From positions 1 to 27,633 of the forward strand of contig JARKSN010000215.1 in assembly GCA_029974275.1 (NCBI GenBank): a stretch of DNA of 27,633 bases, in the 5' to 3' direction. The position numbers were made by a program, and so were the translations under genes. The stretch comes from Candidatus Hydrogenedentota bacterium (GTDB lineage Bacteria > Hydrogenedentota > Hydrogenedentia > Hydrogenedentales > SLHB01). This document shows positions 1-27,633 of the stretch, piece after piece. The notes under the pieces were generated by a model that made no database searches, was not told where the DNA came from, and saw only the letters and a program-made list of their open reading frames with translations. How positions within the stretch are numbered: the first letter of the stretch is position 1; every line of letters starts with the position of its first letter.

Positions 1-1
1 G

Positions 2-295
2 GTCATGGAAGGCGGCGGCTACAAAGTGATCGACCTCGGCGTCGACGTGTCCGCCGAAAAATTCGTCAAGGCCGTCGAAGAGAATCCCGGTTGTTCGGTG
101 GGCTTGAGCGCATTGCTTACGACGACCATGGTGAATATGGAGAAGATTGTCGCCGCGGTCAAGGCCATTGCGCCTGGATCCAAAGTCATCGTTGGCGGCG
201 CGCCGCTCACCATGGACTTTGCCAAGAAAATCGGCGCGGACTCCTACTCCCCCGATCCCCAGGGCGCGCTGGATTTTCTGAATTCCGCCGCCTGA
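2..295 (+). CDS. Corrinoid / cobalamin-binding protein (MtbC/MttC-like B12-binding domain), 5'-truncated by the window edge
   Basis: GYKVIDLGVDV, VGLSALLTTTM, VIVGGAP and IGAD motifs of B12-binding domains of methyltransferase corrinoid proteins. The frame is open to the window start; the DxHxxG motif would lie upstream. Confidence 0.9.
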   Translation, partial: VMEGGGYKVIDLGVDVSAEKFVKAVEENPGCSVGLSALLTTTMVNMEKIVAAVKAIAPGSKVIVGGAPLTMDFAKKIGADSYSPDPQGALDFLNSAA

Positions 296-313
296 TTCGT
301 TACGTTGACATAC

Positions 314-348
314 CGCCGGGACGTGGGCGATCGCCCCGCGTCCCGGCG
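314..348. terminator. GC-rich inverted repeat between convergent genes (possible bidirectional terminator or REP-like element)
   Basis: cgccgggacgtgggcga / tcgccccgcgtcccggcg near-perfect arms lying between the stop codons at 295 and 372; no clear U-tract. Confidence 0.55.
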
Positions 349-371
349 TGTCGCTTACAGGCGGGCCACGT

Positions 372-947
372 TCAATTGCGCAGTTTTTGCAGCAGCCACG
401 CCATGTTTTGACCGAGGGTCTGCATGGTGCGCATTCCCTCGTCGTCGTGTTCAACCTCGCCGATTTCGCGTCCAAACCCCATGTTCCAGTAAATGGAGCC
501 CGGCACGATCATTTGGCTGATTTGAAAGAAGTGATTCAGCGTGTCGAACGCGTGAATCTCCCCGCCGCGCCGCACGGCCACGACCGCGGCGCCCACCTTG
601 CGACGGAAAAGATTGCCGTTCGCGCGCGACACCAGCCCCGCGCGATCGATCAGCGCCTTCATTTCCGCGGTGACGTCCGCAAAATACGTCGGCGATCCGA
701 GCAGGATGCCGTCCGCGGAGACCATTTTCTCGATGATCGCGTTCATGCGGTCCGTGTCGACCGCGCACCGCCCGTTCTTGTTCGTGAAGCAGCCGTAACA
801 TGCCGTGCAGCCGCGCAACGTCAGCCCTGACAGCTGGAGAATCTCGGTTTCAATCCCTTCCTGTTCGAGTTCGTTCAAGACGACGCGCAGCAAAATCGCC
901 GTGTTGCCGTCTTTGCGCGCGCTACCGTTGATCGCGATCGCCTTCAT
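372..947 (-). CDS. Iron-sulfur flavoprotein (Isf) / flavodoxin-like NADPH-dependent FMN reductase family, 191 aa
   Basis: Starts MKAIAINGSARKDGNT (FMN phosphate loop). Has the CTACYGC-x7-C 4Fe-4S motif, GSPTYF and RRGG. ATG at 947 follows a purine-rich RBS (GGAAAGGGA). Confidence 0.9.
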   Translation of the reverse strand: MKAIAINGSARKDGNTAILLRVVLNELEQEGIETEILQLSGLTLRGCTACYGCFTNKNGRCAVDTDRMNAIIEKMVSADGILLGSPTYFADVTAEMKALIDRAGLVSRANGNLFRRKVGAAVVAVRRGGEIHAFDTLNHFFQISQMIVPGSIYWNMGFGREIGEVEHDDEGMRTMQTLGQNMAWLLQKLRN

Positions 948-1089
948 GCCATTCCCTTTCCTATGGGTCTCATTCCGCGTCGGGCCTTCGCCGCGGAACA
1001 AAGTTGCCTTTTGCCCCTGTTGTAGGGATACAATGCCCTGACGTGCATGCCAATACAAGTCCCGACGGCCAAGCATAGGATAAGATGCC

Positions 1090-1413
1090 ATGGAAACGAA
1101 ACATGTTTTTTTTCGCGACATCGCCGCCGAACTCGAAGTGCCCGAAAACGGGACGTTGAGTCGCACCCTTTTCAGCGACGATCGCCTCAAGGTCGTCGTA
1201 TTCGGCATGGACAAGGGCCAGGAACTCTCGGAACACACCGCGTCCATGCCAGCGGTGCTGCACATCCTTCGAGGCGAAGCCTCGCTGCGGATTGGCGGCG
1301 CCGCCCTTGACGCAGGACCCGGCGCATGGGCGCACATGCCCGCCAACATGCCACACAGCGTCACGGCGCTCTCGCCGTTGGTGATGGCGCTGTTGCTGAT
1401 GAAAAACGCGTAG
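1090..1413 (+). CDS. Cupin domain protein, 107 aa
   Basis: GQELSEHTA...ILRGEA...MPANMPHSV is the typical small cupin_2 pattern. Confidence 0.85.
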   Translation: METKHVFFRDIAAELEVPENGTLSRTLFSDDRLKVVVFGMDKGQELSEHTASMPAVLHILRGEASLRIGGAALDAGPGAWAHMPANMPHSVTALSPLVMALLLMKNA

Positions 1414-1431
1414 GCAGGAGACAAAGGGCCC

Positions 1432-1920
1432 ATGGAGTTGCCGGAGCCAATCGCCAAAGCGATGAGACCGTTGTTCGACGCCTTGCCGCTGGAACGGGCC
1501 ATGACCCAGCTCGTGGTCGTCGAACCTCAGCCCGCCGCCATCCTCAAGAAGGCCGAGGCCGTCGTCATCCACAAAGCCATTGCGCCGCATAGCGGACTTG
1601 TCGCCGGCGTGTGGCTCTACGTCGACGAACTTGACCGTTGCCATCGAGCCTGCCAACAGGGCGAGGACGCGACGGGAGCCTTCTGGCACGGCATTATGCA
1701 TCGTCGCGAAGGCGATTTCTCGAACAGCCACTATTGGTTTCGGCGCGTCGTCGACCATCCGGCGCTCGGTAGTCTCGATGGTTACGACCCCCACGCCTTT
1801 ATCGATCGCGTGGCGGACGTGTATCGAGAAACCCACGAAGACCTTGCGGCGCTCCAACGCAGCGAATGGCGCGCGCTGTTTCAGTGGTGCGCCCACAACG
1901 TCAACCGCCCCCCGGAATGA
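1432..1920 (+). CDS. Conserved hypothetical helical protein, 162 aa (WHGIMHRREGDFSNSHYWF motif)
   Basis: GGAG RBS upstream, 18 nt after the cupin stop. Carries an HRREGD-x2-N-x2-YW motif that I recognise from uncharacterised bacterial proteins. Confidence 0.75.
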   Translation: MELPEPIAKAMRPLFDALPLERAMTQLVVVEPQPAAILKKAEAVVIHKAIAPHSGLVAGVWLYVDELDRCHRACQQGEDATGAFWHGIMHRREGDFSNSHYWFRRVVDHPALGSLDGYDPHAFIDRVADVYRETHEDLAALQRSEWRALFQWCAHNVNRPPE

Positions 1921-1992
1921 GCCCCGTGCCCGCGCAAACATTCCGGATACGTCGTTCGCTCCCTGCGCCGTCCCCGCAGAAGGGGATCTCCC

Positions 1993-4983
1993 ATGCGGCC
2001 TGAATTCGCCGAGTTTCACTTCCGCGATTCCGAACGCGCCGGACGCACGCTCGATCACATTCTCACCCCGGCGCGTCCTCAGCTTCCTCAGCACCTTGTC
2101 GATGCGTTGCGCGAATCGCCCGATCCCACCCTTGTGTTGGACCGCCTCGAGCGGCTTCTCGAGGAGATCGGCCATCCCAACGCGCTGCTGGATATGATGG
2201 ACTCGGCCCCGCGCTATGCCGGGATGATGGCGGCGGTTTTCAGCCAGAGCCAATTTCTTAGCGACATCGTGTTCAAGCACCCCGATTACCTGGTTTGGCT
2301 GTGGACGGAAGTGGATCTGGACGCGCCGCGCCGCCGCGAGGAAATGACCGAGGAACTTCTTCGCCAAGTGCAGGCCGTCGACGCCTTCGACGCGCGCTGT
2401 CAGAGCATCCGCCGTTTCAAGCGACGCGAAATTCTGCGCATTGGCACCCGCGACGTGTTTGAGCATGCCTCCGTCGCATCCGTCACGGAGGATCTTGCCA
2501 ACCTCGCGGACGCCGCCCTCGAAGCCGCCTTGTACGGCGCGCGCGAAGCGTTGGCTCCGCGCTTCGGCTTCCCCCGCGACGCTGAAGGGCGCGAATCCTC
2601 CTTCGTCGTGCTTGCCCTCGGCAAGCACGGCGGACGCGAATTGAACTTCAGCTCCGACATTGACCTGATATTTCTCTACTCCGCCGAGGGGGAAACCACC
2701 GGCGGCGCGTCGGGCAGCGTCGCCAACGGCACGTACTTCGTCAAACTAGGCGAGCTCATCATCAAAGCGCTCGCCGAAAACACCGCCGAAGGCCATGTCT
2801 TTCGCGTGGACATGCGTCTGCGCCCCCACGGCCGCATGGCCCCGCTCGCCGTTAGCCTCGAAACCGCCCTGGATTACTACGAAAACTACGGGCAAGCGTG
2901 GGAAAGACAGGCGCTCATCAAAACGCGCCCCGCCGCCGGCAATCTGCTCCTGGGTCAGGAATTCATCGAACGCACCCGCCCCTTCGTGTTTCCGCGCTAT
3001 TTTGACGACGAAACCCTGGAGGATATCCGCGCGGTCAAACAGCAAATGGAAGATCTCATCCGGGAGCGCGGCCAAACCGAGACCGAAGTGAAGCTTGGCC
3101 GCGGCGGCATCCGCGACATCGAGTTCACCGTGCAGGTGCTGCAACTTCTCAACGGCGGCCGCGAGCCCGGTTTGCGCACCGGCAACACCCTCGAAGCCAT
3201 CAGGCTCCTGGGCGAATACAACATCCTCAGCGTGTTCGAAGCCGCGACTCTCGCCAGCAACTACGCCTTCCTGCGCCAAGTCGAGCATCGCCTGCAAATC
3301 GAGAGCAGCCAACAACGCCACGCGCTTCCCGCCGATCCCGGCGCCCTCGAACAATTCGCCCGCCGCCTTGGCTTCTTCAACAGCGAGGCGTTTCTCGGCG
3401 AATACCGAAGCCGCACGCGAGAAACGCGCGCCATTCTCGAACGCTTTCTCGAGACCGAGGGAGCCGGAAACCAATGGGTGTACAGCCTGCTCAACACCCG
3501 GGGCGATAGCGAAAACACCCTGCCCCGCCTTCTCCAGTTCGGTTTCCAGGACCCCGAAAAAGCGCGGCAGCAACTGCTTGCCCTATACGCGGGCACGACC
3601 GAGCGCCCGCATTCCCTGCACATTCGCCAGCAATTCGCGGCGATTACCCCGATGCTTCTCCACGCCCTTGCGGCCTGTCCCGATCCCGACGGAACCCTGG
3701 TCCGGCTCGGGCGCATTCTCACATCCTTGCAGGCGCCCGGCGCGTTGTACAACCTCATTCACGTCAGTCCTCATGTGGCGGACTACCTTTCAACCCTCCT
3801 TTCAAACAGTGAGTACCTTAGCGAAATGATTCTCCGCGATCCCGGCCTGTTCGAGGCAATTGAAACCACGGACGCCATTGACGTCCCCGTGACCCGCGAA
3901 GCGCTCCAGACGACGCTGGAGGAATTGTCCCGGGCCTATGACGCCGAAGCCGCTCCCTACCGACTCCATAACGCGGAGACCTTGCGCGTCGGCATGCGCG
4001 AATTGTTCCGCGGCATCGACGTGTTTCAAGTAGGCCGCGAACTTTCACTCATCGCCGAAGTCAGCCTCGATTACATGCTTGCGCGCGCACAAATTCGCGC
4101 CGAGGAGCGCTTCGGCCCTGCCTCGCCCCGTTTCGCCGTTCTGGCGCTGGGAAAATTCGGCGGGTGCGAAATGGGGTATGGCAGCGACCTCGATCTCGTT
4201 TTTGTATACGAAGGAGGCATTCCCCTCGAAAGCGGCATGGCCGCTTCCGAATACTTCGCCGTGCTGGCTTCGAACGCGCTCAAGGGCCTGAAGGACCACA
4301 CCCGGTACGGACATCTGTACGACGTGGATGCGCGGCTGCGTCCTGACGGCAACAAAGGAGTTCTTGCCGTCACCGACGAGCGTCTCGCCGATTATTACCT
4401 GCATGAAGCCCAGACATGGGAACGCCTTGCCCTCGTCAAAGTGCGCGCCGTCGGCGGCGACAGGGAATTCGGGGAAAAAGTCGCCGAGCGGGCGCGCGAC
4501 ATCGCTTTTGGCGCGCCTTTGACGCGGGAGGAACTCGCTGAACTCGCCGACATGCTGCTTAAGATTCAGGCTGGCGTCCCCGAACTGGACCTCAAAAAAC
4601 GCGCCGGCGGCATCATCGAAATTGAATTCACGTTGCGCATGCTCCAGTTGCGTCACGCATGCCACCATCCCGCTTTGCGCCGCGGCGATGTCCGGGGGGC
4701 CATTGAGGAATTGAAAGCGGCGCGCGTGCTCGCGTCTCCGGACGCCGACGCCCTGCTCGAGGCGTACATCCTGTTTCGCCGCCTCGAGAACCGCATCCGC
4801 ATGGGACAAGGCCACTCCGGAACCTCCTTGCCCGCCACCCCCGAAGGACGCGCCGATCTTGCCGAGCGTCTCGGCATTGCCGCCGATCTGCTCGATCTTG
4901 TCGAGGAGCGCCGCGCCGAAGTTCATGCCGTCTATGCCCGCTCTCTCGACGCCCTTCAGCATGAGGCCGACGCAACCGCATAG
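1993..4983 (+). CDS. glnE: Bifunctional glutamine synthetase adenylyltransferase/adenylyl-removing enzyme
   Basis: Two nucleotidyltransferase halves: LGKHGGRELNFSSDIDLIF...RVDMRLRPHG...WERQALIK...GGIRDIEF and LGKFGGCEMGYGSDLDLVF...DVDARLRPDG...WERLALVK...GGIIEIEF; 996 aa. Confidence 0.96.
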   Translation: MRPEFAEFHFRDSERAGRTLDHILTPARPQLPQHLVDALRESPDPTLVLDRLERLLEEIGHPNALLDMMDSAPRYAGMMAAVFSQSQFLSDIVFKHPDYLVWLWTEVDLDAPRRREEMTEELLRQVQAVDAFDARCQSIRRFKRREILRIGTRDVFEHASVASVTEDLANLADAALEAALYGAREALAPRFGFPRDAEGRESSFVVLALGKHGGRELNFSSDIDLIFLYSAEGETTGGASGSVANGTYFVKLGELIIKALAENTAEGHVFRVDMRLRPHGRMAPLAVSLETALDYYENYGQAWERQALIKTRPAAGNLLLGQEFIERTRPFVFPRYFDDETLEDIRAVKQQMEDLIRERGQTETEVKLGRGGIRDIEFTVQVLQLLNGGREPGLRTGNTLEAIRLLGEYNILSVFEAATLASNYAFLRQVEHRLQIESSQQRHALPADPGALEQFARRLGFFNSEAFLGEYRSRTRETRAILERFLETEGAGNQWVYSLLNTRGDSENTLPRLLQFGFQDPEKARQQLLALYAGTTERPHSLHIRQQFAAITPMLLHALAACPDPDGTLVRLGRILTSLQAPGALYNLIHVSPHVADYLSTLLSNSEYLSEMILRDPGLFEAIETTDAIDVPVTREALQTTLEELSRAYDAEAAPYRLHNAETLRVGMRELFRGIDVFQVGRELSLIAEVSLDYMLARAQIRAEERFGPASPRFAVLALGKFGGCEMGYGSDLDLVFVYEGGIPLESGMAASEYFAVLASNALKGLKDHTRYGHLYDVDARLRPDGNKGVLAVTDERLADYYLHEAQTWERLALVKVRAVGGDREFGEKVAERARDIAFGAPLTREELAELADMLLKIQAGVPELDLKKRAGGIIEIEFTLRMLQLRHACHHPALRRGDVRGAIEELKAARVLASPDADALLEAYILFRRLENRIRMGQGHSGTSLPATPEGRADLAERLGIAADLLDLVEERRAEVHAVYARSLDALQHEADATA

Positions 4984-5292
4984 GACGCGCGCCATTCCGC
5001 GTTCGCCTGATGTGCGGCGCGAGACAGGACATGCTGCCCCATATCGGGCATGAACGCTTTCGGCTCAAGGTCGGATCGGGAGAAGGTTCCTGAGGAAAAG
5101 ATGTATTTTCAAGGGAATACGACGTTCCCGCTGCCTTTGCGCCGGAAAGAAGAAATAGGCACAATGCTTGCTTGACCCGAGAGGGGTTCCTTGGCGCATT
5201 GTGCCGTCCGAGGAGAGGCTTGTTTGTAGAGAAGCGTTTGGACTGCAAACGTTGGGAGGATAAACGGTGAGGGCATATCAGGAGGAGGCAAC

Positions 5293-6255
5293 ATGATCAA
5301 GGCGGACCGGTTAACGATGCATTACGGCCCAGTGCAGGCCTTGAAAGATGTGTCGTTCGAGGTCAAGCAGGGCGAAATCGTAGGGCTGCTTGGCCCGAAC
5401 GGCGCGGGCAAATCGACGACGATGAAGGTGTTGACCACCTATTTGCACCCGACCAAGGGGACGGCGTTCGTAGGCGGGATTGACGTTCTGAAAGACCCGT
5501 TGGGGGTGCGCAAAATCATTGGATATCTGCCGGAAATCCTGCCGCTCTACATGGACATGGAAGTGCGGGGATATTTGACGTTTGTGGGCAAGGCCCGCGG
5601 CCTGAGCGGCGGACGGCTCAAGGAGCGAATCGACGTGGCGCTCGACGAATGCGGCCTGCGCCCCATGTACCGCAAAGTCATCCGGGAGCTCTCGAAGGGA
5701 TACAAGCAGAGGACGGCGCTCGCACAAGCCTTGATTCACGATCCCTCCATCATCATTCTCGACGAGCCGACGTCGGGACTGGACCCTCACCAGATCGTTG
5801 AAATTCGACAACTGATCAAAAATCTGGCGGCCGGCAAAACCGTTATTCTGTCGACCCATATCCTGCAGGAGGTCGAAGCCACCGCCGACCGCATCGTCAT
5901 CATCAGCAACGGACGGATCGTCGGCGACGGCACGATCGACGAATTGCGCGACGAGGTCAAAAAAGAAGAACGCATCCGCGTCAGCGTTTCGGGCGACAAA
6001 ACGGAAACCCAACGTCTGTTGTCGGGCATGTCCGGAGCCCGCAAAGTGGAACCCATCGCCGGCGAGAGCGGTTTCGCCGCCTTCATGGTGCATGGCGCGC
6101 CCGGCGCGCAATTATGGAAGGAAGTGGGCCAATTGGCGCGTCTTAAAAACTGGGAAGTGCGGGAACTGAGCGATCACCCATTGACCCTGGAGGAGACATT
6201 CCTGTCGCTGACGGAACGGGCCGCCAGCCCGGCCGCGAAGAGGGCCGAATCATGA
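5293..6255 (+). CDS. ABC transporter ATP-binding protein (ABC-2 / GldA-like)
   Basis: Walker A GPNGAGKST, LSKGYKQR signature, Walker B IILDEPTSGLD, STH switch; GGAGG RBS. Confidence 0.93.
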   Translation: MIKADRLTMHYGPVQALKDVSFEVKQGEIVGLLGPNGAGKSTTMKVLTTYLHPTKGTAFVGGIDVLKDPLGVRKIIGYLPEILPLYMDMEVRGYLTFVGKARGLSGGRLKERIDVALDECGLRPMYRKVIRELSKGYKQRTALAQALIHDPSIIILDEPTSGLDPHQIVEIRQLIKNLAAGKTVILSTHILQEVEATADRIVIISNGRIVGDGTIDELRDEVKKEERIRVSVSGDKTETQRLLSGMSGARKVEPIAGESGFAAFMVHGAPGAQLWKEVGQLARLKNWEVRELSDHPLTLEETFLSLTERAASPAAKRAES

Positions 6256-8795
6256 AAAACATCTTGACCGTGGTTCGCCGGGACCTCTCGGCGTATTTCA
6301 CCTCGCCCATCGGCTACATCTTCATGATCGTGTTCTTGTTGATGAGCGTGGGCTTGTACATCACCTCATTCTTCACCTTTCCCGTGGCCGACATGCGCGC
6401 GTTTTTCGGCAACCTGCCGGTGTTGTTGTGCGTGTTCATCCCTGCGGTGACGATGCGGGTCTGGGCCGAAGAACGCAAGGAGAACACCTGGGAATTGCTG
6501 TTGACGTTTCCCATGAAGGCGCACGAACTGGTGCTGGGCAAGTTCCTGGCCGTTTTCGCGTTTTACGCGATGTCGACCGCGGCGACGGCGACGGTCCCGG
6601 TGATGTTGGCCGCTCTGGGGAACCCGGATTCGGGCGCGATTCTCTGCGGCTATCTCGGAACGTTGCTCTTAGGCGCTTTTTTCCTTGCCATCGGCATCTT
6701 CTTTTCGGGGCTATGCAAGGACCAGATCGTTGCGTTTGTCGTGAGCTTGCTGGCGTGCTTCGCCGTGTTCCTGCTGGGCACGAATTTTATCGCGTCATAT
6801 CTCGACGGCTTGTTTTCGGAGAAGAGCTGGCTGGCGGGACTGGGAACGACGCTCGGCGAACTTGTCGGCGTCATCGAGCATTACAATTCATTCACGCGCG
6901 GCGTCATCGACATCGCCGATGTGCTGTATTTCGTCGTCTGGACGGCGCTCTTCCTGGTTCTGAATGGACTGTACATCGACAGCCGCAACCGTCGCGGAGC
7001 GAAAATGGCCATTGGCACGGCGGCCGCGCTGTGCATTGGCATCGGCTTGGCCTTCAACTGGCTGATCCTCAAGCAGTCCTTCGGACGTTTCGACATGACC
7101 GAGGACAAGATTTTCACGGTGTCGCCAGCGTCCAAGGCGATTTTGTCGCGCCTGGACACGCCGGTGCAAGTCAAGCTGTACATCACGCGCAAGGACAAGA
7201 TGCCCACCGGCATGAACACGCTGGAACAGGACGTGAGCGACAAGCTGAACGAGCTTCGACTGGCCTCGGGCGGCAATGTCGAGTTCACGCCGGTGTATTT
7301 GGACGTCGGCAATCTGGCCCCGGAAAAAGAAGCGAGGGAGGAAAAGTCAGGCAAGCCGACCAAGGAGGAAGAGGTCGAGTCGCTTGAGAAACGCATGCTC
7401 GACAAGGGCATCGAACCGTTTGCGGTTCGCGCGATGGAACGCGATCAGGTGACGACAAAGTACATCTATTCCAGCCTGGGCATCGGCTACAAGGACAAGC
7501 AGGAGGAAATCATTCCGCAGGTGATGCCGGAAACGCTTCCCGCGCTCGAGTACCGGTTGGTCAGCACGGTATTCAAGCTGACGCGGGCCAAGGCTCCGGT
7601 CGTGGCGCTGGTCGCTCCGAAGGAAGCGATCAACATTTCGCCGGAAATGCGCGCCATCTATGCGCAACTGGGCCAGCCCGTTCCCCAGACCGAAGACCCG
7701 TTCGAGTATGTGGAACAAGCGTTGCGCCTGGAGAAATACATGGTGGAGCGGGTGGAACTGACCAAGGAAAGCCCGATGCCGAAGGAGTACGACGTCTTGG
7801 TGGTGATGAACCCCCGCCAACTGAACGATCGACAACGGTGGGAGATCAACCGGGCGCTGGTCGAGGGCAAGTCAGTCGTGTTGGCGGTGCAAAACTACTA
7901 CTGGGACTATCAGACGACGCGCAGTGGCCTGAACCTGATGAAGCAGGAACAGCAGCCCGACATCAACCCGCTGCTCGAAAAATACGGCCTGGGCATCAAC
8001 GACGACATCCTCATGGACAAGAACAAACTGCCGCTGACCGTCCAATCGCGCGGCGGATCGCTCCAGGAAATGTTGATGGGGCAAACGGTCAACATTCCCA
8101 TTCAGATGCTGGTGACCAGCTCCTCGATGGACCCCGAAACCTCCATCACCAATCGTCTGGCCAACGTCTTCTACATCTGGGGATCGGCGCTCAAGCTTAA
8201 CGAGGAAGACCTCAAAAAACACGGCCTTACCGCGAAAGTGGTCATGAAAACCAGCGCCTCGGCTTGGACGGCGCCCGCGGACGCCCCGCCCGCAGACCTG
8301 CAGCGCGCCTTTACGAGCCCGCCTGCGGACACGGATCAGTATCCGCTGATGGCGATGGTGTCGGGGCAATTTCCCGATGCGTACAAGGATCAGCCGCGCC
8401 CGAAGTGGCCTGCGCCGCGTCAGATGCCGGGACAACCGCCCGCGCCGGATACGTCGAACGAGCCAGAGGCGGAGCCAGCGACCCCCGCTCCGGGAAAGCT
8501 GGCGCTGCTGGGATGCGCGCAAATGTTCACCAAGAGCTTCCTGCGCGATTCGAACCTTGACTTGTTCATGAATACGGTGGACGCGGCGGCGTTGGGCGAC
8601 GAACTGGTCAACGTGCGCGGTCAAAAGCAAATCGACCGTGCGATCGACAGGCCGTCCGACGCCACGCGCACGCTGTGGAAAACCATCAACTACGGTCTGA
8701 TGCCGATCATTATCGCCGTGATTGGCATCGGGGTCGTGGCGGTGCGGCGGCAATCGCGCAACGCCTACACCCTATCGTTCACGGAAAAAAGCTGA
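6252..8795 (+). CDS. Fused GldF-like ABC-2 permease + GldG-like (ABC auxiliary) extracytoplasmic domain, 847 aa
   Basis: The N-terminal ~245 aa has several TM helices and the TMRVWAEERKENTWELLLTFP motif (GldF-like). Then RFDMTEDKIFTVS...S.AIL..LD.PV (GldG-like start), a large soluble domain and a C-terminal TM. ATGA overlap with the ATPase stop. Confidence 0.85.
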   Translation: MKNILTVVRRDLSAYFTSPIGYIFMIVFLLMSVGLYITSFFTFPVADMRAFFGNLPVLLCVFIPAVTMRVWAEERKENTWELLLTFPMKAHELVLGKFLAVFAFYAMSTAATATVPVMLAALGNPDSGAILCGYLGTLLLGAFFLAIGIFFSGLCKDQIVAFVVSLLACFAVFLLGTNFIASYLDGLFSEKSWLAGLGTTLGELVGVIEHYNSFTRGVIDIADVLYFVVWTALFLVLNGLYIDSRNRRGAKMAIGTAAALCIGIGLAFNWLILKQSFGRFDMTEDKIFTVSPASKAILSRLDTPVQVKLYITRKDKMPTGMNTLEQDVSDKLNELRLASGGNVEFTPVYLDVGNLAPEKEAREEKSGKPTKEEEVESLEKRMLDKGIEPFAVRAMERDQVTTKYIYSSLGIGYKDKQEEIIPQVMPETLPALEYRLVSTVFKLTRAKAPVVALVAPKEAINISPEMRAIYAQLGQPVPQTEDPFEYVEQALRLEKYMVERVELTKESPMPKEYDVLVVMNPRQLNDRQRWEINRALVEGKSVVLAVQNYYWDYQTTRSGLNLMKQEQQPDINPLLEKYGLGINDDILMDKNKLPLTVQSRGGSLQEMLMGQTVNIPIQMLVTSSSMDPETSITNRLANVFYIWGSALKLNEEDLKKHGLTAKVVMKTSASAWTAPADAPPADLQRAFTSPPADTDQYPLMAMVSGQFPDAYKDQPRPKWPAPRQMPGQPPAPDTSNEPEAEPATPAPGKLALLGCAQMFTKSFLRDSNLDLFMNTVDAAALGDELVNVRGQKQIDRAIDRPSDATRTLWKTINYGLMPIIIAVIGIGVVAVRRQSRNAYTLSFTEKS

Positions 8796-8826
8796 TCCGC
8801 CGTCGAGCGGTTTGAGGAGGAGACGC

Positions 8827-10797
8827 ATGAAGGCCAAACACGTCGTGATCCTGGCGGCGGTGCTCGGCGCGCTGATCGCCGTTATCCTGTTGCAAAAAAC
8901 GCAGGAAAAACCCGTCACGATTATCGAACAAGTCAAATTCGCCCGCCTGGTTCCGGAAGGAATGACCCAGGCCGATATCGCCAAAATCGAACTGTATCGA
9001 GGATCGGCGGCGGACCAGAAGATCGTGCTTACGCGCGAAGAGAGCGGCGACACATGGCGCGTCGCCTCGCATTTCAACGCGCCTGCCGACATGAAGGCGA
9101 TCGAGGATTTCGTGGACAAATTGGCGGACGCCAAAGGCGAGCCGCGCGCGACGGTGAAGACGGATGCGGATTTCGACGCATATGACCTTTCGGACGCGAA
9201 GAGCTTTCACATCGTCGGCTACAAAAAAGGATCGGACGAGGCGGCGTTTCACGTGCTTGTCGGAAAATCGCCGTCGTTCAGCCAGACCTTTGTGCGCATG
9301 GCCGAAGGCAAGGACGTTTTCGTGAACGACCTCGACCTGCGACGGGAAGCGGGCGGCGCCGACGCCTTATCCGCGGCTCCAAGCGCAACAACGTCCGAGG
9401 AACAGCCGTTGCAGGCCACGAAGTGGGTCAAAAAAGAAGTCGTGAATATCGCAAAAGACGATATCGTCGCGATCACCATCAAGACGCCGGACAAACAGCT
9501 CGCACTGGAGCGACACGAAAAACCCGCCGCCGCGCCGCCCGCCGATTCGTCCGCTGCGGCGCCGCCTGCCGCCCCCGAATACGAGTGGAGACTGACGTCG
9601 GGCGGCCTGGGAACCGCGATCAAGCAAGCCGGCGTGGACAATGTGCTGCGCGCCTTTGGGCCTTTCATGGCGTCCGATATCGCGGATCCCGCGAAGAAGG
9701 ACGAGTACGGTTTGCAGCCCCCCGGCTTTGTCTGCACGGTGAAAAGCGCCAAGCAGGAGACGCCTATCGTGATCGAGGGAGGGCGTCCGGACCCGAAGGG
9801 CAATGCCTATTTGCGCGTGGCAAGCGAAAAGGACGATGTGGTGTACTCGCTCCCCGCGGTTTCGTTCGAGCGTCTTTTCCCCAAGGGCAATGTCCTGTTC
9901 GATCTGCCGGGCGTCGGACTGACCGCCGACGCCATCGACCGCATGGAACTGGTCCAGCCCGACGGCAACATCACGCTCATCAAGAAAGACGGCGCGTGGC
10001 ATGTTGAGGAGCCTGCCGCGCGGTTGACGGCGCAAACCTCGACGATCGAGTCGATCGCCCGGGCGCTGGCGGCGTGGCGCGCGGCGGACTACGCCGATAT
10101 TCCCTTGCACGAGGCCGGTCTGGAATCGTCCGATCGCCGCGTCACGTTCACGGCGGGCCCTTCCACGCTGCATACGCTCACGTTTGGCGGAGCCGTTCCG
10201 GGGATCGACGCCTTGTATGTCCGCTTTGATCAGGGCGACAAGGTCTACGTCATGATGCGTTCGGATTATGACGCGATATTCGTCCAGCCGAAGAACCTGT
10301 TCGAACTGGCATTGCTGGATGTGATGGAAGACGACATCAAAGCCGTCCGTTTCGACGGAAAAGAGGGGAAATACGCGCTGGAACGCGAAGGCGCCGAGTG
10401 GAAACTTCTCGCGGACGGGGCGCGCGACGATGCCGACGACGAGGTGGTCGCAAACGTGCTGAGTTCGCTATCGATGCTTCAAGCAGACAATATCTTTTTC
10501 CACAAGGCGGCGCTCGAAGGCGACAGCAAGCAGTTCCAGCGCGTTACCGTCGTGACGCACGACAATACGGAACACGTGTTGACGTTCGGCCTGAAAGACG
10601 ACTCCGGATATCCGCTCACCGTGAGCGGCAAGAGCGCGGTATTTCACGTAGCGTCCGCCGAGGCGAACACGCTGCTTCCATCGCCGGGATACCTCCGGCA
10701 TCACCCCGAGGAAGCGCCGCAAGCCGCCGATGAATCCGCAGGGAGTGAATCGACCGAGTCGCAGAACAGCGCCGCTCCGGACGCGTTGCTGCAATAG
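8827..10797 (+). CDS. DUF4340-like membrane-anchored protein with repeated domains, 656 aa
   Basis: GAGGAGG RBS before ATG 8827 and an N-terminal TM anchor. Repeated units (I..I.l...L.re...W...A.....l..l...YGL...G...Y.R...V.) are typical of DUF4340 proteins encoded after gldG-like genes. Confidence 0.75.
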   Translation: MKAKHVVILAAVLGALIAVILLQKTQEKPVTIIEQVKFARLVPEGMTQADIAKIELYRGSAADQKIVLTREESGDTWRVASHFNAPADMKAIEDFVDKLADAKGEPRATVKTDADFDAYDLSDAKSFHIVGYKKGSDEAAFHVLVGKSPSFSQTFVRMAEGKDVFVNDLDLRREAGGADALSAAPSATTSEEQPLQATKWVKKEVVNIAKDDIVAITIKTPDKQLALERHEKPAAAPPADSSAAAPPAAPEYEWRLTSGGLGTAIKQAGVDNVLRAFGPFMASDIADPAKKDEYGLQPPGFVCTVKSAKQETPIVIEGGRPDPKGNAYLRVASEKDDVVYSLPAVSFERLFPKGNVLFDLPGVGLTADAIDRMELVQPDGNITLIKKDGAWHVEEPAARLTAQTSTIESIARALAAWRAADYADIPLHEAGLESSDRRVTFTAGPSTLHTLTFGGAVPGIDALYVRFDQGDKVYVMMRSDYDAIFVQPKNLFELALLDVMEDDIKAVRFDGKEGKYALEREGAEWKLLADGARDDADDEVVANVLSSLSMLQADNIFFHKAALEGDSKQFQRVTVVTHDNTEHVLTFGLKDDSGYPLTVSGKSAVFHVASAEANTLLPSPGYLRHHPEEAPQAADESAGSESTESQNSAAPDALLQ

Positions 10798-10834
10798 CCA
10801 AATCCGTGCGCATCCGCGTATGCGGAACCCTCGA

Positions 10835-10861
10835 GTGCGCCGGCGGCTTTCGCCGGCGCAC
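10835..10861. terminator. Perfect 11-bp hairpin between convergent genes
   Basis: gtgcgccggcg-gcttt-cgccggcgcac lies between the stop codons at 10797 (+) and 10903 (-). Confidence 0.55.
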
Positions 10862-10902
10862 GGCGTTTCAAGGCCGACGCCGAAGCGGGCTCGAGAAAAC
10901 GT

Positions 10903-11454
10903 TTACGCCGTGGCGGGAACGATCGGTATGCCCTTGGCGGCGATATCGCGATGGAACGATTCGCGCCGCTCCGGCTTCGAAAAATGGATGCGCACGCAGG
11001 CGTCGTGCTTGAAGTGAAGCAACTGCCGTCCGTGGCTGGGCGCGACGAACAACTCGTCGGCTTTCCCTTTTCCAAAACAAATTTCGCTGAACAACAGCGC
11101 GGCCATGCGCGGAAAGTCCGCTTGGTTGAAGTGCAACGCTCCGACGAAACCCTCGGGGATGCCCATTCCCTGCATGATGTCCACGCGCACGCAGTTGACC
11201 ACTCCGTCGAGACTCAGGTACGTCCACGGAAGCGCCCGCCGCAACACCCAACAAGCTTTCCATTCGTCCAAGCAATCAAACACGTCGGCGAGAAACTGCA
11301 AAACGTCCTCGGCGGCGTTCGGACACTGTAGGCGCGTCATGGCCGATGCGCCGCTCTGGTAAACGAGCGACTGGGGTTCATCCCGCCGGGTTTCGATCGC
11401 CAGCCCCATGCGTTCCGCCCATTCCAGGAATTCCGCGAAGGTGACCAGTTCCAT
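10903..11454 (-). CDS. Hypothetical protein, 183 aa
   Basis: ATG preceded by GAGG, protein-like composition, fills the gap downstream of the SDR gene; no family recognised. Confidence 0.65.
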   Translation of the reverse strand: MELVTFAEFLEWAERMGLAIETRRDEPQSLVYQSGASAMTRLQCPNAAEDVLQFLADVFDCLDEWKACWVLRRALPWTYLSLDGVVNCVRVDIMQGMGIPEGFVGALHFNQADFPRMAALLFSEICFGKGKADELFVAPSHGRQLLHFKHDACVRIHFSKPERRESFHRDIAAKGIPIVPATA

Positions 11455-11571
11455 GCGCGCCTCGCTTTCTTGCTGTTCCCGCAGCTTGCGTTCATTCTAC
11501 GCCCCGTTTTTCCTCAAACACAACGAGGCGAGGGGACGCGGCATGGACGTTTGGGCGTTCCCTTTGCTTGC

Positions 11572-12393
11572 TTACGGAAAAGGGCGCAGCGACGCGCGGA
11601 CGATGGCGTGAAAAATGCAGTCTGGGAGCAGACGGCGCAGGAAGAGAATGCCCCAACCGGCAAGATCGGTGGCGTACCGGAGCCGCCATCCGGAAGCGAC
11701 GGCGGCGCGATAGATGACGTGGGCGACTTGGGACGCGGGCGCGCCGTTCATCCCGGCGTCATTCATTCTACGAAGGGTTTTGCCTGCAAATGCGTCGTAG
11801 TCGGGGATGCCTGTCGACGGGACAACGTCCATCGAGCGGGTGTAAAAATCGGTCTTGATAGGGCCGGGCTCGATGAGGCGAACACGGACGCCAAACGGTC
11901 GCAGCTCGTAGTGCAGGGATTCGGTGAATCCGTCGACGGCCCATTTGGTGGCATGATACAAGCTCCACAAGGGGAACGCGACGCGCCCGCCAATCGACGC
12001 GACGTTGATGAGCACGCCTTGACGGCGCTCCCGGAAATGGGGCAGGACCGCCCGCGCCACGTTCATGAGACCAAATACGTTGGTATCGAACTGGCGTTGA
12101 ATGTGATCGGGGGACGCGGCTTCGAACGGCCCTACAGCGGCGTACCCCGCGTTGTTGACGAGCGCGTCGATCGCTCCATATTTCGCGATCGTCTCGGCAA
12201 TCGTCCCCTGGATGGACCCGGGATCGGTCACATCGAGGCGAGGGCAGATCGTGCGCTGGAGCCGCGTGAGTTCCCGCTCCTGATCGGGATGGCGCATCGT
12301 GGCCGCGACATTCCAGCCCAAGCGTTGGAACAACAGCGCCGTCTCGCGTCCGATCCCCGTCGAACTTCCGGTGATAAGAACGGTCCGCGCCAT
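11572..12393 (-). CDS. Short-chain dehydrogenase/reductase (classical SDR), 273 aa
   Basis: TGSSTGIG glycine motif, NNAG, catalytic S...YHATK (YxxxK) and IEPG. Start at MARTVLITG after an AAAGG RBS. Confidence 0.93.
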   Translation of the reverse strand: MARTVLITGSSTGIGRETALLFQRLGWNVAATMRHPDQERELTRLQRTICPRLDVTDPGSIQGTIAETIAKYGAIDALVNNAGYAAVGPFEAASPDHIQRQFDTNVFGLMNVARAVLPHFRERRQGVLINVASIGGRVAFPLWSLYHATKWAVDGFTESLHYELRPFGVRVRLIEPGPIKTDFYTRSMDVVPSTGIPDYDAFAGKTLRRMNDAGMNGAPASQVAHVIYRAAVASGWRLRYATDLAGWGILFLRRLLPDCIFHAIVRASLRPFP

Positions 12394-12437
12394 GTCGGCC
12401 TTTCCGGGCGACGGCCCCAGTGCGATGCCGTTGAAAT

Positions 12438-13556
12438 TCAGTGGTGCGAAAAACAGCGTTCCAGGGAGAAAACCATGGTGGCGTCGGCTTCGTTGCATGC
12501 GACAATCGCGTCGTAGTCGTTGACGCTGCCGCCGGGCTGGACGATCGCCGTAATGCCCGCCTTCACCGCCGCATCGACGGCGTCGCGGAACGGGAAGAAA
12601 CCGTCCGACGACATCACCGCGCCTTCGAGCGTTTCGTCGCCTTTGTACTTCGCGGCGGCCTTCGCGACGGCCTGTTGAATCGCGCCGACGCGGTCCTGTT
12701 CCCCAGTGCCGACCGCGAGGGTCTGTCCGTTGCGCGCGATGACGCACCCGTTTGAGCGGACGTGGATGTTGACGTACCACGCGAAAAGGAGATCATCCAA
12801 CTCGCGCGCGGTCGGTTGCCGCGCAATGTCGATACGGCCCTTCTTCGCATGTTCGTTGTACGCGGGCACGAGGTCCGCCGCGCTCTTCACGCGCGACAAG
12901 TACGGCGTGGCCAGTACGACGCTGCCGTCGTCGAAGAATTTCATCTCCAGCACGTCCGTTCCTTCGTCGATATACTTGGGCAACCGCGCGAAATCCGGCA
13001 GCTTCATAATGCGGATTTCCTTGTTGCGCTTGAAGCGGTCAAAATCGTTGAAGACCTCCAACGCATCCGGCGCGAACCCCGGCGCGGCGACGCCTTCGAC
13101 AATCGTCTCCATGATCGCCTCGGCGGTCGTAGCGTCCACCGCGCGGTTGAACACGACCACGCTGCCGAAGGCCGCCTGGGCATCGGCGTCGCGCGCCCGC
13201 AGGTAGACGTCCTTGAGCGATCGTCCGTCCGTTTCGATGGCGACGCCGGAAGGATTGCAGTGCTTCATCACCGCGCACGCCGCCCGCGGCATATATTTCA
13301 GAATGCCGACCGCGTGGTGCATGTCTTCGATGTTGGTCTGCGACAGGCCGCTCTTGCCGGTTTTCAGCAACTCGTATGCGCCGAGCACGAGCCCCTTGCC
13401 GTCCGCGGGCCGATAAAACGCGGCGGGCTGATGTGGATTGGTGCCGTAGCGCAGGTCTTCGATCTTGGCGTACTCACGCCCCATGATCGCGATCGAGGCG
13501 GGAAAATCGCCCACCGTGCGCGTGCGGTACATCTGTTTAAGGTCTTTTTCGGCCAC
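12438..13556 (-). CDS. purH: PurH-family AICAR transformylase domain protein (lacks the N-terminal IMP cyclohydrolase/MGS domain)
   Basis: LRYGTNPHQPAAFY, KHCNPSG (catalytic KH), AFGSVV, GTGEQDRV, SDGFFPFRD, QPGGSVND and RCFSH motifs. Only ~35 aa precede LRYG. GTG start with GGAGGG RBS. Confidence 0.88.
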   Translation of the reverse strand: MAEKDLKQMYRTRTVGDFPASIAIMGREYAKIEDLRYGTNPHQPAAFYRPADGKGLVLGAYELLKTGKSGLSQTNIEDMHHAVGILKYMPRAACAVMKHCNPSGVAIETDGRSLKDVYLRARDADAQAAFGSVVVFNRAVDATTAEAIMETIVEGVAAPGFAPDALEVFNDFDRFKRNKEIRIMKLPDFARLPKYIDEGTDVLEMKFFDDGSVVLATPYLSRVKSAADLVPAYNEHAKKGRIDIARQPTARELDDLLFAWYVNIHVRSNGCVIARNGQTLAVGTGEQDRVGAIQQAVAKAAAKYKGDETLEGAVMSSDGFFPFRDAVDAAVKAGITAIVQPGGSVNDYDAIVACNEADATMVFSLERCFSHH

Positions 13557-13650
13557 GACGATCGTCCCTCCCGCATTGACCCATCACGAAAGAACAAACG
13601 CGCCACGCATCTTTGCCTTGCCGTGTTGAACGCGGCAAGAAAGGTCTGCG

Positions 13651-14706
13651 CTAGGCGCTGGCGAACTTCGCGATCAGATCGCCGATTTCGGTGGTCGACT
13701 TGTCGCCGCCCGCGCTGAGGGTTTTGATATGGCCTTCGCCCAATGCCTTCGCAATGGCGTTCTCGATGCGCGCCGCCGCTTTCGGCTGGCCCAGGGTTTC
13801 CCACATCAAGCCAGCGGACGCGATGGCCGCGATGGGATTGATGACGTTTTTGCCGGCGTACTTTGGCGCGGACCCGTGAATCGGCTCGAACATCGACACG
13901 CCTTCGGGGTTGATGTTCGCGCCGGCGGCGACGCCCAGACCGCCCTGGATCATCGCGCCCAGGTCGGTGATGATGTCGCCGAACATGTTGTCCGTCACGA
14001 TGACATCGAACCACTCCGGGTTCTTCACGAACCACATGCAAATCGCGTCGACGTGGGCGTGTTCTTGTTTCACATCGGGATACTCTTTGCCGACTTCCTT
14101 GAACACGCGCTGCCACAGATCGTGCCCGTAGGTGAGGACATTCGATTTGTCGCAGAGATGAAGTTGTTTCCGGCGGTTGCGCTTTTGGGTGAGTTCATAG
14201 GCATAGCGAACGCAACGTTCGACGCCCTTGCGCGTGCAGACCATTTCCTGCAGCGCGACTTCGTCCGGCGTGCCGTATTTGAAGTTGCCGCCGATGCCGA
14301 CGTACAAGCTTTCCGTGTTCTCGCGCACGACGATAAAGTCGATGTCTTCCGGCCCCTTGTCTTTGATGGGAGTCCACACGCCGGGATAGAGCTTGACCGG
14401 GCGCAGGTTGATGTATTGATCCAACGAGAAGCGGATTTTGAGGAGAATGCCCTTCTCCAACACGCCCGTCTTCACGTCGGGGTGACCAATGGCGCCGAGA
14501 TAGATGGCGCTGAATTTCTTGAATTCCTCGATGGCCGAATCCGGAAGCGTCTCGCCGGTCCGCTTGTAGCGTTCTCCGCCGAAATCGTATTCCTGAGTCT
14601 CGAACGTGAACCCTTCCACGTCCGCGACCGCGCGCGAAACCTTCAAGGCCTCATTCGTCACTTCCGCGCCAATACCATCACCGGGAACCACGGCAAGCTT
14701 ATACAC
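13651..14706 (-). CDS. leuB: 3-isopropylmalate dehydrogenase (isocitrate/isopropylmalate DH family)
   Basis: [46 protein letters not shown] and FEPIHGSAP motifs; GTG start with AAGGAG RBS. Confidence 0.85.
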
Positions 14707-14908
14707 GGCTCTTCTCCTTCAATTGGGGGTTGCGAGAAACGCTTGAATCATGCCCGAAAGCGCTCCTCCGAGTCAACAAACCCATTGCCCGCCGACCGTT
14801 TGCGTCTCGTTCCCACGGGCGCGCGCCGGGAATGGGGCGCCTCCCGGAGTCGTCTCGACGATCCCGGCCGCGACCCAGGCGCGCCTTTTCCCTTGCGCAA
14901 GCGCAGGG

Positions 14909-15904
14909 TCAGCGAATCCGGGCGTCGCTTCCCGAAAGCCACAGGTCGGGGTTGGGGCCGAGTTCTTGTTTCAGGGGATCGCTTATGGCGTCGATCCGTT
15001 CCAGCATGGACGACGTGAGGGAGAGGTCGGCCCCCCTCAAATTTTCCAGAAGTTGCTCCGGCTTGCGCGCGCCAAGCGCCGCCGTCGCGATGCCCGGTCG
15101 GGCCAGCGTCCACGCGATCGCCATGGCGGACAAGGACATCTCCCATTCCTGGGCGACGTCTTTGAGTTGCGCGATGGCGTCGAAGGTGCGTTTTTCGCAG
15201 CCCGGGCCGCCGTGACGGACGCCGGGCCGACTTCCCGCAAAATGCCGGGTGCGCCGGCGATTTTGGGGCACGTCATCAGCGCTGGTCCAACGTCCGGAAA
15301 GCAAACCCTGCATAAGGGGCATGTACGCCATGACGCCGATGTCGCAATCCCGGCATAGGGGAAGCGTCTCATACTCGATGGCGCGAAAAAGAATGCTGTA
15401 GCCCAATTGGTTCGAGACGCACGGACCGGCCGAGAGCCACGCCCGCAGATCGGTAGGGCCGAAGTTCGAAACGCCGATCCAGCGGATTTTGCCTTCGTCG
15501 CGGAGTCGCAGCAATTCGGCGCAGGCGTCGTCGAACGGAACGTGTCGAAAAGGCCAGTGCACCTGATAGAGATCGAGGAAATCCGTTCCCAAACGTCGGA
15601 GGCTGTTTTCGCACGCCGCGCGCAGTTCACTGGGCGCGCAATGGTCCGGCGAAACCTTGCTGGCGATGCAGACATCCTTGCGTTTTGCGCCGAGAATTTC
15701 GCCCAACGCTTCCTCCGACTGCCCTTGGCCATACAGTTCAGCCGTATCGAAAAAATTGACGCCTCCGTCCAGCGCGGCATGAACCGTTGCGGCGGCATCG
15801 GCTCGATCGTCGACGCCCCAATACGCCGGATCGCCCAATTGCCACGCCCCAAAGGCGATGACAGATACGTTGAGATCGCTACTCCCGAGTCTTCGGTATT
15901 GCAT
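14909..15904 (-). CDS. Aldo/keto reductase, 331 aa
   Basis: FDTAELYG (Asp/Tyr), IASK, DLYQVHWP, GKIRWIGVSNF and PLMQGLLSG motifs; AGGAG RBS. Confidence 0.93.
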   Translation of the reverse strand: MQYRRLGSSDLNVSVIAFGAWQLGDPAYWGVDDRADAAATVHAALDGGVNFFDTAELYGQGQSEEALGEILGAKRKDVCIASKVSPDHCAPSELRAACENSLRRLGTDFLDLYQVHWPFRHVPFDDACAELLRLRDEGKIRWIGVSNFGPTDLRAWLSAGPCVSNQLGYSILFRAIEYETLPLCRDCDIGVMAYMPLMQGLLSGRWTSADDVPQNRRRTRHFAGSRPGVRHGGPGCEKRTFDAIAQLKDVAQEWEMSLSAMAIAWTLARPGIATAALGARKPEQLLENLRGADLSLTSSMLERIDAISDPLKQELGPNPDLWLSGSDARIR

Positions 15905-16166
15905 GCACGTTCTCCTGCTCGTTGACTACGGCGTCGGAAATACGCCAAGCCTCGTGGGCGCACGGCTCAAATCATCCAATGCGGCGCCCCGTAAGGCGTA
16001 CAAGGCCGGCATGCGCCCGGAGCGTGATCGCGCATCGCGGAACATTCCGTTTCGCCAAGGACGCCAATCATAGCGCAACGATGCATCGCCAATCACATAC
16101 GCCGCGCCCCGGCGTACGCGGCATCGCGCGCAAGCCGGGGCGGCGTAGAGCGTTGATACGATCGGA

Positions 16167-17537
16167 CTAGAAGTTGTAGCCCTTTTCATCATGCTGCGTG
16201 ATGTCCAAGCCCTCGGTTTCCTCCGCGTCGTTCACGCGCAGGCCAAGGGTCTTGTCCAAAATAAAGAGGATCACGGCGGAAACCCCGCCTGACCAGACCA
16301 AGGTCGCCAAAATGCTCTTGATCTGAACCACGAGCTGGGGAAGGATGGCGATATCGCTGTCCGCGCCCGTTCCCTGTCCGCCCAGAGAATACGCCGCGAA
16401 GACGCCGGTCAACAGCGCGCCGACCGTTCCGCCGACGCCGTGCACGCCGAAGGCGTCCAGCGAATCGTCATAGCCGAAGAAGCGCTTCATGGTCGTCGCG
16501 CTGAAGAAGCAGATAATGCCTGCCGCCGCGCCAATCGCGAGAGATCCCATGGGGCCGACGAACCCGGAAGCCGGGGTGATCGCGACCAGACCCGCGACCG
16601 CGCCCGTGGTGACGCCCAAAACGCTCGGCTTGCCATGCTTCATCCATTCAACGGTCATCCACGCCAAGGCCGCCATCGCCGTCGCCAACTGGGTCACCAG
16701 CATCGCCATGCCCGCGCGCCCATTCGCGGCGACCGCGCTACCGGCGTTGAACCCGAACCAGCCGACCCATAGCATGGAAGCGCCCACGACCGTCAACGTC
16801 AGGTTGTGCGGCATCATCGGCGAAGTCGGAAAGCCCTTGCGCTTGCCCAGCATCAGCGCGCAGACCAAGGCCGCGATGCCCGCGTTGATGTGCACCACCG
16901 TGCCTCCCGCGAAGTCCAACGCGCCCCAGTCCCACATCAGGGCGCCGTCGCCGCTCCAGACCATGTGGCAGATTGGGAAGTAGACAATCGTCACCCACAG
17001 CGCCATGAACCACAACATGGCCGAAAATTTCATGCGCTCTGCAAAGGCCCCGATGATCAGCGCCGGCGTGATGATCGCAAACGTTAACTGGAAGCAGAAG
17101 AAGACGCTCTCGGGAATCGTCCCCGTGACGCTGTCGACGCTGATTCCCCGGCAGAACGCCTTGTCGAACGCGCCGACGAAGGAATGCCAGTTCAACACGC
17201 CCTTCTCCATGCCCGTGGCGCTGAATGCCATCGAATACCCGTAAATCGCCCACAGCACCGTCACCAGACACGTGATCACGAAACACTGCATCAACACCGA
17301 CAGGACGTTCTTCGTCCGCACCAAGCCGCCGTAAAACAGCGCCAGGCCAGGGATCGTCATGAACAACACCAACGCCATCGACGTCAGCATCCACGCCGTG
17401 TCGCCCGAGTCTATTTGGGGCGCCTCGGCTACCGTCTCCTGCGCCGCCGCCACGGCCGCCCACCCTATCGCCGAGAGCGCCATCCCCGCGCCCGCCAAAA
17501 GCCTGCGCCCGCTTGTTCCTGTTGCTATGCGTAACAC
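16167..17537 (-). CDS. amtB: Ammonium transporter AmtB with N-terminal signal peptide
   Basis: DTAWML...PGLALFYGG, FQLTFA, AFAER, DFAGGTVVH, GWFGFNAGS and DDSLDAFGVHG (twin His); AGGAGG RBS before GTG. Confidence 0.97.
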   Translation of the reverse strand: MLRIATGTSGRRLLAGAGMALSAIGWAAVAAAQETVAEAPQIDSGDTAWMLTSMALVLFMTIPGLALFYGGLVRTKNVLSVLMQCFVITCLVTVLWAIYGYSMAFSATGMEKGVLNWHSFVGAFDKAFCRGISVDSVTGTIPESVFFCFQLTFAIITPALIIGAFAERMKFSAMLWFMALWVTIVYFPICHMVWSGDGALMWDWGALDFAGGTVVHINAGIAALVCALMLGKRKGFPTSPMMPHNLTLTVVGASMLWVGWFGFNAGSAVAANGRAGMAMLVTQLATAMAALAWMTVEWMKHGKPSVLGVTTGAVAGLVAITPASGFVGPMGSLAIGAAAGIICFFSATTMKRFFGYDDSLDAFGVHGVGGTVGALLTGVFAAYSLGGQGTGADSDIAILPQLVVQIKSILATLVWSGGVSAVILFILDKTLGLRVNDAEETEGLDITQHDEKGYNF

Positions 17538-17606
17538 GTCTTCATCCTCCTATGGCTTGCGGCCCGCAGGCCTGCATGTTTCCTTCGCCGATGCGCCGCC
17601 GCTTCC

Positions 17607-18251
<645 letters not shown>

Positions 18252-18394
18252 TCAACGTTTTCGTCAAGAAAAGCGCTCCGTATATGTAGACTATATTTTA
18301 TAGTCAATACATATTTATTTTGATATATTCAGATATAAATAGAAGTCAAGAGATGGCAAGATATAAAATAAATTCAAATATATCGGAATTTATC

Positions 18395-18423
18395 TTGACA
18401 AAATGTATACAATGCAGTATAAG
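18395..18423 (+). promoter_or_regulatory. Sigma-70-type promoter for the wHTH / RM-like operon
   Basis: TTGACA-N17-TATAAG with AT-rich upstream sequence, ~75 nt before ATG 18498. Confidence 0.8.
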
Positions 18424-18497
18424 GATATGGCCTGCTAGGGGAATCAAATGAATTATAGAACGATAAATAGTTTTCGTGACAATATATTTTTTGTAAT

Positions 18498-19103
18498 ATG
18501 ACTACATTATTTGGTCAAAAAAATCTCAATCAGGCTCTCGACGTCCTGTTCACCTCGAAGGCGCGTGTGGCGGTGCTGCGTCTGTTGCTGCTCGATCCCG
18601 TTCGCCCCTATTACCAGCGTCAAGTCGAGGCGGCGACCGCCTTGCCGCTTCGGGCCGTCCAGCGCGAACTTGATCGGCTGACGACGGCGGGGCTGTTATA
18701 TCGTCGTGTCGAGGGCAACCGTACGTACTATCACGTGGATCGTCAATTTCCCCTGTTTCCCGAATTGCGGGCCATGTTTTTGAAGACAGGGACGCCGCTG
18801 GAGCGTTTCCGGGGCGCGCTCGCGTTGGAGGAGTCGGTGCGATTGGCGTTTTTGATTCAGGATGCCGGGAAAATTCTGGTGGTTTCCAACGGCGGCAAGC
18901 GTCCCGTAGCTGCTCCGCCGCCGCAGTGCGCCGTGGAGGCGCAATCCGTCGAAACGTTTGTAAGGATTTTGTACGAGTCCCCGGCAACGTATGCGCCTTA
19001 CCTGTCGGAAGGCGTGGATGTGCTTGGGCGCCGGGATGATGTGGTGTGGCGACATATCGAAGCGGCGGGCTTCACGGTCGCCAAAGCCAAAGGGGTTGCT
19101 TAG
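18498..19103 (+). CDS. Winged-HTH (ArsR-like) protein fused to a degenerate MNT/nucleotidyltransferase-like domain, 201 aa
   Basis: LFTSKARVAVLRLLL...VQRELDRL..AGLL....GNRTYY......LFPELR.MF.KT is the N-terminus typical of wHTH-NTase (MNT antitoxin-like) proteins. The C-terminal VRLAFLIQDAGKILVVS has no GS...DxD motif. Confidence 0.75.
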   Translation: MTTLFGQKNLNQALDVLFTSKARVAVLRLLLLDPVRPYYQRQVEAATALPLRAVQRELDRLTTAGLLYRRVEGNRTYYHVDRQFPLFPELRAMFLKTGTPLERFRGALALEESVRLAFLIQDAGKILVVSNGGKRPVAAPPPQCAVEAQSVETFVRILYESPATYAPYLSEGVDVLGRRDDVVWRHIEAAGFTVAKAKGVA

Positions 19104-19104
19104 C

Positions 19105-20541
19105 ATGAGTGTAACGTACGACATCAAAAAACTGTGTGAGTCCTGGTGGGAAAAAGTCGCCGACACCACCAAGAGCGAGCAGCACCGCTTTGCGGAACGC
19201 TTCCTGGCGTTGTTGGGGTGGGAAGAGGCCGCCCCCATTGCCTTGCCGGGAGAAGCGGCGCGTTTGGGCACGGTGTCGTATTTGCTGCGCGCGGGCAGTC
19301 ACGATTCGCTGGCGGCGCATTTCGTCATGCCGGGGGCTCTCGAACCTCCCAGCAACGTGATCGAGCGCGGGCTCGATTTTTGCGAGACGACGCGATCGCT
19401 TGTCGACGCCACGCGCTTTCTTCATGTCTCGTATGCATACGTCACGGACTTGTTCCGTTCGTACCTCTACGACGTTCGCGCGGAGGAACTCATCCTGTAC
19501 GCCGATTCGCCGGCGCAATTTCAGCAGGAATTCGGCGACATTCTCGCACGGGCCGATATCGAACGCGGCGCGCTCGAAGAGGTGCGCCGTCAGCCTCGCA
19601 GCGCGACCGCCCGCCAGCTTCGTGAATGGGGGCATCGCTGGCGCCGCGCGCTGATGGCTGAGTCGGAAGCTTCCGAGGAAGTCGCCGAGCAAGCCATCGA
19701 TCGCCTCATCGTGCTGCGCTATCTCATCGAGCACGACATCCTCAAGCGCGCCGGATGGCGGCTGCAGAAACGATACCAGGACCTGATCCGCGCGGCGTCC
19801 GGAGCGCGTCCCGAAGGTTGCGGCAAGAGGATCGTCGCGTTGTTTCACGACATCTGGTTCGACTGGAAGGCGGACATTTTTGCGCACGCCCCGATCATTG
19901 ACGCCGTTTTGGAGCGCGATCAGATTGCGGCGCCGTTGTTGCGCGAATTCTCGATGCTGTCGCGCGCGAAATTCACCATCGCGACCGTCCTCGAAAGCTT
20001 CAACTACGGCGAAGCCGCTGAAAAGGCCCGCGTTCGCATGATTCCCGAGGAAACCGAAGAGCGCAACCATCTGCTTGCAAAACAGACCCTCGACACGATC
20101 GACGAAATGCAGATCGCCATCGATCTCGCCGAGGAGGGGTACCGCAGCATCTTTCACTGGTTTGATCGGTTGATTGCGCTCTACGAACATCTCGATCGGG
20201 CCTATGAGGCGCGCCAGACACATGCCGCCCCTGTCCCCCGCGACATCGATCTATTCGCGTGGTCCGCCGAAGACGCCAAGCGGCCGCACGCGCTTTCCGA
20301 CAAATGCGTCCACGCCGCCGAGAAGGCGCTGGTCGTATATTGGACCACGCCCCGGCAATACCGCACCGCCCGCCTGCTTCTGTACCTTCACCTCATCAGT
20401 CGCTACGAGCAAGGCAAACAGCGGTTTCCGCGTTTCCCGCAACTCGAAAAGGCACTGGTCGAACGGCCGCGCATTCTCGATTCTGATCGGAAGCAGATCT
20501 TCGGCCAGCCCCCCGCGCCGGGCGATTGGGAAGTGGTGTAG
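19105..20541 (+). CDS. Hypothetical protein, 478 aa; apparent inactive, truncated homologue of Type IIG (Eco57I-like) restriction-modification enzymes
   Basis: ATG 1 nt after the upstream TAG. By eye it resembles Type IIG enzymes colinearly (FLALLGW; VTDL...YD; W.R.L; EQAIDRLIVLRY..E.DI; LF...W.ADIF; .TARL.L.L..; FPQLE.AL), but has no PD-(D/E)xK, DPxxGxG or NPPY. Confidence 0.7.
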   Translation: MSVTYDIKKLCESWWEKVADTTKSEQHRFAERFLALLGWEEAAPIALPGEAARLGTVSYLLRAGSHDSLAAHFVMPGALEPPSNVIERGLDFCETTRSLVDATRFLHVSYAYVTDLFRSYLYDVRAEELILYADSPAQFQQEFGDILARADIERGALEEVRRQPRSATARQLREWGHRWRRALMAESEASEEVAEQAIDRLIVLRYLIEHDILKRAGWRLQKRYQDLIRAASGARPEGCGKRIVALFHDIWFDWKADIFAHAPIIDAVLERDQIAAPLLREFSMLSRAKFTIATVLESFNYGEAAEKARVRMIPEETEERNHLLAKQTLDTIDEMQIAIDLAEEGYRSIFHWFDRLIALYEHLDRAYEARQTHAAPVPRDIDLFAWSAEDAKRPHALSDKCVHAAEKALVVYWTTPRQYRTARLLLYLHLISRYEQGKQRFPRFPQLEKALVERPRILDSDRKQIFGQPPAPGDWEVV

Positions 20542-20819
20542 CCAGGATGCTTCGCAAGCGCCGCGCTTCGCGAGAATGAGAGGAGATATGCTGGGAGACG
20601 CACGCGAAGAGGCGCTTGATCCGGGAAGAAAGAAAGCGTAGTTTCAACGCAGGGCAGGTCTTCGTGGCGGGCGTTCGTGCGGGAACGAAGGCGACGTTTT
20701 CAAGAGGGATGGCCTCCGGTTGTTTCTGCGAATGCCATTCGCGAGGAGTACGCAGCGAAACGGATCGGTTCCGGAACATGGGGAAGCTCTCGGTCTCCCA
20801 ACCTGTCGGAGGCGCGCAC

Positions 20820-21671
20820 ATGACGTCATCTACTGACCTTCAGGCATTGCTTGACCTCCCGTTGCTTCAGCGCATACCCGGCGACGCCCGAGAACGCGTC
20901 GCGACGCTTCTGCATCGCGTTTCCACGCGCATCGCCGTTTCCGATGGCGAAATTCTCTTGCTCCAGGGAAACGTGGGGGGCGATATGGGTTTTGTCTTGT
21001 TGCGCGGCGCGGTCGAGATCGATAGGGAAGAAACAGCGCCGATCGCCGTATCCGCGCCGGCTCTGTTGGGCGAGATGCTTCAATTCAATCCGAGCGCGCA
21101 ACGAACTGCCACGGTGCGGGTCGCCGGGGATGCGGAATGCCTCCGATTTCCATGGCAGGATTTTTATGCGCAGGCGAGACGGGACTTGTCGGAGGCCGAG
21201 CAGGACATGCTCATGGACAGCATGGAACGATGCATCTGGGAACGCTTGGGCCGCGATACGCTCATCGATCTCGCCTTATTCCGCGGCGTCTCCGACCAAC
21301 TGAAGCTCCGGGCGTGCTTGCTGTTGCAGTGGATTGTCCGGCGGGCGGTCCTATCCGCCGGCGAGCAACTGTTTGCCCAGGATGATCTGTGCGGCGGCGC
21401 GGGGTACATCCTTACGCGCGGCAGTTTCGAACTGACGCGGCCCAATCACCCGGCGGCGATCGTCGGTTCGCCCAATCTCTTGGGCGTGATGCCGCGCTTC
21501 GATCCCGATCGACGTTGGAGCGCGACGGCGATTGCGCGGGAAACGGCGGAACTGCTCCGGTTCTCGTGGCTGGAGTATGAGGCGATGCTGCAGCGACGGC
21601 TCTCGCAACGCGAACAGCAGGAACTGGGCGACGCCATCGCGGCAAACGCAGCGGCGCATTTCGTCGCGTAA
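20820..21671 (+). CDS. Stand-alone tandem cyclic-nucleotide-binding (cNMP) domain protein, 283 aa
   Basis: Two repeats: GEILLLQG..G..GFVLLRGAVEI...LLGEM...RTATV and GEQLFAQD....GYILTRGSFEL...LLGVM...WSATA. GGAGG RBS before ATG 20820; no HTH or output domain. Confidence 0.8.
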   Translation: MTSSTDLQALLDLPLLQRIPGDARERVATLLHRVSTRIAVSDGEILLLQGNVGGDMGFVLLRGAVEIDREETAPIAVSAPALLGEMLQFNPSAQRTATVRVAGDAECLRFPWQDFYAQARRDLSEAEQDMLMDSMERCIWERLGRDTLIDLALFRGVSDQLKLRACLLLQWIVRRAVLSAGEQLFAQDDLCGGAGYILTRGSFELTRPNHPAAIVGSPNLLGVMPRFDPDRRWSATAIARETAELLRFSWLEYEAMLQRRLSQREQQELGDAIAANAAAHFVA

Positions 21672-21720
21672 GCGGCTGCATCTCGTGCGTTTCACGAGAA
21701 CGGCAATGCCATGCGAAGAC

Positions 21721-22608
21721 CTATAGCGCCCTTTGCACGGGCGGCGCGCCCGCCTTCGGCAGCACCAACGCATTGAGCCAATTGATGAACTCCCGCTGAC
21801 GCATCTCGTCCTGGATGACGTGATCGTCGATCCCCAACTGCCAGCGGAGGTCCGTGCGCGCGGGATCGTCGTGGAGAGCCTCCAGGCGATCGACGTACGC
21901 CATCAGGTCTTCGTGGCCGCGGAAGAGGCCCTGTTTCACGAGACGGTCTTCGCGCGCGACGATGAGCCGCGCCAATTCATGCAGGTCATACTCGGGGTGA
22001 TACTGCACGCCCCAGAACTCGCCCTTGCCGTGTTTGACGGCCACCGCCTGGCAACAGTGCTCATTAGCGGCAAGCAGTACGCCGCCTTCAGGGAGTTTCG
22101 TGATGTGGTCGTCGTGACTCACAAAATGCGAGTAGACGTGCGGTTTGCCGTGGAACATCGGGTGCGTTTTCGCGGCGTCGGTCGTGGCGATGTTGCGCAC
22201 GACGCCCATCTCGCGTCCCTTGGGATGGGGCGAAACTTCGCCGCCGGCGGAGTAGACGGCCACTTGGGCGCCCCAGCAGCTGCCAAAACCCGGCACGCCG
22301 ACGTTATACGCGCGCTTGGCGAGTTCCACCTGACACGTCGCGCGCTCATCGTCCGTGTGGTAGACCGTCAGGTTGCAGCCCGGCCACAACACGCCCGCGT
22401 ATCCCTTGAGGTCTTCTTCGGTGGCGCCTCCCTTCAAATCATCGCTCGATAGCCAGACGTCGTATTCGGCATCCGGCAAGTACTTCACCAACATGTCGCG
22501 ATAGAGCGCCCACGCCAACTTCATGCCCACTTCGTCGAATTGGTCCCGGCTGGCCTTGGGATATCCATCCAGAATCAAGAAGCGCAACGGCTTCGACATC
22601 GTATTCAT
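21721..22608 (-). CDS. Type 1 glutamine amidotransferase (GMP-synthase-like GATase domain, stand-alone)
   Basis: Nucleophile elbow GSCWGAQ, H.D.I, QYHPE (His-Glu of the triad). Alternative start at 22599. Confidence 0.88.
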   Translation of the reverse strand: MNTMSKPLRFLILDGYPKASRDQFDEVGMKLAWALYRDMLVKYLPDAEYDVWLSSDDLKGGATEEDLKGYAGVLWPGCNLTVYHTDDERATCQVELAKRAYNVGVPGFGSCWGAQVAVYSAGGEVSPHPKGREMGVVRNIATTDAAKTHPMFHGKPHVYSHFVSHDDHITKLPEGGVLLAANEHCCQAVAVKHGKGEFWGVQYHPEYDLHELARLIVAREDRLVKQGLFRGHEDLMAYVDRLEALHDDPARTDLRWQLGIDDHVIQDEMRQREFINWLNALVLPKAGAPPVQRAL

Positions 22609-22626
22609 CCCTTTCTCGGAAGCCGC

Positions 22627-23394
22627 CTACTTGCTCCCGTTCAATTCTTCGACAATCGCCGCCAACTGGGCGTAGTCCGTGCAGATCGCGTCGGCTTTCG
22701 AATGCGCGCTGCCACGATCCTTGACCACCGTGGTGAGAATCGCGCGCGCGCCTACCGCGTGCGGTCCTCCGACGTCATTGTGTTCGCGGTCGCCGATGTG
22801 GACGATCTCGCTCACGTCGCAGCCCAACTGCTTTGCCGCCGCTTCGAACACGCTGGGGTGCGGTTTCGAATGGCCCGCTTCATCGGAGAACACAAAGACC
22901 TGGAAGTAATCCAGCAGGCCTTCGTCCTTGAGCAACTGACGCAGGCAGCGGCCCGGCGAGAAGATCGCGTCGGAGATCACAGCAAGCTTGTACTTAGCGT
23001 GGAGCGCCTTGATCGCCTCATGCACATGAGGGGCGAAATCGGGTCGGAATTCCAGCTCCATCTCTTCATGTAAGCGGATCAACTCGGCGAACTCTGGCTC
23101 GGGCAAGCTGCGCTTTAGTCCGTCGAGCAGCACGGTCAAGCGTTCGCGCACGGACCACGTCACGTGCTGATCGTGCCAGACCTTACGGAATGCGGCGTCC
23201 GTCACGTCATAGGCCAGGTGGACCGTTTCGCGCGCGATCGGCTCGTGCTGGTTAAGGTATGCGTGGACGAGTGCGCGCCGCTCTGCCGATTTGGACGGAC
23301 GCCCCGCCGCAGCGCGTTTCGGCTCGTCGGTGTCGTCCTGGAATACGGCATCCCACAGATCAAACGTAATGGCTTTGATGGTTCTTTTTGACAC
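22627..23394 (-). CDS. HAD-superfamily hydrolase, 255 aa
   Basis: Motif I FDLWD, motif II ISD, motif III KP, motif IV HIGDREHND; GTG start after GAGG. Confidence 0.9.
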   Translation of the reverse strand: MSKRTIKAITFDLWDAVFQDDTDEPKRAAAGRPSKSAERRALVHAYLNQHEPIARETVHLAYDVTDAAFRKVWHDQHVTWSVRERLTVLLDGLKRSLPEPEFAELIRLHEEMELEFRPDFAPHVHEAIKALHAKYKLAVISDAIFSPGRCLRQLLKDEGLLDYFQVFVFSDEAGHSKPHPSVFEAAAKQLGCDVSEIVHIGDREHNDVGGPHAVGARAILTTVVKDRGSAHSKADAICTDYAQLAAIVEELNGSK

Positions 23395-23456
23395 TGGAGC
23401 ACCTCGTTATCAGCTTTTGATCGGCTCGCCGGTTGAGTGACGGCGACACAGGGGGG

Positions 23457-23485
23457 ACTATAGCAAATCCTGGGGGTTCCCGCAA
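23457..23485 (-). promoter_or_regulatory. Putative sigma-70 promoter of the HAD-GATase operon
   Basis: Minus strand TTGCGG-N17-TATAGT with an extended -10 TGn. Confidence 0.5.
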
Positions 23486-23542
23486 AACTTCCGACTTCGC
23501 TTCGGTTTTCCCAAGCGAAATTTCAGGAGGGGATGGGGCGCG

Positions 23543-23737
23543 CTATGCCGAAAGGTCGAGATTCCGGCCCACCGCCGGATCGATGATTGCCGCGGATTGG
23601 ATGAGTTGCACGGCCATTTGGCCCATCTCTTTCATCACATGCTGCTGCTGTTTCAACGCGGCGACCTGCAATAGAGCCCCGATCGGCGCCGCCGACGGCT
23701 CCGCGCTCAAACCTCTAATGCTTGCAATGCCGTTCAT
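23543..23737 (-). CDS. Small YjfB-like (putative motility protein family) protein, 64 aa
   Basis: QVAALKQQQ.......A.QLIQS......GRNLDLSA matches the YjfB-type pattern (V.vlK...q.a..Li.s...G.niD..a). GAGGG RBS before ATG 23737; has its own promoter. Confidence 0.7.
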   Translation of the reverse strand: MNGIASIRGLSAEPSAAPIGALLQVAALKQQQHVMKEMGQMAVQLIQSAAIIDPAVGRNLDLSA

Positions 23738-23765
23738 GATAACCCTCATCGCGCTTCAATACACT

Positions 23766-23794
23766 TTTATACCACCATTCGCGCGGTGCGTCAA
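23766..23794 (-). promoter_or_regulatory. Sigma-70 promoter of the YjfB-like gene
   Basis: Minus strand TTGACG-N17-TATAAA with extended -10 TGG and an AT-rich UP-like tract upstream (23811-23850). Confidence 0.75.
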
Positions 23795-24027
23795 AGAGAA
23801 TTTTGGGTATGTTTTCAATAAAATAAATATATTCAATAAATACTATACATTTCTTTGTGTATGCGGCGACGATCAGGCAAAAATCTGAGTTCCGAGTAAG
23901 CCAGCGCAACAGATGCCTGATGGGCGCCGAACTCTGTATGACCGTCTGTGAAGGCAAAATTAGCACGCCATTCCAAAATGCTGGAATCGAGAAGGGCGTA
24001 GCGTTCGTGTATTGCCCGGATCGCCAC

Positions 24028-25242
24028 CTATCCTATGTCCCGGCAGGGCTTATGACCGCTCGGCGCGACTGCGGCGGAATCGTGACGTCCCGACGTCCGG
24101 ATCAGCCACGCACTGGCCAATAGGCCCAACAGCACGATTCCGACGCCCGCCACAATAGCCGGCGTGTAACTTTCGGTCATGTCGTACAAGCACCCTCCGA
24201 CCCATGGGCCAACAATTCCCCCAACGCCATACGCCAGGAAAACAAGGGGATAGATGCTCGCCACTCGGTCAACCCCATACCGGGAAGCCGTCTGGGTGGC
24301 ATAAACGACAAAACACCCCCCAAAACCGAAGCCGACTGCCATTGCCAGGGCCGGAAAATTTCCAGATCGAGTCGGCATTGGCAGAAGCCCGACAATCGTC
24401 GCCGCAAGGACAGCCAAGGACAAGGTGATGACGCCCGGTCCGGACTTGTCGGCTATCCATCCCCACACAATTCTCCCTCCTGCGTTTCCGATCGCGAAAG
24501 CCCCGACGGCCGTAGTGGCGACTGCTGGGGGGAGTCCGATTGCCAGAGCAATGGGGCTGAGGTTGCCGATGACGAGAAGTCCGGCAGACGTGCCGCAGAA
24601 CATGCCTACGACCAAGGCCCAGAAAAAACGGTCCTGCATCAAGTCCCGGCGAATCAGAGGGGAATCGGAAGGGGGGCGCCCACCGAACGGCGCGGACTTC
24701 AGCAATAAGGCCGCCCCTAAGATGATTGCGCCATAGGCCACCCCTACCCATCGGAGAACCACAAGCACATCCATGTTCTGCTCAAAGAGCATGTCGACGA
24801 GTCTCGATAGCAGAACCGCCCCGCCGCCAAACCCTGCGACCCCCACGCCTGTCGCCACGCCTTTTCTTTCGGGAAACCATCCCATACACATCGCGAGCGC
24901 ACAGACATAGCAGAATCCCGTGCCGATGCCCGCCACAACGCTGATTCCCAAACACATCCACAGAAAGGAGCCGCCGGATAGCGAGGCCATCACGTATCCA
25001 CTCCCGAATAGAACGCCCCCGATACCCGCAACCAGTTTGGGGCCCCGTTGCTCTAACAAAAGGCCCGCATAAATCATCGATACCGTGAAGACCGCAATGA
25101 GACCACCGAAAATGAGCTGCGTTTGCGCCGTGGACAAACCGTAAGAAACCCTCAACGGATGGATGTAGCTGCTCCACGCGTACAATCCGCCGATGCACAT
25201 CTGAATGCTCACAGACGCCAATAAGATGACAGCTCTCATCAT
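24028..25242 (-). CDS. MFS transporter, oxalate/formate antiporter (OFA) / monocarboxylate-like, ~404 aa
   Basis: ~12 hydrophobic segments; GGLYAWS, GIGTGFCY, WFPERKGVATG..V.GFG.G and NAGGRIVWGWIADK are typical of OFA-family MFS. Confidence 0.85.
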   Translation of the reverse strand: MMRAVILLASVSIQMCIGGLYAWSSYIHPLRVSYGLSTAQTQLIFGGLIAVFTVSMIYAGLLLEQRGPKLVAGIGGVLFGSGYVMASLSGGSFLWMCLGISVVAGIGTGFCYVCALAMCMGWFPERKGVATGVGVAGFGGGAVLLSRLVDMLFEQNMDVLVVLRWVGVAYGAIILGAALLLKSAPFGGRPPSDSPLIRRDLMQDRFFWALVVGMFCGTSAGLLVIGNLSPIALAIGLPPAVATTAVGAFAIGNAGGRIVWGWIADKSGPGVITLSLAVLAATIVGLLPMPTRSGNFPALAMAVGFGFGGCFVVYATQTASRYGVDRVASIYPLVFLAYGVGGIVGPWVGGCLYDMTESYTPAIVAGVGIVLLGLLASAWLIRTSGRHDSAAVAPSGHKPCRDIG

Positions 25243-25304
25243 TGGACGACCCTCGTCAGCCAAACACATCTTCCCGCGCAGCCGTGGCTGGCGCCGATAG
25301 ACCC

Positions 25305-27194
25305 TTACGCGTACCACTCCGAATGGGGCAGCATGCGTTCGTAGTCTTCGATTGTCCCGCTATCCAGACAGCATTCGATAATCTTTCTGCCTACAGGAGA
25401 CAAATCCGGCTCAAGAAACTGCGTAACGTGCTCGCGGAAGAAGTTCACCAATATCTGCGCGCCCTGGTCGTACCCTTCATCCCCCACCTCGGGTTGGGTG
25501 TTCACTTCGAGAAACCCGTGCGTGATGGGAATGCCTTCGATACGCATGGATCGCAGTGCATAGCCCAGCAGGGCGCACCGCGCATGGGCTATCTGGTCAG
25601 CGCCGAATTTCGCGCCCCCGCGCCGGGCAAGATAATCGCGCGTGAGCCACTGCGGCATAAAACCGCATGCCCACGCCCCGATGTGCTGATTCGGCACAAG
25701 GATGTATCGGGTGCGCGGCGTTTCCTGGATCTGCTGGAGCAGAAGGTTCGCTTGATCCACCCGTCGCCCCGTCGTAAAGGGCCAGTAACTGCCAACGCCT
25801 TCGCTGCCCATCGTGTCCGTCTCGACAATACTGGGATTCGAGAAGCCGCGAGGGGCGACGAGACGCCACAGCCACGCCAACGCGGGCGGCAATACATGAA
25901 ACAACCCGATAATGCCGTAGCTTGGATTCTCGCGGGTGCATGGCGGCGTGCGAATGCCGATGCTTCGAATATCGATACTGACGGGTTCGTTCACCACGTT
26001 CGGCACAATGGATCGCGGTATAATGACTCGTGGGTTGGGACACGGCTTGCCGGGTTCATCTTCAATATGTTCCCAGATAAGCGCGCGACTGCCGGGAACC
26101 GCGTCAATGTTCAGAAACAGCAGGGGTACAGGCGGGCGCGTCGTCAGTTTCTCCAAATCATGATCCGCCCCATACTCATCAATGTGGTTGACGCGCACGA
26201 ACCAGCCTTTTTCGGCATCCACGAGCCAAAGTTTCTCGTTCTTTTGCTGAATGCTGGGATGGCACAACGCCATGTCATCGCACACCGGATGCAGCTCGCA
26301 CATGCGCGGAATCTCGATGTAACGCTCCTCGCCGGTCAGCACATTGCGTCCCTTGAGCATACGGCCATCGGGCAGGCGATGGGGCTGCTCCAGCATTTCG
26401 CTCTTTCCGCCGCCGCTGGCCCCTTCGTGCATGATTGTCAATACATTGTCGTAGGGCGTGATGACCTGCACCGCCGAGCAGTGGGCCGTGACCCAGCCTT
26501 CCGCCGCGCCAAGGCGAATCAATGCCCCATAGACGCCTTTTTTTGCGCTAGGACCTGGGTAAAGATTGTAGGAAAAGATCTCGTGGATGGCATCGGTCCG
26601 ATTGTGGACGACGATCTGCTTCCCCTCGAAATGGGTGTGCCGAAACGGAGGCGCCACGTAGATAATGGTCTTCGGCGCAAAGTGATCGGGCAAGTCATCC
26701 TGCTGGATAATGCCCTGCAGCAAAGCCAGCCCAAACGCAAAAAAACCGGCGTTCGCCGGCGCCACAACCAAAGCGTCATCTCCCATGTCGCCTTGGCCCG
26801 TCCGAAAAGCGAAAATGGCCAATTCCTGTCCGGCAAGCCACTCCAATGTCTGCGTTCTAAGCCCGGCAAAATCTACCCCAAAACGGCCCTGAAAGGTCGG
26901 CTTGTCCGTCGGCTTATCGTCTGCCACCAGCATGCAGTCGGGATCGCGCCGGCGCATGTAGGGGTCCACGTAGTTGGCCACGATGCCGTTTCGAACCCGG
27001 GCGACGACGGCCTCGGTCACCGAACGCCCATCGGGAAGATCGTATTTCACCTCATGGAAATCCCGTTCAGCGCCGCCACAGGCCAAATCGAACAACTCGC
27101 TGACGTTTCCCAGAACCTGCACGCTGGGGGAACTCTTGAACACCTGCTCCAGTTCAGAAGGTGGATTCACCGATCGCCAATCCGCTATTGCCAT
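25305..27194 (-). CDS. DUF4914-type protein with PEP-carboxykinase-like catalytic motifs, 629 aa
   Basis: YMRRRDPDCM, YPGPSAKKGVY, HCSAV, HEGASGGGKSEM (P-loop), VCDDM, NPRV and EGVGSYWPF motifs; GAGGG RBS. Confidence 0.8.
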   Translation of the reverse strand: MAIADWRSVNPPSELEQVFKSSPSVQVLGNVSELFDLACGGAERDFHEVKYDLPDGRSVTEAVVARVRNGIVANYVDPYMRRRDPDCMLVADDKPTDKPTFQGRFGVDFAGLRTQTLEWLAGQELAIFAFRTGQGDMGDDALVVAPANAGFFAFGLALLQGIIQQDDLPDHFAPKTIIYVAPPFRHTHFEGKQIVVHNRTDAIHEIFSYNLYPGPSAKKGVYGALIRLGAAEGWVTAHCSAVQVITPYDNVLTIMHEGASGGGKSEMLEQPHRLPDGRMLKGRNVLTGEERYIEIPRMCELHPVCDDMALCHPSIQQKNEKLWLVDAEKGWFVRVNHIDEYGADHDLEKLTTRPPVPLLFLNIDAVPGSRALIWEHIEDEPGKPCPNPRVIIPRSIVPNVVNEPVSIDIRSIGIRTPPCTRENPSYGIIGLFHVLPPALAWLWRLVAPRGFSNPSIVETDTMGSEGVGSYWPFTTGRRVDQANLLLQQIQETPRTRYILVPNQHIGAWACGFMPQWLTRDYLARRGGAKFGADQIAHARCALLGYALRSMRIEGIPITHGFLEVNTQPEVGDEGYDQGAQILVNFFREHVTQFLEPDLSPVGRKIIECCLDSGTIEDYERMLPHSEWYA

Positions 27195-27633
27195 GCCAAA
27201 ATCCCTCGCCCGTTCGTTCTTATTGACACCATTGAACTTACAGCATTTGCCAGGTGATTTTCAAACCGTCGGCGCCGTTCTTCGAACCTCGAACTCGTGG
27301 CGGGTTGTGTAGTCATTTTCACGTCGCATGCCTGCGTTTTGACGGCTGAAATGCCCGGAAACGGGCGCGCTAACACATCGTGCAGGCATATCGAATTAAA
27401 ACATATAGATATATAAATGGATGTTAGGGAAGGATATCGACACGGACGCCCAGCGGGCAAAGACGAAACAGCGCTTCGGCGTCTTCGTGACGTATGCGGA
27501 TGCAGCCCCGTCCGCGCGACTTTCCAATCCAGCCTTGTCCGACCGCGACATGGATGCCGTAGCTCGTTGGCGTTCCCTTTTCCGCAAAGCCCATCCAATA
27601 TTTGCCCAGGGGATTGCCGGGATCGCCGGCCTT

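Follow-up and report, generated by a model that had tools for sequence, protein, structure and literature searches.

The locus analyzed here lies in a 27,633-nucleotide stretch of DNA (the window) from a Hydrogenedentota bacterium, and its genes and features are as follows:

16167..17948, minus strand: glnK-amtB, divergent context genes (PF00909)
18288..18306, no strand assigned: upstream operator-like palindrome, non-coding, 210 nt 5' of gene 1, built on a perfect 7-3-7 core (GACTATA-TTT-TATAGTC)
18395..18423, plus strand: sigma-70-like promoter (TTGACA at 18395-18400, N17, TATAAG at 18418-18423)
18498..19103, plus strand: gene 1, 201 aa, winged helix and a C-terminal domain likely derived from MNT
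18499..18517, no strand assigned: start-codon operator-like palindrome, 19 bp, overlapping the gene 1 start
19105..20541, plus strand: gene 2, 478 aa, Type IIG/IIL RM relic
20820..21671, plus strand: gene 3, encoding a protein of 283 aa with two tandem cNMP-binding domains, outside the module

An initial annotation had proposed the three genes as one module, and its reading frames (201, 478 and 283 aa) were all recovered, as were the TAG-C-ATG junction between genes 1 and 2 and the 278-nt gap before gene 3. It also described a near-consensus sigma-70 promoter; TTGACA-N17-TATAAG is indeed present in the sequence, but it was not called by a promoter scanner because its -10 element is without the last T. 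No Rfam family matched anywhere in the window. A literature search judged by listings and abstract openings, with scant coverage of subscription journals, returned no paper on the gene 1-gene 2 pair.

Comparison of gene neighborhoods supported the synteny of the first two genes: gene 1 lies immediately 5' of gene 2 in 55 of 60 genomes with gene 2, the RM relic is the next gene downstream for 55 of 55 strong gene 1 matches, and the junction spans a few bases at most in 29 of 29 loci. Gene 3 had been described as made only of two cNMP-binding domains, and PF00027 matched it twice, both domains together filling the protein. Its membership in a three-gene module was rejected: in 15 of 15 other genomes that have a full-length orthologue, it is on a different contig from the pair, and none follows gene 2 at 29 other loci (26 with more than 600 nt of downstream sequence, three with less). 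Gene 3 is a chance neighbor of the pair. The gap between genes 2 and 3 (20535-20830) folds no better than shuffled sequences (z +1.3) and no terminator was called there, so transcriptional read-through into gene 3 may still occur in the source genome. While gene 3 retains a GE..RTA cassette in its first domain, its match to PycTIR and TIR-effector models is restricted to the cNMP domain (residues 16-121), and with neither a fused effector nor a linked cyclase (no cyclase gene was found in the locus), nor linkage to genes 1 and 2, it falls outside the definition of a Pycsar or CBASS effector.

Fold comparison of the predicted gene 1 model (pLDDT 92) assigns residues ~1-100 to an ArsR/HlyU-like winged helix (Z 11.7 to HlyU/CzrA). 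The protein matches PDC-M05A both in a sequence search (E 6e-21 over residues 12-119) and by hhalign (99.75%, residues 11-121, 38% identity). Beyond this region, the C-terminal half aligns in register with an MNT profile, but shuffled sequences scored as well in 4 cases out of 100 and in 18 out of 200, so the match is not significant. Language-model neighbors of gene 1 include Polbeta/NTP_transf_2 clusters (0.93-0.94), and a Pfam listing that displayed 25 of its 29 families gave neither NTP_transf_2 nor Polbeta for any gene 1 member. Judged from these alignments, MNT ancestry appears firm only up to residue 121. The GS..DxD motif, invariant in five of five canonical proteins, is absent from all 107 gene 1 sequences; the recognition-helix residues R52, Q55, R56 and E57 are invariant in this set, and the C-terminal motif is conserved. 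From the earlier description of a catalytically dead wHTH-MNT protein, the winged helix and the loss of the motif were thus retained, and the MNT part as far as residue 121.

Over residues 11-121, gene 1 is homologous to M05A, the wHTH-MNT protein of PDC-M05, with which it shares an equal length, the first position in a coupled pair and a palindrome near the start. It differs from PDC-M05 and MNT-HEPN systems by the disappearance of GS..DxD, by a different palindrome and by a near-core rather than patchy distribution, strong matches to intact PDC-M05A numbering 12 and being confined to 11 of the 135 genomes of the phylum. The partner also differs: the HEPN gene M05B is adjacent in three of three canonical loci tested, whereas no HEPN gene lies beside gene 1, the RM relic taking its place at all 55 strong matches.

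The predicted gene 2 model (pLDDT 90.7) is composed of a nuclease-like fold (~1-162), a helical spacer (~163-295) and a truncated methylase part (~296-478). It matches MmeI in fold (Z 13.9, rmsd 4.2, 268 aligned), with further matches to PglX (Z 10.9), HsdM (Z ~9) and the HsdR N-terminus (Z 8.3). In Foldseek, DrdV was the top row (E 9e-3), and neither the gene 1 nor the gene 2 model had a row at E 0.001 or better. By hhalign, gene 2 aligned with Eco57I-like enzymes (98.3%, residues 29-490, 395 columns), the closest active enzymes being ~20% identical to it, and a search of solved structures by sequence with the gene 2 profile gave no match. Type IIG/IIL RM enzymes (Eco57I-like HSDR_N/MmeI_N + Eco57I + TaqI_C; MmeI, 5HR4; DrdV, 7LO5; BpuSI, 3S1S) are among its closest known relatives and have the same order of nuclease fold, helical spacer and methylase start. 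These enzymes are, however, 900-1300 aa long, against ~478 aa for gene 2, which is a single-copy core gene without a conserved D or ExK in its nuclease strands, motif I, NPPY/F or a target-recognition domain. The helical and methylase-like part of gene 2 resembles the BREX protein PglX/BrxX and Type I HsdM, and its N-terminal part resembles the HsdR N-terminus, but no BREX or hsd partner gene accompanies it and the catalytic motifs are absent. PADLOC gave no match for gene 2 and, as had been expected, no full system.

Loss of the catalytic motifs is consistent across the family. Methylase motif I (DPACGxG) occurs in 1 of 120 and 0 of 29 relics and motif IV (NPPY/F) in 0 of 120 and 0 of 29, versus 12 of 13 full enzymes for each (motifs as given in PMC4833311, partial text). 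In the nuclease strands, no acidic residue or lysine is conserved at columns 57-75 of 120 sequences, a region where the alignment is loose. Gene 2 stops where MmeI residue 623 aligns and thus has no target-recognition domain, which in MmeI starts at residue 621 (PMC4833311, partial text). No gene for such a domain was found downstream, and no separate partner carrying the missing enzyme half was seen in the source genome. The fold and the motif loss both bear out the initial reading of an RM-like gene, here one without its catalytic motifs. In a quick tree with long branches, one branch (SH-aLRT 100) separates 53 relic rows from 14 full-length enzymes. The LGW, W..W and LSxxKF motifs, common to the relics of both phyla described below, look structural and occur in active enzymes too, and therefore indicate no new site.

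Gene 2 is present in 130 of 135 Hydrogenedentota genomes, which carry the label Hydrogenedentes (83 of 86 near-complete ones), nearly always as a single match, the extra matches being partial pieces. The five genomes in which it was not found include both of those outside the order of the source genome (96% and 93% complete). Hydrogenedentota and Sumerlaeota are related phyla, and distant gene 2 homologues were found in 66 of 75 Sumerlaeota genomes; the relic is also common to a third, low-GC lineage. Gene 2 is under purifying selection, with dN/dS of 0.045-0.14 (seven pairs) and 0.10-0.15 in Sumerlaeota (three pairs); for gene 1, values are 0.08-0.25 (seven pairs). The neighbors of gene 2 are housekeeping genes, and tblastn against 72,556 plasmid and 50,697 phage records gave no match. 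Eleven inspected genomes from at least six genera keep gene 2 without gene 1, and gene 1 adjoins the Sumerlaeota homologue at none of 48 inspected loci.

The conserved palindrome, which like the phylum-wide conservation was absent from the initial annotation, overlaps the promoter or start and covaries with gene 1, as in an autoregulated operon. With an operator matrix trained on 27 other loci, the source genome being excluded, the upstream copy (18288..18306) ranks first in the 4.38-Mb genome (21.3 bits) and the start-codon copy (18499..18517) second (20.2 bits), the third-ranked site reaching only 15.8 bits. The same matrix scored 14 of 15 held-out gene 1 promoters at 12 bits or more and none of 11 gene 2 promoters without gene 1 above 10.6 bits, the palindrome being lost together with gene 1. 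The palindrome consensus was originally derived from gene 1 loci, and the copy at the start codon overlaps with coding sequence. The non-coding upstream copies and the held-out genomes lessen this circularity without abolishing it, and close relatives do not count as independent. Most relatives carry the start-codon palindrome at the equal position, and of the 10 perfect matches listed for the phylum, nine coincide with the start of gene 1. A promoter of the form TTGAC.-N16-18-TA...T lies 60-140 nt 5' of gene 1 at 21 of 28 loci, an in-gene control stretch giving 0 of 28, and its spacer often holds an operator half-site in relatives; the promoter of the window is among the seven that do not match this form. 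Genome-wide palindrome counts in 135 genomes were similar to those of a reversed-pattern control, and of 30 match loci examined, the 17 lying away from gene 1 had neighbors in common only between close kin and in one weak pair; therefore no wider regulon was found. The spacings of paired operators (144-231 nt) have no clear helical phase, so looping is not claimed.

On balance, we favor a reading of genes 1 and 2 as a two-gene unit in which an autorepressor would control the amount of a non-catalytic housekeeping scaffold. The predicted gene 1 dimer would bind TGACTAYA-N3-TRTAGTCA, present on the start codon, within the spacer of the promoter, further upstream or at more than one of these places. 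Such binding at its own promoter very probably exerts negative feedback, as the operator pattern suggests, and would thereby set the dose of gene 2. This arrangement is reminiscent of the controller (C) proteins known from Type II RM systems, HTH proteins that are encoded upstream, regulate themselves and control a co-transcribed RM gene (here a prediction), but gene 1 has an ArsR-like winged helix descended from PDC-M05A. Gene 2 likely serves a constant cellular function, distinct from anti-phage activity. The nature of this function is a more speculative matter: gene 2 might possibly form a homo-oligomer that serves as adaptor to a partner protein or nucleic-acid structure, acting through the surfaces that it would retain in its nuclease fold and helical connector. 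DrdV forms dimers and tetramers through its connector and nuclease domains (10.1101/2021.01.06.425610, partial text).

Other roles can be considered for these domains. A structure-specific nucleic-acid binder involved in repair, recombination or ribonucleoprotein assembly, instead of a protein adaptor, with gene 1 still autoregulating, would fit six arginines invariant in 120 gene 2 sequences (R118, R161, R162, R311, R420 and R454), the CinA-like gene after gene 2 at nine loci of lineages without gene 1, and the resemblance of the nuclease-like fold to mitoribosome chains and splicing-endonuclease subunits (Z 5-6). We nevertheless regard it as unlikely: such Z values are within the background for this fold search, no repair gene was seen as a general neighbor at the inspected loci, the target-recognition domain is absent, and the gene 2 proteins have an acidic median pI of 5.7, so plain DNA binding is not favored. 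It is improbable that gene 2 is instead a resident decoy, which would protect the chromosome by joining and poisoning the oligomers of incoming Type IIG/IIL enzymes. Gene 2 does retain the domains of DrdV dimerization and tetramerization (10.1101/2021.01.06.425610, partial text) without the catalytic ones, but even the closest active enzymes are just ~20% identical to it, and its slow vertical conservation is unlike the expected tracking of diverse invaders. Moreover, the source genome holds no close Eco57I-like partner, the other A6 matches being motif-level (E 1e-6 or weaker).

The origin of both genes in defense or toxin-antitoxin proteins, together with the GE..RTA cassette of gene 3, could also suggest a two- or three-gene module for non-canonical defense or cyclic-nucleotide sensing, as initially raised. 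With gene 3 unlinked, no cyclase in the locus, housekeeping neighbors, no plasmid or phage match and a single-copy core distribution that fits a defense role poorly, we find such a module hardly probable, and a defense role of the pair itself unlikely. Very improbable is a pair of the toxin-antitoxin type, with gene 2 in the place of HEPN as the toxin and gene 1 neutralizing it by binding: the antitoxin-first order, the tight coupling, the predicted toxin-antitoxin-style autoregulation and the conserved C-terminal motif of gene 1 are all in keeping with it, but an intact gene 2 occurs with no gene 1 in the 11 genomes (at least six genera) and in Sumerlaeota (66 genomes, gene 1 adjacent at 0 of 48 inspected loci). 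Since these genomes and all examined Sumerlaeota loci retain gene 2 in the absence of gene 1, an obligate complex of the two proteins is likewise doubtful. Two coupled proteins of defense origin with a domesticated appearance were correctly anticipated, as the motif loss and the tight junction confirm.

Returning to the autorepressor-scaffold unit, its history can be sketched tentatively. The relic, common to Sumerlaeota and the third lineage, would be the older component, the RM half having perhaps become a non-enzymatic core scaffold before Hydrogenedentota and Sumerlaeota split. A PDC-M05-type wHTH-MNT gene would have been recruited 5' of it later, in Hydrogenedentota, losing its HEPN partner and catalytic loop, before being lost in several lineages; in this disarmed toxin-antitoxin regulator, the former MNT domain may serve as a signal input.

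Defense genes are typically patchy and mobile, and to our knowledge, known RM-derived genes that became fixed are working methylases. Here, a gene without the tested catalytic motifs is kept under purifying selection in nearly all genomes of one phylum and in the majority of those from a second, and would therefore represent a clean case of defense-to-housekeeping exaptation. Orphan methyltransferases are RM-derived genes fixed in a lineage (PMC12707154, partial text), but they are modification enzymes, while gene 2 is without every methylase motif tested. If correct, the proposed unit would be a cellular machine assembled from two retired defense systems, with an RM-derived pseudoenzyme scaffold in a new housekeeping job. 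Gene 2 also provides a marker for two poorly known phyla, and the predicted repressor-operator pair comes with a natural control in the lineages that lost gene 1 and the palindrome together.

On the other side of the locus, glnK is the divergent neighbor in at least 22 genomes of family f1, and the glnK-amtB linkage is conserved within the family of the source genome only.

The three open reading frames proposed in the initial annotation are present in the window (201, 478 and 283 amino acids), with a TAG-C-ATG junction between genes 1 and 2 and a 278-nt gap before gene 3, among the following features:

1993-4983, (+): GlnE adenylyltransferase
5293-10797, (+): ABC ATPase, 847-aa permease-auxiliary fusion and protein with three DUF4340 matches
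16167-17948, (-): glnK-amtB, divergent neighbour of the gene 1-gene 2 pair
18395-18423: sigma-70-like promoter TTGACA-N17-TATAAG, upstream of gene 1
18498-19103, (+): gene 1, winged-helix protein
19105-20541, (+): gene 2, restriction-modification (RM) relic
20820-21671, (+): gene 3, tandem cNMP-binding protein
21721-22608, (-): class-I glutamine amidotransferase-like gene
25305-27194, (-): DUF4914 protein, at the right end, where GC content is lower

Scans of Pfam, PADLOC and NCBIfam gave no match for gene 2, partial PDC-M05A matches covering residues 12-119 of gene 1 (E 6e-21) and both expected cNMP domains for gene 3. Named gene-2 homologues are mostly labelled Candidatus Hydrogenedentes by their source records. 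The sequence described as a near-consensus promoter exists, but it lacks the final T of the -10 element and the promoter scan gave no call; a promoter of matching type lies upstream of gene 1 in 21/28 loci versus 0/28 control stretches.

The conserved module is made of two genes, not three. Gene 2 was matched in 60 of 61 related genomes (47/47 near-complete ones) and in 130 of the 135 genomes from the phylum Hydrogenedentota (83/86 near-complete ones); the five without it, among them both genomes outside this order, were also negative with the distant-family profile. Strong gene-1 matches were found in 55/61 genomes, every one directly upstream of gene 2, while the remaining five gene-2 genomes comprise one interrupted at a contig end and four without gene 1. 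The gene-1 stop and gene-2 start are a few bases apart in 29/29 loci, in agreement with the tight coupling first proposed. Membership of gene 3 did not hold: full-length orthologues occur in 15/60 other genomes, in 15/15 on a contig other than that of gene 2, none lies downstream of gene 2 in 29 other loci (more than 600 nt inspectable in 26), and the genes flanking gene 3 in four fetched loci are unrelated. This family is patchily distributed, with two copies in some of the 15 genomes; domain 1 of gene 3 retains GE..RTA and the domain 2 cassette is degenerate in 5/5 aligned sequences.

Gene 2 corresponds to a Type IIG/IIL enzyme that has been truncated and has lost its motifs. Searching 1.84 billion representatives with its profile returned 110 matches, consisting of close relatives, distant relatives of 430-476 aa and longer proteins covering profile positions ~3-293. 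Among 14 of these longer proteins scanned, 13 passed the Pfam Eco57I cut-off, 11 matched TaqI_C and all weakly matched HSDR_N or MmeI_N. The gene-2 family aligns to residues 29-490 of such full enzymes (hhalign 98.3%, E 1.6e-14). In its predicted model (pLDDT 90.7), residues 125-478 superpose on MmeI 157-623 (Z 13.9, rmsd 4.2 over 268 residues); the model further matches PglX (Z 10.9) and HsdM proteins (Z about 9), and its residues 16-162 match the HsdR N-terminus (Z 8.3); Foldseek placed DrdV on top, at only E 9e-3. Since the MmeI recognition domain begins at residue 621, according to PMC4833311, gene 2 ends where this domain would start. Methylase motif IV is found in 0/120 and 0/29 relics versus 12/13 full enzymes, motif I in 1/120 and 0/29 versus 12/13, and the nuclease strands show no conserved acidic or lysine column, in line with the proposed loss of catalysis. 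Compared with Type IIG/IIL RM systems, the pair is partly built from them, yet lacks three defining features. As dN/dS is 0.045-0.14 (7 pairs), gene 2 is not decaying. Plasmid and phage records searched with it gave no match.

The relic extends beyond this phylum. Distant relatives align over the full length of the gene-2 family (100%), one maps to Sumerlaeota records, and the relic profile matches 66/75 Sumerlaeota genomes. No gene-1 homologue was found in 30 + 18 Sumerlaeota loci, nor in three whole genomes, a search run without positive control. A third lineage (GC 35-37%; loci L172 and L173, 6001-7398 and 8947-13383) also has the relic without gene 1 (2 loci), at a distance of ~1.5 kb from a convergent operon that includes a RAMP gene and, on visual inspection, resembles CRISPR type III. 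In a quick tree (67 rows, 14 of them full enzymes), a branch with SH-aLRT 100 splits the 14 enzymes from all relics; branches are long, and a single origin of the relics is compatible with this tree. In lineages without gene 1, a CinA-like gene (MoCF_biosynth + CinA_KH) lies directly downstream of gene 2 in 9 loci (L113-L119, L122, L123).

Gene 1 is a disarmed relative of PDC-M05A, and its predicted model (pLDDT 92) contains the anticipated winged helix, of ArsR/HlyU type (Z 11.7). PMC12988326 describes PDC-M05 as a nucleotidyltransferase-HEPN pair of unconfirmed antiviral role. Canonical M05A proteins occur in 11/135 genomes, with the HEPN gene M05B next in 3/3 loci tested. They align with gene-1 residues 11-121 (99.75%, 38% identity), up to the strand preceding GS..DxD, a motif absent from 107/107 gene-1 sequences. 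Past residue 121, the match stays in register without being significant (4/100 and 18/200 shuffles score as high), so that the dead MNT half of the wHTH-MNT protein initially annotated is likely rather than established. Although gene 1 derives from PDC-M05, both this motif and the HEPN partner are missing from the pair.

A putative operator, the palindrome TGACTAYA-N3-TRTAGTCA, recurs at the gene-1 start codon, in the promoter spacer and further upstream. With a matrix built from unselected 19-mers at the gene-1 start of 27 other loci, the sites at 18288 and 18499 rank first (21.3 bits) and second (20.2) in the 4.38-Mb genome, the third reaching 15.8. Among held-out gene-1 promoters, 14/15 reach 12 bits and eight carry two such sites, these genomes being related rather than independent and one palindrome copy overlapping coding sequence. 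Where the genome lacks gene 1, gene-2 promoters peak at 10.6 bits (n=11; 14 regions fetched, two dropped for having gene 1 and one for being cut off). In a phylum-wide scan, 9/10 perfect matches among those listed lie at gene-1 starts; total counts resemble the reversed-pattern control, hence no wider regulon is evident. One perfect copy away from gene 1 (G080:C301:29747, L137), between two leftward ORFs, is due to chance or is a lineage-specific target. Near their starts, canonical M05A genes have different palindromes, and the gene-1 matrix gives them no more than 9.2 bits; because several (L074-L089, 11 phylum genomes) carry their own just before the start, autoregulation may be a trait of the wHTH-MNT family.

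Collectively, the pair is best described as a domesticated defence-derived pseudoenzyme under a predicted autorepressor; a literature search found no description of it. Very probably, a gene-1 dimer would repress its own promoter and thereby set how much of the co-translated gene-2 protein is made, a predicted regulation like that of C-protein RM and toxin-antitoxin operons, as described in PMC12707154 and PMC3710099. The genes could alternatively be a toxin-antitoxin pair. However, gene 2 persists where gene 1 is missing, both in several lineages and in a second phylum, which makes it the lasting part, unlikely to be a toxin requiring neutralisation, and probably in charge of a constant cellular job.

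As to this job, gene 2 retains two parts, the nuclease fold and the helical connector, that form the subunit interfaces of DrdV (bioRxiv 10.1101/2021.01.06.425610), and has lost everything catalytic or sequence-reading. By analogy, it might act as a non-catalytic oligomeric scaffold or adaptor, a tentative reading against which the acidity of the protein was counted and for which no partner was identified. Rival readings make gene 2 a nucleic-acid binder or an RM decoy, or the two genes a defence module. Under the scaffold or adaptor reading, gene 1 would set its dosage.

glnK-amtB is a better conserved neighbour of the pair than gene 3: it lies divergently next to the pair in at least 22 genomes, which belong to 11 genera of this family, and in no other family among the matches listed. 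As the 18288 site sits in their common intergenic region, cross-regulation of glnK-amtB through this putative operator is possible. Within the window, the GlnE and glutamine amidotransferase-like genes add to a nitrogen-metabolism neighbourhood, and the ABC cluster at 5293-10797 is presumably Gld-like.
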